DNA from: Dehalococcoidia bacterium
Lineage (GTDB): Bacteria; Chloroflexota; Dehalococcoidia; UBA2979
Length of the DNA stretch: 64,000 nucleotides
Direction of reading: 5' to 3'
NCBI GenBank assembly: GCA_965208885.1
Contig: CBDBPS010000002.1
Location: forward strand, 1,237,750 to 1,301,749
The notes below the pieces were generated by a model. That model was not told where the DNA came from and did no database searches. It saw only the letters and a program-made list of their open reading frames with translations. The translations under genes and the position numbers were made by a program. Positions 1 to 64,000 of this stretch are shown piece after piece (positions within the stretch are counted from its first letter, which is position 1; the number at the start of each line of letters is the position of its first letter).

Positions 1-1
1 A

Positions 2-589
2 GAACTGCTTCCGACACCGTTCGTCGGCGACCCAGATGCACCCGTTGTACTGCTGAACCTCAATCCGGGCTATAGCGACAGGGATCCCGGGGACTATGCC
101 GAGCGGACCTTCCGCAATGCGGCGGTGGAGAATCTCACTCATGCGGTGAGCGGCCTGCCATTCTTCCCTATCGATCCTCGATTCGATGCAACTTCGTCCT
201 ATGACTGGTGGGCTGCGAGGCTGCGCGAGATCATGGAGGCCGCCGGATCGGACAACGTCGCCCGCAGCCTCTTCTGCGTCCAAGCGTTTCCGTACCACTC
301 AGTAGGCTTCGACTCGTGGCTATGGGACTCGGCGAGGCTGTACGAATCGTTCCCATCGCAGCGCTACACGGCACACCTCCTGTCTGAAGCGGTGGAGCGT
401 GGCGCAATGATCATCGGCTTACGCTCCGGCAAGGATGCCCGGAACTACTGGGGCAGCACCATGCCAGATCTCGATAGGGTCTGGTGGCTCCGCACCCGAA
501 CCGGCGGTGCACCCCGCAGCCCGTACGTGACTGAGAACCTGCTCGGCAGCGAGGGGTGGCGGGAACTCAGGAGCCGGCTCGGGGCATAA
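2..589 (+). CDS. hypothetical protein, 5'-truncated at window edge (frame open from nt 2; the first in-frame ATG at 125 is probably not the start)
   Basis: Open frame from window start to the stop at 589 with coding-like composition. I recognise no family. Confidence 0.45.
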   Translation, partial: ELLPTPFVGDPDAPVVLLNLNPGYSDRDPGDYAERTFRNAAVENLTHAVSGLPFFPIDPRFDATSSYDWWAARLREIMEAAGSDNVARSLFCVQAFPYHSVGFDSWLWDSARLYESFPSQRYTAHLLSEAVERGAMIIGLRSGKDARNYWGSTMPDLDRVWWLRTRTGGAPRSPYVTENLLGSEGWRELRSRLGA

Positions 590-639
590 ACACACATCGC
601 GACCGGTACCTCATCCACACCAGGGCACGGGAGCCACGC

Positions 640-860
640 ACCGGACGCCTCCCGCTGCCCCCTCTCCCCGAGGGAGAGGGCAGGGGTGAGGGAGATGGCG
701 CGGCGGATACAAGAGCCCCGCGACGCCTGTGGGCGTCCCCCCTCACCCTAGCCCTCGCCCCCTTCCCGGGGCGCGAGGGGATCAGATTTCGGCCCTCGCC
801 CTCGCCTGGCAGAGAGGGCGGGGGTGAGGGAGATGCGGCGCCGGGTGCGAGGAGATCAGA
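640..860. repeat. cluster of GC-rich palindromic repeat units (CCCTCACCC / CCCTCTCCCC / GGGGCGAGGGGATCAGAT arms) in both orientations
   Basis: Direct sequence comparison with copies at 6296-6372, 9244-9300, 41371-41700 and 53815-53945. Confidence 0.8.
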
Positions 861-899
861 CTCGGAGCGGAGGGCGCTGCCGCGCTGCTGGGCCCCGTC

Positions 900-2213
900 G
901 TGCGGCGTTACGATGACTGCATGACCGCCGCCGCGGACGCACCTCGGACCAGCCGGAGCGCGCTCTCCTACCCCAGCTACCGACGCTACTGGGTGTCGGC
1001 GGTCATGCGTGTCTTCGGTTTCCAGTTCCAGTTCATCGGCCTCGGCTGGCTCGTCGCCGTCGAGCTCGACTATTCGCCGTTCTGGCTCGGCACCGTGTGG
1101 ATGGCGAACGCCGTCCCCACCATCCTGCTCTCCCTCCCCGGCGGCGCCCTCGCCGACCGCAGCGACCCGTACAAGCTCATGGTCGGTACGCAGTTCCTGA
1201 TGGCTACCGGCCAGGCGGTGCTGGCAGTGCTGATCCTGACCGGGCTCGTCGAGCTCTGGATGGTCATCGCGTGGGCCATCTTCACCGGCGTGCTCTGGGC
1301 CGTCGCGGCGCCGTCCATGAACACGCTGCTCCCGAGGCTCATCGAGCCGCCCGCGATGCCGAGCGCAGTCGCGCTGATCAGCGCCATCTGGAGCGCGCTG
1401 CGCATCGTGGGGCCTGCCGGTGCGGGGGTGTTGATCGCGCTGGTCGGGACGGGTCACGCCTTCTCGGTGTGCGCGGCGCTCAATGTGCTCTCGTTCGTCG
1501 TGATGCTCACCATCCACGTCGCCTCGCGCGACGCGACCGAGCGCGAGGCCGGCGACGACGGCGGGATGCGGGCCGCGTTGCGGTTTGTCTTCGGACGCCC
1601 CGTGTTCGTGGCGACCATCGGGTTGTCGTTCTTCACCTCGGTCTTCGGCACCTCCTACGTCATCTTGCTGCCGATCTTCGCCAACGACCTGCTCAATGTC
1701 GGCTCGGAGGGCTTCGGCTTCATGGAAGCCGTCGCCGGGATTGGCTCCCTGGCGGGGACGTGGTGGGTGCTCCGCTACGGTATCGGCCAGCGGCCCGGCG
1801 TGCTCATGGCCGCCTCGGCGGCGGTGTTCGGCGTGCTCATCGCCATGTTCGCGGCCACGGACCACCTCGCGCCCGCCTCGGTGCTGCTGCTGGTGTCGGG
1901 CGTGACAGCCGAGCTGTACCTGATCATCGGGATGACGGTGATCCAGTTGCTGGTGCCCGACAGCCTGCGAGGCCGGGTGATGGGCATCTGGTCGATGACG
2001 TACTTCCTGGTCGCGGTCGGCGGCTTCATCGCGGGCTTCGCGGCGGAGTTCATCGGCGTCCGCATCACCATCGCGGCGGGGGCGCTCTCGGTGACGGCGT
2101 TCGCCCTCGCTGTCTACTTCGCCTCGTCTGAGTTGCGCGGCCTGCGCGGTGATGACGTGACACCCACGCCCGAGCCCGCCGAGGCAGCATCGGAGGCAGC
2201 GGCAGCGGGCTGA
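900..2213 (+). CDS. MFS transporter (EntS/enterobactin-exporter-like)
   Basis: About 12 predicted TM helices. The MFS-typical N-terminus 'YRRYWVSAV...GLGWLVAVEL' and a 'PGGALADRSDP' loop motif are present. Start is GTG at 900 or ATG at 921. Confidence 0.8.
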   Translation: MRRYDDCMTAAADAPRTSRSALSYPSYRRYWVSAVMRVFGFQFQFIGLGWLVAVELDYSPFWLGTVWMANAVPTILLSLPGGALADRSDPYKLMVGTQFLMATGQAVLAVLILTGLVELWMVIAWAIFTGVLWAVAAPSMNTLLPRLIEPPAMPSAVALISAIWSALRIVGPAGAGVLIALVGTGHAFSVCAALNVLSFVVMLTIHVASRDATEREAGDDGGMRAALRFVFGRPVFVATIGLSFFTSVFGTSYVILLPIFANDLLNVGSEGFGFMEAVAGIGSLAGTWWVLRYGIGQRPGVLMAASAAVFGVLIAMFAATDHLAPASVLLLVSGVTAELYLIIGMTVIQLLVPDSLRGRVMGIWSMTYFLVAVGGFIAGFAAEFIGVRITIAAGALSVTAFALAVYFASSELRGLRGDDVTPTPEPAEAASEAAAAG

Positions 2214-2249
2214 CGCCGTCGCCCGCCCGGACAATGCGTCGTCGGGTGG

Positions 2250-2284
2250 GGTAAATCGAGCCTCGGACACCCTACGATGGTTCC
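2250..2284 (+). promoter_or_regulatory. conserved promoter-like motif GGTAAATCGAGCC...TACGAT-6nt-ATG upstream of LuxR-TM regulator paralog 1 (leaderless start implied)
   Basis: Near-identical motif upstream of the paralogs at 6440-6475 and 52519-52551 (minus strand). Confidence 0.4.
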
Positions 2285-3565
2285 ATGGAGCGCAACCGTC
2301 GCGGCAGACCGCCCCACCCCGATGTGCTCACCCCGGCCGAGTGGCGCGTGCTCGAGGCGCTGCGCGACGGCGGGACGAACGCCGAGATCGCCACGCGCCT
2401 CGGCCTCAGCGCCGACACGGTGAAGTACCACATCTCGAACATGCTCGCGAAGCTGGAGCTGCGCGACCGTCGCGCGCTCGCCTCGTGGCGCCCCGAGGAG
2501 CGTCGAGGCCGCCTCGGCGCGCTGTTCACGGTGCCAGCGGTGGTGTGGTCGGTCGCGAGGCCGATCGCGTGGGTGGGGGCGGGGACGGCGGCTGTCGCGG
2601 GTGTGGTGGTGGGCGTCGTCGCCGTCGTGGCGCTGGTGGCCGTGGTGCTCGTCACCGCGGGCGGCGACAGCGACCCACCACCGCCGGTCGCGCCGACGCC
2701 GACGCACACCTCGACGCCCGCCCCGACGCGGACGCCGACTCCCGGGCTCGCGCCTGATCACCAGGACGACTGGTACGTTATCAGGGACACTTGGTTCAGG
2801 GACCCTTCGTACAGGAACTCACCACTGCCCCCTGGCCTGTACATCTACCGCGACGAGGAGTTCGAACCCCTGATCTTCGAGGTTCCGCCAGACACTCTCA
2901 TCAGGACAGGGGGCGTCTTCTATTTTGGAGGGTCAGATAGGCTCTGGCTCGATCTTGACGATATCCGGACCGGATCCTTTCTCCGCATCGAGGTGCGCTC
3001 CATCACTAACCGCTGGATCCAGCTGAGCCGTTACCACGACGGGTGCTTCTACGAATTGGGCGAGCCGTGCGAAGACCGGCGAGACGCCGCCGAAGACGTC
3101 CTTACCCGGATCCTTGCGTCGGTTGAGGGCTGCGCGAAGTCCACGCACCCCATCTGCAACTACGACCCACCGCCACCCGAGCCAACACCCGCACCTCGGC
3201 CACCCCGTTTGTGCCGGCCCGCACAACAGGTAGGCGCCGTGTTCGTCAGCGAGGCAGAGCTCCTGCACGACGGATACGTCATGCGCTCAGACGGTGATCG
3301 GCCGGTAATCTACAAGTTCAGGATCCGGCCGCAAGGCCGGCCAGACACACCGCCGACGCTGTATTTCTCGGTGCCAGAGGGGCTCCCACTCCGGTTCCAT
3401 GCGCGCGACGAAGAGACCATCACCCTCCGACACGCAGAGACCGACCTGTGGGTCCGTTACCACCTGTATGGAGGATACGAGGTTGGGCGTCACCCCGACG
3501 GCTCAGGATGGGCCAGAGGTCTGCTGCATCACGTGTCATCGTCGACCTGCGTCATCCCCCCATGA
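2285..3565 (+). CDS. membrane-anchored LuxR/GerE-family regulator: N-terminal HTH, single TM, Pro/Thr linker and a C-terminal extracytoplasmic domain of unknown family (paralog 1)
   Basis: Residues 14-75 match the LuxR C-terminal-type HTH ('LTPAEWRVLEALRDGGTNAEIATRLGLSADTVKYHISNMLAKLEL'). A hydrophobic helix 'AAVAGVVVGVVAVVALVAVVLV' follows, then a PPPPVAPTPTHTSTPAPTRTPTP linker. The region from 2760 onward has lower GC than surrounding DNA. Confidence 0.75.
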   Translation: MERNRRGRPPHPDVLTPAEWRVLEALRDGGTNAEIATRLGLSADTVKYHISNMLAKLELRDRRALASWRPEERRGRLGALFTVPAVVWSVARPIAWVGAGTAAVAGVVVGVVAVVALVAVVLVTAGGDSDPPPPVAPTPTHTSTPAPTRTPTPGLAPDHQDDWYVIRDTWFRDPSYRNSPLPPGLYIYRDEEFEPLIFEVPPDTLIRTGGVFYFGGSDRLWLDLDDIRTGSFLRIEVRSITNRWIQLSRYHDGCFYELGEPCEDRRDAAEDVLTRILASVEGCAKSTHPICNYDPPPPEPTPAPRPPRLCRPAQQVGAVFVSEAELLHDGYVMRSDGDRPVIYKFRIRPQGRPDTPPTLYFSVPEGLPLRFHARDEETITLRHAETDLWVRYHLYGGYEVGRHPDGSGWARGLLHHVSSSTCVIPP

Positions 3566-3710
3566 ATGTAACAGGCCTTGTACCCATCTCTTCGTGCAGC
3601 TGTGGATCCCGGGCTTGCTTGGCCAGCTTCACAGCTCTACCACCCACGCCCGAGGCTGCTGCCGCGAGCTGACGCGCGGCTCGCGCGCACGCTCGGCGGC
3701 ATCGCCCCCG

Positions 3711-4730
3711 TCACAGGACGCGGTGCACCAGGACGCCGCCGCGCCGCTCGGCGATGGCCTCGCCGCGCGCGACGAGCACGTCGAGCTGGCCGATGAGCTC
3801 GGTCATGGCCTGGGGGAGGCGGGGCTCGGGGAGGTGCGGGAACATCCGGCCGACCAGGCCGAACGCCGTGTCGGGCTGCTCCTCGAGCAGCGTCCGGAGT
3901 AGTGCCGGGCGGCGCTGGTGGTGGCGCTCGAAGCGGACGAAGAGCCGCTCCGCCGCCTCGCCCGCGACGGGTGTGCCGTGGCCGGGCAGCACGCGACGCA
4001 CGTCGAGCGCGCGCAGCCGCGCCACCGACGCGACGAAGTTGGGCAGCGACGGCAGTCGCGGGCCGACCCCACCATCCTCGGCGCCGGCGAAGTGCAAGCC
4101 GGGCGTCGGGACGGTGCCGGGCAGCAACGTGTCGCCCGAGTAGAGGTCGCCCGTCGCCTCGACGTAGGCGACGAGGTTGCCCCGCGTGTGGCCGGGCGCG
4201 TGGATCGCGCGCAGCGACGCGCCGCCCGCCAGCGCGAACTCCTCGCCGTCCTCGACCGCGTCGATGGCGTCGAGGGGGCACGGCTCCCAGCGGTACTCGG
4301 GAGGCCGCCTGCGCGTCGGCGACGACATCTGCTCGACGAGCTTGGCCGGCACCCCATGCTCGATCAACGCGTCGATGCGCGCGCCCCGCCGAGCGTCGTA
4401 CCACGCCTGCCCCCCGACGAGCGCGGGCACGTCGGCGGCCCCGGCGAGGATGCGGGCGCCCTCGGCGGCCCAGCGGGCGGCGAGCCCAGCGTGGTCGAGG
4501 TGGTGGTGGGTGATGAGCACCGCGCGCACGTCGGCGGTCTCGACGCCGCCCGCCGCGAGCCGCGCGCCCAGCAGCTCCCACGTCCCGCCGCCCGTGCCGT
4601 CCTCGGCGGCCGGTGCGCCCTCGAAGTCCGGTATGTCGGGCCCCGCGTCGACGAGCATCGTGCCGCCCTCGGCGAGGGGGAGGGCGTAGGCGGTGTTGTC
4701 GCCGAGAGGGAGCGGGAGGGGGTCAGTCAC
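3711..4730 (-). CDS. MBL-fold metallo-hydrolase
   Basis: HHHLDHAG (HxHxDH) motif plus downstream His/Asp ligands. Start is GTG at 4730. Confidence 0.85.
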   Translation of the reverse strand: MTDPLPLPLGDNTAYALPLAEGGTMLVDAGPDIPDFEGAPAAEDGTGGGTWELLGARLAAGGVETADVRAVLITHHHLDHAGLAARWAAEGARILAGAADVPALVGGQAWYDARRGARIDALIEHGVPAKLVEQMSSPTRRRPPEYRWEPCPLDAIDAVEDGEEFALAGGASLRAIHAPGHTRGNLVAYVEATGDLYSGDTLLPGTVPTPGLHFAGAEDGGVGPRLPSLPNFVASVARLRALDVRRVLPGHGTPVAGEAAERLFVRFERHHQRRPALLRTLLEEQPDTAFGLVGRMFPHLPEPRLPQAMTELIGQLDVLVARGEAIAERRGGVLVHRVL

Positions 4731-4789
4731 GCGGGTACACTCTCTCGTGCGCGCAGCGGACGCACCCCACCACTACCGACGGAGGACGG

Positions 4790-5048
4790 CATGAGCAAGC
4801 GGCTGCCGACTCTGGCCGACGTGCTTGAGGCGATTCGGGAGACGGTTGCGGACGGTCCCGAGGAGTATCGCCTGCCGGACTTCCTTGCCTCAATCGACTG
4901 GTCCACCGCCGTGCGCCCGACGCCCGAGGTTGCGGCGATGCTCGGGCGCCTCGAGCTGTGGGACTCAGAGTATCGTGAGGGCGACCTCGACTGGCCCGAG
5001 TTCGCCGAGCGCCTTGGCTCACTGAGCGAGGGCATCGCCGCCGGGTAG
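4790..5048 (+). CDS. small hypothetical protein (86 aa)
   Basis: GGAGGA RBS 6 nt upstream of ATG; GC3 about 80%. The upstream part of the long track ORF 3918..5048 is antisense to the MBL gene and was not called. Confidence 0.5.
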
Positions 5049-5054
5049 CGGGCG

Positions 5055-6284
5055 CTACCCCTCACCCAACAGCCACGTCCGCACCATGTTCAGCGCCTGC
5101 GTCGTCGCGCGGCGCTTCGCGGCCTCGCGGCCCTGGTAGTACGACCACGTCTCGTACGCGAAGCGCTCACCGTCGGTGAGCGCGAGGTGCATCGTGCCGG
5201 GGGGCTGGCCCTCGACCTCCTCGGCGCCGGCGATCCCCGTCAGGCCGAGGCCGAGATCCGCGCCGAGGGCCTCGCGAGCCGCGGCCGCCATCGCCTCCGC
5301 CGTCTCGCGCGAGATCACGCCGTGGGTTGCGGGCACCTCGGGCGGCACGCCGTTGGCGATCTTCGCCTCGGTCGCGTAGGTGACGAGGCTGCCGCGGAAG
5401 TACTCCGAGGAGCCCGCCACGTCGGTGATCGCGTTGCCGATCGCACCGCCCGTCGCCGACTCCATGACCGCGAGCGTCATCCCGCGCTCGCGCAGCAGCC
5501 GCCCGACGCCCGCGGCGAGCGTGTCGTCGTCCTCGCCCCACACGTTCGGCCCGAGGATCGAGCGAACGCGTTCCCCGACCGGGTCGATGAGCCGCCACGC
5601 CTCCTCGCGCGTCGGGGCCTTGGCGCTGATGCGTACGTGCACGCCGTCGCGACGCGCGTAGAGGCCGATCGAGGGGTTCGAGGTGCTGAGCAGCGACTCC
5701 AGCATCTCGTCAACCATCGACTCGCCGAGGCCGGCGGTCTTGAGGGTGTGCGAGACGAGGATGGCGTCGGCGCGACGCTCCAGCTCCGGGGCGACCTCGT
5801 GCTCCCACATGTGGGTCATCTCGGCCGGGGGGCCGGGCATGAGCACCGTCACGCGCCCGTCGCGCTCCACCCACCAACCGGGCGCGGTGCCGCGCGGGTT
5901 GGCGATGGCGCGCGCCGAGGGGATGAGCCACGCCTGCTTCATGTTGCGCTCGATGAGCGTGCGGCCGCGCTGCCCAAAGCGCTCCTCGAGGATGGCGCGC
6001 TGCTCGTCGTCGACGTGCACCTCCTCGCCGAGCACGGAGGCGACGGCCTCGCGGGTGACGTCGTCCTCGGTGGGGCCGAGGCCGCCGGTGGCGAAGGTGT
6101 AGTCGGAGCGCTCGCGGGCGCGGGCGAGCACCTCGTGGAGGCGGCCGGGGTTGTCGCCGACCTGGGTGACGTAGAGCAGGTCGATGCCGAACTCGGGGAG
6201 CTGCGAGGCGATGAAGGCGGCGTTCGTGTCGGTGATCTCACCGAGCATGATCTCGGTCCCGATCGAGACGATCTCCGCCCGCAT
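5055..6284 (-). CDS. cinA: CinA-family protein (MoaB/MogA-like domain plus C-terminal CinA/PncC-like nicotinamide-nucleotide amidohydrolase domain)
   Basis: The sequence 'MRAEIVSIGTEIMLGEITDTNAAFIASQL...' matches CinA. ATG at 6284..6282 was verified on the + strand as CAT. The upstream part of the track ORF runs into the repeat element. Confidence 0.85.
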   Translation of the reverse strand: MRAEIVSIGTEIMLGEITDTNAAFIASQLPEFGIDLLYVTQVGDNPGRLHEVLARARERSDYTFATGGLGPTEDDVTREAVASVLGEEVHVDDEQRAILEERFGQRGRTLIERNMKQAWLIPSARAIANPRGTAPGWWVERDGRVTVLMPGPPAEMTHMWEHEVAPELERRADAILVSHTLKTAGLGESMVDEMLESLLSTSNPSIGLYARRDGVHVRISAKAPTREEAWRLIDPVGERVRSILGPNVWGEDDDTLAAGVGRLLRERGMTLAVMESATGGAIGNAITDVAGSSEYFRGSLVTYATEAKIANGVPPEVPATHGVISRETAEAMAAAAREALGADLGLGLTGIAGAEEVEGQPPGTMHLALTDGERFAYETWSYYQGREAAKRRATTQALNMVRTWLLGEG

Positions 6285-6295
6285 GCCGCTGTCCC

Positions 6296-6372
6296 CTCGC
6301 CGCCCGACCCGCGTTCCGGTCCCCTCGCCCCGTCGGGGAGAGGGTGAGGGTGAGGGGTCTGCCCGCGCGGTC
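6296..6372. repeat. GC-rich palindromic repeat element (reverse orientation) in the cinA / LuxR-LRR divergent intergenic region
   Basis: The reverse complement reads CCCCTCACCCTCACCCTCTCCCCGACGGGGCGAGGGGACC, matching the family. Confidence 0.8.
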
Positions 6373-6439
6373 CCTGCTCTCACCACCGTGCCGCGTCGAG
6401 GATACAGGGCGTCTCGTCGCGGGGCGCGAGGGTCGGGTA

Positions 6440-6475
6440 GGGAAACCTCGGCGCTCCGCACACTAGGATGGTTCG
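6440..6475 (+). promoter_or_regulatory. conserved promoter-like motif GGGAAACCTCGGC...TAGGAT-6nt-ATG upstream of paralog 2
   Basis: Aligned with 2250-2284 and 52519-52551. Confidence 0.35.
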
Positions 6476-8478
6476 ATGGAGCGCAACCGTGGCGGCCGAC
6501 CCCGGCACCCCGACGTCCTGACGCCGGCCGAGTGGCGGGTGCTCGAGGCGTTGCGCGAGGGCGGGACGAACGCCGAGATCGGCGCACGGCTCGGGATCAG
6601 CGCCGACGCGGTCAAGTACCACGTCTCGAACATGCTCGGGAAGCTGGAGTTGCGCGACCGCCGCGCGCTCGCCGCTTGGCGCCCCCAGGAGCGTCGAGGC
6701 CGGATGCCGGCGTGGTTCGCGGTCCCGGCGGCCCTCGCGGCCATCGCGCGGCCGGTCGCGTGGGTGGGGATCGGGACCGCGGCCGCTGTTGTGGCGGTGG
6801 CCGTGGTGCTCATAGTGGTGACAGGCGACGGCGAGCCGTCCTCGGTCGCCCTCCCGCCGGTCGCCACGCCCGACGCCACTTCGACGCCAGCGGCGACGGC
6901 GACGGTCGCGCCGACGGCGAGCGCGACGCCATCGCTCGCGCCGACCGTCACGCCCGCACCGGAACCAACGCCGACGCCCACACCAACTCCAGCGTCGACG
7001 CCGACGCCCACACCAACGCCGACCGCGGCACGCACGGGTCCTTCGGCACCGACGCTGCCGCCGTATTCGCTCACGGTGACCATCACGGGGCCTGGAGGCG
7101 AGGTTACGCCCGCGGGGATCACGACGCAGGACGCGAACAGCGAGGTGACGCTGACAGCCGCTTGGAACGACGCGACGCACGACTTCGGTGGCTGGACCGG
7201 CGACTGCAGCGGCACGACCACGACGTGCGTGCTCACGATGGATGCGGACAAGACGATGACCGCGACGTTCACTGCGTTGCCCGCCACGCGCTGCGCGACT
7301 CCCGCCGCCGCAGACTGCATCCGCGCCGTGTACCGGGCGCGCCCACGGACTACGCCCAGGTCGTCGATATCCCGGCGGAGGTGCTGATCACGCGACGTGG
7401 GGACGGTCACTACCCCGTGAGGCGTGGGCAGCAGATCACTGTGGTGACCGCTGCGCCGCTACCCACCGGTTGGACGCGCTTCTACCTGGAGCGCGACGCG
7501 GGGCCGACGTACTGGACGCCGTCGCCTGTGAGCTTCTCGCAACTCATCCAGCCCGTGGGGACGACCTACACGTTCACGGTGACCACCGACGATCGCGGCG
7601 CGGACCTCATCACGTTCGACCTGACCGCCGCGAAGCCACACCCGGAGCGGCCAACGGACAAGCCGGTGCTCGGCGACGTCGTCGTGACCACCGCCATTAG
7701 GGTCGTTCCTCAGAGCATCTTCAGCACGTGCAGGACGGGAACGCCTGTCCCCAACCCCGCAGCGAATCCTGCCCTCGTCGAGGACTGCGAGGCCCTGATC
7801 GCGTGGCGGGACACGCTAGCGGGTACGGCCACGCTCGAGTGGCACGCAGGCATTGCGATGACGAGCTGGCAGGGCGTGACTGTCGCGGGGACCCCGAGCC
7901 GCGTCACGAAGCTGGAGCTCGCGGACACAGGGTTCACGGGCGAGCTCTCGGGTCTCGTCGGCGAGCTCACGGGACTGACGGAACTGCGCCTGAACGGCAA
8001 CGCTCTCTCGGGGCGCATCCCTTCGAAGGTGGCGCTGCTGAGCCGCCTCACCCACGTTTACCTGGGTGGGAACGCGATCACAGGCTACGTGCCTCCATCG
8101 CTGCGGGCCGTCGCGAACCACGATATCGCGACCCTCGGCGGCCTCCCGGACTGTGGCGCTCCCGTGGATGTGTCCTACGGAGACCACACGCTGACCGCCG
8201 GCACGTACCAGGTCATCTGGGCTGAAGGCGATCCGCCGCTGGTCTTTGACATACCACCTGGGCTCCAGCTGGAGGTGGATGGCTGGGCGTACCAGGGTCC
8301 GGACGAGGTTGGGCTGATCCTGCGGGAGGTAAACGGTGAGGCGTTCATTGGTCTCGACGTGTACGGGCTGTACGGGGGCCCGGAATGGGGCCGCTATCTG
8401 CCCGATCCCGGCGACGACGCCCGCCTGATTCCACTCTTCGACCGCGTCGTTGAGTCAGCATGGATAGACGAAGGGTAG
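6476..8478 (+). pseudogene. membrane-anchored LuxR/GerE-family regulator with extracytoplasmic plant-type LRR sensor (paralog 2); the reading frame is broken by a 1-nt deletion near 7335-7345 (frameshift or sequencing error)
   Basis: Frame 2 (6476..7387) encodes the HTH, TM helix and a long Pro/Thr/Ala linker. Frame 1 continues without stops to 8478 and encodes an LRRNT-like cap ('C.AL..WR.........W.GV.V.G...RVT.L.L') plus LRRs ('LSGLVGELTGLTELRLNGNALSGRIPSKVALLSRLTHVYLGGNAITGYVP'). The frame junction maps by nucleotide alignment to the intact paralog at 50908..52518. The N-terminal part of the track ORF 6184..8478 is not homologous to that paralog. Confidence 0.6.
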
Positions 8479-8552
8479 TGAACCTGGACACTACCCGCGG
8501 TGTCGCGTTGGCGACGGTCAAGTCAGGGCGACAGATTCACAGTGCGCGGCCC

Positions 8553-9206
8553 TTACACCCGCAACCGCGGCGCTCGCGGCGAGCGGAACGCCATGCGCTC
8601 GACGGGCTCGCCGGCGACCGAGGCTTCGAGGAGGCCTGTGCGGTCGTAGGTGATTGTGGCGGGGGTGGTGGGGTTGGGGGCGTCGGGGGTGTCGCCGAGC
8701 GGGACCAACTCGGCGCGGACGCCGTCGGCGGTGAGTTCGAGGAGCGCGACGGAGCCGAGGCGCGTGCGCTGGTGGTGCGGGAACGTCGGGCTGCCGGGGT
8801 CGAGCAGGAGCGTCTCGTCGCGGTGGACGAGCCGCTCGTAGTGCGAGTCGCCGGCGATCAGGATGTCGAGCGAGGCGTCGCCGTAGACCTCGGCGGCGAG
8901 CTGGCGCGGCGTGTCGATGTGGGCCGGGATCGCCTCGACGTCATGCACCATCCCGACCCGCCACCCGGCGTGCTCGACGTACTGGACGCGGTCGCAGCGT
9001 GGGTCGGTGAAGTGGTCCTGCCCGCCGAGCGAGCAGACGACGGGCGCGAACTGCTCGCACCAGTCGAGCACGCGCGGCAGGACCACGTCGCCCGCGTGCA
9101 TGATCAGGTCGACGTTCGCGAACACCTCGAGCGTGCGGCCGCCGAGGTCTGAGACCTCGGCGATGGGGCCGGGGAGGTGTGTGTCGGAGATCACGCCGAT
9201 GCGCAT
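8553..9206 (-). CDS. metallophosphoesterase (YfcE/MJ0936-family phosphodiesterase)
   Basis: The motifs 'MRIGVISDTHLP', 'HAGD' and 'GDSH' are present. Confidence 0.85.
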   Translation of the reverse strand: MRIGVISDTHLPGPIAEVSDLGGRTLEVFANVDLIMHAGDVVLPRVLDWCEQFAPVVCSLGGQDHFTDPRCDRVQYVEHAGWRVGMVHDVEAIPAHIDTPRQLAAEVYGDASLDILIAGDSHYERLVHRDETLLLDPGSPTFPHHQRTRLGSVALLELTADGVRAELVPLGDTPDAPNPTTPATITYDRTGLLEASVAGEPVERMAFRSPRAPRLRV

Positions 9207-9243
9207 GGCGCGATGCTACCGCTTCTGACCGTCGCCCTCGCTT

Positions 9244-9300
9244 GAGAAGAGCCCCCTCACCCTCACCCTCTCCCCCGCAGACGGGGGCGAGGGGATCAGA
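9244..9300. repeat. GC-rich palindromic repeat element: CCCCCTCACCCTCACCCTCTCCCCC-GCAGAC-GGGGGCGAGGGGATCAGA
   Basis: The 50-nt core is identical to the copy at 53890-53940. Confidence 0.85.
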
Positions 9301-9315
9301 AGCGATGCTGTGGGC

Positions 9316-9906
9316 CTAGTCTCGGGACATCGAGGTGCGTTCAGGTGGGGGTGGGACGTCGGTGGTGGCGTCGGCCATCAGGAACTCCTCGGGGACATCG
9401 CCGAGGCCCGCCTCCTTGAAGTCCTGGCCGTTGCGCGCGTAGCCCTGCGCGATGCCCTTCGCCATCTGGTGGTGGCGCTCCTCGGTCTCGCGTCGCGCCT
9501 CGGCCGGCGAGCCGACGATGAACGAGTTGGGCGGGAACTCTGCGTTGTCGAGCACCAGCGAGCCGGCCGCGACGATCGAGTACTCGCGGACGACGACCTC
9601 GCCGTTTACGACTGCGCCGTTGCCGATGAGCGAGTTGGTCCCGACGGCCTTGGCGTGGCAGATGACGTGGTGGCCGAGCGTCACGTAGTCGCCGTAGACG
9701 GCGTCGCTGTCGGTGTGTACGACGCAGTTGTCCTGGATGTCGACGTACGCGCCGAGCACGATCTTGTGGTGGTCGCCTCGGATGATGGTGCCGGGCCAGA
9801 CGCTCGAGTACGGCCCGATCTCCACGTCGCCGACGACGTACGCCGCCTCACTCACGAACGCGGTCGGGTGCACCTTTGGCGATCTGCCGTTGAAGCTGCG
9901 AAGCAC
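9316..9906 (-). CDS. gamma-carbonic-anhydrase-family / hexapeptide-repeat protein (PaaY/YrdA-like)
   Basis: Left-handed beta-helix hexapeptide repeats and the 'WPGTIIRGD...' motif. GTG start at 9906 is preceded by a GAGAGGA RBS. The longer track ORF (to 10257) has an R/P-rich non-homologous N-terminus. Confidence 0.75.
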   Translation of the reverse strand: MLRSFNGRSPKVHPTAFVSEAAYVVGDVEIGPYSSVWPGTIIRGDHHKIVLGAYVDIQDNCVVHTDSDAVYGDYVTLGHHVICHAKAVGTNSLIGNGAVVNGEVVVREYSIVAAGSLVLDNAEFPPNSFIVGSPAEARRETEERHHQMAKGIAQGYARNGQDFKEAGLGDVPEEFLMADATTDVPPPPERTSMSRD

Positions 9907-9970
9907 TGGCGGTTCCTCTCGCTGATGGCCCGGCCGCTCGTGGCGGCGCGGGCTCGTGTTCGTGTCGTGG

Positions 9971-10903
9971 CTACTCGTACTGGCGCATGTGGCCGCCGCC
10001 GGGCGGTCGGTCCCAGATCTCGACGAGCGTGCCGGCGCAGGTGCGCGGGTGGAACCACGCGACGTGTACCTCGCGGCCCTCCTCGCGGGGCGGCACGGGG
10101 TCGATGAGCACGAGCCCTGCGGCCACGCCGGTCTCGGCCGAGCGGTGCACGTCGGGCGCGTAGGGCGCGACGTGGTGGTAGACGGCGCCCAGGGGCGCGC
10201 GGTTCTGCACGAGCCGCGCCGTCCCGCTCGTGTCGGTCGTCGGCACGCTGATCTCAATCACGCACCCGCCGAGCGGGTACTCGACGAGGTGGACGGGGTC
10301 GTCGGCGTTGCGATCCGCGCCGTCGTCCTCGTAGTCGTCGGTGTCGAGGCCCCGCTCCTCGAAGGGGTCCTCGGCGAGCCCGAACTTGCCGCCGAAGAGG
10401 TCGCGGATCTCGTCCATCGACCGCGCCGCGATACCCACGTGGCCCATGCCGGTGAGAACGCCCGCGCCGAGGAAGTGCGGGTGGGTGTAGTAGCCATCCT
10501 CGGGGACGACCTGGATGCGCAGGCCGAGCGTGTCGGCGGGGTCGAGGAAGACGCCGCCTGCGCCGTCCCACTCACCCTCGGTCGCGACGCCGTTGGCCTG
10601 CAGCATCGCGACATCGGCGGCGATGTCGGTGGAGGCGAGGGCGATCCAGTACATGCCGGCGCGGCGCTCAGCGACGAACTCGGCGGCGGGGCCGGTGTCG
10701 CTGTCGGGCGCGCTGATCTCGAGGTACATCTCGCCGATCGGGATCTCGATGCTCGTGGTGCCCTCGATGGTGCCGGGGCGGCCGTCGGGCCAGGGGGAGC
10801 GGTGCTCGTTGACGGCGAGGCCCCAGCCGTCGCAGTAGACGTGACGGCCGACCTCGAGCTCCTCGACGAGGATGCCGATGTGGTGGACCTTGGTGAACGC
10901 CAT
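9971..10903 (-). CDS. VOC-family protein (tandem glyoxalase / bleomycin-resistance / dioxygenase domains)
   Basis: 'MAFTKVHHIGILVEELEV' begins the first domain; a second VOC domain ('GMGHVGIAARSMDE') follows. GGAGGC RBS. Confidence 0.8.
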   Translation of the reverse strand: MAFTKVHHIGILVEELEVGRHVYCDGWGLAVNEHRSPWPDGRPGTIEGTTSIEIPIGEMYLEISAPDSDTGPAAEFVAERRAGMYWIALASTDIAADVAMLQANGVATEGEWDGAGGVFLDPADTLGLRIQVVPEDGYYTHPHFLGAGVLTGMGHVGIAARSMDEIRDLFGGKFGLAEDPFEERGLDTDDYEDDGADRNADDPVHLVEYPLGGCVIEISVPTTDTSGTARLVQNRAPLGAVYHHVAPYAPDVHRSAETGVAAGLVLIDPVPPREEGREVHVAWFHPRTCAGTLVEIWDRPPGGGHMRQYE

Positions 10904-11055
10904 GCGCGTGCCTCCATGCGGCTGGACAGTGTGCTCGGCGGGAAGGCTAAACGATCGGCGCGTTAGCGGTCGGCCCCTGTCTTACACAGCCTTTACTCTC
11001 GCACCTGCTATGCTCCCCGCTCACATCCGACTGACGACGTAACAGGGGGTCCCCC

Positions 11056-12174
11056 TTGGCTGAGGACACCACCGCCACCGACACCACGCGGCCGGCTGAC
11101 CGGGCCGAAGCCGTCCGCGCCCTCTCCGAAGCCGCCGAGTCGATCCGCGAGAACGTCTCGCGCGTCATCGTCGGCGCCGAGGAGTCCATCCAGCTCCTGC
11201 TCGTCGCCCTGCTGTCCGGCGGGCACGTGCTGCTGGAGGATGTGCCGGGCACCGGCAAGACGCTGACCGCGCGCGCCTTCGCGCGCTCCATCGGCGCGGA
11301 CTTCCACCGCATCCAGTGCACGCCCGACCTGATGCCCTCGGACATCCTCGGCGTGCACTTCTACTCGCAGAAGACCGGCGAGTTCGAGTTCCGCGAGGGG
11401 CCGCTGATCGCCCCGATCGTGCTCGCCGACGAGGTCAACCGCGCCACGCCGCGCACACAGTCCGCGCTGCTCCAGGCGATGGAGGAGCGCACCATCACCG
11501 TCGACGGCGAGACGCGTGCGCTGCCGCAGCCGTTCCTCGTGCTCGCCACCCAGAACCCGATCGAGCTCGAGGGCACGTTCCCGCTGCCCGAGGCGCAGCT
11601 CGACCGCTTCCTGCTGCGGCTGCGGCTCGGCTACCCGACCGAGGACGACGAGGTGCGCGTGCTGCGGCGCTTCGAGACCTCCTCGCCGCTCGACACCCTC
11701 GAACCCGTCGTAGATGCCGCCGACCTGGTGCGGCTCTCAGGGATGCTGCCCGAGGTGCACGTCGAGGAAGCCGTGGCGAGCTACCTCGTGCGTGTGGTCC
11801 GGGCGACGCGCGAGCACGCCGCGTTCGAGCTGGGGGCGAGCCCGCGCGCCTCGCTCGCGCTGTTCCGCGCCGTGCGCGCCCTGGCGGCGATCGAGAGCCG
11901 CGACTACGTGCGGCCCGACGACGTGAAGCGGCTCGCGCCCGCGGTGCTGGCGCACCGCCTGCTGCTCAGCTCGCAGAGCCAGCTGCGCGGCCGTGCCGCC
12001 GCCGAGGTGCTCGACGAGATCCTGCGTGAGGTACCCGTGCCACTCGCCGACTCGGAGGGTCGTGCACCTTCGGCCAGCGCTGAAGACATCTCGGCTGCAT
12101 CGTCGTCACCCAACGCCGACGGGACGCCGGCCGACATCTCCGAGTGGGGCCGGCCGGGCGCCCCGACGACGTAG
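11056..12174 (+). CDS. MoxR-family AAA+ ATPase
   Basis: Walker A 'DVPGTGKT', 'LLQAMEE' and an arginine finger region. TTG start follows an AGGGGG RBS. The Ser/Ala-rich C-terminal tail is unusual for the family. Confidence 0.9.
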   Translation: MAEDTTATDTTRPADRAEAVRALSEAAESIRENVSRVIVGAEESIQLLLVALLSGGHVLLEDVPGTGKTLTARAFARSIGADFHRIQCTPDLMPSDILGVHFYSQKTGEFEFREGPLIAPIVLADEVNRATPRTQSALLQAMEERTITVDGETRALPQPFLVLATQNPIELEGTFPLPEAQLDRFLLRLRLGYPTEDDEVRVLRRFETSSPLDTLEPVVDAADLVRLSGMLPEVHVEEAVASYLVRVVRATREHAAFELGASPRASLALFRAVRALAAIESRDYVRPDDVKRLAPAVLAHRLLLSSQSQLRGRAAAEVLDEILREVPVPLADSEGRAPSASAEDISAASSSPNADGTPADISEWGRPGAPTT

Positions 12175-12180
12175 CGCGCC

Positions 12181-13461
12181 ATGCGCTCCCTGCTCAGCGA
12201 GTCCTGGCTGACCGCCTCCCTGCTCCTCGTCGTGGTCGGGCTCACCATCGAGTCCGTCCCGCTGCTCGGCCTCGGCGCGCTCGTGTTCGGCGCGGGCGGC
12301 GCTGCTCGCCTGTGGTCGCGGCTCTCGCTCGAGGATGTTGGGTATCGCCGCGAGCTGTCGGAGCACCGCGCCTTCGTCGGTGAGAAGGTGCAGATGACGA
12401 TGCACCTGACGAACGAGAAGGTGCTGCCAGTGCCGTGGATCGAGGTGCGTGAGCGCCTGCCGGACGACGCCCCGGTCATCGACGCGAAGACCTCGCCGGC
12501 CGGGACGCCCGGCTTCGTGTATCTCACTCGCACCACGGCGTTGCGCTCCGGCGACCGCCTGGAGTGGCCGATCGAGATGCGTACCGTGGCGCGCGGCTAT
12601 CACCGCATCGGGCCAGCGCGACTGAGGTCCGGCGACCTGTTCGGCATCTTCGACCGCGAGGAGTACGCGGGCGGCGAGGAGCTCCTGATCGTCTACCCGC
12701 GGACATACCCGCTCGACGACCTCGGGCTGGCGAGTTCGCGGCCGTTCGGTGAGCACCGGGGTGGTTCGCGCATCTTCCCCGACCCGATCCGCGTCGTCGG
12801 GGTGCGGGACTACATCCCCGGCGATCCGCTGAAGCAGATCGACTGGAACGCGACGGCACGCGCCAACCGGTTGCAGTCGAGGCTGTATGAGCCCTCGCGC
12901 GAGTACGCGCTGATCGTCGCGCTCGACGTGATGACGCTGGCGCACACGTGGGAGGGCTCCGACCCCGTGCTGCTAGAACGTGGCGTGGTGGTGGCCGCCT
13001 CGATCGCTCGCGACGCGTTCGACCGGAAGGCGGCGATCGGGGTGATCTCGAACGGCGCGCTGCCCGAGGCCGACCGGCCGGTCCGGATCGGCGCGGGCCG
13101 CCGTCCCGACCAGCTCACGCGCGTGCTCGAGGCCCTTGCGGGCACGAACCCGTTCGCGATGCATCCGCTCTCATCGGAGCTCGAACGGCCAGGCGAGGCG
13201 CTCTCGCTGGGCGCGACCATCGTCGTGGTGGCCGCGCTCATGCCGGCGGACCTCGCGGCGACGCTCCAGCGGCTGACCCACGAGGGGCACACGGTGCACG
13301 TAGTGAAGACCTCGGGCGAGCTGTGGGAGCAGTCGCTCGGCACGATCCCGGTGACCGACGTGACCACGCGCATGGAGGCGCTCGAGGAGCAGGCCGCCGC
13401 CGAGGACGAGAGCGAGCCGTGGACCCGCTCGCGCGTCCAGGTGGTGAGGGTCGGGTCGTGA
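12181..13461 (+). CDS. DUF58-domain protein (MoxR partner)
   Basis: DUF58 core ('GVRDYIPGDPLKQIDWNATAR') with an N-terminal TM segment. It sits immediately downstream of MoxR. Confidence 0.85.
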   Translation: MRSLLSESWLTASLLLVVVGLTIESVPLLGLGALVFGAGGAARLWSRLSLEDVGYRRELSEHRAFVGEKVQMTMHLTNEKVLPVPWIEVRERLPDDAPVIDAKTSPAGTPGFVYLTRTTALRSGDRLEWPIEMRTVARGYHRIGPARLRSGDLFGIFDREEYAGGEELLIVYPRTYPLDDLGLASSRPFGEHRGGSRIFPDPIRVVGVRDYIPGDPLKQIDWNATARANRLQSRLYEPSREYALIVALDVMTLAHTWEGSDPVLLERGVVVAASIARDAFDRKAAIGVISNGALPEADRPVRIGAGRRPDQLTRVLEALAGTNPFAMHPLSSELERPGEALSLGATIVVVAALMPADLAATLQRLTHEGHTVHVVKTSGELWEQSLGTIPVTDVTTRMEALEEQAAAEDESEPWTRSRVQVVRVGS

Positions 13462-13471
13462 GGACCAGGCC

Positions 13472-14989
13472 GTGAGCTGGCGGAGGCCGCTCGCGGTCGG
13501 GCTGTACGTGCTCGCCGAGGCGCTGCTCTGGTTCATCGCGCTGCGCACCTTCGCGAGCAGCGTCGAGCGCAACCGTTTCGCGGACCTGGCGCAGGACATC
13601 GAACGCGGCATCCGCACGAGCGACTTCCTCCAGCCCGACCGCGCCCAGAACGCGCTCGCGATGGCCGAGAGCGCCGCCGGCGCTGCGGTGGGCGGAGCGC
13701 CGCTCGTCGTCGTGCTCGCGCTGGCGTTCGCGGCGTTCGGGCTGATGCGGGTGCTGGCGATGTCGGACCTGCCGGCCGCGGCGCGCGCGGCGGCCGGTGT
13801 GAGCGGCTCGATCCTCTTCGTGACCGCCGCCATCCAGGTATCGCTCGCCGACGGTGCGCCCTGGGAGGGCGGCATCCTCGCCGGCATCGTCGGCGAGGTC
13901 GGCGTCGCCGAGTTCGTCGCGGACCCGAACGTGGACCGACTGCGCGGCGTGTCGCGCACGGTCACGGTCGTCGGGCTCACGGTGCTATGGCTGCGCTTCC
14001 TGTTCGCCGGCCGCGGCCCGGTCACCTTCGACCGCGTGCTGCGCAGCTTCGGCATCGGCTTCGCCGTCGTGGTGGTTACGACGCTGTTCGGGCATGCCGC
14101 GGGCGCCGACGTGGCAGGCGCGCTGATCCTTCCCTACTTCGTGATCGCCTCGCTGGCGCTCGCGACCTCCCACGCAGCCCGAGCGCCCGAGGACGACACG
14201 GCCGTACGCCGCGACGCGCCCTGGGCCATCTCGGTCGTCGGGACGGTGGGGTTGCTGGCCGCGATCGCCCTGGTCTTCGGGTTGTTGATGCTCATCGATG
14301 CGCAACGCGCGTTCGACCCGATCGGCCGGGCGGCGGGGTGGCTGCTCACGTGGGCGCTGATCATCGTGCTCACGCCTGTCGCCTGGGTCGTCGAGTTCGT
14401 GCTCGGGAGGCTCATTGGCGAAGTCGAATTCCAGCAGGTCGGCATGGATATCCAGGAGGCCACCACCGCCGAGGACCAGGAGGTCCGCGACGGCGTGATC
14501 CAGTTCCCGCGGTGGTTGCCGGACGCCATCCGCGGGCTGGCCGTGGCCATCATCCTCGTGCTGCTGTACCGCGTCGGGCTGCTGCTGTTCCGGCGCGGGC
14601 GACGCGGCACGGAGGAGGCGTACACCGAGGTGCGCCGTACTTCGCAGAGCGGCAACCTCGCATCGCTGTTCGGGCGGCTCGTGCCGAGGCCGCGCGGCCG
14701 CGTCGTGGAGTCCTGGGACTGGCTGGCGCGGAGCCGCGCGTACCAGCTCTTCGCGCGCATGCTCGACGACTCCGCGGCGCGCGGCATCGACCGCTCCGAG
14801 GGCCAGACGCCGCTCGAGTTCGGTGACGATGCCGGGCGACGCCTGCGCGCTCCGCCGTTCCCGGACATCGCCCAGACCTTCGACCGCACTCGCTACGGGC
14901 GCCACGAGCCAGACGAAGGCTCCCTCGACGACCTGGAGCGGCGGCTGAAGGAGTGGGAGCAGGCGCACCCGCTGCCGGAGGAGATGTAG
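13472..14989 (+). CDS. polytopic membrane protein, third member of the MoxR/DUF58 operon (DUF4129/transglutaminase-like-type C-terminal region suspected)
   Basis: At least eight hydrophobic helices, a charged C-terminal domain and a GTG start coupled to the DUF58 stop. Confidence 0.65.
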   Translation: MSWRRPLAVGLYVLAEALLWFIALRTFASSVERNRFADLAQDIERGIRTSDFLQPDRAQNALAMAESAAGAAVGGAPLVVVLALAFAAFGLMRVLAMSDLPAAARAAAGVSGSILFVTAAIQVSLADGAPWEGGILAGIVGEVGVAEFVADPNVDRLRGVSRTVTVVGLTVLWLRFLFAGRGPVTFDRVLRSFGIGFAVVVVTTLFGHAAGADVAGALILPYFVIASLALATSHAARAPEDDTAVRRDAPWAISVVGTVGLLAAIALVFGLLMLIDAQRAFDPIGRAAGWLLTWALIIVLTPVAWVVEFVLGRLIGEVEFQQVGMDIQEATTAEDQEVRDGVIQFPRWLPDAIRGLAVAIILVLLYRVGLLLFRRGRRGTEEAYTEVRRTSQSGNLASLFGRLVPRPRGRVVESWDWLARSRAYQLFARMLDDSAARGIDRSEGQTPLEFGDDAGRRLRAPPFPDIAQTFDRTRYGRHEPDEGSLDDLERRLKEWEQAHPLPEEM

Positions 14990-15091
14990 GCGAGCGGGCG
15001 TGGCCTGACGGCTGCGGCCACCCACAGGCCGCGGCCGAACACGTCGCTGGACTCGCCGGCAATTGCCGACATGGCAGCAGCCGGCAACCGA

Positions 15092-15730
15092 TCACGAACC
15101 GGAAAGCGCCCCCGCTCGGAAGCCACGCCCGAGCGCGCACCAGCGCTGCGCGAACTCCCCGGCGGGCGTCTCGCGCTGCCCCCAGCCCCGGAGGCACTGC
15201 TCGCGATGCGCGATGCCGAATGCCTCAGTGATCCACCGCTCGTAGGCCGCAATCCAGGCACACGCCTCGGGCACCAGGAGGCACGCCGCTGCGATCCCTC
15301 GTTGGGACTCCTCGGCGAGGGGAAAGGCGTCGAGACCTTCCATCATCCATGTGTCGAGTGGAGGGGCGTCGCAGGTGATCATGCGCGGGCGCATGTCGTA
15401 TCGGCCCAGGAAGATACCCTCCCCGCGTCCGCGCGAATAGAACATTCCCGACCCACGCAGCCAGACCCCTCCGCGATCGTTGATCGAGCAGGTGTAGCCG
15501 GCCGTTCGCCCGTCCGGTCCCAGCCTGGCGATGCGCTCCAGTCCGTAGCGAATGAGCAGGTTGCCGCAGGGGTAGCGAACATCCTGGCCCCAGCACCAGG
15601 CCTGATCGTGCATCAACGCCTCCGCCGCCTCCACCCAGCCAGCGTCGCTCGACGGTGCTTGCGATGGTTCTGCCGTGCTGATCAACGAAACAACCCTCGT
15701 GTAGCCAGTACATGCATGATCCCGCCGCAC
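15092..15730 (-). CDS. hypothetical protein (Trp/Cys-rich, lower GC)
   Basis: It shares codon boundaries with the + ORF 15071..15823. The minus frame has the higher GC3 (about 80% vs 65%) and a protein-like composition, whereas the + frame is R/P/A-rich junk. Confidence 0.45.
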   Translation of the reverse strand: MRRDHACTGYTRVVSLISTAEPSQAPSSDAGWVEAAEALMHDQAWCWGQDVRYPCGNLLIRYGLERIARLGPDGRTAGYTCSINDRGGVWLRGSGMFYSRGRGEGIFLGRYDMRPRMITCDAPPLDTWMMEGLDAFPLAEESQRGIAAACLLVPEACAWIAAYERWITEAFGIAHREQCLRGWGQRETPAGEFAQRWCALGRGFRAGALSGS

Positions 15731-15939
15731 TCCTCACCACTACCGATCTGCTGTGTCCTGCGGAGCAACGTGCCGACAACGGCCGTGACCTCGCGGCTCG
15801 GAGTCGATACAGAGTATCACTAGAGGGGCGTCGACGTCATCCGCATTCGGCGAGAGCGGGGGCACGAGGTGTGCTGAGCGCGCGGTTGCCTGCTCACCCG
15901 CCTCCGCCCTACCCTCGACACATGGCGGGGCGGAGCCGT

Positions 15940-16767
15940 ATGAGCGCTACCGAAGCCTCCGCTGTGACCACCGTCGGGGTGCTCGACTCCGGCGTCGGCG
16001 GCCTCAGCGTCGTCGCCGCCATGCAACGCGCCATGCCCGCGCTGCCCGTCCGCTACATCGCCGACACCGCCCGCTTCCCCTACGGCGACCGACCGCTCGA
16101 CGAGGTGGCCTCGCGCACCCTCGAGCTTGGAGCACGGCTCATGGACGAGGGCTGCGCGCTGCTCGTCATCGCGTGCAACACCGCATCCTCGGCCGCGCTG
16201 GAGCTGCTGCGCGAGCGCTTCGACGTGCCCATCGTCGGGATGGAGCCACCACTCAAGCCGGCCGCCGAGCGGACGCGCAGCGGGCACGTCGCGGTGCTGG
16301 CGACGGCGAACACCACCGAGGGCGATCGCCTCGCGCGGCTGCACGCGAGCTTCGCAGCCGACCGCGACGTGCTCACGGTCCCAATGCCCGGCCTCGCCGA
16401 CCTCGTCGAGGCGGGCGAGATCACCGGACCGCGCGTCGAGGAGATCCTCGGCACGGCCGTGGCGGCGCTGCAGGCCGACGGCGTCGACGAGGTTGCGCTC
16501 GGATGCACGCACTACGCGTTCCTGCGTCCCGCGCTCACCGTCATGCTTGGCCCGGGCGTCGAGATCATCGACACCGCCGAGCCGGTCGCGAGGCGCGTGC
16601 ATCAGCAACTCGAGGCCCACGGCAACACGATTCCCGAGGGTGAGCCGGTCGCAGCGGAGTGCATCGCGACCGGCGGCAGCCAGCCGTTCGGGGCGACACT
16701 CGCGCGACTGCGGGCGGCGGGCGCAGACTTGCCACTGTTACGCGTGACGGAGGAGGTAACTCCATGA
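15940..16767 (+). CDS. murI: glutamate racemase
   Basis: 'GVLDSGVGGLSV', 'IACNTAS' and 'GCTHY' motifs. GGAG RBS before ATG 15940; ATG 15922 is an alternative start. Confidence 0.85.
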   Translation: MSATEASAVTTVGVLDSGVGGLSVVAAMQRAMPALPVRYIADTARFPYGDRPLDEVASRTLELGARLMDEGCALLVIACNTASSAALELLRERFDVPIVGMEPPLKPAAERTRSGHVAVLATANTTEGDRLARLHASFAADRDVLTVPMPGLADLVEAGEITGPRVEEILGTAVAALQADGVDEVALGCTHYAFLRPALTVMLGPGVEIIDTAEPVARRVHQQLEAHGNTIPEGEPVAAECIATGGSQPFGATLARLRAAGADLPLLRVTEEVTP

Positions 16768-17579
16768 CGGTCGGGGCCACGTTCCGAGGGCGCTACGAGC
16801 GAGCGGCAAGCACCAACGACTCGCTGCTCTGCGTCGGGCTCGACCCCGATCCCGGTCGCATCCCGGACGGCGTCGTCATGCTCGACTTCCTCCAGGACAT
16901 CGTCGAAGCGACGGCGGACCTCGTGTGCTGCTTCAAGCCGAACGCGGCCTTCTTCGAATCGCGCGGCCCCTCGGGCGTCGAGGAGCTGCGCACGCTCATC
17001 GCCGCCATCCCGGACGAGGTGCCGGTGCTGCTGGACGCCAAGCGCGGCGACATTGGAAACAGCAGCGAGCACTACGCCCGCGCGGTGTTCGAACAACTCG
17101 GCGCGCACGGCGTGACCGTGAGTCCGTACCTGGGGCGCGACGCCGTCGAACCGTTCCTCGCGTACGAGGACCGTCACAGCTTCGTGCTGTGCCGCACCTC
17201 GAACGCCGGCGCGGGCGACTTCCAGGACCTGCCGGTCGGCGAGGGTGGGCGACCGCTGTACCTGCAGGTCGCCGCCGCGGCGAGCAAGTGGAACACGCGC
17301 GGGAACGTCGGGCTCGTCGTCGGAGCGACCTACCCGGGCGAAGCCGCCGAGGTGCGCACGCTCTGCCCGGACATGCTGCTGCTGATGCCGGGCGTCGGCG
17401 CGCAGGCCGGAGACCTCGATGCGGCCGTGCAGGCGGCGGTCGATGCCGAGGGCGGCGGCATCCTCGTCAACGCCTCGCGTGGCGTGCTCTACGCCGGCAC
17501 GGGCGGTGACCACGCCGCTGCCGCGCGCGCCGAGGCCACGCGGCTGCGCGACGCGATCAACGCCGCCCGCCGCGGCTGA
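16764..17579 (+). CDS. pyrF: orotidine 5'-phosphate decarboxylase
   Basis: 'LCVGLDP' and '[13 protein letters not shown]' motifs. GGAGGAGG RBS; the ATG overlaps the murI stop (ATGA). Confidence 0.85.
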
Positions 17580-17581
17580 GC

Positions 17582-17815
17582 ATGGTCCTGGACATCCGCA
17601 TGGGCGACGTGCTGCGGCTCCGCCGCAAGCACCCGTGCGGGGGCTTCGAGTGGGACGTGGTGCGCACGGGCGCCGACATCGGGCTGCGCTGCCGCACCTG
17701 CGACCGTCGGGTCCTGCTCGACCGCGCCACGCTGCGTCGTCGCGCCGAGGCGGTGATCGAGCGCGGGCCGCCACTGGACCCCGCCATCGAACGGGCGCTC
17801 GAGGGCGGCGAGTAG
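17582..17815 (+). CDS. DUF951-family small protein
   Basis: The conserved '[13 protein letters not shown]...[13 protein letters not shown]' pattern is present. Confidence 0.6.
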
Positions 17816-17927
17816 CCGCGGCGGATCGTGGATAGTCCGTGCGCCGGCGGGCGCTCCGTTCGTTGACGCCCTCCGAGCGGCGAACCTACACTCGATTTCG
17901 ATCCGGGAGCCTGGGCGGAGCCCCCTC

Positions 17928-18470
17928 ATGATCGAGATGACGATCGAGTCGATCCGGGTGAGTCTCCGCAACTACCAGCGGGTAGTCATCCTGCGCGAGC
18001 AAGGCTCCGATCGCTACCTCCCCATCTGGATCGGCCCCGCCGAGGCGGACGCCATCGCCGTCCGGCTCCAGGAGCAGACCGTCGCCCGCCCGCTCACGCA
18101 CGACTTGCTCAACAACGTGATCGGCGAGTTCGGCGGCGCCGTGAAGTTCGTCATCGTCAACGACCTGGAGAACGACACCTTCTTCGCCAAGATCAACGTC
18201 GAGCACAACGGCCAGACGCTCGAGGTGGACTCGCGCCCCTCGGACGCGATCGCGCTCGCCGTGCGCGCGGGCGTCCCTATCTATGCCAACGAGTCCGTGC
18301 TCGACCGCGCGGGCGTGCTGCTGAACGAGGAGGGCGAGCGCATCGAGGCTGGCGATGAGCAGGCCGGCGTCACGCCGGAGGAGCTCGAAAAGCTCTCCGC
18401 GTTCAGCGACTTCATCGATGAACTCGACCTCGACAATCTGGGTGACGACGAGAACCCGAAGGAGGGCTGA
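17928..18470 (+). CDS. bifunctional nuclease (BFN / DUF151) family protein
   Basis: The sequence 'VVILREQGSDRYLPIWIGPAEADAIAVRLQ...RPLTHDLL' matches the BFN domain. Confidence 0.8.
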   Translation: MIEMTIESIRVSLRNYQRVVILREQGSDRYLPIWIGPAEADAIAVRLQEQTVARPLTHDLLNNVIGEFGGAVKFVIVNDLENDTFFAKINVEHNGQTLEVDSRPSDAIALAVRAGVPIYANESVLDRAGVLLNEEGERIEAGDEQAGVTPEELEKLSAFSDFIDELDLDNLGDDENPKEG

Positions 18471-18563
18471 GGCCGCCGCGCGACGCGCCGGTTTCCCTGC
18501 GTTGATCGAGGGATCGGCCCGTGCTAGGCTCCCGGCGGCCTCGACCCCGGAGGGAATCTGGGC

Positions 18564-18782
18564 GTGGGGGTGTGGAGATCACCGGCGGTCGGTCTCATCG
18601 GCATTGGCTTTTACCTGGCCACGTCGATAGTGGGACTGACCTTTATCGGGAATCTGCTGGACCGCCGGTTCGAGACTGATCCGGTGCTCACGCTGGCATT
18701 CCTGGTGCTGGGGCTGCTGGTGGGCTTCACAGGCGCGTATCGGCAGCTGAGCTGGGTGCTCAGCCAGGCCGACAAGCGATAA
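18564..18782 (+). CDS. AtpZ/AtpI-like small membrane protein preceding the ATP synthase operon
   Basis: Two TM helices, GTG start, and a position immediately upstream of atpB. Confidence 0.55.
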   Translation: MGVWRSPAVGLIGIGFYLATSIVGLTFIGNLLDRRFETDPVLTLAFLVLGLLVGFTGAYRQLSWVLSQADKR

Positions 18783-18790
18783 GCGGGGGG

Positions 18791-19792
18791 TTGCGCGTGC
18801 GCTGGCTCGTTGTGGCCGGAATCGTCGTCCTCATCGTCGGTGGCTTTGTACTCATCAAGCCGCCGACTCCGGCTATCATCGTCGCGCCGGAGTACATCTT
18901 CGACCTACCCGGCGTCGGCCTCGAAGTCACGAATACGATGTTCACGTCGTGGGTCGTGGTCGCGCTGCTGGTCGTCACGGCCGTGCTGGCGAGCCGCTCC
19001 ATGTCGCTCGTGCCGGGCGGCATCAGCGGGGCCATCGAGGCATTCGTCGGCGGGTTCTACACCATGACCGAGGGGATCGTCGGCGAGGCGAACGCGCGCC
19101 GCTTCTTCCCCGTGGTCGCAACCATCTTCCTCTACGTCCTCGTCTCCAACTACGTCGGCCTGCTGCCGATGAACTTCGCGGTCGGCGCCACCCATCCCGG
19201 TACCGGAGAGGTGCAGGCGGTGTTCGAGCAGACCTCGTTCGCCGGTATCGACGTGGCCTACATCCCGCTCCAGGCGGAGACGGTCGATACGGGCGCCGGC
19301 GAGGAGGCGATGGCCGCGGAGCATCCGGGTGACTCCTTCAGCGGGCTCCTGGCGCCGCTGTTCCGGTCCGTGATGACGGACGTGAACGCGCCGCTCGCGC
19401 TGGCGATTATGTCGTTCATCTTCGTGGAGTACTGGGGGTTGAGCTCGCTCGGGCCGGGCTATCTCAAGAAGTTCTTCGCCTTCGGCAACCTGGCCCGGCT
19501 GCGCCCGATGGGCATCATCGATGTCTTCGTGGGGCTGCTGGAGCTGATCTCGGAGCTCAGCCGGATGGTGTCGTTCACCTTCCGACTGTTCGGCAACGTC
19601 TTCGCTGGCGAAGTGCTGTTGCTGATGATGAGCTTCCTGGTGCCGCTGGTGCTGATCAACGTGTTCTATGCCCTCGAGCTGTTCGTGGGGCTGATCCAGG
19701 CGTTCGTGTTCGCGATGCTGACGCTCGTGTTCGCGATGTCCGCGGTCACATCCCACGACGAGCACGAGGAACATGAAGCAGCTCACGAATAA
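18791..19792 (+). CDS. atpB: F0F1 ATP synthase subunit a
   Basis: The 'LFGNVFAGEVLLLMM' helix with the conserved Arg. Start is TTG 18791 or GTG 18797. Confidence 0.9.
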   Translation: MRVRWLVVAGIVVLIVGGFVLIKPPTPAIIVAPEYIFDLPGVGLEVTNTMFTSWVVVALLVVTAVLASRSMSLVPGGISGAIEAFVGGFYTMTEGIVGEANARRFFPVVATIFLYVLVSNYVGLLPMNFAVGATHPGTGEVQAVFEQTSFAGIDVAYIPLQAETVDTGAGEEAMAAEHPGDSFSGLLAPLFRSVMTDVNAPLALAIMSFIFVEYWGLSSLGPGYLKKFFAFGNLARLRPMGIIDVFVGLLELISELSRMVSFTFRLFGNVFAGEVLLLMMSFLVPLVLINVFYALELFVGLIQAFVFAMLTLVFAMSAVTSHDEHEEHEAAHE

Positions 19793-20191
<399 letters not shown>

Positions 20192-20220
20192 GACGCGGCA
20201 GCAGCAAGCGAGGCGTCACG

Positions 20221-20844
20221 ATGTTCGATCGACGACCGAGCTGGATTCCGGCGCCGCCCGGCAAACGGGCGGCAGCCGCCGCGAGCGGTGTACTGCTTGC
20301 GGCGACGCCGGCGCTCGCCAGCGCGGCGGAGGAGGCCGGGGGCATAGCCGCCCTCGGGTTCAGCCTGCCATCGCTGGTGTCGAACCTGATCAACTTCACG
20401 ATCCTGCTGATCGTGTTGCGGCTCTTCCTGTACAAGCCCGTCCTGCGGCTCCTCGACGAGCGCAAGGCGCGCATCCAGGAAGGCCTCGAACGGGCCGAGC
20501 AGGCGGCCTCGAGCGCTTCGGCCAGCGAGGCCGAGGCCCGCGAGGCCATCGAGGCGGCCCAGCAGCAGGCACGCGAACTCGTCGCCCAGGCGCAGGAGGG
20601 CGCCGCGTCACTGCGCGCGGAGCTCGAGGAGCGCGCCCGTGCCGACGCCGAGCAGATCGTCTCTCGCGCCCGTGAAGAGGTGCAGGTCGAACGCGACCAG
20701 GCGATCGAGCAGCTGCGCCGCGAGTTCGCCGACCTCACCATCACCGCCGCCGAGCGCGTCACCCGGCAGTCGCTCGACCGCGCCGCCCATCAGCGCCTCA
20801 TCGATGAGGTGCTGGTCGAGGGCGGCGTAGGCGACCAGAACTAG
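20221..20844 (+). CDS. atpF: F0F1 ATP synthase subunit b (N-terminal signal-like extension if ATG 20221 is used)
   Basis: TM helix 'LINFTILLIVLRLFLYKPV' followed by a long charged coiled-coil. The exact start is uncertain. Confidence 0.85.
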   Translation: MFDRRPSWIPAPPGKRAAAAASGVLLAATPALASAAEEAGGIAALGFSLPSLVSNLINFTILLIVLRLFLYKPVLRLLDERKARIQEGLERAEQAASSASASEAEAREAIEAAQQQARELVAQAQEGAASLRAELEERARADAEQIVSRAREEVQVERDQAIEQLRREFADLTITAAERVTRQSLDRAAHQRLIDEVLVEGGVGDQN

Positions 20845-20862
20845 GCCGGGGCGGAGGCGGCA

Positions 20863-21417
20863 ATGCCCGAGGGTGAAGCCAGAGACGTAGCAGGCCGCCG
20901 CTACGCGCTCGCCATCATGGCGTTCCTGGACGACGACGAGTCCGCGGCTGACGCCTGGACCGAAGCCGTCGACGCCCTCGATGCCCTCACCAGCGAGGGC
21001 TCGTATGTGGCCGCGCTGCAGGGCGACGGCATGACGGACGAGGCCTTCCAGGAAATCGTGCGTCGCGTCCTCCCCGACATCGGGGAGACGCAGATCAACC
21101 TGCTGCGGTTGCTGCGGCGCAAGCACCGTCTGGCTCTCGGCACCTCGATCGCGTCGTACTACCGCGAACTGCTCGACGAGCGGCGCGGGGTGGCGCGCGC
21201 GGTGGTGCGTACCGCCGTGGAGATCGACGACGATCGCCGCGAGCGATTCGCCGAGGAGTTGGCGCGGCGCACCGGCCGCACCGTGGAACTGGAAACCGAG
21301 GTCGACCCTGACCTCATCGGTGGCGCCGTGATTCGCATCGGCGACCACCTCATCGACGGGTCAACACGCGCGGCGCTGCGCGGACTGCGTCAGCGCCTCG
21401 AGCAAGGCACCCTCTAA
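20863..21417 (+). CDS. atpH: F0F1 ATP synthase subunit delta
   Basis: OSCP-like sequence at the expected operon position. Confidence 0.9.
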   Translation: MPEGEARDVAGRRYALAIMAFLDDDESAADAWTEAVDALDALTSEGSYVAALQGDGMTDEAFQEIVRRVLPDIGETQINLLRLLRRKHRLALGTSIASYYRELLDERRGVARAVVRTAVEIDDDRRERFAEELARRTGRTVELETEVDPDLIGGAVIRIGDHLIDGSTRAALRGLRQRLEQGTL

Positions 21418-21467
21418 CAGTGCCCGGCTCCAGGTGAGCCGGGACGCCGGGAGACGACGGGGGAACA

Positions 21468-22976
21468 ATGGTACGAGCAGAAGAGATCGCCTCGATCCTC
21501 AAGGAACAGATCGCGACCTTCGACGCAGGCGTGACCGAGACCAACGTCGGCACGGTCGTCGAGGCCAGTGACGGCATCGCCCGCATCCACGGCCTGGGCG
21601 AAGCCCTCGCCTCCGAACTCGTCGAGTTCAGCAACGGCACTCGTGGCCTCGCGCTGAACCTCGAGGAGGAGACAGTCGGCGCGATCATTCTCGGCGACTA
21701 CACCGACATCAAGGAGGGCGACGAGGTCAAGACCACCGGCCTCGTGGCCGCGGTCCCCGTCGGCGACGCGCTCATCGGCCGCGTCGTGAACTCCCTCGGC
21801 GACGCCATCGACGAGCGCGGCCCCATCGCTGCGACGGAGCGCCGGCCCGTGGAGCGCATCGCTCCCGACGTGGTCTCTCGCCAGAGCGTGAGCGAGCCGG
21901 TCCAGACCGGCATCAAGGCTATCGACGCGATGATCCCGATCGGCCGTGGCCAACGTGAGCTGATCATCGGCGACCGCTCGATCGGCAAGAGCGCGATCGC
22001 CATCGACGCGATCATCAACCAGCGCGGCGGCGACCTGACCTGCATCTACGTCGCCATCGGCCAGAAGGACGCGAAGGTCGCGCAGACCGTCGCGATCCTC
22101 GAGCAGAACGGCGCGATGGAGCACACCATCGTGGTCAACGCCGGCGCGGCCGAGTCCTCGGCGCTCCAGTACCTCGCCCCCTACGCGGGATGCGCGATGG
22201 GCGAGTACTTCATGGAGCAGGGCAGAGACGTGCTGATCGTCTACGACGACCTGACGAAGCACGCGTGGGCGTACCGCCAGATCTCGCTGCTGCTGCGCCG
22301 CCCGCCGGGCCGCGAGGCCTACCCGGGCGATGTCTTCTACCTGCACTCGCGGCTGCTCGAGCGCGCGGCGCGCCTCGACGCATCGATCGGCGGCGGTTCG
22401 ATCACGGCGCTGCCAATCATCGAGACGCAGGCCGGTGACGTCTCGGCGTACATCCCGACGAACGTCATCTCGATCACCGACGGCCAGATCTTCCTGGAGA
22501 ACGACCTGTTCAACGCCGGTCAGCGGCCAGCGGTGAACCCCGGCATCTCCGTCTCGCGTGTGGGTGGTTCCGCCCAGCGCCGCGCGATGCGGTCCGTGGC
22601 CGGCAGCCTTCGCCTGGACCTCTCGCAGTTCCGCGAGCTGGAGGCGTTCGCGCAGTTCGGCACCGAGGACCTGGACCCGGCAACGCGGCGCCAGCTGGAG
22701 CGCGGGCAGCGGCTCACCGAGCTGCTGAAGCAGCCGCAGTACCAGCCGCAGACGCTCGCCGAGCAGGTGACGATCCTCTACGCCGGCGTGAACGGCTACA
22801 TGGACGATGTGCCCGTGGACAAGGTCGCCGACTTCGAGCGCGCCTTCCACGAGCAGATGCGCGCGACGCACCGCGGCATCCTCGAGTCCATCCAGTCCTC
22901 GGGCGAGATCGACGACGCGACCGAGGATCAACTCAAGGCAGCCATCGAGCAGTTCAAGGGCACGGTCGCCTACTAG
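21468..22976 (+). CDS. atpA: F0F1 ATP synthase subunit alpha
   Basis: Walker A 'GDRSIGKS' and the full alpha-subunit sequence. Confidence 0.95.
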
Positions 22977-23017
22977 GCGCCGCGCGAACGTAGCGAACGG
23001 CAGAGGAGCAGCACTAG

Positions 23018-25380
<2,363 letters not shown>

Positions 25381-25386
25381 CGAAGC

Positions 25387-25806
25387 ATGCCGCTGCAGGT
25401 CTCCATCGTCACAGCCGAGCGCGAGATCAGTGCGCGCGACGACGTGCAGCGGCTGATCGTGCCCACGACCGAGGGCCAGATCACGCTCCTTCCGGGCCAC
25501 GCCGCGCTGATGGCCAGCCTCGACATCGGCGAGTTGGTCACGGTTGCCGGCGGCAACCGTGAGCCCATGGTGGTGCACGGCGGCTTCATCCAGATCCTGC
25601 ACGACCAGGTCACCGTCCTCGCGGACGCGGCGGAGAGCCTGGACGAGATCGACGAGGAGCGCGCGGAGGCCGCACGCATGCGCGCCATGGAGCGCATCGA
25701 GGGCACCGTGACCCTCGAAGAGGCGATGGACATGGCCCGCGCACGCATCGCGTTGCTGCGCGCGCAAGCCCGGATCGGCGTCATCCGCAAGTACCGGGGC
25801 ATGTAG
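25387..25806 (+). CDS. atpC: F0F1 ATP synthase subunit epsilon
   Basis: Epsilon family at the expected operon position. Confidence 0.9.
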   Translation: MPLQVSIVTAEREISARDDVQRLIVPTTEGQITLLPGHAALMASLDIGELVTVAGGNREPMVVHGGFIQILHDQVTVLADAAESLDEIDEERAEAARMRAMERIEGTVTLEEAMDMARARIALLRAQARIGVIRKYRGM

Positions 25807-25924
25807 CCGCCTCGCTACGCTCGACTCTTCATTTCGCATACACTGGGAGCGCGAGAGCAGCGTGGCCGCCTGTCGGCGCGCCGCATCGCAGCGGTAACGC
25901 ACCGCGGCGGGTGATTCGGACGCC

Positions 25925-27181
25925 ATGAGCCAGCAGCAGCAGTTGGCCATCGTCGGCGGACGGCCCCTGCGCGGTCGCCTGCCCGCCTCGGGCTCCAAGA
26001 ACGCCGCCCTCTACGCCCTCGCCGCCGCGCTCCTCACCGCCGAGCCCGTGCGGCTCCACAACGTGCCCGAGATCCGCGACATCGGCGAGATGGGCAGCCT
26101 CATCGAGTCTCTCGGCGGCGAAGTCACCATCGAGGGCGGCGATGTCACGCTCGACGCGAGCGGGGTGACGGAGACGGTGGCCGCGCCCGAGCATGTCGTC
26201 GCGCTGCGCGCCTCCTTCCTCGTGATGGGGCCGCTGCTCGCGCGCTTCGGCGAGGCGGGGTGCCCCTCGCCGGGCGGCGACGCGATCGGTGTGCGTCCCG
26301 TCGACGTGCACCTTGCGGGGTTCCGCGCGCTCGGCGCGGAGGTGCGTCGCGACGGGCAGAACTTCGTCGCGCACTCCCCGCGGCTCGAGGGCTCGCGGGT
26401 GTTCCTCGACTATCCGAGCGTGCTCGGCACGGTGAACGTGCTGTTCGCGGCGACGCTGGCGCGCGGCACGACGACGATCGTGAACGCGGCAGCCGAGCCC
26501 GAGGTCGAGATGGCCGGCGACCTGCTCAACGCCATGGGCGCGCGCGTCTCCGGCCACGGCAGCAACCAGATCACCGTCGGCGGCGTGGACTCGCTGCACG
26601 GCGCGGAGTTCACCATCATCCCGGACCGCATCGAGGGCGGCACGTTCCTCCTCGCCGGCCTCGCGACCGGCGGCGACGTCACGCTGGACGGCGCCGACCC
26701 CACCCACATGGACTCGCTGCTCACCAAGCTGCGCGAGGCGGGGGCGCGGGTCGAGGTTGGGGAGCGTTCCGTGCGCGCGTGCGTCGACGGTCCGTTGCGG
26801 GCCGTGCAGCTCCAGGCGGTGCCGTACCCCGGCTTCCCGACGGACCTGCACGCACCGATGGCCGCCGCGCTGACGCAGGCCGAGGGCATCTCGATCATTC
26901 ACGAGCGCGTCTTCGAGAACCGGCTCCTGTACGTCGGCGAGCTGCGCACGATGGGCGGCCGCATCACCACCGGCGGGCAGTCGGTCATCATCGAAGGTCC
27001 CACGCCCCTCGTGGGCAGCCCGGTGCGCGCGCTCGACGTGCGGGCCGCCGCGGCCGTCGTGATCGCGGGGCTGGCCGCCGAGGGCGAGACGGTGGTGCGC
27101 GACATCGTGCACCTCAAGCGCGGCTATCCGCGCATCGAGGAGCGCCTGGAAGCGCTGGGCGCGGAGGTACACGCCCGCTAA
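25925..27181 (+). CDS. murA: UDP-N-acetylglucosamine 1-carboxyvinyltransferase
   Basis: 'GSKNAAL' and the EPSP-synthase-fold MurA sequence. Confidence 0.9.
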   Translation: MSQQQQLAIVGGRPLRGRLPASGSKNAALYALAAALLTAEPVRLHNVPEIRDIGEMGSLIESLGGEVTIEGGDVTLDASGVTETVAAPEHVVALRASFLVMGPLLARFGEAGCPSPGGDAIGVRPVDVHLAGFRALGAEVRRDGQNFVAHSPRLEGSRVFLDYPSVLGTVNVLFAATLARGTTTIVNAAAEPEVEMAGDLLNAMGARVSGHGSNQITVGGVDSLHGAEFTIIPDRIEGGTFLLAGLATGGDVTLDGADPTHMDSLLTKLREAGARVEVGERSVRACVDGPLRAVQLQAVPYPGFPTDLHAPMAAALTQAEGISIIHERVFENRLLYVGELRTMGGRITTGGQSVIIEGPTPLVGSPVRALDVRAAAAVVIAGLAAEGETVVRDIVHLKRGYPRIEERLEALGAEVHAR

Positions 27182-27211
27182 GGTAGCCCTCGAGGCTCCG
27201 GCAGGCGGCAC

Positions 27212-28246
27212 ATGATCACCAAACGGCTCGGCATCGACCTTGGAACGGCGCGTGTCCTCGTCTTCGAGCGCGGGCGCGGCATCGTGCTCGAGGAACCCGC
27301 GGTGGTGGCGCTGGCCGAGCGCGACAACACCGTGATCGCCGTCGGCGACCAGGCGTACGAGATGATCGGTCGCCAGCCGGGCACCATCCAGGTGATCCGC
27401 CCGATGCGCGACGGCGCCATCGCCGATTACCTCATCACCGAGGCTCTGCTCCGCTACCTCATCGGCGAGGTCATGGGGCGCCTCCGCATCATCCGGCCCG
27501 AAGTCATGGTCTCAACCCCGTACGGCGTCACGCGCGTCGAGCAGCGCGCGGTGCGCGATGCCGCCGAGGCGGCCGGGGCGCGCCGTCCCGCGCACCTCAT
27601 CCCGGAACCCCTCGCCGCCGCGATCGGCGCCGAGATCCCGGTCGGGTCTCCGCGCGGACACATGGTGCTCAATATCGGTGGCGGACGCGCCGAGGCAGCC
27701 GTGATCTCGATGTTCGGCATCGTCGCCGCGGACTCCGTGCGAGTGGCCGGCGACCGCCTCAACGACGCGATCGCGCTCCACATCAGGCGTCGCCACAACC
27801 TGATCGTCGGCGAGCGCACGGCCGAGGAGCTGAAGATCGCGATCGGCTCGGCGCTGCCGATGGAGCCGGACGAGACCACACGCGTGCGCGGCCGCGACCA
27901 GATCACGGGACTGCCGCGCACCATCACGGTGCAGTCGTCGGAGATCACGCAGGCCATCCAGGAACACCTCGCGGCGATCATCCAGACCGTCCGCAGCGTG
28001 CTGGAGCGGACGCCCCCCGAGCTTGCCGCCGACGTGATCGACCACGGGATCGTGCTCACCGGTGGTGGAGCGCGTCTGCGCCACCTCGATGCGCTGTTGC
28101 TGGACCAGATCGGCGTGCCGATACACATCGCGGACGAGCCGGACCGCTGCGTGGCGAAGGGAGCGGGGGCGGCGCTCGACTACTTCGACGTGATCGCCCG
28201 CAGCATCCCGACCGAGGAGGAGTCGCTGATCGCCGACCAGCCATAG
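27212..28246 (+). CDS. mreB: rod shape-determining protein MreB (actin-like ATPase)
   Basis: 'GIDLGTA' and 'LNIGGG' motifs. No mreC/mreD follow; a convergent rex gene is downstream. Confidence 0.9.
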   Translation: MITKRLGIDLGTARVLVFERGRGIVLEEPAVVALAERDNTVIAVGDQAYEMIGRQPGTIQVIRPMRDGAIADYLITEALLRYLIGEVMGRLRIIRPEVMVSTPYGVTRVEQRAVRDAAEAAGARRPAHLIPEPLAAAIGAEIPVGSPRGHMVLNIGGGRAEAAVISMFGIVAADSVRVAGDRLNDAIALHIRRRHNLIVGERTAEELKIAIGSALPMEPDETTRVRGRDQITGLPRTITVQSSEITQAIQEHLAAIIQTVRSVLERTPPELAADVIDHGIVLTGGGARLRHLDALLLDQIGVPIHIADEPDRCVAKGAGAALDYFDVIARSIPTEEESLIADQP

Positions 28247-28271
28247 CGGCTGTCGGCTCGACAGGAAGCGG

Positions 28272-28946
28272 CTACGGGGCCGCCAGCGGATCGCGCTCCC
28301 GCGCCGACATCGGGTCGCGCTCCTGAGCGAGGTGGTAGGTCAGGGTCTGTAGCGCGAGCAGTGGGTTCACGTGGCGCACTTCGACCTCTCGCGGGGTCTG
28401 CACGACCACCGTCGTGTAGTTGAGGATCGAGCACACGCCGGCGTTCACCAATACGTCGGTGACCTCCTGGGCGACAGCGCCCGACACGGCAATGATCGCA
28501 ATCTCGATCGGATCCTCGCGCATATCGGCATCGATAGTCGCGAGGTCGCGCACGCGGACGCCGTTGACCAGTGTGCCGATGCGCTGCGGATCGACCTCGT
28601 AGACCCGGACAATATCGAACCCGTAGGGCTGGAAACTGCCGTGGTTCAGGGATGCGATGGTGCGAGCAACGCCGCCGCCACCCACGAGCAGCACGCGCCA
28701 GAGCCGATTGAACCCCAGGATCGCCTCGAGCTCATTCGCCAGCGTATCGACCGAGTAGCCGCGGCCCTGCTTCCCAAAGCGCCCGAAGTACGAAAGGTCC
28801 TTACGGATCTGCGCCGGCGTAACGTCGAGTGCGTCCCCGATCTCCTGCGAGGAGACCGTGCTCACGCCTGCGTCACGTAGCTCGATTAGCTGGCGGTAGT
28901 AGGTAGGGAGGCGTTCGATGACCACATCAGGGATCTTGAGCGGCAC
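28272..28946 (-). CDS. rex: redox-sensing transcriptional repressor Rex
   Basis: 'RLPTYYRQL', the Rossmann 'LLVGGGGVARTI' and 'IAIIAV'. Preferred start is GTG at 28946 (RBS GGAAGCGAGG); the track start TTG 28976 is the alternative. Confidence 0.85.
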   Translation of the reverse strand: MPLKIPDVVIERLPTYYRQLIELRDAGVSTVSSQEIGDALDVTPAQIRKDLSYFGRFGKQGRGYSVDTLANELEAILGFNRLWRVLLVGGGGVARTIASLNHGSFQPYGFDIVRVYEVDPQRIGTLVNGVRVRDLATIDADMREDPIEIAIIAVSGAVAQEVTDVLVNAGVCSILNYTTVVVQTPREVEVRHVNPLLALQTLTYHLAQERDPMSARERDPLAAP

Positions 28947-29067
28947 GACACCTCGCTTCCCGATACCTTCCCTCAATCAGTTGGGGAGGCTAACACAAAG
29001 GTGGTAACTGATCACATCTCGTGAGCAGGCAGCACATACTATTCAGGGCGCTGTTAACATCACTCCG

Positions 29068-29826
29068 ATGACGGATCCTCCAACCCCTCCCGCGGACCCA
29101 CGCATCGAGCGGCTCCTCGTCGAGGGGCCTTCCGCGACGCCGTTCGTGACCCTCCCCGGTGGGCGCTTCAGCATGGGCTCGCCGATGCGCAACGATGAAC
29201 TACCCGAACGCGATGTCACCATTGGCGCGTTCGCCGTTGCCATCACCCCGGTGACGAACCGCGAGTACCACGCCTTCCTCGAGGCGACGGGGCACGAGGC
29301 GCCTCGTTTCTGGGACGACCCCCGTTTCAACGCCCCGGACTGCCCCATTGTCGGCATCTCGTGGTTCGACGCGAACGCGTATTGCGAGTGGCTGGGCGAG
29401 CTGCTCGGTCGGACCTGCCGCCTGCCGACCGAGGCGGAGCGCGAGTACGCCGCACGTGGCGATGTCGCGACGCACTTCCCGTGGGGCGACGACCCGTGGG
29501 TCGAGGGTCGCTTCGCACTTGGCTCCCAGGGGACGGATCGCCCGTACCGCGTGGGCAGCACGCCCCCCAACGGCTTCGGCCTGTACCACATGGCCGAGAA
29601 CGTCCACGAGTGGTGCTCGGACTGGTACGCGAAGCCCTACGACCCGGCGGACGTCGACGACCCGCGCGGGCCGGCCGACGGCGTGCGCCGCGCGTCGAGG
29701 GGTGGCTCGTGGCGGCACCGTGTCAAGGTCACGCGCAGCACGGCGCGCTCCTCGCTGTCACCCGAGCGGCAGTACAACGACTACGGGATGCGCGTGTACG
29801 CCGAGGTGCCGACGGCCCAGCGCTAG
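29068..29826 (+). CDS. formylglycine-generating-enzyme (SUMF1/FGE-sulfatase) family protein
   Basis: 'GISWFDANAYCEWLG' and 'GLYHMAENVHEWCSDWY' motifs. Confidence 0.85.
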   Translation: MTDPPTPPADPRIERLLVEGPSATPFVTLPGGRFSMGSPMRNDELPERDVTIGAFAVAITPVTNREYHAFLEATGHEAPRFWDDPRFNAPDCPIVGISWFDANAYCEWLGELLGRTCRLPTEAEREYAARGDVATHFPWGDDPWVEGRFALGSQGTDRPYRVGSTPPNGFGLYHMAENVHEWCSDWYAKPYDPADVDDPRGPADGVRRASRGGSWRHRVKVTRSTARSSLSPERQYNDYGMRVYAEVPTAQR

Positions 29827-30209
29827 CGCCCGGAGACCAGCCAGCGCAGCACCACGCTGCCCAGCATCAGCCCGACGACGGCCCCGGCCATGTTCGCGAG
29901 CCAGTCGACGAGTTCCGGGTCGCGGCCGTCGACCCACCCCTGCCCGATCTCGCTGGCCGCAGCGAACACCCAGATGCCAAGCGCGACCATGCCAAGGACT
30001 CGCTGCGGCGACCGCCGCGCGGCCTCGCTCGTCGCGTAGCGCGCTGCTATCGCGACGCCGAATGCGGCGAACAGCCCGAAGTGCCAGGCCAGACACGGCA
30101 GGCCGAGCGGGCAGCCGTCCCCGGCGCCGCGGATGGGCGAGAGCGTCGCGAGCAGGATGCCCGCGCCCACCACGACAATCGCGAATCCAGACCAGCTGCG
30201 GAGTTGCAC
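29823..30209 (-). CDS. VanZ-family membrane protein
   Basis: Four TM helices with the VanZ-like pattern. Its stop overlaps the FGE stop within a CTAG palindrome. Confidence 0.65.
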   Translation of the reverse strand: MQLRSWSGFAIVVVGAGILLATLSPIRGAGDGCPLGLPCLAWHFGLFAAFGVAIAARYATSEAARRSPQRVLGMVALGIWVFAAASEIGQGWVDGRDPELVDWLANMAGAVVGLMLGSVVLRWLVSGR

Positions 30210-30384
30210 GAGGCTCAGGAGAGGCTCCGTCCACGAGTTGCGGCCGGCGTCCGCCGTCGCCTCGCGAGCATAGCGCCGGGCCCGGTCAGTCGCCGCGCCC
30301 GGGACATGTCGCCGACGGACATGCGGAGGCCATCGTTCCTATACTGGCGTGCACCCCCGAGCGGCCGGGGGACGGGGAGCAGGC

Positions 30385-31531
30385 GATGACTTCGAACGGC
30401 ACGTACGACGTGATCGTGATCGGCGTTGGCGGCATGGGCTCGGCGACGGTGTACGAACTCGCGAGCCGCGGCCTCCGCGTGCTCGGTCTCGAGCGATTCG
30501 ACATTCCGCACGAGATGGGCTCGTCGCACGGAGTGCACCGCATCATCCGCATGGCCTACTTCGAGGACCCCTCGTACGTCCCGCTGCTGCGACGCGCCTA
30601 CGAGCGCTGGCGCGAGCTGGAGGCGGCGTGCGGCGAGCAACTGCTCTACATCACCGGTGGTGTGGACGCGGGTCCCGAGGACGGCGAGGTGTTCGCGGGT
30701 TCGCTCCGGTCCTGCATCGAGCATGACCTGCCGCACGAGGTGCTCACGAGCGCCGAGCTGAGCGAGCGATTCCCGGCCATCCAGATCCCGTCCGGGTCGA
30801 TGGCCGTGTACCAGCCCGACGGCGGATTCGTGCTCGCCGAACGGAGCATCGTGAACCACGTCCTCGGCGCGCTCGAACACGGCGCCGATGTGCGGGCGCG
30901 GGAGCCGGTGCTGGAGTGGACGAGCACAGGTGACCGTGTGCACGTGCGGACCGCGCAAGGCTCGTACGAGGCGGGCGCGCTGATCGTGACGGGCGGGGCG
31001 TGGGCGGGGCCGCTGCTGCCCTCGCTGCATCACCTCGTCGTGCCCGAACGGCAGGTGCTGGGCTGGTTCCAGCCGTCGGACGCCGCGCGGTTCGAGGCTG
31101 GCCAGTTCCCCGTCGTGATCGGGGACTTCGACGAGGGGATGTACTACGCCCTGCCCATCTTCGGGATTCCCGGCGTGAAGTTCGGCCGCTTCCACCACCG
31201 CGACGAGACGACCACGGGCGATGACCTCAACCGCGAGTGTGACGACGAGGACGAGGCGGTGCTGCGTACGAGCCTCGAGCGCTACTTCCCGGAGGCCAGC
31301 GGCCCGGTGCTGTCCATGAAGGCGTGCATGTTCACGAACACGCCGGATGAGCACTTCATCATCGACGCGCTGCCGGATGCACCGAACGTCTTCGTCGCGG
31401 CGGGCTTCTCCGGGCATGGCTACAAGTTCTGTAGCGTCGTCGGCGAAATCATGGCGGACCTTGCCACGAGGGGCGAGACCACCCACGACATCTCGCTGTT
31501 CCGCCTGGACCGTTTCGACATGGCCTCCTGA
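30385..31531 (+). CDS. FAD-dependent N-methyl-L-tryptophan / sarcosine oxidase family (SolA-like)
   Basis: 'YDVIVIGVGGMGSATVYELA' dinucleotide-binding motif and 'GFSGHGYKF' C-terminal motif. ATG at 30385. Confidence 0.85.
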
Positions 31532-31619
31532 CGACATCCGCCATCACGGGCGCGGGATTCATATACTGGATCTGTTGGCCTGCCCGGGATCTGCGCCCGG
31601 CACCTGCGAAGGATCGCGC

Positions 31620-32354
31620 ATGACCGCCACCAGCGCCGCCCGCGAGATGCGCAACGACGTCGTGCGCATGTGGCGCGCCGGCCGCGTCGAGTACGACCGC
31701 GCGCTCGCGTGGCAGCACGCGCGCAGCCGCGCGCTCGCCGCCGGTGACGAGGGCGAGTCACTGGCATTGCTGGAGCACCCCCCGGTCTACACCCTCGGTG
31801 CACGCGGCAACCGCACGAACCTGCTTGCCACGCCCGACGCGCTCGTCGCGCGTGGCGCGTCCGTGGTCCCCACCGACCGCGGAGGCGACATCACGTTCCA
31901 CGGCCCCGGCCAGCTCGTCGCGTACCCGATCCTCGACGTGCGCGGCCGCAGGCTGGGCGCGGCGACGTACGTGCGCCACCTCGAGGCAGTCGTCATCGAC
32001 ACCCTCGCTGCGTTCGGCATCGCCGCGGAACGCGTCGAGGGCCGCCCGGGCGTGTGGGTTGAGGACGCCAAGATCGCGGCCATCGGCGTACGGATCGCCC
32101 GCGGCATCAGCCGCCACGGCCTCGCCCTCAACGCCTCGACGGACCTCGAGTGGTTCGGCCAGATCGTGCCGTGCGGCATTCCGGACGCCGAGGTGACCTC
32201 GATGGCCGTGCTGCTTGGCAGCCCGCCTCCGATGCGCGATGTCGAGGATGCGATGGCGGCCGCGTTCGAGCGCGCGTTCTCAGTGCGGCTCGTCGAGGAC
32301 CCCGATACATGGATCGAAGCTCCCACAGTCGAGGAGGTCGCACATGCCCGCTGA
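31620..32354 (+). CDS. lipB: lipoyl(octanoyl) transferase
   Basis: 'LLEHPPVYTLG', 'RGGDITFHGPGQLVAYPILD' and 'AKIAAIGVRI' motifs. AAGGA RBS. Confidence 0.85.
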   Translation: MTATSAAREMRNDVVRMWRAGRVEYDRALAWQHARSRALAAGDEGESLALLEHPPVYTLGARGNRTNLLATPDALVARGASVVPTDRGGDITFHGPGQLVAYPILDVRGRRLGAATYVRHLEAVVIDTLAAFGIAAERVEGRPGVWVEDAKIAAIGVRIARGISRHGLALNASTDLEWFGQIVPCGIPDAEVTSMAVLLGSPPPMRDVEDAMAAAFERAFSVRLVEDPDTWIEAPTVEEVAHAR

Positions 32355-33267
32355 GGCTGCGGTGCGTCCGTTCCCGCGCAAGCCACGATGGCTGAAGGCG
32401 CGCTTCCCCGCGGGCGAGCGCTTCTCCGAGATCAAGGGACTGCTGCGCGAGCAGGAGCTGCACACCGTCTGCGAGGAGGCGCGCTGCCCGAACATCGGCG
32501 AGTGCTTCAACGCCGGGACCGCCACCTTCATGATCCTCGGCGACATCTGCACGCGCGCCTGCGGCTTCTGCGACGTGACCTCCGGCAAGCCCGTCGGACT
32601 CGACCTGTTGGAGCCATACCGCCTCTCGCAGGCCGTGGAGCGGTTGGGCCTCGACTACGTCGTGATCACGTCGGTGAACCGAGACGACCTGCCGGACGGC
32701 GGGGCGGGCATCTTCGCCGCGTGCATCCGCGCCATCGAGCACCGCATGCCTGGTACCCAGGTTGAGGTGCTGATCCCGGACTTCGAAGGCAACCGGGACG
32801 CCCTCGCGACGGTCGTCGAGGCCGGGCCGGTCGTGCTCAACCACAACACGGAGACCGTGCCGCGGCTGTATCGCCGCGTACGCCCGAAGGCGCGCTACCG
32901 GCGCTCGCTGGAGCTGATTCGCCGCGTCAAGGAGATCGACCCGGCGATGACGACGAAGTCCGGCATCATGGTCGGCCTCGGAGAGACGATGGAGGAGGTA
33001 CGTGCGGTCCTCGACGACCTGCGCGAGCACGGCTGCGACCTGCTCACGGTCGGACAGTACCTGCGGCCCTCGCTGAAGCACCTCCCGATCGAGCGCTTCT
33101 GGCATCCCGACGAGTTCGCGGAGATCGCGGACTACGCTCACGCCATCGGCTTCACCCACGCTGAGTGCGGCCCGCTGGTCCGCAGCTCGTACCACGCCGC
33201 CGAGCAGTCGGAGGCGGCCACGGCTGACGGCCATATCCCCCTCGCACGCGCCGGACGGGCCGGATAG
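32344..33267 (+). CDS. lipA: lipoyl synthase
   Basis: 'CEEARCPNIGEC' and 'CTRACGFC' radical-SAM/auxiliary cluster motifs. It overlaps the lipB end. Confidence 0.9.
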   Translation: MPAEAAVRPFPRKPRWLKARFPAGERFSEIKGLLREQELHTVCEEARCPNIGECFNAGTATFMILGDICTRACGFCDVTSGKPVGLDLLEPYRLSQAVERLGLDYVVITSVNRDDLPDGGAGIFAACIRAIEHRMPGTQVEVLIPDFEGNRDALATVVEAGPVVLNHNTETVPRLYRRVRPKARYRRSLELIRRVKEIDPAMTTKSGIMVGLGETMEEVRAVLDDLREHGCDLLTVGQYLRPSLKHLPIERFWHPDEFAEIADYAHAIGFTHAECGPLVRSSYHAAEQSEAATADGHIPLARAGRAG

Positions 33268-33298
33268 TGCCGGCCACGACGCAGCAAGGATCGACGCC

Positions 33299-36067
33299 AT
33301 GACCACGGAGATACCTCGCACCCCGTCCGCGGCCGTCGACGGCGGGGCCGCCGGCAACGGCGCCGACGAGGCCGCCTCGCGTGCCGCGCTGGAGGCCGAG
33401 TTCGACGCCATCGAGTCCGAGGAGTGGCGGCAGTCCCTCCACGACGTCTTCTACCGGCGCGGGCCCGAGCGCGTCGCGGAGCTGCTCGGGGACCTGCAGA
33501 TCGAGGCGCAGCGCGAGATGGCGCAGCTCCCGGTGACCTCGCGCACCCCGTACGTGAACACGATCCCGATCGAGCGCCAGCCGCCGTTCCCGGGCAACCG
33601 CCAGATCGAGCAGCGCATCAAGAGCTTCGTGCGCTGGAACGCCATGGCGATGGTCGTCGACGCGAACAACCGCCACGAGGGCATCGGCGGACACATCTCG
33701 ACGTACGCCTCGGCGGCGACACTGTACGAGGTGGGGTTCAACCACTTTTTCCGCGGCGCGGACGACCCGAGCGGCGGCGACCTGGTCTACATCCAGGGCC
33801 ACGCCTCCCCGGGCATCTACGCGCGCGCCTACCTCGAGGGGCGGCTCAGCGAGGAGCAGCTCTTCAACTTCCGCCGTGAGCTGGCCGAGGGCGGCGGGCT
33901 GCCGTCGTACCCGCACCCGTGGCTGATGAACCACTTCTGGAAGTTCCCGACCGTCTCGATGGGGCTCTCGCCACTGATGGCGATCTACCAGGCGCGGTTC
34001 ATGCGGTACCTCGTCGACCGCGGGCTGAAGGAGCCGACCGACGCGAAGGTGTGGTGCTTCATCGGCGACGGCGAGACCGACGAGCCCGAGGCGCTGGGCG
34101 CGATCTCGCTGGCGTCGCGCGAGCGGCTCGACAACCTGATCTTCGTCATCAATTGCAACCTGCAGCGCCTGGACGGTCCCGTGCGCGGCAATGGCCAGAT
34201 CATCCAGGAGCTCGAGGCCGTGTTCCGCGGGGCGGGCTGGAACGTCATCAAGGTGCTGTGGGGCGCCGAGTGGGACCGGCTGCTCGCGCAGGACCACGAC
34301 GGCCTGCTCACGAAGCGCATGGGCCAGATCGTCGACGGCGAGTACCAGAAGTACACCGTCGCCGGCGGCGCCTACATCCGCGAGCACTTCTACGGCGACG
34401 ACCCGCGCCTGCTGCGCATGGTCGAGCACATGAGCGACGACGAGCTGTGGTCGATGCGTCTCGGCGGGCACGACCCGGAGAAGGTGCACGCCGCCTACCA
34501 CGCGGCGATCCGCCACGAGGGCGCGCCGACGGTCATCCTCGCCCGCACCATCAAGGGCTACGGCCTGGGCGAGGCGGGCGAGGGCAAGAACATCACGCAC
34601 CAGCAGAAGCAGCTCAACGCGGAGGAGCTGATGCACTTCCGCGACCGCTTCGGCATCCCGCTGAGCGACGAGGAAGTCGGCAGCGCACCGCTCTACAAGC
34701 CCGACGAGGGGAGCGCGGAGGCGCGCTACCTGCAGCAGCGCCGTCGCTCCCTCGGCGGCTTCCTGCCGCTGCGCCGGACCATCTCGTGCGCGGGGATCTC
34801 TCCCGACGAGTCGGTGTACGACGAGTTCTACGAAGGCTCCGGTGGTCGCGAGGTGTCGACCACGCTCGCGTTCGTGCGGCTGCTCTCGCGGCTGCTGCGC
34901 GACGACGTCATCGGTGACCACGTCGTGCCGATCGTGCCCGACGAGGCGCGCACGTTCGGGATGGAGACGCTGTTCCGCCAGGCCGGGATCTACTCGCATG
35001 TCGGGCAGCTCTACGAGCCGGTCGACGCCGACAGCCTCATCTACTACAAGGAGACGACGGACGGGCAGATCCTCGAGGAAGGCATCACCGAGGCGGGCTC
35101 GCTCGCGTCGTTCATCGCCGCGGGTACGGCGCCCGCCGTACACGGCGCGTGCACGCTGCCGTTCTTCATCTTCTACTCGATGTTCGGCTTCCAGCGCGTC
35201 GGCGACCTCGTGTGGGCCGCCGCCGACTCGCGGACGCGGGGCTTCCTCGTCGGCGCGACGGCCGGGCGCACGACGCTGCAGGGCGAGGGGCTCCAGCACC
35301 AGGACGGCCACAGCCACGTGCTCGCCTCGGTGGTCCCGAACCTCGTGAGCTACGACCCGGCGTACGCCTACGAGGTCTCGCTGATCGTGCGCGAGGGCAT
35401 CCGCCGCATGCACGAGCAGCAGGACGCGGTCTTCTACTACCTCACCGTGACCAACGAGGCCTACCCACAGCCGCCGATGCCCGAGGGCGTCGAGGACGGC
35501 GTGATCCGCGGCATCTACCCGCTGCGCGCAGCCCTGCGGGGTATCCCCGCATCCGGAGAGGATGTCGGGGGGCCGCGCGTGCAGCTCTTCGGGAGCGGCG
35601 CGATCCTCAATGAGGTCGTCGCCGCGCAGGAGCTGCTGGCCGAACGCTACGGCGTCGCCGCCGACGTGTGGTCGGTCACGAGCTACAGCGAGCTGCGCCG
35701 AGACGCGCAGGACGCGGACCGCTGGAACATGCTCCACCCCGGCGAGCCGCCTCGCCGCCCGTACCTCTCCGAGGTCACCGCGGACGCCGAGGGGCCGTTC
35801 GTCGCCGCGACCGACTACATGAAGTCGCTGCCGGACGGCGTCGCGAAGTGGCTGCCCGGCCCGCTCCTCTCGCTCGGCACGGACGGGTTCGGCCGCAGCG
35901 AGACGCGCGAGGCGCTGCGCGACTTCTTCGAGGTCGACGCAAAGCACATCACCCTCGCGGCGCTGTACGCGCTGGCCCAGGAAGGCACGGTCGACGCCGA
36001 CGTGCCTGAGCGAGCAATCGCCGATCTCGGCATCGACCCGGAGAAGCTCAACCCGCGGCTCGCCTGA
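33299..36067 (+). CDS. aceE: pyruvate dehydrogenase E1 component, homodimeric (AceE) type
   Basis: A 922-aa ORF with the thiamine-diphosphate motif 'GDGETDEPE...N' and the AceE family sequence. Confidence 0.95.
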   Translation: MTTEIPRTPSAAVDGGAAGNGADEAASRAALEAEFDAIESEEWRQSLHDVFYRRGPERVAELLGDLQIEAQREMAQLPVTSRTPYVNTIPIERQPPFPGNRQIEQRIKSFVRWNAMAMVVDANNRHEGIGGHISTYASAATLYEVGFNHFFRGADDPSGGDLVYIQGHASPGIYARAYLEGRLSEEQLFNFRRELAEGGGLPSYPHPWLMNHFWKFPTVSMGLSPLMAIYQARFMRYLVDRGLKEPTDAKVWCFIGDGETDEPEALGAISLASRERLDNLIFVINCNLQRLDGPVRGNGQIIQELEAVFRGAGWNVIKVLWGAEWDRLLAQDHDGLLTKRMGQIVDGEYQKYTVAGGAYIREHFYGDDPRLLRMVEHMSDDELWSMRLGGHDPEKVHAAYHAAIRHEGAPTVILARTIKGYGLGEAGEGKNITHQQKQLNAEELMHFRDRFGIPLSDEEVGSAPLYKPDEGSAEARYLQQRRRSLGGFLPLRRTISCAGISPDESVYDEFYEGSGGREVSTTLAFVRLLSRLLRDDVIGDHVVPIVPDEARTFGMETLFRQAGIYSHVGQLYEPVDADSLIYYKETTDGQILEEGITEAGSLASFIAAGTAPAVHGACTLPFFIFYSMFGFQRVGDLVWAAADSRTRGFLVGATAGRTTLQGEGLQHQDGHSHVLASVVPNLVSYDPAYAYEVSLIVREGIRRMHEQQDAVFYYLTVTNEAYPQPPMPEGVEDGVIRGIYPLRAALRGIPASGEDVGGPRVQLFGSGAILNEVVAAQELLAERYGVAADVWSVTSYSELRRDAQDADRWNMLHPGEPPRRPYLSEVTADAEGPFVAATDYMKSLPDGVAKWLPGPLLSLGTDGFGRSETREALRDFFEVDAKHITLAALYALAQEGTVDADVPERAIADLGIDPEKLNPRLA

Positions 36068-36099
36068 GCAAGCCCGGCAACGAGGCGGAAGAGGACTGC

Positions 36100-37479
36100 A
36101 TGGCCGACGAATACGCGCTGCCGGACCTCGGCGAAGGTATCGAGGAGGCCGAGGTCATCGGCGTCCTCGTGCACGTCGGCGATGTGGTCGAGGCCGACCA
36201 GCCGCTGATCGAGGTGGAGACCGAGAAGGCCAACCTCGACGTGCCGTCCCCGCACGCCGGGGTCGTCGAGGCGGTGCTGGTGGAGGTCGGCGAGGTAATC
36301 CACGTCGGCCAGGCCATCGTCTCGATCGCGCCGACCAACGGCGCGAGCAGCCCGCCCCCGCCGGCGGCCGTCGAGGCCCCCTCGGCGCCACCCGCAGCCG
36401 AGGGCAACGGCGCGCCTCCATCGGCGCCCGTCGTTCCCGCACCGGCCGCCGCGCCGCCGCAGGTCTCGGCACGCCCTCCCACGTTCACCCCGACGCCCGG
36501 GGCTGCGCCAGCCCTCGAGCCCGAGGGCCGCTCGGTCGCGGCGTCACCGGCGGTGCGGCTGTTCGCGCGTGAGATCGGCGTGCGCATCAGCGACGTGAGC
36601 GGGAGCGGGCCCGGCGGGCGCGTCTCGCTCGACGACGTGAAGGCTCACGCGCGCGCCCTGCTGACGCAGCTCTACGCCTCACCGCCCGCGGCCGCGCCGC
36701 CCGCGCCTGCTGCCCCCGCACCCGCACCCACTTCCGAGGCGGGTGTGCCGCCGCCGGTCGTGCTGCCGGACCTCGCTGCATTCGGGGAGATCGAGCGCGA
36801 GCGGATGTCGCCGACGCGCCGGGCCACGGCACGTAACCTCGCGCAGTCATGGGCGCACAGCCCACACATCACACTCCAGCAGAAGGCCGACGTCACCCAG
36901 CTCGACGCGCTTCGGCGCGAGCGCCGCGACGAGGTCGCGGCGTCGGGCGGCTCGCTCACGATGCTGCCGATCCTGATGCAGGTCGTGGCGCGCGCGCTGG
37001 CCGCGTTTCCGCGCCTCAACGCCTCGATCGACATGGCGACGCAGGAGACGGTGTACCGGCGCTACATCCACGTCGGCGTGGCGACCGACACCGAGCGCGG
37101 CCTCGTCGTCCCCGTCGTGCGCGACGCGGACCAGAAGTCGCTCACCGAGCTGGCCGTCGAGATCCGCGAGCTCGCCGAGAAGGCTCGCGACCGCAAGCTG
37201 TCGATCGACGACATGCGCGGCGGGACGTTCACGATCAGCAACCTCGGCGGGATGGGGACGGGCTTCTTCACCGCCATCCTGCACCCACCGCAGGTCGGCA
37301 TCCTCGCCGTCGGCCGCGCCGAGCGTGAGCCGGTGTGGGTCGACGACGGCTTCCAGCCGCGGCTGCGGATGCCCCTCGGCCTGACCGTCGACCACCGGCT
37401 CATCGACGGCGCCGACGCGGCGCGCGCGCTGAGCTGGATCGTCGGCGCGCTCGAGGAGCCACCGGAACTCGTCGTCTAG
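36100..37479 (+). CDS. dihydrolipoamide acetyltransferase (PDH E2)
   Basis: Lipoyl domain ('VETEKA'), an Ala/Pro-rich linker, an E3-binding region and the catalytic 'DHRLIDGA'. Confidence 0.9.
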   Translation: MADEYALPDLGEGIEEAEVIGVLVHVGDVVEADQPLIEVETEKANLDVPSPHAGVVEAVLVEVGEVIHVGQAIVSIAPTNGASSPPPPAAVEAPSAPPAAEGNGAPPSAPVVPAPAAAPPQVSARPPTFTPTPGAAPALEPEGRSVAASPAVRLFAREIGVRISDVSGSGPGGRVSLDDVKAHARALLTQLYASPPAAAPPAPAAPAPAPTSEAGVPPPVVLPDLAAFGEIERERMSPTRRATARNLAQSWAHSPHITLQQKADVTQLDALRRERRDEVAASGGSLTMLPILMQVVARALAAFPRLNASIDMATQETVYRRYIHVGVATDTERGLVVPVVRDADQKSLTELAVEIRELAEKARDRKLSIDDMRGGTFTISNLGGMGTGFFTAILHPPQVGILAVGRAEREPVWVDDGFQPRLRMPLGLTVDHRLIDGADAARALSWIVGALEEPPELVV

Positions 37480-37529
37480 CGTGCCGACCCCGGAAGCCCG
37501 ATGCTGGATCAGGAGTGGGAGAGACCCTC

Positions 37530-38987
37530 GTGACCACTGATTCTGCAGCGACGCCGGAATCCCAGGCAGGACGCGCCCGCCTGGCCGTCATCGGCGGTGG
37601 CCCCGGCGGCTACCCGGCCGCATTCCTCGCGGCCGACATGGGCATGCAGGTCACGCTCATCGACGAGGAGCCGAACCCCGGTGGGGTGTGCCTGTATCGC
37701 GGCTGCATCCCCTCGAAGGCGCTGCTGCACGTCGCCGCACTGATCGAGGAGGCAGAGCTCGCGAAGGACTGGGGTGTCGCCTTCGGCGAGCCGACTGTCG
37801 ACCTCGCAAAGCTGCGCGGCTTCAAGCAGGGCGTCGTCGACCGCCTGACCGGCGGGCTCGGCCAGCTCTCCGGCCAGCACAAGGTCAACTACGTGCAGGG
37901 GCGCGCGACGTTCCTCGACGCGCACACGCTCAGCGTCGCGCCCGCCGAGGGCAGCGACGCGCCGCCGACCGTGGAGTTTGACTACGCCATCATCGCTACT
38001 GGCTCCTCGCCGACACGCATCCCGGCGCTCGACATCGGCAGCCCGAGGGTGCTCGACTCCACGTCCGCGCTCGAGCTCGAGCGCGTGCCGGAGACGCTGC
38101 TCGTCGTGGGCGGCGGGTACATTGGGCTCGAACTCGGCAGCGTCTACGCCGCGCTCGGCTCGCGTGTCACCGTCGTCGAGATGACGAACGGGCTGCTGCC
38201 CGGCGTCGACCGCGACCTCGTGCGGCAGTTGCAGCGGCGGCTGCGCCGCAGCTTCGACGCGATCCGCCTCGAGACCACCGTGCTCGGCATGGAGGAGACG
38301 GACGACGGCATCCGCGCCCGCATCGCGGGCAACGAGGGCGAGCCCGAGGAGCACGTCTTCGACCAGGTGCTCGTCGCCGTCGGGCGCCGGCCGAACAGCG
38401 CGAACCTCGGCCTCGAACGCACCAGCGTGGAGGTCGACGCGCGGGGGTTCATCGAGGTGGACGCGCAGCGCCGCACGGCCGAGCCGCACATCCTGGCGGT
38501 CGGCGACGTGGCCGGGGAGCCGATGCTCGCCCACAAGGCCTCGCACGAGGCGTCGGTCGCCGTCGAGACCCTCGCCGGTCAGCCCTCGGTGTGGGGCGAG
38601 CGCACGGTGCCGGCGGTGATCTACACCGACCCGGAGATCGCGTGGGCCGGCCTCACCGAGACCGAGGCCACGGACCAGCGCATCGAGGTCGAGGTGTCGA
38701 CGATGCCGTGGGCCGCGTCGGGCCGCGCGACCACCATCGGCCGCAACGACGGCGCGACGAAGCTCGTCCTGGAGCCGCACACGCACCGAGTGCTCGGCGT
38801 CGGAATCGTCGGGAAGGGCGCGGGCGAGCTGATCAGCGAAGCCGTGCTCGCCATCGAGATGGGCGCGGTCGCGCAGGACCTCGAGCTGACGGTCCACCCG
38901 CACCCGACGCTGTCCGAGACGCTGATGCACGCGGCAGCGGCCTTCTACGGACGCAGCCCGGACTACATCGGGCGGCGCAGGCGATAG
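37530..38987 (+). CDS. lpdA: dihydrolipoyl dehydrogenase (E3)
   Basis: 'GGGPGGY', 'GGVCLYRGCIPSK' and the C-terminal 'HAHPTLSE'. GTG start at 37530 follows GGAGTGGGAGAG. Confidence 0.9.
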   Translation: MTTDSAATPESQAGRARLAVIGGGPGGYPAAFLAADMGMQVTLIDEEPNPGGVCLYRGCIPSKALLHVAALIEEAELAKDWGVAFGEPTVDLAKLRGFKQGVVDRLTGGLGQLSGQHKVNYVQGRATFLDAHTLSVAPAEGSDAPPTVEFDYAIIATGSSPTRIPALDIGSPRVLDSTSALELERVPETLLVVGGGYIGLELGSVYAALGSRVTVVEMTNGLLPGVDRDLVRQLQRRLRRSFDAIRLETTVLGMEETDDGIRARIAGNEGEPEEHVFDQVLVAVGRRPNSANLGLERTSVEVDARGFIEVDAQRRTAEPHILAVGDVAGEPMLAHKASHEASVAVETLAGQPSVWGERTVPAVIYTDPEIAWAGLTETEATDQRIEVEVSTMPWAASGRATTIGRNDGATKLVLEPHTHRVLGVGIVGKGAGELISEAVLAIEMGAVAQDLELTVHPHPTLSETLMHAAAAFYGRSPDYIGRRRR

Positions 38988-39015
38988 CGCGCGCACACTG
39001 AAGGGCTGACTCGAT

Positions 39016-39429
39016 ATGGAAGTGGACTTCGCGTTCCTCAGCGACTACGCGGAGGAGTCCGGGGGAAAGCTGCACGCGCTCGGCGTGGGCATCGACCGCA
39101 TCCAGGCGCACTCGGTGCCGACGCGTCACCCGCAGCTGACGATGGTGGCGCAGATCCGCTACTCGGCGGCGGAGGCCGGCAGCCACCGCCTGGAGGTGCG
39201 CGGCTTCGACGCCGACGGACAGGACATCGTCGACAAGGTCGAGGGTGAGCTGCCGTTCCCGACGCTCAGTGGAGGCACCAGCGGCACGGCACGCGTGCTC
39301 GTGAACCTCGTGGGCGTGAACTTCCCGGACTACGGCGACCACTCGTTCCACCTCGTGATCGGCGGGATCGAGGTCAGCCGGGCGTCGGTGCGTGTGGTGG
39401 AGCCGCCCGAGACGAGCGACGACGCATGA
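39016..39429 (+). CDS. hypothetical protein (137 aa)
   Basis: Very high GC3 and a stop/start overlap (ATGA) with the next small gene. Confidence 0.55.
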   Translation: MEVDFAFLSDYAEESGGKLHALGVGIDRIQAHSVPTRHPQLTMVAQIRYSAAEAGSHRLEVRGFDADGQDIVDKVEGELPFPTLSGGTSGTARVLVNLVGVNFPDYGDHSFHLVIGGIEVSRASVRVVEPPETSDDA

Positions 39430-39620
39430 GCGAGATCATCTTTGAGGTAGTAGAGGCGCCGGAAGGTGGTTACACGGCCCGCGCGCTCGGCCACTCGATC
39501 TTCACCGAAGCCGACACCTTCGAGGAGCTTCGATGGATGGCGCGCGATGCCGTCCGCACGCACTTCGACGAAGACGATCCGAACCGCCCCGGGGAGATCG
39601 AACTTCGGTCAGCCAGGTAG
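39426..39620 (+). CDS. HicB-like / UPF0150-type small protein (antitoxin-like fold)
   Basis: The 'IIFEVVEAPEGGYTARALGHSIFTEADTFEELRWMARDAV' pattern resembles HicB_lk_antitox domains. Translationally coupled to 39016..39429. Confidence 0.5.
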   Translation: MSEIIFEVVEAPEGGYTARALGHSIFTEADTFEELRWMARDAVRTHFDEDDPNRPGEIELRSAR

Positions 39621-39625
39621 TCGCG

Positions 39626-41326
39626 CTACGCGTCGAGTTCGTCTGGGAGGCGGAACTCGACGTCCTCCTCCGTCAGCACGATGGGCTCGACCTTCGTCAC
39701 ACCCCGCGCCTTGAGGTCTTCGATGATCGGGTCGAGGAGCTCGTCGGGGACGGACGCGCCCGACGTGAGGCCCACGACTTCGACGCCCTCGTACCAGGCC
39801 GGGTCGACGTCCTCGATGCCGTCGACGAGGTAGGCGGTTGCGCCGGCGTCCTCGGCTACCTCACGGAGCCGCATCGAGTTGCTTGAATTGCGCGAGCCGA
39901 CGACGAGCACGAGGTCCGCCCGCTGCGCGATCGTGCGCGCCGCGTGCTGGCGGTTCGTGGTGGCGTAGCAGATGTCGTTGCGGACCTCGGCGGCCGGGTA
40001 GCGGTCGCGGATCTCGTCGATCACGCCGGCGGTGTCGTCCATCGAGAGCGTGGTCTGCGTCACGACGAAGACCGGGCGCCCGATCTCGCCAAGCGCGGCC
40101 ACCTCGGACGGGTCCTCGACGACGTGCGTCCGCTCGGGCGCCTCGCCGAGCGTGCCGACGGTCTCGTCGTGGCCGCGGTGGCCCACCAGGAGCACGTCGT
40201 AGCCGCGCTTCGCGGCCTGCTTCGTCTCGAGGTGCACCTTCGTCACGAGGGGGCACGTGGAGTCGACGACGCGCAGGTTGCGTCGCTCCGCCTCTTCGAC
40301 CACCGCGGGCGAGACGCCGTGCGCACTGAAGACGACGCGCGAGCCCTCGGGCACCTCGGCGAGGTCGTCGATGAAGACGACGCCGCGCGCCTCGAAGCTC
40401 TCGACGATGTGGCGGTTGTGGACGATCTCGTGGAACGCGTAGATCGGCGGCGACTCGCGCTCGACGATCATCTCGAGCGCCTCGACGGCGCGCACCACGC
40501 CGGCACAGAAGCCGCGCGGGGCGGCTATCAGCAGCGTGTGCGGCGTGACGCCCGTGCGGTGGCGCGACGGCGCGTGCCGGGTCGGAGCGAGCGAGACGGA
40601 GCCATGCCTGAGCGGTGGCGGCGCCACGCGCCGGCCGCGGGGTCGGCCTCGGAGCGCGGTGGCGGACCATGCCGCCCGGCCACCATCGCCCCGATCCTCG
40701 CGATGCGGCATGACGTCGACGCGCGGCGGCAGCATCAGGCTGACGACGCGCAGCGCCGCCGGCGGGATGCGCTGGGCGTGCTTGCCGTAGAGCTCGATGG
40801 CTTCCCGGCGCTTGCGGCAGACGGCCTCGGAGACGCGCGCGTCGGCATCACCAACCACGCCGCGAACCTGCGAGACGGCGCCGAGGATTGGCTCGGTGAG
40901 CAGGTCCATGAGCAGCTCGTCCGTACCCGGCGTCCACCCGGGGTGGGAGATGCGGGGCGGGAGTGCGAGGCTCACGACACGCAACGCCGGTGTGGGGATA
41001 CGCTCGGCCTGCGCTCCGCAGAGCTCGAGGGCTTCCTGGCGCCTGCGGCTGACGGCCTCGGAGACGCGCTCGTCGGCCTCGCGGGCCACCTCGCGCACCT
41101 GCGAGACCACGTCGAGGATCGGCTCGGTGATGACGTCGACGAGCAACTCGTCGCCCGTGCGGGGCGACCAGCCGGGGTGCGTGAGCCGGGGTGGCAGCAT
41201 CAGGTCCACGACGCGCCGCACAACCCCGCGACTCCGGGTCGCGATGGAGTCCAGCCAGGTGCCGCCAGAGGCGTCTTTCGGCATCGACGGAATTCCCCCG
41301 TGCAAGCCTCGCCTGCACGCCGCCAT
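39626..41326 (-). CDS. ispH: 4-hydroxy-3-methylbut-2-enyl diphosphate reductase (IspH/LytB) with an in-frame N-terminal extension of about 250 aa; alternative shorter start ATG 40711
   Basis: The C-terminal 300 aa is canonical IspH ('PRGFCAGVVRA', 'HEIVHN', 'SAHGVSP', 'TCPLVTKVH', 'VVGSRNSSNS'). The frame stays open upstream through the tandem repeat region with GC3 above 90%; no stop separates it from the IspH core. Confidence 0.6.
   Translation of the reverse strand: MAACRRGLHGGIPSMPKDASGGTWLDSIATRSRGVVRRVVDLMLPPRLTHPGWSPRTGDELLVDVITEPILDVVSQVREVAREADERVSEAVSRRRQEALELCGAQAERIPTPALRVVSLALPPRISHPGWTPGTDELLMDLLTEPILGAVSQVRGVVGDADARVSEAVCRKRREAIELYGKHAQRIPPAALRVVSLMLPPRVDVMPHREDRGDGGRAAWSATALRGRPRGRRVAPPPLRHGSVSLAPTRHAPSRHRTGVTPHTLLIAAPRGFCAGVVRAVEALEMIVERESPPIYAFHEIVHNRHIVESFEARGVVFIDDLAEVPEGSRVVFSAHGVSPAVVEEAERRNLRVVDSTCPLVTKVHLETKQAAKRGYDVLLVGHRGHDETVGTLGEAPERTHVVEDPSEVAALGEIGRPVFVVTQTTLSMDDTAGVIDEIRDRYPAAEVRNDICYATTNRQHAARTIAQRADLVLVVGSRNSSNSMRLREVAEDAGATAYLVDGIEDVDPAWYEGVEVVGLTSGASVPDELLDPIIEDLKARGVTKVEPIVLTEEDVEFRLPDELDA
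40741..41230 (-). repeat. diverged tandem duplication (2 x about 234 bp, roughly 75% nt identity) inside the N-terminal extension of the ispH reading frame; each copy encodes an LPPR(L/I)(T/S)HPGW...TEPIL...VSQVR...RVSEAV...RIP...ALRVVSL motif
   Basis: Self-alignment of 40741-40975 against 40975-41230. Confidence 0.8.
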
Positions 41327-41370
41327 TTGTCCAGCGTCGAGCGCGAATATTTCCGATCACGAACGGCATC

Positions 41371-41700
41371 CGGCCCCTCGCCCCGCCGTCGGGGGCGAGG
41401 GGATCAGATCTGGACCCCGCAGGGCCCGCTGGGGGCGAGGGGAGCCGATCCGTCCCCCTCTCCCTGTATGGCTGGGTCGGCGAGCCGAGGGCGCGCCCTC
41501 GGCTCGCCTCGATGCGGGGATACCCCGCTGGCCCCGCCGGGGGCGAGGGAAGCCGATCTGTCCCCCTCTCCCCTTGTGGGAGAGGGCTGGGGTGAGGGGT
41601 TCCGGCGGCTGGCGCTCTTCGCGTGGCGCCCCCCTCACCCTAACCCTCTCCCCCCAGGAGGGGGGCGAGGGGATCAGATCGGGCGCCGGGGGCCGAGCCT
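41371..41700. repeat. tandem cluster of at least five GC-rich palindromic repeat units (GGGGGCGAGGG(G/A)(A/G)(T/G)C(A/C)GATC with CCCCTC(A/G)CCC / CCCTCTCCCC arms) in the ispH / RM-enzyme divergent intergenic region
   Basis: Copies at 41371-41414, 41417-41480, 41517-41600, 41630-41700 and partial arms between them. Confidence 0.85.
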
Positions 41701-41751
41701 GTGTCCCAACGGACGCAGTCCATTACGATCGCGCTGAAGCGAGGAGCGCCC

Positions 41752-44682
41752 GTGACCGCCGCACCCGGCATCTCCGCCGCCGCGTTCGCCGCCAAGTGGC
41801 GCGACAACGCGCGCCGCGAGCACGCATCCTCGCAGGAGCACTTCATCGACCTCTGCCGCCTGCTCGGCGTGCCGACGCCCAATGAGGCCGACCCCACCGG
41901 CGAGTCGTACACGTTCGAGGCGGGTGCGGAGCGGCTCAGCACGGGGCGGCAGGGCTGGGCCGACGTCTGGAAGCGCGGCCACTTCGGCTGGGAGTACAAG
42001 GGCGCGCACGCCGACCTCCGCGCGGCCTACCGCCAGCTCCTCGACTACCGCGAGGACCTTGAGAACCCGCCCGCGCTCGTCGTCAGCGACATGGACCGCA
42101 TCGAGGTCCACACGAACTTCACGGGCACCCGCCCCGTCGTGCACGACGTCACGCTCGACGACCTGGCCGAGGGCGGCGACCGTACCGCCGAGGCGATGCG
42201 CATCCTCGGCGCCGTCATGCTCGACCCCGCCGCGCTGCGGCCGGAGCAGACGCCCGACGAGATCACGCAGCTGGCCGCGGCGCGCTTCGCCGAGATCGCG
42301 CAGTCCATGCACGAGCGCGGGCACGACCCGGAGGCGGTCGCGCACCACCTCAACCGCGTCGTCTTCTGCCTGTTCGCCGAGGACGCCCGCCTGCTGCCGG
42401 AGCGCGTGCTGACCGAGATGATCGAGTCGCGCCGGGGCGACCCGGAGGCGTTCGACACCGGGCTGCGCGAGCTGTTCCTACGGATGTCGGACCGCGACGC
42501 CGACCGCTTCTACGGCAACGTGCGCGTCGAGTGGTTCAACGGCGGGCTCTTCGACGACGCCGAGGTGATCCCGTGTACCCGCGAGGAGCTGCGCGCGATG
42601 CACGACGCGGCGCTGCTCGACTGGTCGCGGGTGGAGCCGGCGATCCTCGGCACGCTGTTCGAGCGCGGGCTGGACCCGGACAAGCGCGGTCAACTGGGCG
42701 CGCACTACACGGACCACGAGAAGATCATGATGGTGGTCGAGCCCGTGGTGCTCGAGCCGCTGCGCCGCGAGTTCGAGGCGATGCAGGCGCGCGTCGAGGA
42801 GCTGGCGGGCGGGCAGGAGCCGAGCCCGCTCACGCTCGACGGTCGCCGCCGCGAGCGGCTACCGGCGTGGGAGCGGGACGCCGAGGCGGAGTGGCGGGCG
42901 TTCCTCGAACGGCTGCGGGCGGTGCGGGTGCTGGACCCGGCGTGCGGGTCGGGGAACTTCCTGTACGTGACGCTGCGGCGGCTCAAGGACCTGGAGCATG
43001 AGGCGATCCGCTGGGGCGCGGAGCGGCTGCGCATTCCCGCCGACTTCCCGCAGATCGATCCGCACAATGTGCTGGGCATCGAGATCAACCCGTACGCGAG
43101 GGAGCTGGCGGGCGTCTCAATCTGGATCGGGCACATCCAGTGGATGATCGACCATGGGTACGGTCTCCCGCGCGACCCGGTGCTCGATCGACTCGACAAC
43201 ATCGAGCTACGCGACGCGATCCTCGCCTACGACGACGAGGGCACCCCGGTTCCGGCCACCTGGCCGGAGGCCGAGTTCGTCGTCGGCAACCCTCCGTTTC
43301 TTGGTACCAAGCTCATGAGGCTGTCGCTGGGGGACGAGTACGTCGGCGACGTGTTCGTTGCGTGGGACGGCTCAGTGGCTCGCGAGTCGGACTTGGCGTG
43401 TTACTGGCACGAGCTCGCGCGAAGGCGGATCGCGGAGGGCGTGACGCGGCGCGCAGGTCTCCTCGCTACTAACTCGATCCGCGGCGGCGCGAACCGCACC
43501 ACGCTCGACCGGGTCAAAGGGAGCGGCGAGATCTTCATGGCCTGGTCTGACGAGGAATGGGTCGTCGAGGACGCGGCTGTGCGCGTTTCGATCGTCGGGC
43601 AGGACGACGGCTCGGAGGCCGAACGGACACTCGACGGAGATGTTGTTGACGTGATCAACAGCAACCTGACGACCGGCGTAGACGTGACGCAGGCTCGCAT
43701 GCTCGGTGAGAACGCGGATGCCTCGTTCATGGGGGACACTAAGGGCGGAGCATTCAACGTTCCGGGCGAAGTGGCCCGCGAGATGTTGAAGCAGCCCACG
43801 AACGTCAACGGGCGCCGCAACGCTGACGTGCTGGTGCCTTGGGTGAATGGGCTGGACGTCACCCGGAGGCCACGGGGCACCTTCATCATCGACTTCGGTG
43901 CGGACGCCAGCGGGTCTGACGCGGCTGCGTACGAAGCGCCGTACGGGTACGCCCGGAAGCACGTCCAGCCAGTTCGCGCGAACAACCGGCGCAAGGCTTA
44001 CCGCGAACGGTGGTGGCTCCATGTTGAGCCCCGACCAGCGATGCGAAAGGCTCTGGCTCCGCTACGCCGTTTCGTCGCAACGCCCACGGTGGCCAAGCAC
44101 CGCCTGTTCGTCTGGCTGTCAGCCCCAACGCTCCCCGACCACCAACTCATTGTCATTGCGCGGGAGGACGACTACGCGTTCGGGGTGCTGCACTCGCGGG
44201 CGCACGAGCTATGGTCGCTGCGCATGGGGACGTGGCTCGGCGTTGGGAACGACCCGCGCTACACGCCCACCTCCACCTTCGAGACCTTCCCCTTCCCATG
44301 GCCCCTCGACACCCCCGACGAGGCGCTGACCGACGAGCAGCGCGCGCACCGCGACGCCATCGGCGAGGCGGCGCAGGCGCTCGACGAGTCGCGTCGGCGC
44401 TGGCTCAACCCGCCCGAGCTCGTGCGCGAGGAGCCCGACGTTGTGCCCTCGCTGCCCACGCGCCTGCTCCCCGTCGACGGGGACGCCGAGCGGGTGCTCA
44501 AGCGCCGCACGCTCACCAACCTCTACAACGAGCGCCCGGCGTGGCTCGCCAACCTCCACCGCGCCCTCGACGCCGCCGTGTTCGCGGCCTACGGGTGGTC
44601 GGAGGCCGGGGAGCCGGATGAGCTGGGGGAGGAGGAGCTGCTGGGGCGGCTGCTGGCTCTGAATTTGGAGCGGGCGGGGTAG
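41752..44682 (+). CDS. MmeI-family Type IIL (type IIG) restriction-modification enzyme: N-terminal PD-(D/E)xK endonuclease fused to an N6-adenine methyltransferase and target-recognition region
   Basis: N-terminal 'WADVWKRGHFGWEYKG' (D...EYK, matching MmeI-family 'FW.GK.LIEQKS'). MTase motif I is 'VLDPACGSGNFLY' and motif IV is 'VVGNPPFLG'. A roughly 400-aa lower-GC C-terminal region follows. GTG 41752 with a GAGGAG RBS; the track start 41701 is the alternative. Confidence 0.85.
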   Translation: MTAAPGISAAAFAAKWRDNARREHASSQEHFIDLCRLLGVPTPNEADPTGESYTFEAGAERLSTGRQGWADVWKRGHFGWEYKGAHADLRAAYRQLLDYREDLENPPALVVSDMDRIEVHTNFTGTRPVVHDVTLDDLAEGGDRTAEAMRILGAVMLDPAALRPEQTPDEITQLAAARFAEIAQSMHERGHDPEAVAHHLNRVVFCLFAEDARLLPERVLTEMIESRRGDPEAFDTGLRELFLRMSDRDADRFYGNVRVEWFNGGLFDDAEVIPCTREELRAMHDAALLDWSRVEPAILGTLFERGLDPDKRGQLGAHYTDHEKIMMVVEPVVLEPLRREFEAMQARVEELAGGQEPSPLTLDGRRRERLPAWERDAEAEWRAFLERLRAVRVLDPACGSGNFLYVTLRRLKDLEHEAIRWGAERLRIPADFPQIDPHNVLGIEINPYARELAGVSIWIGHIQWMIDHGYGLPRDPVLDRLDNIELRDAILAYDDEGTPVPATWPEAEFVVGNPPFLGTKLMRLSLGDEYVGDVFVAWDGSVARESDLACYWHELARRRIAEGVTRRAGLLATNSIRGGANRTTLDRVKGSGEIFMAWSDEEWVVEDAAVRVSIVGQDDGSEAERTLDGDVVDVINSNLTTGVDVTQARMLGENADASFMGDTKGGAFNVPGEVAREMLKQPTNVNGRRNADVLVPWVNGLDVTRRPRGTFIIDFGADASGSDAAAYEAPYGYARKHVQPVRANNRRKAYRERWWLHVEPRPAMRKALAPLRRFVATPTVAKHRLFVWLSAPTLPDHQLIVIAREDDYAFGVLHSRAHELWSLRMGTWLGVGNDPRYTPTSTFETFPFPWPLDTPDEALTDEQRAHRDAIGEAAQALDESRRRWLNPPELVREEPDVVPSLPTRLLPVDGDAERVLKRRTLTNLYNERPAWLANLHRALDAAVFAAYGWSEAGEPDELGEEELLGRLLALNLERAG

Positions 44683-44744
44683 CGCCTCGCCACAGCGAGG
44701 CGCGATGCTAGACTCGATCGGCACGGCGATCGGGAGCCGGAATC

Positions 44745-45020
44745 ATGGACGTCAAGGAAGCAGTCGTGGTCGCGAAGAGCTACCTCGCCGATCTCCTGTC
44801 TGACGAGGATGTCACCAACGTCGGGCTGGAGGAGATCGAGCGTTTAGGCTCCGTGTGGCAGATCACGCTTGGGTTCTCACGACCGTGGGACTACCAGCGT
44901 GCCCAAGCATGGCGCGCGGAGCCGAGACCACCTCGTCGGTCGTACAAAGTGCTGAAAGTCGATGACGGCTCCGGCCAGGTCGTCTCGGTCAAGGAGCACT
45001 CGACAGCGACTGCGAACTGA
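44745..45020 (+). CDS. small protein of unknown family (91 aa), paralog of 45568..45837
   Basis: Roughly 35-40% identical to the downstream paralog ('MDV(K/R)EA...A(K/R)SY...LEE...W..TLGF.RPWD...RSYK...DD.G.VV'). It ends 4 nt before the PIN gene. Confidence 0.55.
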   Translation: MDVKEAVVVAKSYLADLLSDEDVTNVGLEEIERLGSVWQITLGFSRPWDYQRAQAWRAEPRPPRRSYKVLKVDDGSGQVVSVKEHSTATAN

Positions 45021-45024
45021 GTCG

Positions 45025-45480
45025 ATGCCGCCGACCGGCTACTTCATCGACGCGAACCTGCTTGTGTTGCTCGTCGTTGGCCTTGAGGATCCTGCGCTCA
45101 TCGACACGCACCGTCGATTGCGCGACTACACCGTTGCGGACTATGACACGCTCCTCGACATCGTCGGCGACGAGACTGTGTTCGTGACCCCAAACACGCT
45201 GACCGAGGCGTCCAACCTGCTCGGGTATCGCCGGGATCTGCGCTCGAGTCTGTACGGACGGCTCAGGTGGCTCATCGAAGAGAGTGAGGAGATCATCGTC
45301 CGCAGCGCCGATGCAGCCTCGAACAGCTCGTACCGCCGACTCGGGTTGACCGATGCCGCGCTCCTCGAAGTCGCGAGTGCTGACACGCCTGTCGTTACAT
45401 CCGATGTCGCCCTGTACAACGCCGCATCTGAGAAGGATCACGCTGCGGCCGTGAACTTCGCCCATCACCGTTCGGCCTAG
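45025..45480 (+). CDS. PIN-domain (VapC-like) ribonuclease
   Basis: Four conserved acidic positions in the canonical order ('YFIDAN', 'TPNTLTEASN', 'GLTDAALLEVA', 'VVTSDVALY'). Confidence 0.7.
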   Translation: MPPTGYFIDANLLVLLVVGLEDPALIDTHRRLRDYTVADYDTLLDIVGDETVFVTPNTLTEASNLLGYRRDLRSSLYGRLRWLIEESEEIIVRSADAASNSSYRRLGLTDAALLEVASADTPVVTSDVALYNAASEKDHAAAVNFAHHRSA

Positions 45481-45567
45481 TGCGCGCCCGACCGAAGACC
45501 CACACCGCGGGGGCTCGACCGGGCCATGCACGCTACACTCGATGCGAAGCGTGACGGAGCGGAGTGC

Positions 45568-45837
45568 ATGGACGTCCGGGAAGCGGCTGCGCTCGCACGG
45601 AGCTACTTCGCCTCGGTGTATCTCGACGAGGCGATCGAGGGCCTTCGGCTTGAGGAGCTCAAGTACGACTACGATGAGGACGAGTGGAGCGTCACTCTGG
45701 GGTTCATCCGCCCGTGGGATCAGGGACTCGCCAGCGAGCCCACAGAGATCGCTGGACGCTCCTACAAGGAAATTCGCATCAGCGATGACACCGGTGAAGT
45801 CGTAGCGCTCAGGGATCGCTTCCCCCGCGCGGACTGA
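45568..45837 (+). CDS. small protein of unknown family (89 aa), paralog of 44745..45020
   Basis: Homology to 44745..45020. GGAGCGGAG RBS before ATG 45568; ATG 45526 is an alternative start. Confidence 0.55.
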   Translation: MDVREAAALARSYFASVYLDEAIEGLRLEELKYDYDEDEWSVTLGFIRPWDQGLASEPTEIAGRSYKEIRISDDTGEVVALRDRFPRAD

Positions 45838-45925
45838 GCCGCCACTCCCCCGCTGCCCAGCCTGACGCGCGGGCTCCGCTCCGCCGGGGGCTATACTCGA
45901 CGGGTCCGAGCAGAAGGGCGGGGAC

Positions 45926-46810
45926 ATGTTCTTCATCAACGTCGTCAAGCAGTACGAGCGGGCGGTCGTCTTCCGCCTCGGCCGTCACATCGGCACGCGC
46001 GGGCCGGGGCTCGTGATCCTGATTCCGTTCGTCGACAACGGCGTGCGCGTCGACCTGCGAGAGTTCGTGATCGAGGAGCCCAAGCAGACCTCGATCACGA
46101 AGGACAACGCGCTCGTCGACGTGGACTTCGTCGTGTTCCTGCAGGTTGCGCAACCCGAAGACGCGGTCATCAACATCAACAACTTCGTCGTCGCCGTCCG
46201 CAACCTGGCGACCACCTCGCTGCGCGCCGTCATCGGCGACCTCACCGTCGAGGATGTGCTGGCCCGCCGCGAGGAGATCAACACGCGGCTGCAGGTCAAG
46301 ATCTCCGAGGAGACCGTGCGCTGGGGCGTCGAGGTGCGCTCCGTCGAGATCCGCGAGATCACGCCGCAGGCCGACATCCAGCACGCGATGACCCAGCTCC
46401 TCACCGCGGACCGCACGAAGCGCGCGCTGATCACCGAGTCCGAGGGCGAGCGGCAGGCCGCGATCAACGTGGCCGAGGGCAACAAGCAACGGTCGATCCT
46501 CGAGGCCGAGGGCTCACGCGAGTCCCAGATCCTGCGCGCGGAGGGGTCGCGCCAGGCGCAGATCCTGGAGGCCGAGGGCTTCTCGACCGGCCTGCAGCGC
46601 ATCTACGAGACGGCGCAGGGCGTCGACTCGAAGACGATGGGGCTGCAATACCTGGACATGATGAAGCAGCTGGGCGCGGGCGAGTCCACGAAGTGGATCA
46701 TCCCGATGGACCTCGCGAGCGTCGCGGGCGGCCTCAGCGACACGCTGTCGGGCCTGTCGAGCATGGGTGGCAACGGCGACGGCGCGGGGAGCGCCAACGG
46801 CGACAGCTAG
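45926..46810 (+). CDS. SPFH / band-7 (stomatin-prohibitin-like) protein
   Basis: 'VKQYERAVVFRLGR' and the EA-repeat coiled coil 'ILEAEGSRESQILRAEGSRQAQILEAEG'. There is no obvious N-terminal TM helix. Confidence 0.9.
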   Translation: MFFINVVKQYERAVVFRLGRHIGTRGPGLVILIPFVDNGVRVDLREFVIEEPKQTSITKDNALVDVDFVVFLQVAQPEDAVININNFVVAVRNLATTSLRAVIGDLTVEDVLARREEINTRLQVKISEETVRWGVEVRSVEIREITPQADIQHAMTQLLTADRTKRALITESEGERQAAINVAEGNKQRSILEAEGSRESQILRAEGSRQAQILEAEGFSTGLQRIYETAQGVDSKTMGLQYLDMMKQLGAGESTKWIIPMDLASVAGGLSDTLSGLSSMGGNGDGAGSANGDS

Positions 46811-46829
46811 AGCCGGGGCGCAGGACGCG

Positions 46830-47459
46830 CTACGTCCGGACGAACCGTCGCATCAGCCGATGATGCTTGCGGGTGCTTCCAGCGTCCTCGAATCCCGCTC
46901 GAACGAATGCCCGGGCCGTCCCCATATAGTCGTAGGGCCACGAGTCCTCACCGTTAGCGACCGGCAAAGCCTCGACCACGTCGGCGCCGGCATGCACCGC
47001 GACGGCGCATGCCTCCTCGATGAGGCGGGCCTGGACGCCGAGGCCGCGTGACTCTGGGGCCACATAGAAGCAGACGATGGCCCACACACTCGTCTCGGCG
47101 TCGTAGCTCTCGCCCACGAGCCTGAAGGAATCCGTCCGCGCGTACGTTGAACGAGGTGCCACGGAGCACCAGGCGGTGGGCCGCCCGTCCAGGTAGGCGA
47201 GGATGCCGACATGCGTCCCGGCGTCGACGAAGGACTTGAGCGCCTCGCGCTTCATCGCCGGTGTCGCGCCGCGCCGTGCCTCGCCGGGCATCTCCCGCCA
47301 GACCATGCACCAGCAGGTGCCCGGCGTGACCCCTGACGATGTCGACCTCGACTCCTCGAAGAGCTGTGCCAGATCGGCCCAGCGCTCCACCGTCACGGCG
47401 TGGAACTCGATCTCACCCTGCGTTGGCAACGCAGGATGCGTCCGAGGTGTGTCTTTCAT
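46830..47459 (-). CDS. GNAT-family N-acetyltransferase
   Basis: Acetyl-CoA-binding 'VAPESRGLGVQARLIEEA' motif. Confidence 0.75.
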   Translation of the reverse strand: MKDTPRTHPALPTQGEIEFHAVTVERWADLAQLFEESRSTSSGVTPGTCWCMVWREMPGEARRGATPAMKREALKSFVDAGTHVGILAYLDGRPTAWCSVAPRSTYARTDSFRLVGESYDAETSVWAIVCFYVAPESRGLGVQARLIEEACAVAVHAGADVVEALPVANGEDSWPYDYMGTARAFVRAGFEDAGSTRKHHRLMRRFVRT

Positions 47460-47541
47460 GTCTGCCTCCGCCGTGCCTCAGAGTGAGCGCCCACTGCAGG
47501 CCATAGGTGCTTTCACAGGGATGATTGTGCCGGATAGAAGG

Positions 47542-48759
47542 CTACTGGTAGCCCTCCTCGGCGCTGGTGTCCTCGCGCGGCTTGCGGGTCGGGGCGAGGT
47601 AGCGCACGGCGATGACGCCGACGAACGCGCCGATGAGCAGCGTGATCGCGACGATCGTGCCGAGCATGATCGTGAGCACACGCTGGATGCCCACCTCGGT
47701 GTCACCGCCGCCGATCCAGATCCCGACGGCGATGGCGACCGCGATCGCCGCGCCCGCTCCGAGCACGCCCCCGGTCGGGATGAAGATCTCCAGCACCACG
47801 AGCAGCGCGGCTAGCCCGAGCAGCGCGATCGCCGTCTCGCCCGGCAGCAGCGTCCCTAGCCCGAGGAACGCGAGCAACAGCGCGATCGCGCCGGCGGTGC
47901 CAGGCAGGAACGTCCCCGGTGCGAAGAACAGCTCCGCCCCGATCCCGATGACCCCGATCAGCAACAGCAACGAGACGATCAGCGGGCTGCTGACGATCGC
48001 CAGCACGCGCTCGTAGGGATTGAAGGCGTTCTCGACGCGCGGCGCCGTCACCAGCTGCAGCTCGACCGTGCGCCCGCCGATCAGCTCCACCTCACGCCCC
48101 TCGATGGCCTCGAGGAGGTCGGCCTCGGTGGCGGCGACGAGGTCGACGACGTTGAGCTCGACGGCCTCGTCGGGCGTGGCGGAGCGGGCGTCGCGGACGG
48201 CTTCTTCGGCCCAGTCGGCGTTGCGGTCACGGAACTCGGCGACGGCGCGCGCGAACGCGACGGTGTCGTTCGTGACCTTCTCGCCGAGGTCGCCCTCGAC
48301 GTCCTCGCCGGTGGCGGCAATGGGCGTCGCCGCGCCGATGGTGGTGCTGGGCGCCATCGCCGCGACATGGCCGGCCATCACTACGAACGTGCCGGCCGAG
48401 ACGGCTTCCGCCCCGGCAGGCCCCACCCACGTGACCACGGGGACCCCTGCGTTCTCGATGAGCCCGACGATCGTCTTCATCGCGGTGATCTCGCCGCCCG
48501 GCGTGTCGACGCGGAGCAGCACGGCGCGGGCGTTGGTCTCCTCGGCGTGGTCGAGGGCGCGCTCGATGTAGCGCTCGAGGACGAAGTCGACCTGGCGGTC
48601 GATGGTGACCACGTGGAGGGCACCGGTGGTGTCGTCGGGCGCGCAGGCAACGGCGAGCGAGGCGACGGCGAGGAGCGTGGCGGACAGGAGCGTGAGTGCG
48701 CGTCGAGGAAGAGAGCGAGCCATCCGAGCCTCCGTGGCGACGCATGCCGCCACTACCAC
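47542..48759 (-). CDS. NfeD-family membrane-bound ClpP-class serine protease
   Basis: 'PGGEITAMKTIVGLIE', a 'SAGTFVV' nucleophile region and C-terminal TM helices plus OB-fold. Confidence 0.85.
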   Translation of the reverse strand: MVVAACVATEARMARSLPRRALTLLSATLLAVASLAVACAPDDTTGALHVVTIDRQVDFVLERYIERALDHAEETNARAVLLRVDTPGGEITAMKTIVGLIENAGVPVVTWVGPAGAEAVSAGTFVVMAGHVAAMAPSTTIGAATPIAATGEDVEGDLGEKVTNDTVAFARAVAEFRDRNADWAEEAVRDARSATPDEAVELNVVDLVAATEADLLEAIEGREVELIGGRTVELQLVTAPRVENAFNPYERVLAIVSSPLIVSLLLLIGVIGIGAELFFAPGTFLPGTAGAIALLLAFLGLGTLLPGETAIALLGLAALLVVLEIFIPTGGVLGAGAAIAVAIAVGIWIGGGDTEVGIQRVLTIMLGTIVAITLLIGAFVGVIAVRYLAPTRKPREDTSAEEGYQ

Positions 48760-48777
48760 GATAACCCGGAGCAGCCG

Positions 48778-49410
48778 TCAGAGGTCGCGGGCGAGATCCT
48801 CGTCGCGGCCGGCGAAGACAAGGGCGTCGCCGGGGCCGATGACGCGGTCACGGACGGGGTTCAGCTCGATCCGGCCGTCGCGCACGACGATGAGCAGGCG
48901 ACGCGTCGTGTCGCCCTCGTCGAGCGCGCTCACGGTGTGGCCGTGCAGGTGCTCCGGCGCCGGGTAGACACCGATGCCGTAGTCGGCGCTCAGCGAGAGG
49001 TAGTCGCGCGCGCTGCTCACGCGCAGCAGGTGGGCGAAGCGCTCGCCACCCTCCTGCTCGGGCTGCACCACCCGGCTCACCCCGATGCGTTCGAGGATCG
49101 ATGCGTGCAACTCCGTCGAAGCCTTGGCATAGACGGCTTCGACCCCCAGCGCCTGCAGGTTCATCGCCGCGAGCACGCTCGCCTCGAGCACTCCCGTCGC
49201 GACGACGGCCGCTTCCATGGAGCCGACGCCGAGGTCGCGGAGCGCGAGCTCGTCGGTGATGTCGGCCACGGCCGCCTTGGCGCAGTACGGCGCGGTCCGC
49301 TGCACTCGCCCCTCGTTGGAGTCGACCGCGAGCACCTCGTGGTCGAGGTTGCCGAGTTCGCGGACGAGCGAGGAGCCGAAGCGGCCCAGTCCGAGCACGG
49401 CGATCTGCAT
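48778..49410 (-). CDS. trkA: Trk/Ktr potassium uptake regulatory subunit (TrkA-N plus TrkA-C)
   Basis: 'IAVLGLGRFGSSL' Rossmann motif. Confidence 0.9.
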   Translation of the reverse strand: MQIAVLGLGRFGSSLVRELGNLDHEVLAVDSNEGRVQRTAPYCAKAAVADITDELALRDLGVGSMEAAVVATGVLEASVLAAMNLQALGVEAVYAKASTELHASILERIGVSRVVQPEQEGGERFAHLLRVSSARDYLSLSADYGIGVYPAPEHLHGHTVSALDEGDTTRRLLIVVRDGRIELNPVRDRVIGPGDALVFAGRDEDLARDL

Positions 49411-49437
49411 GGTGCGCTCCTCTCGTCGCGCGGTCCG

Positions 49438-50841
49438 CTACCCGATCCGCACGCGCCCGTGCGCGTAACGGTAGCGCTCCTGCGGCCGGTCGGGGATTGA
49501 GAACGCCACGATCATGGGGCCGAGCCGCCCGACGAACATCAGGATCGTCGCCAGGATCACGCTCGGCGTGGACAGGTCCGGGGTGATGCCGAGCGTCCAT
49601 CCGATGTTGGCGAGCGCCGACATCGTCTCGAAGAACACGGGCAGCAGCGGCCGGTCCTCGAGCAGCAGCATCACCCACACACCCAGCATCAGGAGGATAA
49701 CGCCCAACGATGCGACGGCCACTGCGCGCAGCACGATCGCCTGCGGGATCTCGCGGCCGAAGGCCTGGGCGCTGTGGCGGCCTCGCAGGGCGGAGATCAT
49801 GGCGAGGATCGTGATCATGAAGGAGCCGACCTTGATGCCGCTCGCGCTGGACGTCGAGGCGCCGCCGATGAACATCAGCGGCAGCAGCAGCGTGATGCTC
49901 GATACGTGTAGCTCGGCGATGTTGACCGTGGTCATGCCGGTGGTGCGGTTGGCGGCCATGAAGAAGACGTTCGCGAAGGCGTGCACGGGGCTGAGCTCGC
50001 TGATCGGGTCGTGCTCGATCCACTCGGAGGCGGCGAACATCGCCATGCCGACGACGAGCAGCGAGCCCATGCCGATCACGACGAGTCGCGTGTCGAGCGT
50101 CCAGCGCCGCGGGCGGTTGCGCAGGTTGAAGACGGTGACGAAGGAGAGCGCCCCGATGAACGTCGAGACGCCCATCACGATGATCGGGTACGGATCCTCG
50201 GTCTGCCCGGTGAAGCTGCGCGTGCCGCCCATGAGGTCGAAGCCGGCGCAGTTGGCGGCGGAGAGTGCGTGGAAGAAGGCGTTCCAGACCGCGGTCGCCG
50301 GGTCCCACTTCGTGAGCGACCACGGGAGCAGCAGCACGAACGTCGTGAGCTCGAGCGTGAGCACGAACAGCGCCGCGCGCCGCATCAGGCGTCGCATGTC
50401 ACGCTCGCCGTCGCCGATGAGCTCGATGCCGAAGAAGTCGCGCCCGCGCAGCCCGAACTGGCCGCCCACCAGCAGGATCAGCATCCCGGCGTAGATGGTG
50501 ACGCCGAGCCCGCCGAGCTGGATCAGCACGAGGATGACCACCTCGCCGAAGAGGCTGAAGTGGTCGGCGGTATCGAAGCGCACGAGTCCCGTCACGCAGA
50601 GCGCCGACGTCGAGGTGAAGAGAGCGTCCCAGCCGTTGGTCCACTCACGCGACTCGGACGCGATGGGCAGGGCGAGGAGCAGCGCGCCGAAGGCGATCAG
50701 GGCCGCGAACGCGCCGGGCACCATCCACGGCCGCGGGCGGAAGCGGCGGCTGCGGGTGAGCGAGACGCGCACCGTCTCCGGGCGCTGGCGGCGACGCCGA
50801 ACGACGACGTTGCCGGGGAGCCGCTGACCGAGTCGTTGCAT
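49438..50841 (-). CDS. trkH: TrkH/KtrB-family potassium transporter
   Basis: Repeated M1-P-M2 pore motifs and overall family match. Confidence 0.9.
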   Translation of the reverse strand: MQRLGQRLPGNVVVRRRRQRPETVRVSLTRSRRFRPRPWMVPGAFAALIAFGALLLALPIASESREWTNGWDALFTSTSALCVTGLVRFDTADHFSLFGEVVILVLIQLGGLGVTIYAGMLILLVGGQFGLRGRDFFGIELIGDGERDMRRLMRRAALFVLTLELTTFVLLLPWSLTKWDPATAVWNAFFHALSAANCAGFDLMGGTRSFTGQTEDPYPIIVMGVSTFIGALSFVTVFNLRNRPRRWTLDTRLVVIGMGSLLVVGMAMFAASEWIEHDPISELSPVHAFANVFFMAANRTTGMTTVNIAELHVSSITLLLPLMFIGGASTSSASGIKVGSFMITILAMISALRGRHSAQAFGREIPQAIVLRAVAVASLGVILLMLGVWVMLLLEDRPLLPVFFETMSALANIGWTLGITPDLSTPSVILATILMFVGRLGPMIVAFSIPDRPQERYRYAHGRVRIG

Positions 50842-50907
50842 CCCAGCCTCGCGTAGACCCGCCGTATGACAGCCTACGCCTGCGCCCGACCCGGCGCGAG
50901 GCTCGAC

Positions 50908-52518
50908 CTAGTCCTGCTCCCACATGGACTCGACGATCCGGTCGAAGATCTCGCTGGTGTCCGCCCGAACTCCAGTCGGGAAGTCCGGCGCGAATTTGCG
51001 GACCCATTCTCCGCCGAACTCCACGTCGAGTCCTATTGATGCGGTCTGGCTTGCATTTCGGATGATGATGCCGACATCTCCACCTCTCGGTACCGCCAAG
51101 GCGGTGTCAGGCGTAGCCAAGAAAACTCCCTTGAAGATCAGCTGCTCGCCTGGGGGTATGTCGAAGACCAGTGAAGTAGCCTCCAAGTCGAGGCGGTAAG
51201 TACCGGGAGCTAGAACGCCATCCCATTCGATAGTCTCGATGTCAGCGGGCGCTCCGCAGTCGTCGTGTGTGACGTCGTTCGTCGCCACCTGACGCAGTAC
51301 CGGGGGCGCGCACCCCTCGAAGTCCGTCCCCGTGATGGAGACGCTCGTCAGGCTGTCCAGTTGCGCAAGCTTCGACGGGAGCATGCCCGTGAGTGGGTTG
51401 CCACTGAGGTCCAGCGTCGTCAGCCCGGTGAGATTGCCGAGCAGCCCCGACAGCTCGCCGTCGAGGCCGAGGTCTGCCAGGTCGAGGGCGGTGACGCGTT
51501 GGGGCGTGCCGGAGACCGTGACGCCCATCCACTCGGACATCGCCTTCGCCGCCGTCCAGTTGAGCCTGCCCGTCCCGCGGATCGTGTCGCGCAGGCCCAG
51601 CAGCGACTCGCAGTCCGCCACGAGCTCGGTGTTCGTCGTCGGGTTCGTCGCGATCCCCGACGAGCAGTCCTGCACCTCGACGCCGGTCGTGACCACGGTG
51701 GCGCCGATCTCCGGCTTGCCGTCCGACGGCGGGCGGGGGAAGGGCCGCGCGGCCTTCAGGTTGTAGGTGACGGTCGACGCCGCGGTGGCCTCATCGCTGA
51801 CCGTGAAGGTGTACGTCGTCCCTACCGGTGGGATGAGCCTCGATGCCGAGACCGGTGGGATGACCGGTGACGGCTCGAGGTAGAAGCGCGTCCAGCCGCC
51901 GGGCAGCCGCGCCGCTGTGACGACCGTGACCTCGAGCCCCGCGTCGACGTGGTAGGTGCCGCCCGGCCCGGCGTTGAGCCGCATCGCGGACGGGATGTCG
52001 ACGACGTGTGCGTAGTCCCCGGGCGCGCCGATGTAGACCGCGTGGATGCACGTCGGGTCGGTCGGTGTCGCGCAAGCGTCGGGCGCTGGGGCCGGTGCTG
52101 CGGGCGTCGGGTCGGTCGGCGGCGCGACGGCCGCCGACGGGTCGCTGTCACCCTCCACGACCGCCTCGAGGGCCACGAGCGCCACCACCACGACGACGAC
52201 ACCGCCAAGCGCCGCCGCGCCAGCCCCGACCCACACCAGGGGCCGCCCCAGCGACCACAGCGCTGCCGGCAGCGCGAACAGCGCGCCCAGGCGGCCTCGA
52301 CGCCCTTCGGGGCGCCAGGCGACGAGTGCGCGGCGGTCGCGCAGCTCCAGCTTCGTGAGCATGTTCGAGATGTGCGTCTTGACCGTCTCGGCGCTGAGGC
52401 CGAGGCGCGCCGCGATCTCGGCGTTCGTGCCGCCGTCGCGCAGTGCATCGAGCACCCGCCACTCGGCGGGCGTCAGCACATCGGGATGGCGTGGCCGGCC
52501 GCGACGGTTGCGCTCCAC
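50908..52518 (-). CDS. membrane-anchored LuxR/GerE-family regulator with extracytoplasmic plant-type LRR sensor (paralog 3, intact)
   Basis: GTG start at 52518 is chosen by homology: 'VERNRRGRPRHPDVLTPAEWRVL' aligns with 'MERNRRGRP' of the paralogs. HTH, TM helix, Ala/Pro linker, LRRNT-like cap ('CESLLGLRDT...W.GV.V.G...RVTAL.L') and LRRs ('LSGLLGNLTGLTTLDLSGNPLTGMLPSKLAQLDSLTS') follow. The track ORF extends to 52662, but that region is not conserved. Confidence 0.75.
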   Translation of the reverse strand: MERNRRGRPRHPDVLTPAEWRVLDALRDGGTNAEIAARLGLSAETVKTHISNMLTKLELRDRRALVAWRPEGRRGRLGALFALPAALWSLGRPLVWVGAGAAALGGVVVVVVALVALEAVVEGDSDPSAAVAPPTDPTPAAPAPAPDACATPTDPTCIHAVYIGAPGDYAHVVDIPSAMRLNAGPGGTYHVDAGLEVTVVTAARLPGGWTRFYLEPSPVIPPVSASRLIPPVGTTYTFTVSDEATAASTVTYNLKAARPFPRPPSDGKPEIGATVVTTGVEVQDCSSGIATNPTTNTELVADCESLLGLRDTIRGTGRLNWTAAKAMSEWMGVTVSGTPQRVTALDLADLGLDGELSGLLGNLTGLTTLDLSGNPLTGMLPSKLAQLDSLTSVSITGTDFEGCAPPVLRQVATNDVTHDDCGAPADIETIEWDGVLAPGTYRLDLEATSLVFDIPPGEQLIFKGVFLATPDTALAVPRGGDVGIIIRNASQTASIGLDVEFGGEWVRKFAPDFPTGVRADTSEIFDRIVESMWEQD

Positions 52519-52551
52519 GGAACCATCGTAGAGCCTGTGGCGCGAATTACC
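52519..52551 (-). promoter_or_regulatory. conserved promoter-like motif GGTAATTCGCGCC...TACGAT-6nt-GTG upstream of paralog 3
   Basis: Alignment with the motifs at 2250-2284 and 6440-6475. Confidence 0.35.
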
Positions 52552-52662
52552 TCCCCCGGCTGCCCGCCGGGGCCCACGTGCAGTGACGGCCCCTACAAGG
52601 TCGACGAGGGGTGACCCGGCCTGGACGACCGCTCGCAGCGCGATCAGATCGTCCGTCCGCAC

Positions 52663-53553
52663 CTACGGCACGATCACCGTCATCGACGCTGCAACCGGCT
52701 CGCCGTTGCGCATGTACGGCTCGTGCGTGTTGGTGGTGAGCGTCACCCGAACCTCCCGTTCGCCGGGCGTCAGCCCTCCGAGGAAGAACCACGGTCCGTA
52801 CACGCGCCCGATCTTCTCGCCGTCGACGTAGATGTGCGCGTGCCCCTCGCCGGAAACGTGATCGCCGTTGACCGACTCGGGCGCGAACGCGAAGCCGGTG
52901 GCATCGATGCGCACGTTGAAGGCGCCGCCGCCGTGTGCGTCGGCTTCCGCGCGCACCTGCACCGACATCCCCTCGGGCGCTTCGACCGTCTCGTCCTGGG
53001 CGTGCATGTGGGCGCCGTCCCCGGGTGCGGGCACGGTCACCGTCCGGGTGGCGTCGACGAGGCCCGCGCTCCGCACGTAGTCGGCGTGCGAGTTGGTGCT
53101 GAGCGAGACTCGCACCTCGTGGGCACCGTGGGTGAGGCCGACGAGGTGGTAGCTCGGCCCGTAGAGGCGCGTGATCTTCACGCCGTCGACGTAGAGATGG
53201 GCGTGGCCCTGGCCGGGTATGTGCTCGCTGTTGACGGCCTCCGGGGTGAACGTGAACCCCGGCGTGGTGACTGTGATGTTGTATCCGGAAACGGCATCGG
53301 GCTCGACCTGCAACTCGACGGACGTACCCTCGGGCGCCTCGACGGACGCCGTCATTACGTGGCTAGTGGCGGACGCCTGCATGCCCCCGGACAGGGCATC
53401 ACCGCCTGCATCGGTAGCCTCGTGGCTATGGGTGGAGTGGTCGTGTTCCTGGGCCGGTTGGTCGTCGCGGACGCCGACCACGACGACGCCGGCGAGTGCC
53501 GCAAGGGCGAGGACGGCGAGGGCGACGAACAGTCGCAGCCGTGTGAGACGCAT
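52663..53553 (-). CDS. secreted or membrane-anchored protein with two tandem homologous His-rich domains of about 95 aa (possible metal-binding beta-sandwich; family uncertain)
   Basis: Signal/TM 'MRLTRLRLFVALAVLALAALAGVVVVG', then repeats containing 'GQGHAHLYVDGVKITRLYGP' and 'GEGHAHIYVDGEKIGRVYGP'. ATG 53553 follows a GAAGGA RBS; the track start GTG 53616 is the alternative. Confidence 0.65.
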   Translation of the reverse strand: MRLTRLRLFVALAVLALAALAGVVVVGVRDDQPAQEHDHSTHSHEATDAGGDALSGGMQASATSHVMTASVEAPEGTSVELQVEPDAVSGYNITVTTPGFTFTPEAVNSEHIPGQGHAHLYVDGVKITRLYGPSYHLVGLTHGAHEVRVSLSTNSHADYVRSAGLVDATRTVTVPAPGDGAHMHAQDETVEAPEGMSVQVRAEADAHGGGAFNVRIDATGFAFAPESVNGDHVSGEGHAHIYVDGEKIGRVYGPWFFLGGLTPGEREVRVTLTTNTHEPYMRNGEPVAASMTVIVP

Positions 53554-53814
53554 CGGTAGCGTTCCTTCGCAATGTGCATGGCGCACTCGGCGCGGCCGGA
53601 CGGCCGTCGCGAGCACGTGAGGAGTGCCTGGGGGTCAGGGCGGGAGCTACGCCCGAGGTGGCTCGGTCGGGACGGAGAGCGGGCGGGTGCGTGGAGTGGG
53701 CGCCACGCTCGCGAGCTCCCGATCAACTCGCGCGGCACGGGACGTGGCCCCATCGACGAGCTGGCCGTGCTGAGCTACACGCCGCCGTCCCCCGCGTAAC
53801 CTCGCCCCGTCGAT

Positions 53815-53945
53815 CCGTCCCCCTCTCCCTCTCTGAGAGAGCTGGGGTGAGGGTCCGACGGGCTCCTCGGCGGCTGTTCGCACCCAGCCGGACCCCCTCA
53901 CCCTCACCCTCTCCCCCGCAGACGGGGGCGAGGGGATCAGATCGC
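53815..53945. repeat. two GC-rich palindromic repeat units; the second (53890-53940) is identical over about 50 nt to the copy at 9246-9296
   Basis: Direct comparison. Confidence 0.85.
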
Positions 53946-54032
53946 TTCCTCTCACGCGTGCCGGATCGAGGTGTGCGCCGCGCGCCTCGCGGCGGTCTAC
54001 TGGCCACGAGGTAGCAGCACTAGACTCGGGCG

Positions 54033-54743
54033 ATGGCCGACTCACCAAACCGCCGCCGAACGCTCCACCGCGGCGCGCTGCGCGTCATGCTCGCATCGGT
54101 CGCCGCAAGCGCGCTGATGGGTTGCTACGCGGTGCTCAGCGAAGACTTCGGCGAGACCGAAGGCAAGCTGCTGCTCAGCACGCTCTCGGTCTTCGGCACC
54201 AGCATGATCACGCTCGCCTGTGGGGTTGCCTGGGAGCGCGGCCGGCTCGGAGTCGTGCCGCCGCTGGGGATCGTGCTGGGACTGGTCGGGCTGGTATTCC
54301 TCCTCGTGGTGATCTGGGTCGAGCCCGACACCGACAACGAGTTGATCGGGCGGGGTCTCCTGACCGAGATCACGCTCGCCCTGGCGGCCACGCACGCGAG
54401 CCTCGTCGGGCTCAACGGCCTTGGGCGTCGCTACGCGGTTGTCCCGGTTGGGGCGTATGCGCTGAACGCGCTGCTCACCGCCACGTCGGTCCTGTGGATC
54501 TGGTGGGAGCCCGTATGGGACGACGCGTTCGGCCGCTGGTACGGCACCCTGATCGTGCTGCTCATCGCCGCGACCATTGCGATCCCGGTGCTGCGGCGGC
54601 TCGAGGGCTCCACTGTCGACTCAGCGCGCGTCGAGACGGCGGCGCGCTTCTGCCCGAACTGCGGGGCGGGCCTCGACCTGGAGGGCGCGTCGACGTGCGC
54701 GGCGTGCGGCGCGGCCTTCGAGGTCCGGGTCACGCCACCGTAG
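54033..54743 (+). CDS. polytopic membrane protein with C-terminal zinc-ribbon (CPNCG...CAACG)
   Basis: About six TM helices and a CxxC...CxxC C-terminus. Confidence 0.55.
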   Translation: MADSPNRRRTLHRGALRVMLASVAASALMGCYAVLSEDFGETEGKLLLSTLSVFGTSMITLACGVAWERGRLGVVPPLGIVLGLVGLVFLLVVIWVEPDTDNELIGRGLLTEITLALAATHASLVGLNGLGRRYAVVPVGAYALNALLTATSVLWIWWEPVWDDAFGRWYGTLIVLLIAATIAIPVLRRLEGSTVDSARVETAARFCPNCGAGLDLEGASTCAACGAAFEVRVTPP

Positions 54744-54792
54744 GGCGCGCGCCGCAACTTCGTATACTCGGTGCGAGGCAGGGAGGATCGGC

Positions 54793-55617
54793 ATGTTCAG
54801 GACCATCGGCCACACGTTCGAGTTGATGAAGATGAGCTGGCGCGTGCTCATGATGGACCGCGAGCTGATCCTGTTTCCGATCATGTCAGGCGTCGCACTG
54901 CTGGTGCTCGTGGGTGCGATGCTCGGGATCGCCGGGACGACGGGTACCCTCGACCGCGTCAGCGAGGGGTCGTCTGAGTCGGTCGGGGCCGTCGACGCGA
55001 TCCTCGGCGCGGCCCTCGTGTTCCTCTCCTCGGCGATCGTGATCTTCTTCAACGCCGCACTGATTGCAGCCGCGCTCGAGCGGCTGCGGGGCGGCGACCC
55101 CAACATCGGCTCGGGCCTGCGCGCTGCCAGCGCGCGCCTGCCGCAGATCCTGGCTTGGGCCCTGATCACCGTGATCGTCTCGATGATCCTGCAGGCGCTG
55201 CGCGAGCGCGGCGGCATCGCCGGGAGCATCGCCTCGATGATCGGCGGCGTGGCCTGGGGCCTCGCGACGTTCTTCGTGATCCCCGTGCTGGTCGCCGAGG
55301 GCGTCGGGCCGATCGAGGCGATCAAGCGCTCGGCCGGGCTGCTGCGGCAGACGTGGGGCAACCAGCTCACGGCGAACTTCGGCTTCATGATCGTCGGGCT
55401 GCTCGGCGTGCTCGTGGCGATCATCCCGGCGGCGCTGCTGTTCTTCGTGCACCCGCTGCTCGGCATCGCCGTGGGGGTCCCGCTGGTGGCCGTGGCGATC
55501 GGCACCGTGCAGGCGCTCGAGGGCATCTTCAAGGCCGCGCTCTACGACTACGCCCGAGGCGATGTCCCGCACGGCTTCGACCGCGACACCCTGGCCAGCG
55601 CCTACCGCGCGATGTAG
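54793..55617 (+). CDS. hypothetical polytopic membrane protein
   Basis: GGGAGGA RBS before ATG 54793; about six TM helices. The upstream part of the track ORF is R-rich junk. Confidence 0.6.
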   Translation: MFRTIGHTFELMKMSWRVLMMDRELILFPIMSGVALLVLVGAMLGIAGTTGTLDRVSEGSSESVGAVDAILGAALVFLSSAIVIFFNAALIAAALERLRGGDPNIGSGLRAASARLPQILAWALITVIVSMILQALRERGGIAGSIASMIGGVAWGLATFFVIPVLVAEGVGPIEAIKRSAGLLRQTWGNQLTANFGFMIVGLLGVLVAIIPAALLFFVHPLLGIAVGVPLVAVAIGTVQALEGIFKAALYDYARGDVPHGFDRDTLASAYRAM

Positions 55618-55652
55618 CCCTCGACGCGATTCGTGGCGGCGGGCCGTCCGCG

Positions 55653-56132
55653 TTAGCGGGCGGGGATCAGGTCGCGCGTCAGTTCGGCGTGCCCGAGGTG
55701 GGTCGCGACGTGGGTGGCGGTGGCGAGGAGCAGTTGCCGCCCGCTCTCCGTGCCCCGCACCGGGTGCTCGAACGTCGCGAGCAGCGCGCTCTCCTCGATG
55801 CTCGAGAGCGACGCCGGGATGCGCTCGCGCAGCGACGCCCAGCGCTCCTCGAGCGCCTCGGAGGTCGCTCCCGACGATGCGAACTCCGCCTCGCGGTCAC
55901 GCTCGCCGGGCTCCCCGCAGAGCATGAACAGCGTGGCCTGCTCGGTCAGCCCGAGGGCGTGCGAGGCGAGGATGTAGAGGCTGTTGGCGCCCTCGGCGGC
56001 GTGAGGCCCGGTCGTCGGTCGCCAGTTGAGCCGGTCGCCGTCGAGCCCGCTGGTCAGGCTGACGAGCTGGTCGAGCGCGCTCTCGAGCTGCCCCCAGGCG
56101 ATCTCGATCTCGTTGCTGGCGAAGTCCGGCAT
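55653..56132 (-). CDS. DinB/YfiT-like (DinB_2) metal-dependent protein
   Basis: Four-helix-bundle signature histidines ('LASHALG', 'THVATHLGHAEL'). AAGGA RBS before ATG 56132. Confidence 0.75.
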   Translation of the reverse strand: MPDFASNEIEIAWGQLESALDQLVSLTSGLDGDRLNWRPTTGPHAAEGANSLYILASHALGLTEQATLFMLCGEPGERDREAEFASSGATSEALEERWASLRERIPASLSSIEESALLATFEHPVRGTESGRQLLLATATHVATHLGHAELTRDLIPAR

Positions 56133-56203
56133 GGTCGTGGTCCTTACGCGGGGACGTCGGGTGGCGGCTCTACGCCCCGCCAGCAGTCTAGTAGCATGTC
56201 CGC

Positions 56204-56398
56204 ATGCCGGTCGCACGCTGCGAGTTCTGCACCGCCCAGCCTTTCGAGGAGGTCGCCGTCTCGCGCTGGCGCGACGACCCCGACGATCGCGAACGGCTCA
56301 CCATCGAGCTGTGCCGCAAGCACCTCGGACGGCTGCGCAAGGCGCCTGCCGCCGGCTTCGCCCATCGCGGGGTGCGCTACCGCGCCGGGTTCTGGTAG
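56204..56398 (+). CDS. small zinc-ribbon-like hypothetical protein (64 aa; CxxC...CxxH)
   Basis: GC3 about 88%, in a 340-bp gap between divergent genes. No clear RBS. Confidence 0.4.
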   Translation: MPVARCEFCTAQPFEEVAVSRWRDDPDDRERLTIELCRKHLGRLRKAPAAGFAHRGVRYRAGFW

Positions 56399-56554
56399 CG
56401 CACACAGCTCGCGCGACCCTGCTCGATGTCCCAGGGTCGGTCCGGCCACCTCTGAGCCTGGTCACCAATCCGCCTCCCCACTCGTCCATACTGCACGCGC
56501 AATCCTCAAGCTCGATGCGCGCCGACGGCGCGTGGGCAGGGATCGAGGTGGCAC

Positions 56555-57835
56555 ATGCCGGGACCACTCGCGGGGATCAAGGTGTTCGAGGTGTCGCAGA
56601 TCTACGCCGGACCCTACGCGGGCCTGACGCTCGCGGACCTCGGCGCGGACGTGGTGAAGTGCGAGCCCCCCGCCGGCGAGGCCGGGCGGCTCTGGGGGCA
56701 GTTCGCGCCGGGCGAGAGCAAGGAGTTCCACACCCTCAATCGCGGCAAGCGCAGCCTCGTGCTGGACCTGGCAACCGAGGCCGGCCAGGCGGTCGTGCAT
56801 CGCCTCATCCCGGGGTTCGACGTCTTCCTCATCAACGCCAGGCCCGGCGTGCCGCAGCGCCTGAACGTCGACTACGAGACGCTCCGGCAGCACCGGCCGG
56901 ACCTCATCTACCTCGAGAACACCGGGTTCGGCGACCGCGGTCCGAGCGCCTCGCGCTCCGGTTCCGACGTGGTCCTGCAGGCCTACAGCGGGCTCATGGC
57001 GGCCGACGGGAAGATCGACGAGTACGGCGCGCCGGACTTCATCACCGCGACCGCGCCGGGCGATTTCCACGCCGGGCTCGGAGCCGCTCTCGGCGTGGTG
57101 GCGGCGCTCTACCACCGGTCGGAGACCGGCGAGGGCCAGTACGTCGCCTCCTCGCTGCTAGCGGCCAGCCTGAACCTTGCAAGCCCCCACGTGACGAGGC
57201 TGCCGGTGTTCGACGCGATTGTCGGCACCGATCGCATGGACCGCGTCTTCGAGGCTCGACGCCGGGGCGCGAGCTACAGCGAACAGCTCGCCATCAAGGG
57301 CGACATCTTCGCGACGGTGGGGAGGGCGTCGAGGCTGTACTACGGCGGCTACAACACGAAGGACGGCGCGGTGATCCTCGGCGCGCTGACGCCTGCCAAC
57401 CAGGAGCAGTTCCGGCGCGCGATCGGGGTCGAGGACGACCCGACGGCCGCCGAGGACTTCGACGCGCTCGCCCCGGAGAGCGACGCGATCGCTGAAGCGA
57501 TGCTGGAGCGCATCCGCAACATCATGCTGACAAAGACCGTGGACGAGTGGCTCGAGATCTTCGACGCCGTCGGCGCGCCCGCCTCCCGGGTGCAGTTCGC
57601 CGAGGAGATGGCGGACGACCCGCAGGTGGAGGCGATGGGCTACATGCTGGACCTGGAGCACGAGCTCACGGGCCCTGAGCGGCTCGTCGGCCCCATCGTC
57701 CAGATGTCGGCGACGCCAACGGGGAGCGACCGCGCCTCTCCGCCCCTCGGCCGTCACACCGACGAGATCCTGCGCGAGCACGGCTACAGCGACGCCGAGA
57801 TTGCGGAACTGCGCGCCGCGGGCGGAACCAGCTAA
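56555..57835 (+). CDS. CoA-transferase family III (CaiB/BaiF-type)
   Basis: 'PLAGIKVFEVSQIYAGPYAGLTLADLGADVVKCEPP' N-terminus and the catalytic Asp region. Confidence 0.9.
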   Translation: MPGPLAGIKVFEVSQIYAGPYAGLTLADLGADVVKCEPPAGEAGRLWGQFAPGESKEFHTLNRGKRSLVLDLATEAGQAVVHRLIPGFDVFLINARPGVPQRLNVDYETLRQHRPDLIYLENTGFGDRGPSASRSGSDVVLQAYSGLMAADGKIDEYGAPDFITATAPGDFHAGLGAALGVVAALYHRSETGEGQYVASSLLAASLNLASPHVTRLPVFDAIVGTDRMDRVFEARRRGASYSEQLAIKGDIFATVGRASRLYYGGYNTKDGAVILGALTPANQEQFRRAIGVEDDPTAAEDFDALAPESDAIAEAMLERIRNIMLTKTVDEWLEIFDAVGAPASRVQFAEEMADDPQVEAMGYMLDLEHELTGPERLVGPIVQMSATPTGSDRASPPLGRHTDEILREHGYSDAEIAELRAAGGTS

Positions 57836-58704
57836 CGGGCGACCGAGGGTTCGCGCGCAGCCTCCGACGGCTCCTTGTCACCCGTCCCGCCACGCCCGAG
57901 CAGCGCGGCGAGGGGTGAGCGGCCGACGCCGATCTCGCGGCGCTCGAAGGCCACGAGGGCGAGCGCGGAGCACGCCGCCGCGGCCACGAGCAGCACACCC
58001 TGGTGCCAGAAGACGCTGCCCTCGGTCAGCACGCGGTGGGCGTCCGAGTAGTAGTACGGGGTCAGGTAGTGCAGCCAGTCGAGCGAGGCGACGAGGTCGG
58101 CGGTGATGTTCACGGCGTAGGCCACGAAGGCCGCGGCCGTCATCAGGGCTGCGGCCCGTCCGCGCGTCGGCGTGAGCGTGGCGGCGAGGACCGTCGCGGC
58201 GAGCGCGAACCAGGCGAACGGCAGCAGCGAGAAGGGCGCGGTCGCCAGCTCGCCCACCGCGACCTCGCCCTTGAGGTCGACGAACGGCGCCGTGAGCAGG
58301 AAGCCGAGCCCGGCGAGTGCGAGGATGCCCACCGCAGCGAGCACGACGCCCGCGAGCTTGCCGACGAAGAGCCTCCGCCGCGCGAGCGGCTGCGAGAGCA
58401 GCAGCTCAAGGGTGCCCGCGCCCTCCTCGCCGGCCAGCAGCGCGCCACCGGCGATGATCGCGAAGACCGTCATGAGCACCGGCGACCAGGTGAAGAACTC
58501 GACCTGGAAGAACTGGCGCGGGTCCGAGAGGTCGTCGACCGCTCCGAAGCCGATGTTCTCCAGCTCGACGCCCTCGAACTGCTCGGCGATGGCGGGGTAG
58601 AGCAGCACGAGCAGCGCCGCGAGGCCCGCGAGGCCGAGGCCCCACCCCAGCACCTGCCAGCGCAGGTCGCGCAGCGTCTTGCGCACGATCGTGCGGTCAG
58701 GCAC
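57832..58704 (-). CDS. ABC-2-type transporter permease
   Basis: Six TM helices, co-operonic with the ATPase, with overlapping stop/start. Confidence 0.8.
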   Translation of the reverse strand: MPDRTIVRKTLRDLRWQVLGWGLGLAGLAALLVLLYPAIAEQFEGVELENIGFGAVDDLSDPRQFFQVEFFTWSPVLMTVFAIIAGGALLAGEEGAGTLELLLSQPLARRRLFVGKLAGVVLAAVGILALAGLGFLLTAPFVDLKGEVAVGELATAPFSLLPFAWFALAATVLAATLTPTRGRAAALMTAAAFVAYAVNITADLVASLDWLHYLTPYYYSDAHRVLTEGSVFWHQGVLLVAAAACSALALVAFERREIGVGRSPLAALLGRGGTGDKEPSEAAREPSVAR

Positions 58705-59626
58705 GGGCGGCGCTTCCGCTCGTCGGGGCCCCCTCGGGCTCCTCGTAGTACGACAGGAACAGCTCCTCCAGCGTGATCTCGTGAGTCTCGAGGGTTTGCA
58801 CAGGATGCTCGGCGAGCGCCTGGATCAGCGCATGCATGGCGTCGTGCGTCTCGAACACGGCGTCGCGCTCCTCAAGCAAGACGAGGCGCACGCCAGGCAA
58901 CCGCTCGAAGAGCGCCGCGGGCGGCGCCTCCTCGAACGTCACGGTCACGCGGCGCGGCGCGAGTCGGCGCTGCTCGGCGAGGTCGTTGACGGCGACGATG
59001 CGGCCCGCGCGCAGCATCGCCACGCGGTTCGCGAGCTGCTCGACCTCGGCGAGGACGTGCGAGGAGAAGAAGACCGTCCGGCCCTCGTCGACCGCCTCGC
59101 GCAGGATCGCCTCGACCTCCTCCTGCACCAGCGGGTCGAGGGCGTTCGTCGGCTCGTCGAGCACGAGCACGTCGGGCTTCGCCATCAGCGCGATCACGAG
59201 GCCGACCTTCTGGTAGTTCCCGCGCGACAGGTCGCCGACCCGGCGCGTGCGGTCGAGGTTGAGCCGCTCGACAAGCTCCTCGCGGTAACGCCCGTCGACG
59301 CCGCCGCGCAGCGCGGCGACGAGGTCGAGGCAGGCGTCGACGTTGAGCGAGTCGTAGAGGGCGAGGTCACCGGGGAGGTAGCCGCAGCGGCGGCGCACCT
59401 CGATCGTGTCGCGCTGGGCGTGGAAGCCGAGCACCTCGGCGCGGCCGGCGCTGGGGCGGATCAGGTCCACGAGGATGCGGATGGCGGTGGTCTTGCCCGC
59501 GCCGTTGGGGCCGAGGAAGCCGAACACCTCGCCTTGTGGCACGTCGAGGTCGATGCCGTCGAGGGCGCGCACGTCGCCGTACGACTTCACGAGGCCCTCG
59601 AAGCGGATGGCCGGAGTGTCGCTCAT
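58697..59626 (-). CDS. ABC transporter ATP-binding protein
   Basis: Walker A 'GPNGAGKTT', signature 'LSRGNYQK' and Walker B 'VLVLDEPT'. Confidence 0.9.
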   Translation of the reverse strand: MSDTPAIRFEGLVKSYGDVRALDGIDLDVPQGEVFGFLGPNGAGKTTAIRILVDLIRPSAGRAEVLGFHAQRDTIEVRRRCGYLPGDLALYDSLNVDACLDLVAALRGGVDGRYREELVERLNLDRTRRVGDLSRGNYQKVGLVIALMAKPDVLVLDEPTNALDPLVQEEVEAILREAVDEGRTVFFSSHVLAEVEQLANRVAMLRAGRIVAVNDLAEQRRLAPRRVTVTFEEAPPAALFERLPGVRLVLLEERDAVFETHDAMHALIQALAEHPVQTLETHEITLEELFLSYYEEPEGAPTSGSAARA

Positions 59627-59738
59627 CGCCGTCCCACGTCAGCGGATCAAGCGTAGCGGAAACGGGCCAGAACGTGCCGCATACGAAGGTGCGTGCGATG
59701 CTGCGCGCTGCCGCGCGAGTGAGCGGCTGGGAGCCGTT

Positions 59739-60470
59739 ATGGCGTTTCGCGACGCGGGCATCGAGGCGGTTGTGTTCGACTGGGGTGGGACGCTCTCGAC
59801 CCATGCCACCTCGGTGCGCGTCGAGGAGCTCTGGAGGCCCGCCGCGGCGGCCCTCGAGGCTCACACGCCCCACTCGCGCGAGGAGATCTGGGCCTGCCTC
59901 GCCGCAACCGAGGACGACTTCTGGCAGCGCACCGAGACGCACCAGCGTGCCGGCACGCTCGCCCAGATCGTCGCCGAGGCGCACGAGCGGCTCGGCGCGG
60001 ACGTGCCCGGCGAGGTACTCGCGGCCGCCGCGCGCGCCTACCTCGACGCGTGGGCGCCGCACATCGAGCACGACACCGAGGCTGCGGGGACGCTCGAGGC
60101 CATGCGTGCGGCGGGGCTGCGCACGGCGATGCTCTCCAACACGCACTGGCCGCGCGAGTACCACGAGCACTTCCTCGAACGCGACGGGCTGGTGCACCTG
60201 CTCGACGAGCGCGTCTACACGTGCGAGCTGGACTACATGAAGCCGCACCCCGCGGCGTTCGAGGCGGCGCTCGCAGCCGTCGGCGTGAGCGACCCCTCGC
60301 GCGTGGTCTACGTCGGCGACCGGCCATTCGACGACATCTTCGGCGCGCAGCGTGCCGGGCTACGGACGGCGCTGCGCACCAACCCCCGTGTGCCGGCGTA
60401 CGACGTGGTGCCGGACGTCGAGATCGGCGGGCTGCCCGAGCTGCTCACGCATCTCGGGCTCACGGGGTAG
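59739..60470 (+). CDS. HAD-family hydrolase
   Basis: 'AVVFDWGGTL' motif I and 'VYVGDRPFDD' motif IV. Confidence 0.85.
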   Translation: MAFRDAGIEAVVFDWGGTLSTHATSVRVEELWRPAAAALEAHTPHSREEIWACLAATEDDFWQRTETHQRAGTLAQIVAEAHERLGADVPGEVLAAAARAYLDAWAPHIEHDTEAAGTLEAMRAAGLRTAMLSNTHWPREYHEHFLERDGLVHLLDERVYTCELDYMKPHPAAFEAALAAVGVSDPSRVVYVGDRPFDDIFGAQRAGLRTALRTNPRVPAYDVVPDVEIGGLPELLTHLGLTG

Positions 60471-60550
60471 CGCGCCAACGCGCGCGGGGCGCGAGGTATC
60501 CTGTGCACTGAACAGCCCGAGCCGGGGAGGCGAAGGCAGGAGGCTGCGTC

Positions 60551-60985
60551 ATGCCTGGCGACGACCAGTTGCTCCAACGGATCACCGTTCTTTCGACTGT
60601 GCTCGACGGCAGGCCGTGCATCCGAGGTTCGCGAGTGACGGTAGAGTCCGTGCTGGATCGCCTGGCGCAGGGTGTCTCGCCCGAAGCGATCCTGATCGAC
60701 CACCCCGACCTCGAACTCGCCGACGTCTTCGCCTGCACGGCCTATGCCCAGAGGATCATCGCCGGCCACAGCCTACAGGTACACGCGGCGGGAGAGGGCG
60801 CTCAGACCGTCGAACACACATCGAGCGGCGGCGCGAAGGCGTCAGGTTCCTCTATATCGCTGCGGGAACTTGCGACCCGACCGCCCGAGGAGATTGACAG
60901 TGTGGTCCAAGCTGTCGGGATTGTCGTGGACGCCGACGAGATCGAGGCGTGGGACGGCACGGTGAGCGACGGTCTTGACGAGTGA
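60551..60985 (+). CDS. DUF433-domain protein (putative antitoxin-like)
   Basis: The DUF433 core 'RITVLSTVLDGRPCIRGSRVTVESVLDRLAQGVSPEAIL' with a roughly 60-aa C-terminal tail. Confidence 0.75.
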   Translation: MPGDDQLLQRITVLSTVLDGRPCIRGSRVTVESVLDRLAQGVSPEAILIDHPDLELADVFACTAYAQRIIAGHSLQVHAAGEGAQTVEHTSSGGAKASGSSISLRELATRPPEEIDSVVQAVGIVVDADEIEAWDGTVSDGLDE

Positions 60986-61364
60986 ACGGGGCCAATCACC
61001 GAGCGCTCGACCAACACGCGGCGAGGTCTGGCTGGTGCGTCTCCCGCGCGCTGTTGGAGCGGAGCTACAGCGCGACCGTCCGGTCATAGTCGTCCAATCG
61101 GCAATCTTTGATGCGGCGCCGGTGCGTATCATCGTGCCGCTCTCCCGCCGGCGAGAGCAGTTCGCCGGCGCGATCAACAAGGTGGATGTCGCAGCGAACG
61201 ACCAGAATGGCCTGGACGCGGACTCCATGGCCGACTTCTTGCAGGTCCGCAGCGTGGCGCTTGAGCGGTTCATCGAACGGCTGGGGAACGTCGAGACGGA
61301 TCTCGTCGACGAGATAGCGAGTGGTGTCGCGATCGCTATCAGCGGTGGGGCCGATCAGATGTAG
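60975..61364 (+). CDS. PemK/MazF-family toxin-like protein
   Basis: 'GEVWLVRLP...DRPVIVVQ...IIVPLS' matches the MazF fold. An 11-nt overlap with the upstream gene suggests coupling. Confidence 0.7.
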   Translation: MTSERGQSPSARPTRGEVWLVRLPRAVGAELQRDRPVIVVQSAIFDAAPVRIIVPLSRRREQFAGAINKVDVAANDQNGLDADSMADFLQVRSVALERFIERLGNVETDLVDEIASGVAIAISGGADQM

Positions 61365-61408
61365 CCTCCGTGGCCTCCGTCTCAGGCCTGGACGATCCGC
61401 CGAGGGTG

Positions 61409-61921
61409 CTACTCGGCTGGTACGGGGATGCCCTCGTGCGCCAGCATCCAGCGCTTGCGGTCCAGGCCGGACGCATAGCCGCCGAGCGAGCCGTCCGACG
61501 CGATCACGCGGTGGCACGGCACGACGATCGAGAGCGGGTTGCGGCCCACGGCACCGCCGACGGCGCGTGCGGCGCCCGGCTTACCGATCTCGAACGCGAT
61601 CTCACCGTACGAGGTCGTCGAGCCCGAGGGGATGGTCAGCAGCCAGTTCCAGACGCGCTGCTGGAACGCAGTGCCGCGCGGCGCGAGGGGCACGTTGAAG
61701 TCGCAGTCCCCCTCGTCGAACCACTCGGCGAGTGCTTCGATGGCCGGCGCGGCAGCCGCCGGGTCGTGGGCGACGGGCTCGCCGCTGTCGGCCCCGAGGC
61801 TGTGCACCTCGTCATCCAGCGAACGCTCGGTGGTGACGAAGTTGATGCGGTGCACTCCCTCGTCGGAGCCGCCGACGAAGAGCCGCCCGAGTTGGGTGTC
61901 GAGAAGGTCGTACCAGGCCAT
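61409..61921 (-). CDS. ogt: methylated-DNA--protein-cysteine methyltransferase
   Basis: Active site 'IVVPCHRVI' and 'YGEIA' motifs. ATG 61921 verified; the rest of the long track ORF 61409..63127 is antisense to the monooxygenase gene. Confidence 0.85.
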   Translation of the reverse strand: MAWYDLLDTQLGRLFVGGSDEGVHRINFVTTERSLDDEVHSLGADSGEPVAHDPAAAAPAIEALAEWFDEGDCDFNVPLAPRGTAFQQRVWNWLLTIPSGSTTSYGEIAFEIGKPGAARAVGGAVGRNPLSIVVPCHRVIASDGSLGGYASGLDRKRWMLAHEGIPVPAE

Positions 61922-62059
61922 GCGGGGCACCTCGGAGGTTCCGGGGGGAGAGGCTGCGATCATATCGCGCGAGGGCGCATGGCGGCGCAAGCATCGGGCC
62001 TTTCGTAGAGTGTGTCCCGACACCTCGCAGGTGCAGGGACGATTGTCGGGGAGCCTCGT

Positions 62060-63841
62060 ATGACGACAGCAACCGAACAGGCCCGCAGTTGGCTCGAGGA
62101 CTTCCAGGGCGCTCTTGAGCGCGGCGACGCGGCCGGGGTCGCATCGCTGTTCCACGCCGAGTCCTACTGGCGCGACCTCGTCGCGTTCACGTGGAACATC
62201 ACCACCATGGAGGGCCCGGACGACATCGCGGCGATGTTCGAGGCCAGCGGCGCGGCGGTCGCGGCGACCGATATCGAGATCGATGGAGAGGCCTCGGAGG
62301 GGGACGGCGTCGTCGAGGCGTGGTTCACCTTCGAGACGGCGGTCGGGCGCGGCAAGGGCTACGTGCGCATCCGCGACGGTCGCTGCTGGACGCTGCTCAC
62401 GACGCTGCAGGAGCTGCAGGGCTTCGAGGAGCAGCGGGGCCCCTCGCGCCCGCTCGGGGTGGAGCTCGGCGGCGTGAAGAACCGCGTCACCTGGCACGAA
62501 CGACGTCGCCGCGAGGAGGCGGAGCTGGGCTACACGACACAGCCGTACGTCGTGATCGTCGGCGGGGGGCAGGGCGGGATCGGGCTCGGTGCGCGGCTCC
62601 GCCAGCTCGGCGTGCCGACGATCATCGTCGAGCGCAGCGCGCGGCCGGGCGACTCGTGGCGCAACCGCTACGACTCGCTCACGCTCCACGACACGGTGTG
62701 GTTCGACCACATGCCGTACATTCCGTTCCCCGAGCACTGGCCCGTCTACACGCCCAAGGAGCAGATGGGCGACTGGCTGGAGATGTACACGAAGGTCATG
62801 CAGCTCAACTTCTGGGGCTCGACCGCATGCACGCACGCCAGCTACGACGAGGCCGCCGAGGAGTGGCGCGTCACGGTCGAACGCGAGGGCTCGACGGTGG
62901 TGCTCCGGCCGCGGCACCTCGTGCTCGCCACCGGGATGTCCGGGCTGCCGAACATCCCCGACATCCCGGGCGCGGACACGTTCGAGGGCGACCTGTACCA
63001 CTCCAGCCGCTACCAGGCGGGCGAGCCGTACCGGGGCAAGCGGTGCGTCGTGCTCGGCTCCAACAACTCGGCGCATGACATCGCGCAGGACCTGTGGGAG
63101 CACGACGCCGACGTGACCATGATCCAACGCTCGTCCACCACCGTGATACGGGGCGGACGCGGCGGCGGCGTCTCCAACTACTCCGAGTGGGCGGTGGAGC
63201 AGGGCATCACCACCGAGACCGCCGACCTCCTCGCTGCGTCGACGCCGTACCGGGTGGCGCCCGCGGCCGGCATCGAGGCGACGAAGCGGATGCGCGAGGC
63301 CGAGGCGGAGTACTACGCCCGCCTCGAGGGATCGGGGTTCCTGCTCGACTTCGGCGAGGACGAGAGCGGCGTCGGCATGAAGTACCAGCGCCGCGGGTCC
63401 GGCTACTACATCGACGTCGGCGCGTCGGAACTGATCGTGACCGGCGAGATCGCGCTCCGCACGCGCGTGAGCATCGAGCGCATCAACCCGCGCTCCGTCG
63501 TGCTCACGGATGGGACCGAGCTACCCGCGGACCTCGTCGTCTACGCGACGGGCTACGGCTCGATGAACGGCTGGGCCGCGCAGCTGATCTCGCAGGAGGT
63601 CGCCGATCGCGTGGGCAAGGTCTGGGGCCTGGGCTCCGAGACGGCGCTGGACCCCGGGCCGTGGGAGGGCGAGCTGCGCAACATGTGGAAGCCGACGCAG
63701 CAGCCGGGCCTCTGGTTCCACGGCGGCAACCTCGCGCAGTCACGGCACTACTCGAAGTACCTCGCGCTCCAGCTCAAGGCGCGCTACGAGGGCATCCCCA
63801 CACCGATCTACGCGCTGCCCCCGGTGCACCACCTGCTGTAG
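62060..63841 (+). CDS. flavin-containing monooxygenase / NAD(P)-FAD-dependent oxidoreductase
   Basis: 'VVIVGGGQGGIGLGARL' FAD motif, 'VVLGSNNSAHDIAQDL' second dinucleotide motif and 'ATGY' C-terminus. GGGGAG RBS. Confidence 0.85.
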   Translation: MTTATEQARSWLEDFQGALERGDAAGVASLFHAESYWRDLVAFTWNITTMEGPDDIAAMFEASGAAVAATDIEIDGEASEGDGVVEAWFTFETAVGRGKGYVRIRDGRCWTLLTTLQELQGFEEQRGPSRPLGVELGGVKNRVTWHERRRREEAELGYTTQPYVVIVGGGQGGIGLGARLRQLGVPTIIVERSARPGDSWRNRYDSLTLHDTVWFDHMPYIPFPEHWPVYTPKEQMGDWLEMYTKVMQLNFWGSTACTHASYDEAAEEWRVTVEREGSTVVLRPRHLVLATGMSGLPNIPDIPGADTFEGDLYHSSRYQAGEPYRGKRCVVLGSNNSAHDIAQDLWEHDADVTMIQRSSTTVIRGGRGGGVSNYSEWAVEQGITTETADLLAASTPYRVAPAAGIEATKRMREAEAEYYARLEGSGFLLDFGEDESGVGMKYQRRGSGYYIDVGASELIVTGEIALRTRVSIERINPRSVVLTDGTELPADLVVYATGYGSMNGWAAQLISQEVADRVGKVWGLGSETALDPGPWEGELRNMWKPTQQPGLWFHGGNLAQSRHYSKYLALQLKARYEGIPTPIYALPPVHHLL

Positions 63842-63909
63842 CGGGACAGCGCTGGCGCGCCATCACGTCTGGCGTACGATCGCGTCTGCGCGGGGCGATC
63901 GAGGCCGGG

Positions 63910-64000
63910 GAGGGCACCATGGCGCGGTGGGTGACGGTCATGCGGGTCGAGGAGCTGCCGCCGGACCGGCCGGTGACCGTGCGCGTGAACGAGCGCGATA
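63910..64000 (+). CDS. 3'-truncated ORF; the N-terminus resembles Rieske/NirD-like small ferredoxin subunits (very tentative)
   Basis: Only 30 codons are visible ('MARWVTVMRVEELPPDRPVTVRVNERD'). Confidence 0.3.

Follow-up and report, generated by a model that had tools for sequence, protein, structure and literature searches.

A predicted helical-repeat extension with an AT-hook-like linker, fused to IspH in a narrow clade of uncultured Dehalococcoidia

IspH (LytB) is an essential, well-studied Fe-S enzyme that carries out the last step of the MEP pathway and is a drug target. The canonical bacterial form is that of E. coli (316 aa), for which residue roles are established, including the three cysteines that ligate the [4Fe-4S] cluster. 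Its known fusions to RPS1 and UbiA have served as "Rosetta stone" clues that the enzyme may have additional roles. AT-hooks, a second point of comparison for the locus described here, occur in HMGA1 and in the bacterial proteins WhiB7 and Myxococcus CarD, with RGR-type hooks in Lsr2 and Bv3F. A survey of IspH fusions recorded IspH-RPS1, IspH-UbiA, CMP kinase-IspH, IspH-helicase, FBPase-IspH and UDP/PNP phosphorylase-IspH proteins, as well as an N-terminal conserved domain in plant and cyanobacterial IspH (Rao et al. 2015, PMC4746011). In the literature we found no description of the IspH extension analyzed below, and the fusion survey lists other partners only (PMC4746011).

The locus lies in a 64,000-nucleotide stretch of a Dehalococcoidia contig (the window). 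As the initial annotation had described, the frame above the IspH core stays open to 41326, giving an ORF at 39626..41326 on the minus strand (566 aa). Within it we placed a complete fusion gene at 39626..41284 (minus strand, stop codon at 39626-39628) that encodes an extension and IspH in 552 aa, a sequence already present in identical form in public collections. SPFH/NfeD proteins are encoded nearby. The catalytic core (aa 248-552, 39629..40543, minus strand) matched PF02401 with 304.6 bits against a cutoff of 24.5 (E = 7.5e-91, model positions 2-266 of 267, corresponding to aa 266-538 of the 566-aa ORF) and TIGR00216 with 300.5 bits against a cutoff of 187.85. The cysteine motifs of the cluster (GFCAGV at aa 258, STCPLV at 342 and DICYAT at 437) and the substrate-binding motifs (HEIVHN, SAHGVS, GHRGHDE, TQTT, SSNS and GASVP) were all present and invariant across the alignment, so that by profile and motifs the core is intact and a full member of its family. 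It was modeled by AlphaFold at a pLDDT of about 90, has a net charge of -26, and is about 80% identical to the ordinary 311-aa IspH of neighbouring Chloroflexota. Homology to this unextended IspH begins at 40543, and not at about 40590 as first proposed.

Upstream of the core, all on the minus strand, we observed a head (aa 1-29, 41198..41284), identified as the remnant of a repeat 0 by alignments to relatives with three repeats, then repeat 1 (aa 30-107, 78 aa, 40964..41197), repeat 2 (aa 108-184, 77 aa, 40733..40963) and a linker. Repeat 1 is made up of an LPPRLTHPGW loop, a predicted helix of about 44 residues and a short helix, PALRVVSL, and repeat 2 has the same layout. A direct-repeat search returned a 204-nt repeat of 78% identity at 40718-40921 and 40949-41152, spaced by 231 nt (77 codons), with a third, partial copy of the boundary motif at 41187; the 231-nt repeat was not reported by Tandem Repeats Finder. 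Repeats 1 and 2 were 77.5% identical in DNA and 68% identical in protein, their differences fell 17/10/25 by codon position, and dN/dS between them was 0.35. GC3 within the repeat region, claimed at about 92%, measured 0.91 beside a GC2 of 0.50, which is a coding-type pattern. Neither the repeat nor the codon-position pattern can plausibly be put down to chance. The diverged tandem duplication noted initially was borne out, with copies of 78 and 77 aa where 78 had been given, and with a repeat number of 2.4 here and three ancestrally.

Comparison with orthologs showed that relatives carrying the extension keep its frame uninterrupted. Seventeen related protein clusters (543-601 aa) covered 93-98% of the query at 69-97% identity, and a single uninterrupted frame was observed in five GTDB species-representative genomes (L003-L007) and in three JGI/NCBI contigs (L012-L014); a metagenome scan yielded just three further loci, near-identical. 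Some of the 17 clusters are encoded on contigs of 2.6-3.5 Mb, and the fusion is carried by complete genomes such as OZ244720.1 (3.3 Mb). The continuous frame was kept in about 20 relatives, from more than 20 independent assemblies that include short-read MAGs and megabase contigs, and no stop codon was found in the extension of any good-quality relative. All indels among these relatives were multiples of three, comprising a 40-codon deletion in the first repeat (repeat 0) of the window's subclade, insertions of 8 and 6 codons in the linker, loss of nearly the whole linker in P0019 and P0020, and single-codon indels. Three full repeats were present in 8 of the 17 clusters and, judged from these alignments, three repeats are the ancestral architecture; in one cluster (P0019) the repeats are partially homogenised. 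The extension is confined to one narrow clade of uncultured Chloroflexota/Dehalococcoidia, and neither a remnant nor a second copy turned up when tblastn was run against the remainder of the window and the loci of two unextended relatives (L010 and L011).

Searches with the extension, with single repeats and with the linker returned no significant match to a described family. The repeat module matched no Pfam or NCBIfam family at E <= 1, with sub-threshold noise only at E <= 10, and the best match in a PDB profile search had E = 0.38. A profile built from 26 repeat units and run against 1.84 billion representative proteins recovered only this IspH family, fragments of it and one spurious protein (P0125), which we rejected as an unrelated low-complexity tandem-repeat protein. 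Among the proteins that this search covered, the module accompanied nothing but IspH and is to that extent an orphan. AlphaFold predicted helices at aa 48-91, 98-107, 124-172 and 175-182, the long ones spanning 44-49 residues. Two heptad registers of these helices, which are predicted at low confidence, were rich in V/A/I/L, and the hydrophobic moment peaked at about 96 degrees. The pLDDT of the extension was 26-64 in the full-length model, and the three-repeat N-terminus modeled alone had a mean of 44; at this confidence the models lent support neither to a tertiary fold or an oligomer nor to docking of the extension on the enzyme. A Foldseek search of the three-repeat model against the PDB returned generic coiled-coil proteins only, all with E > 0.3 and not meaningful.

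The coding extension of the initial annotation stood up to comparison, but its start at 41326 did not. Homologs of 543-601 aa begin at a methionine equivalent to ATG 41284, the ATG at 41326 is not conserved in relatives, and the 14 codons above ATG 41284 are likewise not conserved and have non-coding-like GC2/GC3. A Shine-Dalgarno-like GGGGGA lies at 41294..41299 (minus strand), 9 nt upstream of ATG 41284, and six of the seven relatives examined (L003-L008) have a purine-rich block of this kind (GGGGGA/GGGAGG/GGAGGAG) before the start, weak in L005 and L006; in L009 no such block precedes the conserved ATG. Two blocks farther upstream, TGGACAA and an AT-rich one, are conserved as well. A scan for sigma-70 promoters and terminators found none, and Rfam listed no RNA family in the extension. 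Rfam matches outside the extension, most of them on an upstream REP-like hairpin, were far below gathering scores and were treated as chance.

The start of the enzyme itself has changed in the fused forms. Unextended relatives begin with ATG-CCG-CAC-ACG (MPHTLL) behind a Shine-Dalgarno site, while in fused forms this ancestral ATG has become ACG or GCG, as in the ACG of Thr247 at 40544..40546 (minus strand) in the window; one relative (P0018/L009) is the exception. In-frame ATG, GTG and TTG codons within the linker vary between genomes, with none behind a Shine-Dalgarno site: counted in codons upstream of the core, L003 has only an ATG at -56 and L007 only a GTG at -65. With the ancestral start gone and no conserved internal one in its place, the long form is most likely the only one in which the enzyme is produced. 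We consider it unlikely that the frame yields two products, with the repeats translated from ATG 41284, most working IspH arising from starts inside the linker or from a non-canonical codon close to the core, and the fusion being a minor or regulatory isoform. An in-frame ATG at 40711 and a GTG at 40627, both raised earlier as possible initiation sites, do exist in the window, but neither is conserved among relatives and neither has a Shine-Dalgarno site. NCBI annotation, which is inconsistent for this gene, sometimes uses internal starts (381 and 342 aa, in L005- and L006-type loci) and elsewhere gives the full 553-600 aa, and internal initiation is possible in P0018/L009, where the ancestral ATG is kept. 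Elsewhere that ATG is gone together with its Shine-Dalgarno site, and part of the linker is conserved at the protein level, which would be unexpected in an untranslated spacer.

The linker (aa 185-247, 63 aa, 40544..40732, minus strand) is Arg/Pro/Ala-rich and predicted to be disordered, and at 22% Arg, with a net charge of +9, it agrees with the Arg-rich segment first described after the repeats. It contains a conserved island, RAAWSATALRGRPRGRR (40628..40678, minus strand), whose motif WS.TALRGRPRGRR resembles an AT-hook, with the AT-hook-like core RGRPR at 40637-40651. We found the features of the AT-hook consensus in this linker, namely a G-R-P core after R, basic flanks and an unstructured segment, LRGRPRGRR (aa 211-219) being predicted disordered with pLDDT below 35. 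Among the related clusters compared, 16 of 17 retained RGRP[RK], and the island around RGRP was identical or near-identical in most, with more divergence in P0018; the protein is conserved here while the DNA shows synonymous changes. The island is not indispensable, because P0019 and P0020 lack it entirely through a near-complete linker deletion. From linker composition we estimated a chance of roughly 3% that RGRP would occur in a segment this rich in Arg, Gly and Pro. Pfam hmmscan at E <= 10 listed no family for the linker, including AT_hook (PF02178), a very short model for which HMMER filters drop weak matches. RGRP is the AT-hook core and the HMGA consensus (PMC8476142, PMC10432532), and the AT-hook of WhiB7 is KRPRGRPRKDAV (PMC10432532), which has the 5-mer RGRPR in common with the island.

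We regard it as probable that 39626-41284 on the minus strand is one gene for one polypeptide, in which the extension most likely oligomerises and/or tethers IspH. Each module would form one long amphipathic helix, in which V/A/I/L recur at heptad-like intervals, and a short hydrophobic helix, and Pro/Gly loops would separate the modules. From the helix models the module looks to be of a coiled-coil or helical-bundle type suited to self-association or partner binding, and the RGRP segment, with its charge of +9, would give affinity for polyanions, for which the DNA minor groove, RNA, acidic lipids or the IspH core itself (-26) are candidates. The extension would in this way assemble or localise IspH and take no part in catalysis. 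A more far-reaching alternative is that IspH has become a self-assembling, nucleic-acid-tethered moonlighting regulator that senses redox state or iron, or a nucleoid-associated factor. The helical repeats would then oligomerise, and the RGRP hook would anchor the protein to AT-rich DNA, for example the conserved AT-rich box in its own promoter region. By analogy this would resemble WhiB7, which combines a Fe-S cluster with an AT-hook, and the role proposed for IspH-RPS1 fusions, and we hold it to be quite improbable.

Whether the extension is translated at all was approached through selection and composition. Long stop-free frames are common at 70% GC, and in this region a 597-aa shadow ORF sits on the opposite strand, so that an open frame alone is weak evidence; a chance open frame of 251 codons at this GC has P of about 0.007 per frame. 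The linker, with GC2 (0.84) above GC3 (0.82), is also non-coding-like in composition. These observations would fit an untranslated extension, that is, a GC-rich shadow frame above an IspH that starts at a non-canonical codon, but we think this very improbable. Among relatives, Nei-Gojobori dN/dS came to 0.17-0.47 for the repeats and 0.15-0.65 for the linker, with 0.09-0.25 for the IspH core. In a six-frame control the sense frame had the lowest dN/dS in nearly all comparisons, only the mirror antisense frame being comparable, just as in the core. By these ratios purifying selection acts on the entire extension in the frame of IspH. The coding-type composition of the repeats, the restriction to in-frame indels across the 17 clusters and five GTDB genomes, the lack of stops in good-quality relatives, and the conserved 5' ATG, preceded by a Shine-Dalgarno site in every examined relative except one, likewise argue against an untranslated extension, and the comparative data bear out the initial view that the extension is coding.

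The chance that an assembly or sequencing artefact joined a separate upstream gene to ispH through a missed frameshift or stop is very small: metagenome contigs L001 and L002 do show a LytB gene apart from a small upstream "gene" (P0002 and P0003), but both are long-read assemblies frameshifted in this region, and the continuous frame recurs in more than 20 independent assemblies. Our first search with the extension had returned just three small proteins (P0001-P0003), and none was retained as a stand-alone repeat gene. P0001 is truncated where its contig ends, and P0002 and P0003 come from error-prone long-read contigs and have tails that are out-of-frame translations; L001, whose name gives a coverage of about 3x, has a frameshift within the IspH core as well. 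The alternative raised initially, an overlapping but separate gene joined to ispH only in silico, is disfavoured, as P0002 and P0003 from these frameshifted contigs are its only stand-alone examples.

The reading we favour, a single gene for a single long IspH, describes a further architecture of this enzyme, conserved and by dN/dS under selection. An orphan helical-repeat module and an AT-hook-like basic segment precede the core, and apparently the enzyme cannot be produced without them. Should the module oligomerise or localise IspH, the final step of the MEP pathway would be organised in a new manner. As to its origin, the start site probably shifted upstream into sequence that later duplicated in tandem, with subsequent changes through recombination between repeats, such as the 40-codon deletion in this subclade and the partial homogenisation in P0019. 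The module may have arisen de novo out of non-coding sequence upstream, with tandem duplication multiplying it afterwards; in that case it would cleanly illustrate how a domain can emerge when a start codon migrates and the newly coding sequence duplicates in tandem. A practical consequence is that annotation pipelines call the gene at 342, 381, 553 or 600 aa and that the repeat module has no family entry.

Set beside the canonical enzyme, the C-terminal 305 residues of the fusion are a complete IspH, whereas its 247 extra N-terminal residues have no counterpart and the ancestral start codon is lost. With the known IspH fusions it shares the principle of IspH joined to an extra module in particular lineages, and the module is N-terminal here, a position it has in common with the plant/cyanobacterial conserved domain and with the CMP kinase fusions. 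Unlike those fusions, the module has no S1, UbiA, kinase or conserved-domain match. The plant/cyanobacterial IspH model NF009911 (PRK13371) scored 119 bits, below its cutoff of 440, and its best-scoring stretch covered part of the core only (protein aa 249-396, model positions 55-208), in agreement with the initial statement that the two extensions are unrelated. The model of the IspH-ribosomal protein S1 fusion, NF000907 (PRK00087), scored 240.6 bits against a cutoff of 624 and matched at model positions 3-277 only; the C-terminal S1 repeats are absent, the protein continuing for only about 25 residues past the IspH domain. Comparative data also bear out that such an extension is unusual for bacteria.

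Like described AT-hooks, the linker segment L-RGRPR-GRR has an RGRP core, basic flanks and a disordered setting, and WhiB7, like the IspH fusion, is a [4Fe-4S] protein of a high-GC bacterium. In contrast to AT-hook proteins, the fusion has a single copy of the motif and is a metabolic enzyme, not a transcription factor, with DNA binding only putative. Compared with nucleoid proteins of the H-NS/Lsr2 type it shows no sequence or fold similarity, has no separate folded DNA-binding domain and carries an enzyme after the hook; the likeness, by analogy only, lies in a shared order of elements, with helical repeats leading into a flexible linker that contains RGR(P).

On the minus strand, a single open frame was observed from 41326 to a stop at 39626 (566 codons), as described in the initial annotation, with the Pfam LytB domain spanning codons 266-538 of this frame (E = 7.5e-91). 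The diverged tandem duplication noted in the extension was also recovered, as a direct repeat of 204 nt (78% identity, 231-nt or 77-codon spacing) located 5' of the LytB domain, and a third, partial copy of the repeat boundary was detected; the 231-nt-spaced repeat was not reported by Tandem Repeats Finder. In the protein register, repeat 1 (40964-41197, minus strand; residues 30-107 of the 552-aa protein) and repeat 2 (40733-40963, minus strand; residues 108-184) shared 77.5% DNA identity and 68% protein identity. Their differences were distributed 17/10/25 over codon positions 1/2/3 with a dN/dS of 0.35, and the measured GC3 of 0.91 (about 92% had been claimed) and GC2 of 0.50 were near the IspH core values of 0.95 and 0.42. 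An open frame alone is weak evidence at 70% GC, because a 597-aa shadow ORF runs antisense; chance explains neither the repeat nor the codon-position pattern.

The locus was shown to hold one gene encoding an intact IspH with a selected, lineage-specific N-terminal extension, and the sequences make it probable that the two form a single polypeptide. A search with the whole ORF returned 17 protein clusters of 543-601 aa (69-97% identical, query coverage 93-98%), several of them on contigs of 2.6-3.5 Mb, and the next matches in the list were ordinary IspH proteins of 311-321 aa with a core about 80% identical. When one genome per GTDB species was scanned, the extension was observed in five species, all Dehalococcoidia/Chloroflexi MAGs and one of these a 3.3-Mb chromosome, and a JGI metagenome scan added three further loci. 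In every one of these species and loci the extension was kept, with repeats, linker and IspH in a single uninterrupted frame. Length differences among relatives were in frame without exception, including the loss of 40 codons from the first repeat in the window's subclade, insertions of 8 and 6 codons in the linker, and the loss of nearly the entire linker in two matched proteins (P0019 and P0020).

The Met matching ATG 41284 is the start in all relatives, and a Shine-Dalgarno sequence of the GGGGGA/GGGAGG type was observed 8-10 nt 5' of the start in six of the seven relatives examined (locus L009 being without it). The outermost 14 codons (41326-41284) were unconserved and non-coding-like in composition. 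NCBI start calls for homologous genes were inconsistent, with 600 and 553 aa corresponding to the full fusion and 381 and 342 aa to internal starts; loci with differing calls include L005 (VXTU01000016) and L006 (VXMU01000024). Farther 5', conserved TGGACAA and AT-rich blocks (AATATT, TATATT or TAATAT) were observed about 35-60 nt upstream of the fusion start codon in this 70% GC genome, at about 41330-41345 on the minus strand and at the equivalent position in loci L003-L009. These blocks may be promoter elements; a consensus sigma-70 scan found no promoter.

Internal initiation, yielding a normal-size IspH as well, appears unlikely. Unextended relatives start with ATG-CCG-CAC-ACG (MPHTLL) directly after a Shine-Dalgarno site, and this ancestral ATG has become ACG (40544-40546 in the window) or GCG in the fused genes, being retained only in P0018/L009. 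The internal starts proposed initially, ATG 40711 and GTG 40627, were missing in several relatives, and across the fused relatives compared, in-frame starts in the linker were neither conserved nor associated with an upstream Shine-Dalgarno site. The simplest reading would be that IspH is made solely as the long protein.

Nei-Gojobori dN/dS between the window and the five species was 0.17-0.47 for the repeats, 0.15-0.65 for the linker and 0.09-0.25 for the core. An untranslated shadow frame is a very improbable account of the extension; when all six frames were compared as a control, the sense frame was lowest in nearly all comparisons, and only the mirror antisense frame approached it, a pattern exactly alike in the IspH core. 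Two plus-strand antisense ORFs (39944-41737, 597 aa; 40797-41885, 362 aa) overlie the whole fusion gene, and since antisense-frame dN/dS exceeded 1 save in the mirror frame, we consider these GC-rich shadow ORFs and not genes. Because the fused frame is conserved in relatives, the fusion is not an in-silico artefact, and we give next to no weight to an assembly error. The proposal of a separate overlapping gene fused only in silico is likewise disfavoured, as relatives keep the continuous frame. A separate small upstream gene with LytB, as found on contigs L001 and L002, was rejected, both contigs being long-read assemblies prone to error (for L001 the contig name gives about 3x coverage); their small proteins end in tails translated out of frame, and a further frameshift lies within the IspH core of L001.

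In its ancestral form the extension has three copies of a module of about 77 aa, which is built from a Pro/Gly loop, LPPR(L/I/V)(T/S)H(P/R)GW.P...D, a helix some 45 residues long, ELLVDVITEPILDAVSQVREVAREADERVSEAV.RKRQEALEL, and a short hydrophobic helix, PAALRVVSL. Orthologous modules were generally closer across species (e.g. 94%, 86%) than the two modules within a protein (68%), and the duplication is therefore older than the clade. Modules have been homogenised in some lineages, reaching 88% in P0019. The 40-codon deletion is exact, joining ...RGVVRRV to VDLMLPPR (window 41198-41284 compared with proteins P0013-P0020 and loci L003-L007), while P0019 and P0020 carry, besides the lost linker, a 4-codon deletion in repeat 1 and nearly identical repeats 1 and 2. 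Such deletions and near-identical repeats suggest that the repeats are still recombining with, or converting, one another. The predicted helices are amphipathic (hydrophobic moment maximum at about 96 degrees), with two V/A/I/L-rich heptad registers, and were placed by AlphaFold, at low confidence, at residues 48-91, 98-107, 124-172 and 175-182. Neither a tertiary fold of the extension nor docking on IspH was supported by the full-length model (pLDDT 26-64 in the extension, about 90 in the core) or by the three-repeat N-terminus modelled alone (mean pLDDT 44).

Sequence and profile searches of the extension against Pfam, NCBIfam and PDB found nothing. A profile from 26 repeat units, run against 1.84 billion representative proteins, matched this IspH family, fragments thereof and one spurious repeat protein, and nothing else; Foldseek with the low-confidence model returned generic coiled coils only (E > 0.3). 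Neither the rest of the window nor the sequence 5' of ispH in unextended relatives contained a remnant. NF009911, the plant/cyanobacterial type, matched no more than part of the core and scored far under cutoff, in line with the initial view that the extension is unrelated to that type. The extension is an undescribed orphan domain on a known enzyme, and a real, conserved feature of a narrow clade.

In all relatives, unextended included, ispH lies tail-to-tail with DUF6941 and lpdA/PDH genes. Upstream, the fused clade conserves a divergent SPFH/Band_7 gene (45926-46810, plus strand) beside an NfeD gene (47542-48759, minus strand), a membrane scaffold pair absent upstream of ispH in the unextended L010 and L011. 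Band_7 directly adjoins ispH in L001, L003, L004 and L007, from which an MmeI-type (type IIL) restriction-modification gene (41701-44682, plus strand, 993 aa) is missing; in the window, L002, L005, L006, L009, L013 and L014 this gene is the immediate upstream neighbour of ispH. Within the window it separates ispH from Band_7 and has REP-like repeats alongside, and the region upstream of ispH appears to be a site where defence genes insert variably. Four to five REP-like elements, with a GGGGCGAGGGGA core followed by GATC-containing sequence, cluster at 41370-41690 between the fusion start and the MmeI-like gene, with an imperfect 35-nt hairpin at 41565-41665. Across the window the core was counted 10 times (1.4 expected), also at 770, 6292, 6320, 9284 and 53925, and Rfam gave only chance miRNA-like hairpin matches in the REP-like region. 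The DUF6941 gene (39016-39429, plus strand) overlaps by 4 nt a 64-aa ORF (39426-39620, plus strand), both convergent with ispH; this ORF had no Pfam match and might be an antitoxin-like gene. At the same position L011 carries a HicA toxin gene and small partner. Two of the MAGs with the extension come from the SB06xx series, in which further members are recorded as sponge-associated (PMC7883664), so the clade could plausibly stem from sponge symbionts.

The linker (residues 185-247) proved Arg-rich as first described (22% Arg), with a net charge of +9; that of the IspH core is -26. Inside this otherwise variable linker lies a conserved island, RAAW(S/A).TALRGRP(R/K)GRR, in which RGRP[RK] was present in 16 of 17 related clusters compared and the remaining residues differed only in the most distant clusters; the motif was not observed in P0019/P0020. 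Some DNA changes inside the island were synonymous, and the constraint is therefore on the protein. We estimate chance RGRP in a linker of such composition at about 3%. Tentatively, the helical modules could serve self-association or partner binding and the basic RGRP segment could have affinity for a polyanion (candidates being DNA, RNA, an acidic lipid and the acidic surface of the enzyme itself), which together would leave the enzyme oligomerised or localised with its chemistry unchanged; this is our most likely working model, to which we assign a rather low probability.

The IspH partners catalogued in a published survey (PMC4746011) are RPS1, UbiA, CMP kinase, helicase, FBPase, UDP/PNP phosphorylase and a photosynthetic N-terminal conserved domain, and none of these resembles the helical-repeat extension. 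The linker core RGRPR matches the AT-hook consensus core, RGRP (PMC8476142), and the WhiB7 AT-hook, KRPRGRPRKDAV, has an identical core (PMC10432532). Caution over an AT-hook reading comes from the lack of a reported Pfam AT_hook match for the linker, the single copy of the motif, its estimated chance of about 3% and its absence from P0019/P0020.

Follow-up and report, generated by a model that had tools for sequence, protein, structure and literature searches.

The window analysed here, a 64-kb stretch with a GC content of about 70%, contains a family of GC-rich palindromic repeats at five loci (657-862, 6313-6358, 9251-9302, 41373-41680 and 53812-53943), located by direct reading, repeat finding and a fuzzy motif search. 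Together these loci hold 14 full or partial units (Table 1). Six are complete (1a, 2, 3, 4e, 4f and 5b), giving a density of around one full unit per 10 kb, while the eight degenerate or partial units were found through fuzzy matching and by eye. The existence of such a family had been proposed in an initial annotation and was assessed quantitatively using the TMECO pattern published by Holder et al. in 2015, CCCTCNCCC-N3-6-GGGNGAGGG-N3-GGGNGAGGG, which those authors equated with E. coli BoxC and with Maher's "potential intrastrand triplex" (PIT) (PMC4666352). Searching with CCCTCNCCC-loop-GGGNGAGGG-loop-GGGNGAGGG, the first loop being loosened to 3-10 nt, yielded six matches in the window compared to none in 100 dinucleotide-preserving shuffles. 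The literal N3-6 limit on the first loop is satisfied by half of these (the matches starting at 660, 6322 and 41564); the other three lie beyond it, having a stem of 11 bp instead of 9 bp and a true loop of 6-7 nt.

Table 1. Repeat units and associated features of the window, with matches to the loosened TMECO pattern
Feature	Position	Strand	Pattern match	Description
Unit 1a	657-693	+	660-692 (+)	Complete type B: CCCTCTCCC-CGA-GGGAGAGGG-CAG-GGGTGAGGG
Unit 1b	738-788	-		Degenerate type A with ATCAGAT tail; B-> <-A doublet with 1a, spacer ~47 nt
Unit 1c	793-831	+		Degenerate type B; begins a second, partly deleted doublet
Unit 1d	841-862	-		Type-A fragment: half stem and tail (GCGAGGAGATCAGACT)
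Unit 2	6313-6358	+	6322-6356 (+)	Complete, single, type-A-like; 26-70 nt upstream of the cinA start codon (6287)
Unit 3	9251-9302	-	9254-9293 (-)	Complete, single type A; between hexapeptide-transferase stop (9316) and metallophosphoesterase start (9206)
Unit 4a	41373-41410	-		Perfect 11-bp hairpin with ATCAGATC tail; lacks third (G2) block
Unit 4b	41414-41450	-		Partial type A (G-stem and tail AGCCGATC); tail-to-tail with 4c via GATC
Unit 4c	41447-41470	+		Type-B C-stem half; hairpin loop broken by the following insert
Nested insert	41471-41521			Unrelated sequence; perfect 30-nt palindrome (41479-41508) and small hairpin GCGGGGATACCCCGC (41514-41528, extending into unit 4d)
Unit 4d	41522-41558	-		Copy of 4b; belongs to the 108-bp duplication
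Unit 4e	41555-41600	+	41564-41598 (+)	Complete type B, tail GATCTGTC
Unit 4f	41629-41680	-	41632-41671 (-)	Complete type A with second loop TTA, matching E. coli type A; pairs with 4e as B-> <-A doublet, spacer 33 nt
Unit 5a	53812-53855	+		Degenerate type B, tail GATCCGTC; left end of 132-bp doublet
Unit 5b	53892-53943	-	53895-53934 (-)	Complete type A; right end of doublet 53812-53943

The hairpin core of the initial annotation, CCCCTCACCCTCACCCTCTCCCCC-loop-GGGGGCGAGGGGATCAGATC, and a second form in the same regions, GTCCCCCTCTCCCC-loop-GGGAGAGGGCTGGGGTGAGGGG, prove to be one architecture on opposite strands, and the CCCCTCACCC...CCCTCTCCCC and GGGAGAGGG...GGGGTGAGGG forms are likewise a single element, so that there is one family present in both orientations. 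Six units lie on the + strand and eight on the - strand, indicating no strand bias. The near-identity noted earlier between two of the copies, put at some 50 nt, is confirmed for units 3 and 5b, which share 49 identical bases (9252-9300 and 53893-53941).

Against a gene map built from third-position GC (GC3) and Pfam matches, every one of the 14 units is intergenic, even though intergenic sequence accounts for just 8% or so of the window. Divergent genes flank three of the five loci (at 6.3, 41.4 and 53.8 kb), not four as first supposed, and those at 0.7 and 9.3 kb are flanked by co-directional genes. Long ORFs do cross the repeat region, for example 39944-41737 and 40797-41885, both on the + strand, as would be expected if the units were low-complexity coding sequence and the PLTLTLSP-type ORFs genuine. 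However, the GC3 signature that marks real genes in a 70% GC genome is missing from these ORFs, Pfam matches and homologs define the flanking genes well, and the segments are missing or rearranged in close relatives with no reading frame disrupted. The coding interpretation is effectively refuted, and the earlier suspicion that the PLTLTLSP-type ORFs arise spuriously from the element was correct, since CCC CTC ACC CTC ACC CTC TCC CCC reads P-L-T-L-T-L-S-P. For annotation purposes the units should be masked as BoxC-type repeats, and PLTLTLSP and GEGxGEG ORFs regarded as spurious.

Anatomy of the units and the array at 41.4 kb

Each unit comprises a short tail (GATC-N-G-N-TC), a C-rich stem (CCCTC[G/T]CCCC), a 3-7-nt loop and two mirror-symmetric G-rich blocks, GGGGAGAGGG and GGGTGAGGGG, separated by a 3-nt loop. 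Direct reading of the G1 (GGGGGAGAGGG) and G2 (GGGTGAGGGGG) blocks as mirror repeats gives 10 canonical triads out of 11, and the remaining, mismatched triad is shared with the E. coli variant 'type A mm'. Two subtypes can be distinguished: in type A the C-stem contains a G mismatch and the second loop is rich in T (TTA or TGA), while in type B the stem is perfect and the second loop is rich in C and G. Single units exist, but B-> <-A doublets of around 110-135 bp with a conserved spacer are more frequent, and doublets may adjoin one another to produce BIME-like mosaics. In the window doublets (1a/1b, 4e/4f and 5a/5b) the G-rich ends point inward, and the geometry is that of the E. coli pair at 3,045,989-3,046,087. 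It is because pattern, block order, subtypes and B-> <-A geometry all match E. coli that we file the window units as members of the BoxC/PIT/TMECO family.

Folding of the window units, computed for Watson-Crick pairing only, predicts hairpins on both strands, with dG(DNA) between -10 and -15 kcal/mol for each unit and z-scores between -1.3 and -3.5 relative to shuffles. The predicted stability is genuine yet not extraordinary for such a base composition. Other structures would also be allowed by the sequence. In single-stranded DNA the C-stem could pair with the first G block to give the hairpin, whereupon the second G block, by folding back, would be placed to act as the reverse-Hoogsteen third strand in an intrastrand triplex of the purine motif. 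The four G3 tracts could instead form a G-quadruplex, the G-rich strand containing a canonical (G3N3)x4 quadruplex motif. For the E. coli element, triplex formation was seen by CD and NMR; the structure is stable and produces a polymerase stop in vitro, while DMS footprinting in vivo indicated a triplex that is transient at most (PMC4666352). The same E. coli motif was described by Kaplan et al. in 2016 as HPG1/HPG2, with an ion-dependent G-quadruplex/hairpin switch observed by CD (PMC5100583). By analogy with these copies, those of the window may form triplexes and G-quadruplexes and may block polymerases. The lengths of the C, G1 and G2 runs co-vary (r of 0.5-0.6) among 197 distinct copies, part of which were picked with a pattern that fixes some positions; this constitutes weak evidence, and may reflect only shared subfamily ancestry.

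The region 41371-41700 had been described as a five-copy tandem cluster. It is instead a mosaic in which two full units and four partial ones alternate in orientation, together with an unrelated insert and a duplication. The order is 4a, 4b/4c, palindromic insert, 4d/4e, 33-nt spacer and 4f. The 108-bp duplication is apparent from the comparison of 41414-41471 with 41522-41579 (86% identical), and the palindrome of the nested insert is predicted to fold with a dG of -18.8 and a z-score of -3.2. At the same site, a syntenic relative (L100) has one B unit, the hairpin loop of which holds the same palindromic insert. Nested insertion and duplication explain the layout of the array, which amounts to the L100-type interrupted unit with the 108-bp duplication and extra units at both ends.

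Variation among syntenic relatives and the case for selfish DNA

The window is assigned to the Chloroflexota by homologs of ispH and of the phosphoesterase, the named ones coming from a "Chloroflexi", "Dehalococcoidia" or "Chloroflexota bacterium"; a tblastx comparison with the 96 genome-collection loci described below gave no close relative. The closest contigs to the window belong to the LXNI01 and MKWU01 assemblies, obtained from Mediterranean sponge metagenomes (PMC5099237, PMC5649159). Five syntenic loci were recovered, with 85-93% nucleotide identity to the window. Two of the relatives, L103 and L106 (around 88% identical), contain not a single element in 42 kb of syntenic DNA. The comparison of filled with empty sites covers loci 1, 2 and 4, locus 3 not having aligned cleanly. 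At locus 1, L106 has around 40-60 nt where the window has around 310 nt with four units; at locus 2 the unit is absent from L106 with both flanks aligned; and at locus 4 L103 is free of any element. A CGCGGG direct repeat at locus 2 was considered as a target-site duplication and discarded, being indistinguishable from chance in GC-rich DNA.

Relatives L099, L100 and L104 have other unit numbers and arrangements at the same sites. Furthermore, the metallophosphoesterase gene of L104/L105 is truncated exactly at a doublet, its first 85 or so codons being lost and with them the N-terminal metal-binding motif. The element sites are hot spots of change, like those reported for E. coli, where TMECO loci were found to be more rearranged among 56 genomes (PMC4666352). 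Extending that association to the window copies leans on the E. coli literature, and the filled and empty sites, the gene truncation and the nested insertion with duplication support the published link of the motif with instability. That link is correlative, and presence or absence could reflect active insertion rather than structure-driven loss.

A mechanism may be proposed in which units persist only where their insertion is tolerated, namely in DNA between genes, such as divergent promoter regions and the gaps separating cistrons. Strand separation during replication or transcription would then allow the units to fold, and folding could lead to slippage, deletion, duplication and nested insertion. 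Structure-driven local instability of this kind would explain both the mosaic at 41.4 kb and the differing configurations in close relatives.

The initial annotation had instead favoured a concentration in divergent promoters and a possible regulatory or insulator function. Under such an explanation the elements would be cis-regulatory DNA or RNA, acting as a G-quadruplex/hairpin switch, an insulator or a transcript-stabilising hairpin upon the flanking genes. The three loci in divergent promoter regions, with unit 2 lying immediately upstream of cinA, the (G3N3)x4 motif on the G-rich strand and the ion-dependent switch of the E. coli copies (PMC5100583) can all be cited in its favour. The divergent-promoter argument is weak at three loci of five, however, and the remaining two are intercistronic. 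The units are found facing either way, their distance from start codons varies, and Rfam, applied to the whole window at gathering threshold, returned no matches. A scan of 41200-41800 revealed neither a sigma-70-like promoter nor any terminator-like site, the hairpins there being followed by ATCAGATC rather than by a T-run; in this respect the earlier argument against a simple terminator role stands. The E. coli copies show neither promoter or terminator activity nor any correlation with gene function (PMC4666352), and the window copies may be expected to behave likewise. Orthologous promoters in close relatives lack the elements, which makes a built-in regulatory or insulator role unlikely: with empty sites in close relatives, the neighbouring genes do not need them. 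Overall we consider control of the flanking genes distinctly unlikely. The units are most likely selfish DNA rather than promoter or terminator signals, with any effects on expression incidental.

The interpretation that we prefer, with a probability of roughly 0.75, is that the elements are Chloroflexota copies of BoxC/PIT/TMECO, that is selfish, non-autonomous, structured intergenic DNA, the chief consequence of which is local instability.

Distribution and possible routes of spread

The family extends well beyond the window, the same subfamily being present in metagenome contigs, in the syntenic relatives and in other Chloroflexi MAGs. A scan of metagenomes for the type-A subfamily retrieved 17 contigs, in which most copies belong to B-> <-A doublets, 109-135 bp long and bounded by GATCCGGCC... 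and ...ATCAGATC. Six of the 17 end inside a unit, so that the units evidently break metagenome assemblies. Chloroflexi MAG SB0661_bin_44 (L046) contains a 47-nt type-A stretch identical to that of the window, as well as a doublet that aligns with the doublet of locus 5 over its full length, spacer included. In 32 kb of a Chloroflexi MAG distinct from the source of the window, 11 full units are present.

A scan of a genome collection with the 19-nt stem-plus-tail sequence gave 96 loci. Head, hairpin and tail are preserved in Cyanobacteria, Polyangia, Chloroflexi, Devosia, Pirellula, Gemmataceae and Acidimicrobiia, and multi-copy matches to the 19-mer tail were obtained in Cyanobacteria, Polyangia, Devosia, Pirellula and Acidimicrobiia. 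The 19-mer also sits within the coding sequence of both of the RAYTs found in Binatia, probably by coincidence. In IMG/VR the pattern is found in more than 120 contigs, some of them with Mu-like portal and head genes. Finally, Cyanobacteria bacterium LVE1205-1 has a BoxC pair inside a 155-bp MITE with 18-nt terminal inverted repeats (TIRs), 15 of the 23 copies of which have 9-bp target-site duplications.

How the elements spread can be considered in the light of two models of transposition, both touching on the REP/MITE-like label of the initial annotation. That annotation was partly right: these are genuine multi-copy intergenic hairpin repeats, but the known BoxC/PIT/TMECO family went unrecognised (PMC4666352, PMC5100583). 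In the first model the units would be elements of the REP/REPIN type that a RAYT, or some other single-strand transposase of the HUH class, mobilises in trans by recognising hairpin and GATC tail, with the doublet as the mobile unit. In its favour are the pairing of units in inverted doublets with a conserved spacer, the alternating, BIME-like arrays and the clean presence or absence at orthologous sites. The doublets have hairpin ends, and no target-site duplications were detected at around 10 distinct Chloroflexota doublets or on comparing filled with empty sites, as would be expected of HUH transposition. Nevertheless, the IS200/IS605-like (RAYT) partner that had been suggested did not come to light. 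No RAYT or Y1 protein is present among the 50 or so ORFs of the window by Pfam, and searches with E. coli RayT using jackhmmer, phmmer and hmmsearch found none in six-frame ORFs of the window, of around 222 kb from the same lineage or of around 1.9 Mb of element-bearing loci. The only RAYTs found, in Binatia (L023 and L027), are flanked not by BoxC but by GTAG-type REPs (GTAGGTCGGATTAGC-type). Window units start with GATC-N-G-N-TC and lack the conserved GT[AG]G-type head at the 5' end of the palindrome, reported (Nunvar 2010) to characterise REPs that are associated with a RAYT. A RayT is encoded by E. coli K-12 and is linked to REP/BIME elements; it is not known to be linked to BoxC. From the sequence covered, mobilisation by such an enzyme appears unlikely, though the rest of the genome may encode one.

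The second model takes the doublets to be MITEs that depend on a DDE transposase, with the BoxC unit at either end serving as a terminal inverted repeat. The doublet ends are indeed imperfect inverted repeats (GATCCGGCCCCCTC... versus ...GAGGGGATCAGATC), this being a trivial consequence of pairing two units in inverted orientation, and the LVE1205-1 pair is carried in a true MITE. Yet the direct repeats expected are missing from the same set of Chloroflexota doublets and sites, single units and tail-only fragments are common, and the window is without a DDE transposase by Pfam. In the cyanobacterial MITE, moreover, the TIRs lie outside the BoxC pair, which is thus cargo there and not the transposase-binding end. 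We view the DDE model as very unlikely, slightly more so than mobilisation by a RAYT or control of the flanking genes. A broader search for a mobilising enzyme, by all-against-all BLAST of 8,922 ORFs near elements, produced no candidate, the recurrent families being phage structural genes that come from related (pro)phages among the IMG/VR matches.

Carriage by a MITE and by phages, and near-identity across phyla, are suggestive of something more. Units of 40-50 nt are near-identical in Chloroflexota, Myxococcota, Alphaproteobacteria, Planctomycetota and Cyanobacteria. This is hard to fit with a purely neutral selfish model and suggests a sequence-specific trans-acting factor or recurrent horizontal transfer. 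BoxC doublets might conceivably represent a non-autonomous element of pan-bacterial range that travels horizontally and is copied by an enzyme with specificity for sequence and structure; a single-strand HUH-type nuclease recognising the hairpin and the GATC-containing tail would be one candidate. This speculation, which we rate as unlikely, would account for the cross-phylum near-identity, for doublet insertion without target-site duplication and for hitch-hiking on MITEs and phages, and would make the triplex and G-quadruplex potential a by-product or a recognition feature. The doublet with its defined ends and the cyanobacterial MITE in any case provide useful starting material for work on the cross-phylum spread of the motif.

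Comparison with known repeats

The BoxC-type family is itself already known, and existing knowledge largely explains what is observed here. Three aspects are new: the family occurs, and at high density, in a lineage of Chloroflexota associated with sponges; its doublet is conserved there, has defined ends and lacks target-site duplications; and orthologous sites can be seen explicitly in both the filled and the empty state.

Among other known repeats, the cyanobacterial MITE shares with the window a tail-to-tail A/B pair and an identical 19-mer, GGGGCGAGGGGAGCCGATC, but differs in having 18-nt TIRs on the outside (CTGGTTGACTGACAAAAG) and 9-bp target-site duplications, both of which are absent from the Chloroflexota copies. 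REP, BIME and REPIN elements resemble those of the window in being short GC-rich extragenic palindromes with inverted doublets, alternating mosaics and no target-site duplications, whereas window units have no GTAG-type head and no RAYT that could be found, and their third, G-rich block does not occur in REPs. The palindromes of Enterobacter sp. 638, CCCTCTCCCXX(X)GGGAGAGGG, have the same hairpin core as the window units. They number around 100 copies, often in duplicate or triplicate, and are intergenic; they lie at the 3' ends of genes and were presumed to be terminators (PMC2869309), in contrast to the window copies, which are mostly upstream of genes and have no T-run.

The closest resemblance is to E. 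coli BoxC/PIT, for which Holder et al. cite Bergler 1992 and Hoyne & Maher 2000, and of which they counted 23 TMECO copies in K-12 and 3,610 across 262 proteobacterial genomes (PMC4666352). Direct comparison with the K-12 copies shows the same three-block architecture and near-identical block sequences. The published subtypes, A with second loop TTA and usually one mismatch and B with second loop CCG, form inverted A/B pairs (PMC4666352), as do the mismatched A and perfect B units seen here. TMECO is always intergenic and without strand bias (PMC4666352); the window elements share both properties, along with patchy occurrence in close relatives and local rearrangement. The differences begin with the host, a sponge-associated member of the Chloroflexota with around 70% GC as opposed to the Proteobacteria of the 2015 survey, so that a repeat characterised in E. 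coli is now extended to a sponge-symbiont lineage. Window stems are lengthened to 11 bp, and in type A the first loop reaches 6-7 nt. As its tail, type A has GATCTGATC rather than GAC(A/G)GTC, although the tails are related: GAC(A/G)GTC-CCCTCGCCCC in E. coli corresponds to GATCTGATC-CCCTCGCCCCC or GATCTGTC-CCCCTCTCCCC in the window. The doublet spacer, around 33-47 nt and conserved in the lineage, is unrelated to that of E. coli. Finally, the density of full units in the window may be compared to a figure of around 23 per 4.6 Mb in K-12.

Gene truncation at a BoxC doublet

Loci L104 and L105 represent a related Chloroflexota MAG in which, by comparison with the window, the first ~85 codons of the metallophosphoesterase gene are missing. 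The breakpoint coincides exactly with a BoxC doublet, the inverted pair of these hairpin-forming intergenic repeats, and the leftover ORF is annotated as hypothetical.

Coordinates of the features discussed (L100 and L104-L106, related Chloroflexota loci; L023 and L027, Candidatus Binatia MAGs)
Feature	Window	Other loci
Metallophosphoesterase truncation	8973-9206	L104 9872-10000; L105 1-106
LuxR(GerE)-type paralogs	2285-3565 (+); 6476-8478 (+); 50908-52662 (-)	
DUF58/MoxR interval	12174/12181	L106 array 1958-2254
ARAGORN tRNA-Arg(TCG)	37655-37750 (-)	
Dihydrolipoyl dehydrogenase ORF	37335-38987 (+)	
ispH	39626-41284 (-)	
ispH internal duplication	40718-40921 vs 40949-41152	
Nested repeat	41471-41528	L100 9818-9903
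IS110- and IS3-family transposase genes		L106 15524-18159
RAYT genes		L023 7105-7632; L027 962-1489

Nested repeat and neighbouring genes

A second small repeat, with a counterpart in L100, sits nested in the loop of one BoxC unit and comprises a perfect 30-nt palindrome, GGCGAGCCGAGGGCGCGCCCTCGGCTCGCC, and a 15-nt hairpin, GCGGGGATACCCCGC. The same hairpin forms the core of a perfect tandem array (27 bp x 11) between the DUF58 and MoxR genes of L106, at which position the window has a gap of just 6 nt. This relative is without BoxC elements and carries transposase genes of the IS110 and IS3 (rve) families between cinA and an MFS gene; at that position the window has a gene for a LuxR paralog and one for a metallo-beta-lactamase-fold protein.

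Three paralogous LuxR(GerE)-type regulators in the window are 77-83% identical to one another over their first 300-376 nt; two adjoin BoxC loci, and two of the three give weak, sub-threshold LRR matches. At its N-terminus the ispH product is extended by about 250 aa. The extension contains an internal 231-nt duplication (78% identical) and is common to close relatives (552-600 aa); most other Chloroflexi homologs measure 311-321 aa. The 96-nt tRNA-Arg(TCG) called by ARAGORN within the dihydrolipoyl dehydrogenase ORF is probably a false positive.

BoxC and BoxC-like sequences in a MITE, viral contigs and RAYT genes

Cyanobacteria bacterium LVE1205-1 (CP089922; loci L001-L094) harbours a 155-bp MITE, bounded by 18-nt terminal inverted repeats (CTGGTTGACTGACAAAAG), which holds a tail-to-tail BoxC pair as cargo; 9-bp target-site duplications are present at 15 of 23 copies. 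More than 120 IMG/VR contigs of viruses or prophages (L107-L226) also contain the BoxC three-block pattern, counted irrespective of intergenic placement or location in host flanks. Some matches adjoin Mu-like portal, protease and head-tail connector genes, and viral or prophage carriage is a possible route of horizontal spread.

Genuine genes for RAYT, the transposase of REP elements, occur in Candidatus Binatia MAGs (E = 1e-44 against E. coli RayT). A BoxC-like 19-mer, GATCGGCTCCCCTCGCCCC, lies within their coding sequence, where, compared with E. coli RayT, it makes a short insertion (about 7 aa), a placement that may be coincidence; the REPs bordering these genes are of the classical GTAGGTCGGATTAGC type.

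Follow-up and report, generated by a model that had tools for sequence, protein, structure and literature searches.

A mobile gene pair of a divergent PIN-like nuclease and a small partner of unusual predicted fold, a candidate toxin-antitoxin module, with a second partner copy in a Dehalococcoidia genome

Modules built on a PIN-domain nuclease of the VapC kind form the largest class of toxin-antitoxin (TA) systems, in which the catalogued partners resemble transcription factors and have DNA-binding folds (RHH, AbrB/MazE, Phd/YefM, HTH, UPF0175; PMC5499597). Antitoxins that stand without a toxin, the orphan antitoxins, are another known category (reviewed in PMC7354431). The locus described here lies in a 64,000-nucleotide stretch of a Dehalococcoidia genome (GCA_965208885.1, CBDBPS010000002.1:1237750-1301749; hereafter the window), where a gene for a PIN-like nuclease (PIN) is preceded by a small gene, A, and followed by a second gene of the same family, A'. 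The A-PIN pair resembles VapBC and FitAB in the close coupling of a small first gene to a second that encodes a PIN protein of about 150 aa, in which four acidic residues are conserved, and in being mobile, multi-copy and patchily distributed. It is unlike them in its partner protein, whose structural model shows none of the DNA-binding folds listed in PMC5499597 and predicts a compact helix with a four-stranded sheet instead.

The three genes follow one another on the same strand (Table 1), with 4 nt between A and PIN and 87 nt between PIN and A'. The gene directly upstream of A encodes a protein that matches the Pfam model MmeI_Mtase (7.7e-27), as well as MmeI_hel and MmeI_TRD, and the PADLOC model REase_MTase_IIG (3e-285). 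Together, the three small genes (44745-45837) form the lowest-GC 1093-nt stretch of the window, at 62.8% against a window mean of 70.0% (sd 2.2); each of them lies at 61-63% GC, and their GC3 of 75-78% compares with 90-96% in the flanking + strand genes. An earlier interpretation made from the DNA alone (the sequence-only reading) had described this gene order with the same lengths and gaps, a restriction-modification (RM) enzyme directly upstream and a lower-GC setting, and the ORF listing, the domain searches and the base composition bear it out on all of these. Past Band_7 lie housekeeping-type genes (GNAT, NfeD, TrkA/TrkH), and IspH lies beyond the MmeI-like gene on the other side; the region on the Band_7 side is homologous in the related contigs L175, L081 and L082. 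The order MmeI, A, PIN recurs in the closest relatives (L081-L083, L175, L001 and L002). In L001, which is not syntenic with the window, the MmeI-like gene directly upstream of A-PIN is 78% identical to that of the window, and A-PIN has 62% GC within a 70% GC background, as it does here. The MmeI-like gene is a neighbour and no fixed part of the A-PIN module.

Table 1. Features of the locus and its surroundings, with positions counted from the first nucleotide of the window
Feature	Position	Strand	Remarks
tRNA-Arg (TCG)	37655-37750	-	96 nt; ARAGORN
IspH/LytB ORF	39626-41326	-	566 aa; LYTB domain at residues 266-538 only
IspH/MmeI intergenic region	41374-41690		G-rich repeats and imperfect palindrome
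MmeI-like type IIG restriction-modification gene	41701-44682	+	993 aa; directly upstream of A
Perfect 9-bp inverted repeat GCGCCTCGC caca GCGAGGCGC	44682-44703	.	repeat search
-10-like motif GCTAGACTCG	44707-44716	+	38 nt before A start; candidate A-PIN promoter
A	44745-45020	+	91 aa; ORF listing and raw sequence
PIN-like (VapC-like) nuclease gene	45025-45480	+	151 aa; candidate toxin
-10-like motif GCTACACTCG	45532-45541	+	36 nt before A' start; candidate separate A' promoter
A'	45568-45837	+	89 aa, start taken at conserved MDV
Third motif copy GCTATACTCG	45890-45899	+	36 nt before Band_7/SPFH gene
Band_7/SPFH gene	45926-46810	+	downstream edge of the island

Several features of the surroundings deserve mention in their own right. 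The IspH ORF carries an N-terminal extension with an internal tandem duplication of about 90 aa (…LPPR.THPGW.P…LTEPIL..VSQVR…ERVSEAV…), and its homologue in L081 is likewise long (600 aa). Between IspH and the MmeI-like gene lie four copies of a G-rich repeat of about 33 nt (CCG.CGGGGGCGAGGG.A.C.GATC...) and a 35-nt imperfect palindrome; the repeats resemble a REP-like repetitive element, and an Rfam search of this region returned chance matches to microRNA hairpins only. The tRNA-Arg is unusually long for a bacterial tRNA of this kind.

The 10-mer GCTANACTCG occurs three times in the window against 0.36 expected, and all three copies lie at this locus, 36-38 nt before the start codons of the consecutive genes A, A' and Band_7. 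These copies look like a shared -10/leader element, and they may also be a record of module insertion or duplication at the site. The motif upstream of A is kept in L081 and L175, and the TACACTC before A' is unchanged between the window, L081 and L082; with a promoter-like motif of its own, a copy of which is conserved in relatives, A' would constitute an independent transcription unit. The inverted repeat upstream of A begins on the final base of the MmeI stop codon, and its end lies 4 nt ahead of the -10-like motif of A. It may serve as a terminator hairpin of the MmeI-like gene or as an operator; a consensus scan found no T-tract terminator.

Across other genomes, it is the pair of A and PIN that recurs. 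A PIN-seeded search with one genome per species yielded 388 confirmed loci, and in the best 80 of these, which were examined, A lies directly upstream of PIN on the same strand in every case (80/80), while a downstream A is found in none (0/80). These 80 loci belong to Chloroflexota/Dehalococcoidia, Nitrospirota, Latescibacterota, Acidobacteriota, Binatia, Entotheonella, Alpha- and Gammaproteobacteria, Spirochaetia and others. When metagenome loci were collected with A as the seed, PIN sequence was found directly downstream in 74 out of 80; four of the remaining six end at a contig edge, and the other two, the near-duplicates L149 and L152, have an A on its own next to a PIN-like gene that is unrelated. 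In the gene models, PIN begins between -19 and +22 nt from the stop of A, with a mode of +4 as in the window. Two small co-directional genes in a fixed order, with the candidate antitoxin first, are the gene layout of type II TA systems, and both collections show it. The functional unit is A-PIN, not A-PIN-A': the 160 loci sampled from other organisms show A-PIN only, and the idea that a nuclease bracketed by two partner copies forms the unit finds no support. The same comparison across genomes, which the sequence-only reading had proposed as a check, showed that A homologues without a PIN neighbour are rare rather than widespread, A almost always adjoining PIN.

The middle protein finds no match among the Pfam, NCBIfam, PADLOC and PHROGs models or the PDB sequences. 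Its homologues, which hardly vary in length, number at least 2620, a figure that counts clusters at 90% identity (at least 2600). In an alignment of 31 homologues (56-75% identity), the acidic residues D9, E61, D110 and D127 are invariant, as are the motifs HRRL and TPNTLTE(A/T)SNLL. The AlphaFold2 model (pLDDT 88, pTM 0.85) has the three-layer alpha/beta/alpha architecture of the PIN fold, and its top Foldseek matches in the PDB are mainly PIN, VapC and FitB proteins, the predicted structure being nearest to those of VapC/FitB type alongside the cyclodehydratase RohQ; these matches have probabilities of 0.97-1.0 and TM scores of 0.5-0.6, but E-values of only 0.007-0.1. Below the Pfam thresholds, 9 of the 31 homologues match PIN (PF01850) and 5 match PIN_3 (PF13470), with best E-values of 0.0027-0.0055, and distant cyanobacterial members are labelled 'PIN domain-containing protein' in RefSeq. 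On the strength of the predicted fold, the invariant acidic residues, the sub-threshold Pfam matches and the RefSeq labels, we accept the middle gene as encoding a divergent PIN nuclease with an intact four-acid catalytic site. The PIN label given from the DNA alone thus stands as far as predicted structure and conserved acidic residues go, and not at the level of sequence models at threshold, since the protein, unlike VapC and FitB, falls below that of every Pfam PIN model. All three genes of the locus are under purifying selection, with dN/dS of 0.15-0.23 for A, 0.15-0.29 for PIN and 0.17-0.24 for A'.

A and A' share 39% identity across 88 residues (BLASTP E 1e-18) and score 125 and 103 bits, respectively, with the A-family profile, so that their likeness is not due to chance and they are indeed paralogous, as had been read from the sequence. 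A word-indexed search found at least 171 homologues of A, and a full profile search (E <= 0.001) gave a family of 2980 clusters at 50% identity, almost all of them 90-100 aa long. Eighteen positions are invariant across phyla, including M1, E5, LEE, GF.R.W and RSYK, and the invariant charged motifs are GLEE, GFSRPW and RSYK. The AlphaFold2 model of A (pLDDT 85) predicts one helix at the N-terminus that packs against an antiparallel sheet of four strands; the loop at residues 50-65 is variable and of low confidence. Searches with A gave no match in Pfam, NCBIfam or PADLOC, nor among the PDB sequences, and Pfam searches with 41 members of the family gave nothing consistent and no profile link to a Pfam family or PDB chain. 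Foldseek returned from the PDB a weak cystatin- or NTF2-like resemblance (best E 0.019, none reaching 0.001; TM 0.43-0.60, 6-17% identity), and from BFVD weak matches to uncharacterised phage proteins. The predicted helix on a curved antiparallel sheet is at most reminiscent of cystatin-like and minimal NTF2-like proteins, and the matched proteins are designed or uncharacterised ones; the resemblance is at the level of the fold, as no sequence profile links A to them. RHH, AbrB, Phd/YefM and HTH antitoxins are absent among the Foldseek matches of A in the PDB and BFVD, and the predicted helix-plus-sheet structure agrees with the earlier view that A and A' stand outside the classical antitoxin folds. 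Some members of the family are single proteins of two tandem A domains (P0259, P0260 and P0278). One such fusion, in L178 (2029-3098), precedes a PIN gene interrupted near codon 71 by an in-frame TGA, and another, in L179 (189-764), precedes a glyoxalase gene, with no PIN.

Not every property of A speaks for an antitoxin. A and PIN are both acidic (pI about 4.9), so that the contrast between an acidic antitoxin and a basic toxin is missing; A is unusually conserved for an antitoxin, as its 18 invariant positions indicate; and its model shows neither the DNA-binding domain of type II antitoxins nor the typical disordered tail that binds the toxin. The way in which the pair decays, on the other hand, fits an antitoxin (A) and a toxin (PIN). 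Among loci with an intact PIN and enough contig sequence, 77/78 have an intact A and none lacks the gene, whereas of those with an intact A, 53/65 have an intact PIN, 10 a truncated or frameshifted one and 2 none (Fisher p = 6e-4, for a comparison between two collections, genome representatives and metagenome contigs, with the near-duplicates L102/L103 and L149/L152 and the borderline calls L119 and L122 included). Additional broken PIN genes follow an intact A in L175 and L178, and a split A stands beside an intact PIN in L040 and L101. Loss of PIN with A kept, and rarely the reverse, would follow if PIN did harm in the absence of A and A on its own did none.

We therefore regard it as probable, with room for doubt, that A and PIN form a VapBC-like type II TA pair and that A' is an orphan antitoxin derived from a second module. 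The PIN protein would be a metal-dependent ribonuclease with a four-acid active site, acting as the toxin. A, a compact helix-plus-sheet protein translated just before it, would bind and block the nuclease, probably as a dimer, and might do so by placing an invariant basic residue (R46, R65, K68 or R85) into the acidic pocket. No DNA-binding domain is recognisable in A, which would therefore neutralise the toxin but not serve as the usual repressor. A' may have been kept in reserve for neutralising the resident PIN or to protect against incoming modules, and cross-neutralisation of the neighbouring PIN by A' is plausible.

The A-PIN pair is horizontally mobile, with a distribution that is patchy and often multi-copy. 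One identical PIN protein (P0092) is found on 20 contigs with differing neighbours, its module being flanked by DDE transposases, resolvases and a Mu-type transposase, and one genome carries two copies of the pair (L003 and L019). Plasmids of Nostoc, Leptolyngbya, Kovacikia and Allocoleopsis carry A-PIN as well, and in a predicted prophage it lies between a serine recombinase and portal/terminase genes. On the Leptolyngbya plasmid the pair stands alongside DUF433-DUF5615, macro/DUF4433 and MazEF-like pairs. In the two plasmids that were inspected, L176 (NC_019742.1) and L177 (NZ_CP046156.1), it is inserted between DUF499 and DUF1156 genes, a site that looks like a methylase-associated defence operon serving as a landing pad for TA modules. 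The 100 largest flanking ORFs of 59 loci match 116 different Pfam families. The sequence-only reading had suggested an undescribed TA or defence module, and this agrees with a module that is present in none of the family libraries searched and that behaves as a mobile gene pair. Two further observations concern the contigs that bear P0092. In L170 (3340-5462), an IS element with HTH and DDE_3 genes lies between A and PIN of an otherwise identical module, both genes being intact at a distance of about 1.4 kb. In L165-L171 (5657-8292, - strand), a conserved pair of DUF6414 and AAA-ATPase genes, with a small resolvase, lies beside the module and may be another mobile or defence cassette.

Such surroundings also bring to mind an anti-phage abortive-infection module, in which A would keep the nuclease in check and be removed or titrated upon a phage cue. 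The adjacency to RM genes would then reflect a role in a defence island and not plasmid-style addiction, and in its mechanism this reading overlaps with the TA pair. It would account for an MmeI-like RM gene lying immediately upstream of the pair in the window, L081-L083, L175, L001 and L002, for the insertion between DUF499 and DUF1156 genes on the cyanobacterial plasmids, for the TIR-domain gene near the pair in L175, for carriage by a prophage, and for the matches of some flanking ORFs to Type ISP, Mrr, DNA-methylase and AAA_15/21. Yet the models of PADLOC (PADLOC-DB v2) match none of A, PIN and A' at E <= 1, and most neighbours are ordinary metabolic or housekeeping genes, with about 10% of the 100 flanking ORFs being RM- or defence-like (a raw share, without a baseline). 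We consider it unlikely that the role is primarily one in abortive infection.

The third gene of the locus is a matter of a single lineage. A' has five database matches, all from the window's own lineage; beyond the window it is found in L081-L083 only, where the whole order of IspH, MmeI, A, PIN, A' and Band_7 is kept, and it is absent from the 160 other loci. Between the window (44745-45837) and L081 (4696-5833), A' is 80% and PIN 75% identical, while A is only 53% identical and has a longer loop in L081, which suggests that A was swapped or is diverging faster. A' is up to 53% identical to other members of the family, against the 39% that it shares with the neighbouring A. The syntenic relative L175 has two tandem A-PIN modules between MmeI and Band_7, the second of them with a frameshifted PIN, and from this second module to Band_7 it is homologous to the window sequence that follows A'. 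These tandem modules, with their second PIN broken, occupy the site at which the window has A, PIN and A', and in their light A' can be seen as a relic. At 48% identity to the second A of L175 and 52% to the first, A' is not specifically closest to the second one, so that this scenario holds by analogy and not by orthology. By that analogy, A' is most likely an orphan antitoxin left from a second A-PIN module, and the simplest history would have two modules, the second of which lost its PIN and retained its A gene. A' is like the orphan antitoxins (PMC7354431) in belonging to an antitoxin family without an adjacent toxin of its own, in being under purifying selection and in sitting where a relative has a decaying second module; it is unlike them in lying immediately after an intact homologous module, thereby bracketing the toxin. 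As to other genes at the L175 site (1-7184), a gene with a TIR_2 domain is present, the MmeI-like gene is split into pieces of 579 and 223 aa, and two adjacent DUF2283-like genes lie between the intact A-PIN and the second one; small TA-like genes gather at this site, a hotspot for them.

Two readings would give A', or the A family as a whole, a different part from that of a leftover antitoxin. According to the first, A is a dimeric controller of the PIN nuclease, heteromeric and tripartite with A' at this locus, or else the A family has a role independent of PIN; the latter is hinted at by the A-A fusions and by solo A genes that persist after PIN loss, and we find this first reading improbable. 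The second is a three-component system particular to this lineage, in which an A/A' heterodimer, or a neutraliser together with a regulator, controls PIN. Such systems exist: in omega-epsilon-zeta and paaR-paaA-parE, the antitoxin has no DNA-binding domain and a third gene serves regulation, this third component being a DNA-binding repressor conserved with the pair. A' is unlike it, as a paralogue of the candidate antitoxin with no DNA-binding fold in its predicted family structure and with a range of one lineage, and a third gene conserved with A-PIN across the family was not found, A' occurring in the window and L081-L083 only. The purifying selection on A', its better conservation than that of A between the window and L081, the atypical GC common to all three genes and the keeping of the trio in at least four related contigs are consistent with three components working together, and the existence of natural A-A fusions indicates that two A domains are able to do so. 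Against this stand the lack of A' in 160/160 loci outside the lineage, its own promoter-like element and 87-nt spacer in place of translational coupling, and the two-module intermediate in L175; moreover, the fusions that could be placed adjoin a PIN with an in-frame stop (L178) or no PIN (L179), and no DNA-binding fold is predicted for the A family. A three-component system with diverged functions of A and A', as the sequence-only reading had allowed for, therefore appears quite improbable. Finally, that A and PIN are subunits of an ordinary RNA-processing nuclease, with A as a substrate-binding or stabilising cofactor, would suit the strong conservation of A (GLEE, GFSRPW, RSYK), which is less expected of a fast-evolving antitoxin than of a functional partner, and its lack of a DNA-binding domain, but is very unlikely given the patchy, multi-copy and mobile distribution that includes plasmids and a prophage, a composition foreign to the host, the repeated inactivation of PIN while A persists, and the absence among the flanking ORFs of a conserved link to genes of RNA metabolism.

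The A-PIN pair is thus widespread across phyla, on plasmids, in a prophage and beside RM genes, yet Pfam, NCBIfam and PADLOC contain no model that matches it. Confirmation of A as the inhibitor of the nuclease would establish a new antitoxin family with a different regulatory logic, and thousands of environmental genes now called 'hypothetical', many of them apparently from marine host-associated bacteria, would receive a name. Should the reading of A as a controller be true, this family of about 3000 clusters would represent a new mode of controlling PIN nucleases without a DNA-binding antitoxin. The orphan A' and the relative L175 with its two modules offer a natural series in which the decay of such modules, and cross-protection by a leftover antitoxin, can be followed.

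Follow-up and report, generated by a model that had tools for sequence, protein, structure and literature searches.

Residue-to-base covariation in an expanded family of predicted membrane-anchored LuxR-type regulators with varied ectodomains in Dehalococcoidia

Three paralogous genes in the 64 kb window (the whole stretch of DNA analysed, from a high-GC, Dehalococcoidia-like Chloroflexota genome), which we refer to as paralogs A, B and C (Table 1), are best explained as one-component, single-pass transmembrane (TM) transcription regulators that would each read a box in their own promoter and sense a ligand with their ectodomain, and we consider this whole reading likely. Transmembrane transcription regulators (TTRs) are already known as a class; what is new here is the promoter, its box and a rule that matches residues of the protein to bases of that box. 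A literature search (covering the architecture, LuxR with eukaryote-like domains in sponge symbionts, and N-terminal LuxR-type membrane regulators) returned no description of the family.

Table 1. Coordinates in the window of the three paralogs, the parts of paralog A and the promoter elements.
Feature	Position	Strand	Description and basis
Paralog A, complete gene	50908..52518	-	predicted membrane-anchored LuxR-type regulator, 536 aa; ORF and translation
A: N-terminal basic arm RRGRP, residues 5-9	52492..52506	-	resembles AT-hook core; sequence
A: LuxR/GerE (NarL-type) HTH, residues 13-67	52318..52482	-	recognition helix ETVKTHISNML
A: TM helix (predicted), residues 94-121	52156..52239	-	hydropathy peak 2.74, charge and Cys asymmetry
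A: acidic Pro/Thr/Ala-rich extracytoplasmic linker, residues 122-148	52075..52155	-	sequence; low pLDDT
A: beta-rich ectodomain domain, residues 149-295	51634..52074	-	Cys pair C149/C157; AF2 strands, pLDDT 65-87
A: capped LRR block, residues 296-421	51256..51633	-	helical N-cap, three 24-residue plant-class repeats, Cys-containing C-cap
A: C-terminal module of ~115 aa	50911..51255	-	GTY...FD[IV]P...FDRIxES; common to all three paralogs; no fold family assigned
A: promoter box, GGGGGAGGTAATTCG	52543..52557	-	-39..-25 from start codon; PWM score 15.8
A: -10 hexamer, TACGAT	52525..52530	-	ends 6 nt before GTG
Paralog B	6476..8478	+	N-terminal module as in A; reading frame broken at 7334-7337; tblastn
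B: promoter box, GGGTAGGGAAACCTC	6435..6449	+	PWM score 26.0
B: -10 hexamer, TAGGAT	6464..6469	+	
Paralog C	2285..3565	+	426 aa; shares the N-terminal module with A (82% identity over 96 aa)
C: promoter box, GGGTGGGGTAAATCG	2244..2258	+	PWM score 24.7
C: -10 hexamer, TACGAT	2273..2278	+	

Paralog A runs from a GTG start codon at 52518 to a TAG stop at 50908-50910, its product matches database protein P0001 exactly, and its AF2 model has a mean pLDDT of 76.9. Pfam GerE (PF00196) matches paralogs A, B and C with 57.2, 50.1 and 56.9 bits, all above the cut-off of 23.5, as well as 93 of 93 family representatives, and the four-helix HTH fold superposes on solved LuxR/GerE members, with VraR, NarL, DosR and GerE as the nearest solved DNA-binding domains. 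Compared with these NarL/FixJ-family domains (DegU included), the domain here stands at the extreme N-terminus without a receiver or ligand domain, is preceded by a basic xGRP arm, and would recognise an asymmetric site rather than an inverted repeat. The arm recalls the AT-hook, the core of which is R-G-R-P: A and C carry this core with flanking basic residues (RRGRPRH and RRGRPPH), B has an incomplete core (RGGRPRH), and many family members have GGRP, PGRP or QGRP in place of RGRP, with correspondingly shorter A/T tracts in the box. It differs from the AT-hook in that it occurs once and runs directly into an HTH helix. A weak fourth HTH match in the window (55578..55862) was rejected as spurious because its frame is non-coding and lies opposite a gene of the DinB family.

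An anti-sigma factor or ECF sigma fusion was also ruled out: no sigma-2 or anti-sigma domain (e.g. zf-HC2, RsgI_N) was matched, and the sigma-type profile matches were only region-4-like and overlapped the GerE match. This separates the family from the RsgI-type anti-sigma factors of cellulolytic clostridia, which have a similar layout (autoregulated paralogs with a conserved cytoplasmic N-terminal module, one TM segment and diverse extracellular binding modules) and whose cytoplasmic modules target a sigma factor rather than DNA.

The N-terminal module is followed by ectodomains of 415 aa in A, about 545 aa in B and about 300 aa in C. Paralog B has, in order, a longer Pro/Thr linker, an InlB B-repeat-like segment, the beta domain, an LRR block and the C-terminal module; one G missing at 7334-7337 splits it over two frames (6476..7387 and ..8478), and its alignment to P0101 continues straight over the break. 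The ectodomain of C is different from that of A and carries the shared C-terminal-type module without LRRs, as the original prediction had implied for the third paralog. The beta-rich domain of A (residues 149-295) has no Pfam family match and is also kept in B and in relatives of ~800 aa that lack the HTH.

The original prediction of an N-terminal HTH, one TM helix, a Pro/Thr/Ala linker and an extracytoplasmic domain is borne out by the GerE match, hydropathy and the charge and Cys statistics of the family. Paralog A has a single strong hydrophobic peak (KD 2.74), which comes after a short hydrophobic juxtamembrane stretch and a nearly invariant R-P. Among 79 family members the N-side TM flank averages 2.1 K+R and 0.37 D+E vs. 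0.8 and 3.47 on the C-side, and Cys residues average 0.04 N-terminally vs. 4.7 C-terminally, their number being even in 97% of members. Because of this charge and Cys asymmetry, the predicted orientation is N-in/C-out with a cytoplasmic HTH, the side on which the original prediction had placed it. In the ~800-aa relatives an N-terminal signal anchor takes the place of the HTH and TM segment in front of the same ectodomain. Having GerE (13-67) and a TM region in one protein, paralog A is a TTR as defined in the 2023 TTR census (PMC10269533).

ToxR, TcpP and CadC share this layout of a cytoplasmic N-terminal DNA-binding domain, single TM helix and extracytoplasmic sensor, and the ToxR/CadC-like topology on a LuxR-type rather than OmpR-type HTH holds up in Pfam, in the solved-fold neighbours and in the 79-member statistics. 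ToxR and CadC, however, combine an OmpR-type winged helix (Trans_reg_C) with a long cytoplasmic linker, whereas here a GerE/NarL-type domain sits on a very short tether, no Trans_reg_C match was found at E ≤ 1 in Pfam, and no ToxS- or TcpH-like partner gene lies beside the family genes. By these sequence comparisons the family resembles ToxR in topology and is not a ToxR homologue.

The short tether, about 10-30 residues between the end of the HTH (about residue 68) and the membrane, bears on whether the HTH would act while anchored. Regulated proteolysis may instead be needed for its activity, with an inactive store in the membrane from which the soluble arm and HTH would be released to the box; a ligand would then trigger site-1/site-2 cleavage, by analogy with RseA, RsgI-type anti-sigma factors, SREBP and Notch. 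Site-2 proteases need helix-breaking residues in their substrates, and R92, P93 and G98, which are of this kind, are conserved in the hydrophobic region of the family, for which AF2 gives an unstructured segment of low confidence with no single regular helix. No protease gene is linked to the family genes in the window and the loci examined, however, and co-translational insertion would already hold a gene's own promoter near the membrane. ToxR and CadC-type regulators, moreover, act while anchored (PMC10269533). We regard release by proteolysis as possible but on the unlikely side.

The original prediction described the ectodomain of A and B as a plant-type LRR sensor with an LRRNT_2-like cap, and here the repeats stood whilst the cap cysteines did not. 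Sequence supports assignment of the repeats to the plant-specific class, defined by the 24-residue repeat LxxLxLxxNxL(S/T)GxIPxxLxx: the family consensus has a period of 24, with G16 in 177/180 repeats, P19 in 179/180 and I/L/V at position 18. A has only three LRRs, one canonical (365-388) and two degenerate, and their Pfam scores are marginal. Among solved folds, the LRR block comes closest to the ectodomains of plant receptor kinases and PGIP, ahead of bacterial LRR proteins. LRRNT_2 had no Pfam match at E ≤ 1 in the paralogs, and the cap sequence of A (EWMGVTV) is without the plant C-x-W-x-G-V-x-C cysteines, a Cys pair (C285/C303) lying before the cap; the fold alignments span 116-157 residues vs. 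72 for three repeats, consistent with a similar cap. Plant LRR receptors and PGIP (SERK1/BAK1, BIR, FLS2, PEPR1, PGIP) thus differ from A, with its about three repeats and no cap cysteines, and the output of the plant receptor kinases is a kinase where here it is a DNA-binding domain. Plant-class LRRs have previously been reported in bacteria.

LRRs are one of many ectodomain types found on the same N-terminal module, the others including RCC1, fn3, NHL/teneurin and similar. The expansion suggested by three copies in the window is real, the window being a local sample of it: at least 8 further members lie on the same 2.0 Mb contig (at least 10 in all), and related genomes hold 4-8 members each among the 80 loci kept of 357 matches. 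These 357 matches come from species-representative genomes, many of them sponge MAGs, and the family forms 133 clusters at 50% identity; the relatives are Dehalococcoidia and Tepidiformaceae MAGs, with sponge bins SB06xx, IRC3 and APA among them. Lineage-specific expansions are known among TTRs (PMC10269533). The architecture itself is confirmed, but is less unusual than first implied, as in the 2023 census GerE ranks third among the DNA-binding domains of TTRs (4943 proteins, 9.8%) and single-pass entries written GerE first are listed (PMC10269533). There the GerE-TTRs are catalogued with no promoter, arm or recognition rule described, and no combination with LRR occurs in the supplementary text consulted.

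The conserved upstream motif to which the original prediction had pointed turned out to be more informative than any other feature of the family, through the register of its box and its covariation with the protein. Across 65 loci a TAnnnT is found at positions -12..-7 relative to the start codon (T in 52, A in 57 and T in 57) and, in fixed register with it, a 15-nt box occupies -41..-27, where a -35 element would sit. The TAnnnT ends 6 nt before the start codon, which therefore implies leaderless mRNAs, each family gene having its own promoter; likewise the box would lie upstream of the transcript, and there is no support for a conserved element in the RNA, be it a hairpin or a 5' leader. No canonical -35/-10 pair, sigma-70 promoter or intrinsic terminator was found around A. 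The trkH gene downstream of A seemingly has its own TAnnnT and a GAGG. Because the family promoters are without a -35 consensus and an extended -10, activation by the bound protein is favoured over repression. A classical lux-box-type palindrome was rejected, the mean best 7+7 inverted repeat scoring 5.10 vs. 5.01 in shuffles, and a palindromic box occurs only in one subclass (GGGGAGG-AAA-CCTCCCC). The missing dyad symmetry is unusual for LuxR-type dimers.

PWM scanning found the box in the window only upstream of the three paralogs, in related loci (480 kb) family genes stand downstream of about 85 of the 88 strong sites, and no output regulon emerged from the ~0.6 Mb scanned. The ~800-aa LRR relatives without the HTH have no box upstream and therefore cannot be shown to be targets. 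Conserved operon partners were likewise absent among the loci compared: neighbours differ between genomes and give no functional hint (TrkH, MFS, CinA, metallo-beta-lactamase and phosphoesterase in the window, CoA-transferases elsewhere).

A box confined almost entirely to the family's own promoters is what would be expected if the ectodomain were itself the output, as a surface adhesin or host-interaction factor, with the HTH merely setting its own copy number by private feedback. The HTH-less relatives, with the same ectodomain on plain anchored or secreted proteins, fit this too, as do the ectodomain types: eukaryote-like proteins (ELPs) with LRR, fn3, NHL and WD40-like domains are enriched in sponge-associated bacteria, including Chloroflexota, and have been proposed as host-interaction mediators in sponge symbionts (PMC6306507, PMC11706023). 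It is hard to see, however, what purpose a feedback loop that senses nothing would serve, conservation is much stronger in the HTH module (82% between A and C) than in the ectodomains, which are unrelated in these two paralogs, and a scan of about 0.6 Mb leaves room for other targets. We therefore rate the ectodomain as output rather improbable, and retain the ectodomain as sensor.

That the proteins read these boxes is indicated by covariation. In 62 unique protein-box pairs, residue 48 tracks box position 6 (Y with G in 39/39, T with A in 16/16), residue 45 tracks position 5 (A with A in 25/25, T with G in 32/37), and residue 6 of the arm tracks position 12 (R with A/T in 30/30, G with C in 30/31) together with the length of the A/T run (5 in 30/30 with R, 3 in 29/31 with G). 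Residue 48 with box 6 and residue 6 with box 12 have the two highest normalised mutual information (MI) values among 1369 column pairs, the MI of the matched pairs being 0.83, 0.66 and 0.74 bit. Box 5/6 and box 12 are just 6-7 bp apart, yet the arm/A-T-tract pair has an MI of 0.00-0.04 bit with the helix pair; cross-term MI inside the helix pair is 0.25-0.39 bit. Phylogenetically independent contrasts were concordant in 6/6 cases for residue 6 and in 4/5 and 4/5 for the other two pairs, and each of the six residue combinations is found with the box that fits it. The three paralogs follow the rule as well: T45/G5, T48/A6 and R6/T12 in A, A45/A5, Y48/G6 and G6/C12 in B, and T45/G5, Y48/G6 and R6/A12 in C.

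The rule was replicated in a second, metagenome collection that supplied 63 additional pairs, mostly 50-65% identical, where it held in 62/63 for residue 45, in 62/63 for residue 48 and in 33/33 for R-GRP with A/T, and where N-T-V-R went with A at box 3 in 10/10. Several non-contact residues also have high MI with promoter positions, and part of the covariation could be co-inheritance because box and gene are adjacent. Since the rule held at 62/63 per helix position in the independent set, we infer that the HTH binds DNA sequence-specifically and that each protein would bind the box of its own promoter, autoregulation being the best reading. It is very unlikely that another common factor (a dedicated sigma factor or separate regulator) reads the box whilst the promoter hitch-hikes with the adjacent first 50 codons: a non-palindromic box that coincides with the -35 position at constant spacing, with a GGGAAAC that resembles ECF-type -35 motifs, and the correlated non-contact residues would suit such a factor, but the TAnnnT is a -10 of the housekeeping type, three different boxes in one genome would not be tolerated by a single trans factor, box 12 is tightly coupled to residue 6 and independent of box 5/6, box 5/6 is coupled to residues about 175 bp away, and the rule replicates in divergent lineages.

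For self-recognition, the covariation suggests that each protein binds its box probably as an asymmetric unit, that residues 45, 47 and 48, where the recognition helix starts, would read box positions 3-6, and that residue 6 of the arm would read the A/T tract at positions 9-13; the arm as a minor-groove A/T-tract binder has indirect support, the presence of R6 tracking the 5-bp tract. Because paralogs of one genome carry different residue/box pairs, their loops would be at least partly insulated from each other. A ligand on the ectodomain would change HTH activity, putatively via clustering at the membrane or via release, and because of the LRR, RCC1, fn3 and NHL modules this putative ligand would most likely be a protein or glycan that belongs to the envelope, to neighbouring cells or to a host.

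The family thereby moves from an entry in the catalogue of GerE-type TTRs to one with a testable mechanism, comprising an operator, a leaderless promoter and a replicated residue-to-base rule, in which three single substitutions are predicted to switch box specificity. Exchangeable ectodomains with a private, apparently programmable operator could provide a synthetic biosensor chassis, provided that the signalling step holds. Sponge-symbiont ELPs are usually viewed as secreted or injected effectors, whereas here such domains are fused via a TM helix to a transcription-factor domain; at least some of them may be receptor ectodomains tied directly to transcription, and would offer a route to what symbionts sense in their host. 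More speculatively, sponge-associated Dehalococcoidia may use eukaryote-like repeats as receptor ectodomains rather than secreted effectors, in an expandable array whose members would each sense a different host or community protein and each have their own leaderless promoter and an insulated, reprogrammable code. If this is true, the array would be a bacterial counterpart of the LRR pattern-recognition receptors of plants and animals.

Paralog A lies in a window of ~70% G+C and its reading frame can be extended upstream to 52662; we set the start at the GTG codon (52518) because of the family-wide N-terminus MERNR(R/G)GRP, an identical database protein (P0001) and the promoter geometry. Pfam assigns GerE to residues 13-67 (57.2 bits, cut-off 23.5) with weaker, overlapping Sigma70_r4 matches, NCBIfam matches are only to the DNA-binding ends of NarL, CsgD, EpsA, MalT and PedR, and among solved structures the HTH is nearest in sequence to the DNA-binding domains of VraR, NarL, DosR and GerE (E ~1e-8), the recognition helix reading TVKTHISNML in A and TVKTHVSNIL in VraR. 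An AlphaFold2 model from 49 relatives (mean pLDDT 76.9) has high confidence at the HTH and over residues 150-536, with residues 72-136 poorly modelled. An anti-sigma or ECF fusion was rejected on the Pfam and NCBIfam results, as was a ToxR-family homologue, since ToxR carries Trans_reg_C, which is absent here, and these proteins carry GerE.

The hydropathy plot has a single strong peak at residues 94-121; before it come a short run of hydrophobic residues and an almost invariant R92-P93. Across the 79 members with an N-terminal HTH, the flanks hold 2.1 K+R on the N-side and 0.8 on the C-side, with D+E at 0.37 and 3.47, and cysteines number 0.04 per protein on the N-side and 4.7 on the C-side, where the number is even in 97%. 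Relatives of ~800 aa have these ectodomain modules too, placed after a plain N-terminal signal anchor. We conclude that the proteins are predicted to be N-in/C-out with a disulfide-bonded ectodomain, and by function and topology their sequences place them among the transmembrane transcription regulators. The 2023 census counts 50,302 of these, 56% single-pass; GerE ranks third among their DNA-binding domains (9.8%), and single-pass entries written GerE-first are among its lists (PMC10269533). A membrane-anchored LuxR HTH at the N-terminus is thus less unusual than the original prediction held; its observation as a whole is confirmed and its interpretation supported.

Positions of the features described, in window nucleotides, residues of A or locus coordinates
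Feature	Position	Strand	Size	Remark
Paralog A ORF	52518 (GTG) to 50908 (TAG)	-	536 aa	
Linker of A	residues 122-148			acidic Pro/Thr/Ala
Beta-rich domain of A	residues 149-295			no Pfam match
Capped LRR block of A	residues 296-421			
C-terminal module of A	residues 422-536		~115 aa	
Paralog B	6476..8478	+		architecture as A, plus long Pro/Thr linker and segment like InlB B-repeat
Frame shift in B	7334-7337	+		G run short of one G
Paralog C	2285..3565	+	426 aa	ectodomain without LRR
Protein directly upstream of A	52663-53616	-		membrane-anchored; two internal repeats, GxGHAHxYVDG in each
Gap from A to trkH	50842-50907	-	66 nt	TAGGCT and GAGG before trkH ATG
Box and -10 hexamer before small membrane ORF	L005:5067-5085	+		leader ~120 nt
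Box and -10 hexamer before small membrane ORF	L029:823-841	+		leader ~120 nt
Cyclase (-), ~820-aa anchored LRR protein without HTH, ~840-930-aa protein, family regulator gene	L083:2869-10445; L084:2870-10505			order as listed

Pfam support for LRRs in A is marginal (LRR_1 at 21.2 bits, cut-off 20.6; LRR_4 and LRR_8 under their cut-offs), and only one of its three 24-residue repeats, LTTLDLSGNPLTGMLPSKLAQLDS, is canonical. The plant-type assignment was nevertheless right, because the significant PDB matches of the LRR fold (Foldseek) are plant receptor ectodomains (SERK1/BAK1, PSKR, BIR, TMK3, FLS2, PGIP; 118-140 aligned columns, 25-28% identity) and the family-wide repeats have period 24 with G16 in 177 and P19 in 179 of 180, counted at repeat positions left unconstrained. 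In the cap, however, the plant cysteine pair is absent, and the Pfam search found no LRRNT_2 in A.

Searching the window with tblastn gave exactly two further paralogs, B and C, bearing out the claim of three in 64 kb. C shares 82% identity with A over the first 96 residues. At the frame shift in B, AVY-R-GAPTDY is expected and an intact relative aligns without interruption at the junction (AVY-R-GAP); B either became a pseudogene recently or carries an assembly error in the homopolymer. The protein directly upstream of A also has a His-rich N-terminal stretch, its sole match is a weak, sub-threshold DUF2846, and a possible function is metal binding in the envelope. Downstream, the gap to trkH contains no intrinsic terminator; because it contains TAGGCT and GAGG, trkH is probably served by a promoter and ribosome-binding site of its own, but read-through from A may also occur.

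The expansion of these putative envelope sensors is indeed family-wide. A word-indexed search returned 302 relatives, at least 8 of them on A's 2,012,002-bp contig (at least 10 members with B and C), and a one-genome-per-species scan returned 357 in Dehalococcoidia, Tepidiformaceae and 'Chloroflexi bacterium' MAGs, with at least 4-8 members on single chromosomes in the set of 80 loci retained. Bins SB06xx and APA derive from two sponges, Ircinia ramosa and Aplysina aerophoba (PMC11706023), the source of the other assemblies not being given. A first-100-residue profile retrieved 133 clusters at 50% identity (E<=1e-30; 1.84 billion representatives searched); because GerE is present in all 93 representatives examined and their ectodomains vary (LRR 15, RCC1 repeats 14, fn3 7, CarboxypepD_reg, PD40 and SH3_3 4 each, also teneurin-type TTR and NHL), the family is a constant N-terminal module joined to exchangeable extracellular interaction modules. 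The members are single-gene units, in some cases tandem, without conserved neighbourhoods. The best-scoring profile matches are five giant proteins of 2,854-7,703 aa (P0125, P0126, P0127, P0157, P0208), in which the LuxR-type N-terminal profile matches 8-23 stretches in tandem.

An upstream motif is common to A, B and C. Across 65 loci of many genomes, positions -12..-7, counted from the A of the start codon, read TAnnnT (T in 52, A in 57, T in 57), which is the signature of a leaderless mRNA, and a generally non-palindromic 15-nt box, GGGT(A/G)(G/A)GG(A/T)AA(A/T/C)(T/C)(T/C)C, starts at -41 in 30, -40 in 19 and -42 in 6. No canonical -35 was found at A's promoter. Box PWM matches in the window fall only upstream of A (15.8), B (26.0) and C (24.7), apart from one extra match at chance level, and of the 88 strong sites across 480 kb of related loci, ~85 are family promoters. 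Two strong sites, on two sponge MAG contigs, precede a small predicted membrane ORF (MNSPE...) adjoining family genes, which has no homologue in the window and could encode a partner protein or be another target. The two loci with an LRR gene lacking the HTH share a conserved gene order; that gene has no box upstream and the ~840-930-aa protein has no Pfam match.

Each N-terminal protein sequence was paired with its own box (62 unique pairs; box positions 1-15). Residue 48 (K-x-H, recognition helix) covaries with box 6 (Y with G 39/39, T with A 16/16), residue 45 (x-V-K) with box 5 (A with A 25/25, T with G 32/37) and residue 6, the x of the basic xGRP arm, with box 12 (R with A/T 30/30, G with C 30/31); the A/T run is 5 bp long where the arm is RGRP (30/30) and 3 bp where it is GGRP (29/31). 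RGRP is the AT-hook core, which binds the A/T minor groove, and residues 45-48 align with the first part of the recognition helix in NarL and DosR, which contacts bases. Normalised mutual information (MI), taken over 1369 pairings of a protein column with a DNA column, is highest for 48 x box 6 (0.91) and 6 x box 12 (0.84). The three matched pairs reach 0.83, 0.66 and 0.74 bit and the helix group (residues 45/48, box 5/6) 0.25-0.39 bit internally; between that group and residue 6/box 12 it is 0.00-0.04 bit, as it is between box 12 and box 5/6, 6-7 bp apart. Each of the six residue combinations is found together with its matching box, phylogenetically independent contrasts agree in 6/6, 4/5 and 4/5, and parsimony suggests ~8-9 independent changes for the arm/tract pair. 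In 80 held-out loci, taken from another collection and varied environments and mostly 50-65% identical (63 unique pairs), the rule holds for residue 45 in 62/63, residue 48 in 62/63 and R-GRP with A/T in 33/33, and a further rule links N-T-V-R to A at box 3 (10/10). A, B and C each conform, with three different boxes. Some non-contact residues also correlate with promoter positions, so co-inheritance of adjoining sequence may contribute; the modular, position-specific pattern and its replication make direct recognition of the box the best reading of these alignments.

We infer that arm and HTH would bind the box of their own gene. Binding would most likely activate transcription, because the box takes the place of the -35 element and these promoters have no extended -10, with repression a possible alternative. 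If the protein is inserted into the membrane during translation, its promoter would stay close to the anchored form. Engagement of the ectodomain might hypothetically modulate the HTH, with the regulator still anchored or once proteolysis has released it; release would agree with the shortness of the tether and with the R-P/G conserved within the hydrophobic region. The combination of arm, LuxR HTH, leaderless promoter and box also occurs far outside the sponge-associated group, in metagenome contigs from many environments (L096-L165), a few relatives there seemingly without a TM helix in the first 140 residues, and self-recognition may therefore be older than the membrane anchor.

A literature search found no paper on the family, its LRR/RCC1/fn3 ectodomains, promoter or recognition rule. 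The domain classes of its ectodomains appear as 'eukaryote-like' in sponge symbionts (PMC6306507, PMC11706023). The value of the family lies in its modular ectodomains, their link to these sponge-symbiont domains and a replicated protein-operator code, which makes the system directly testable.
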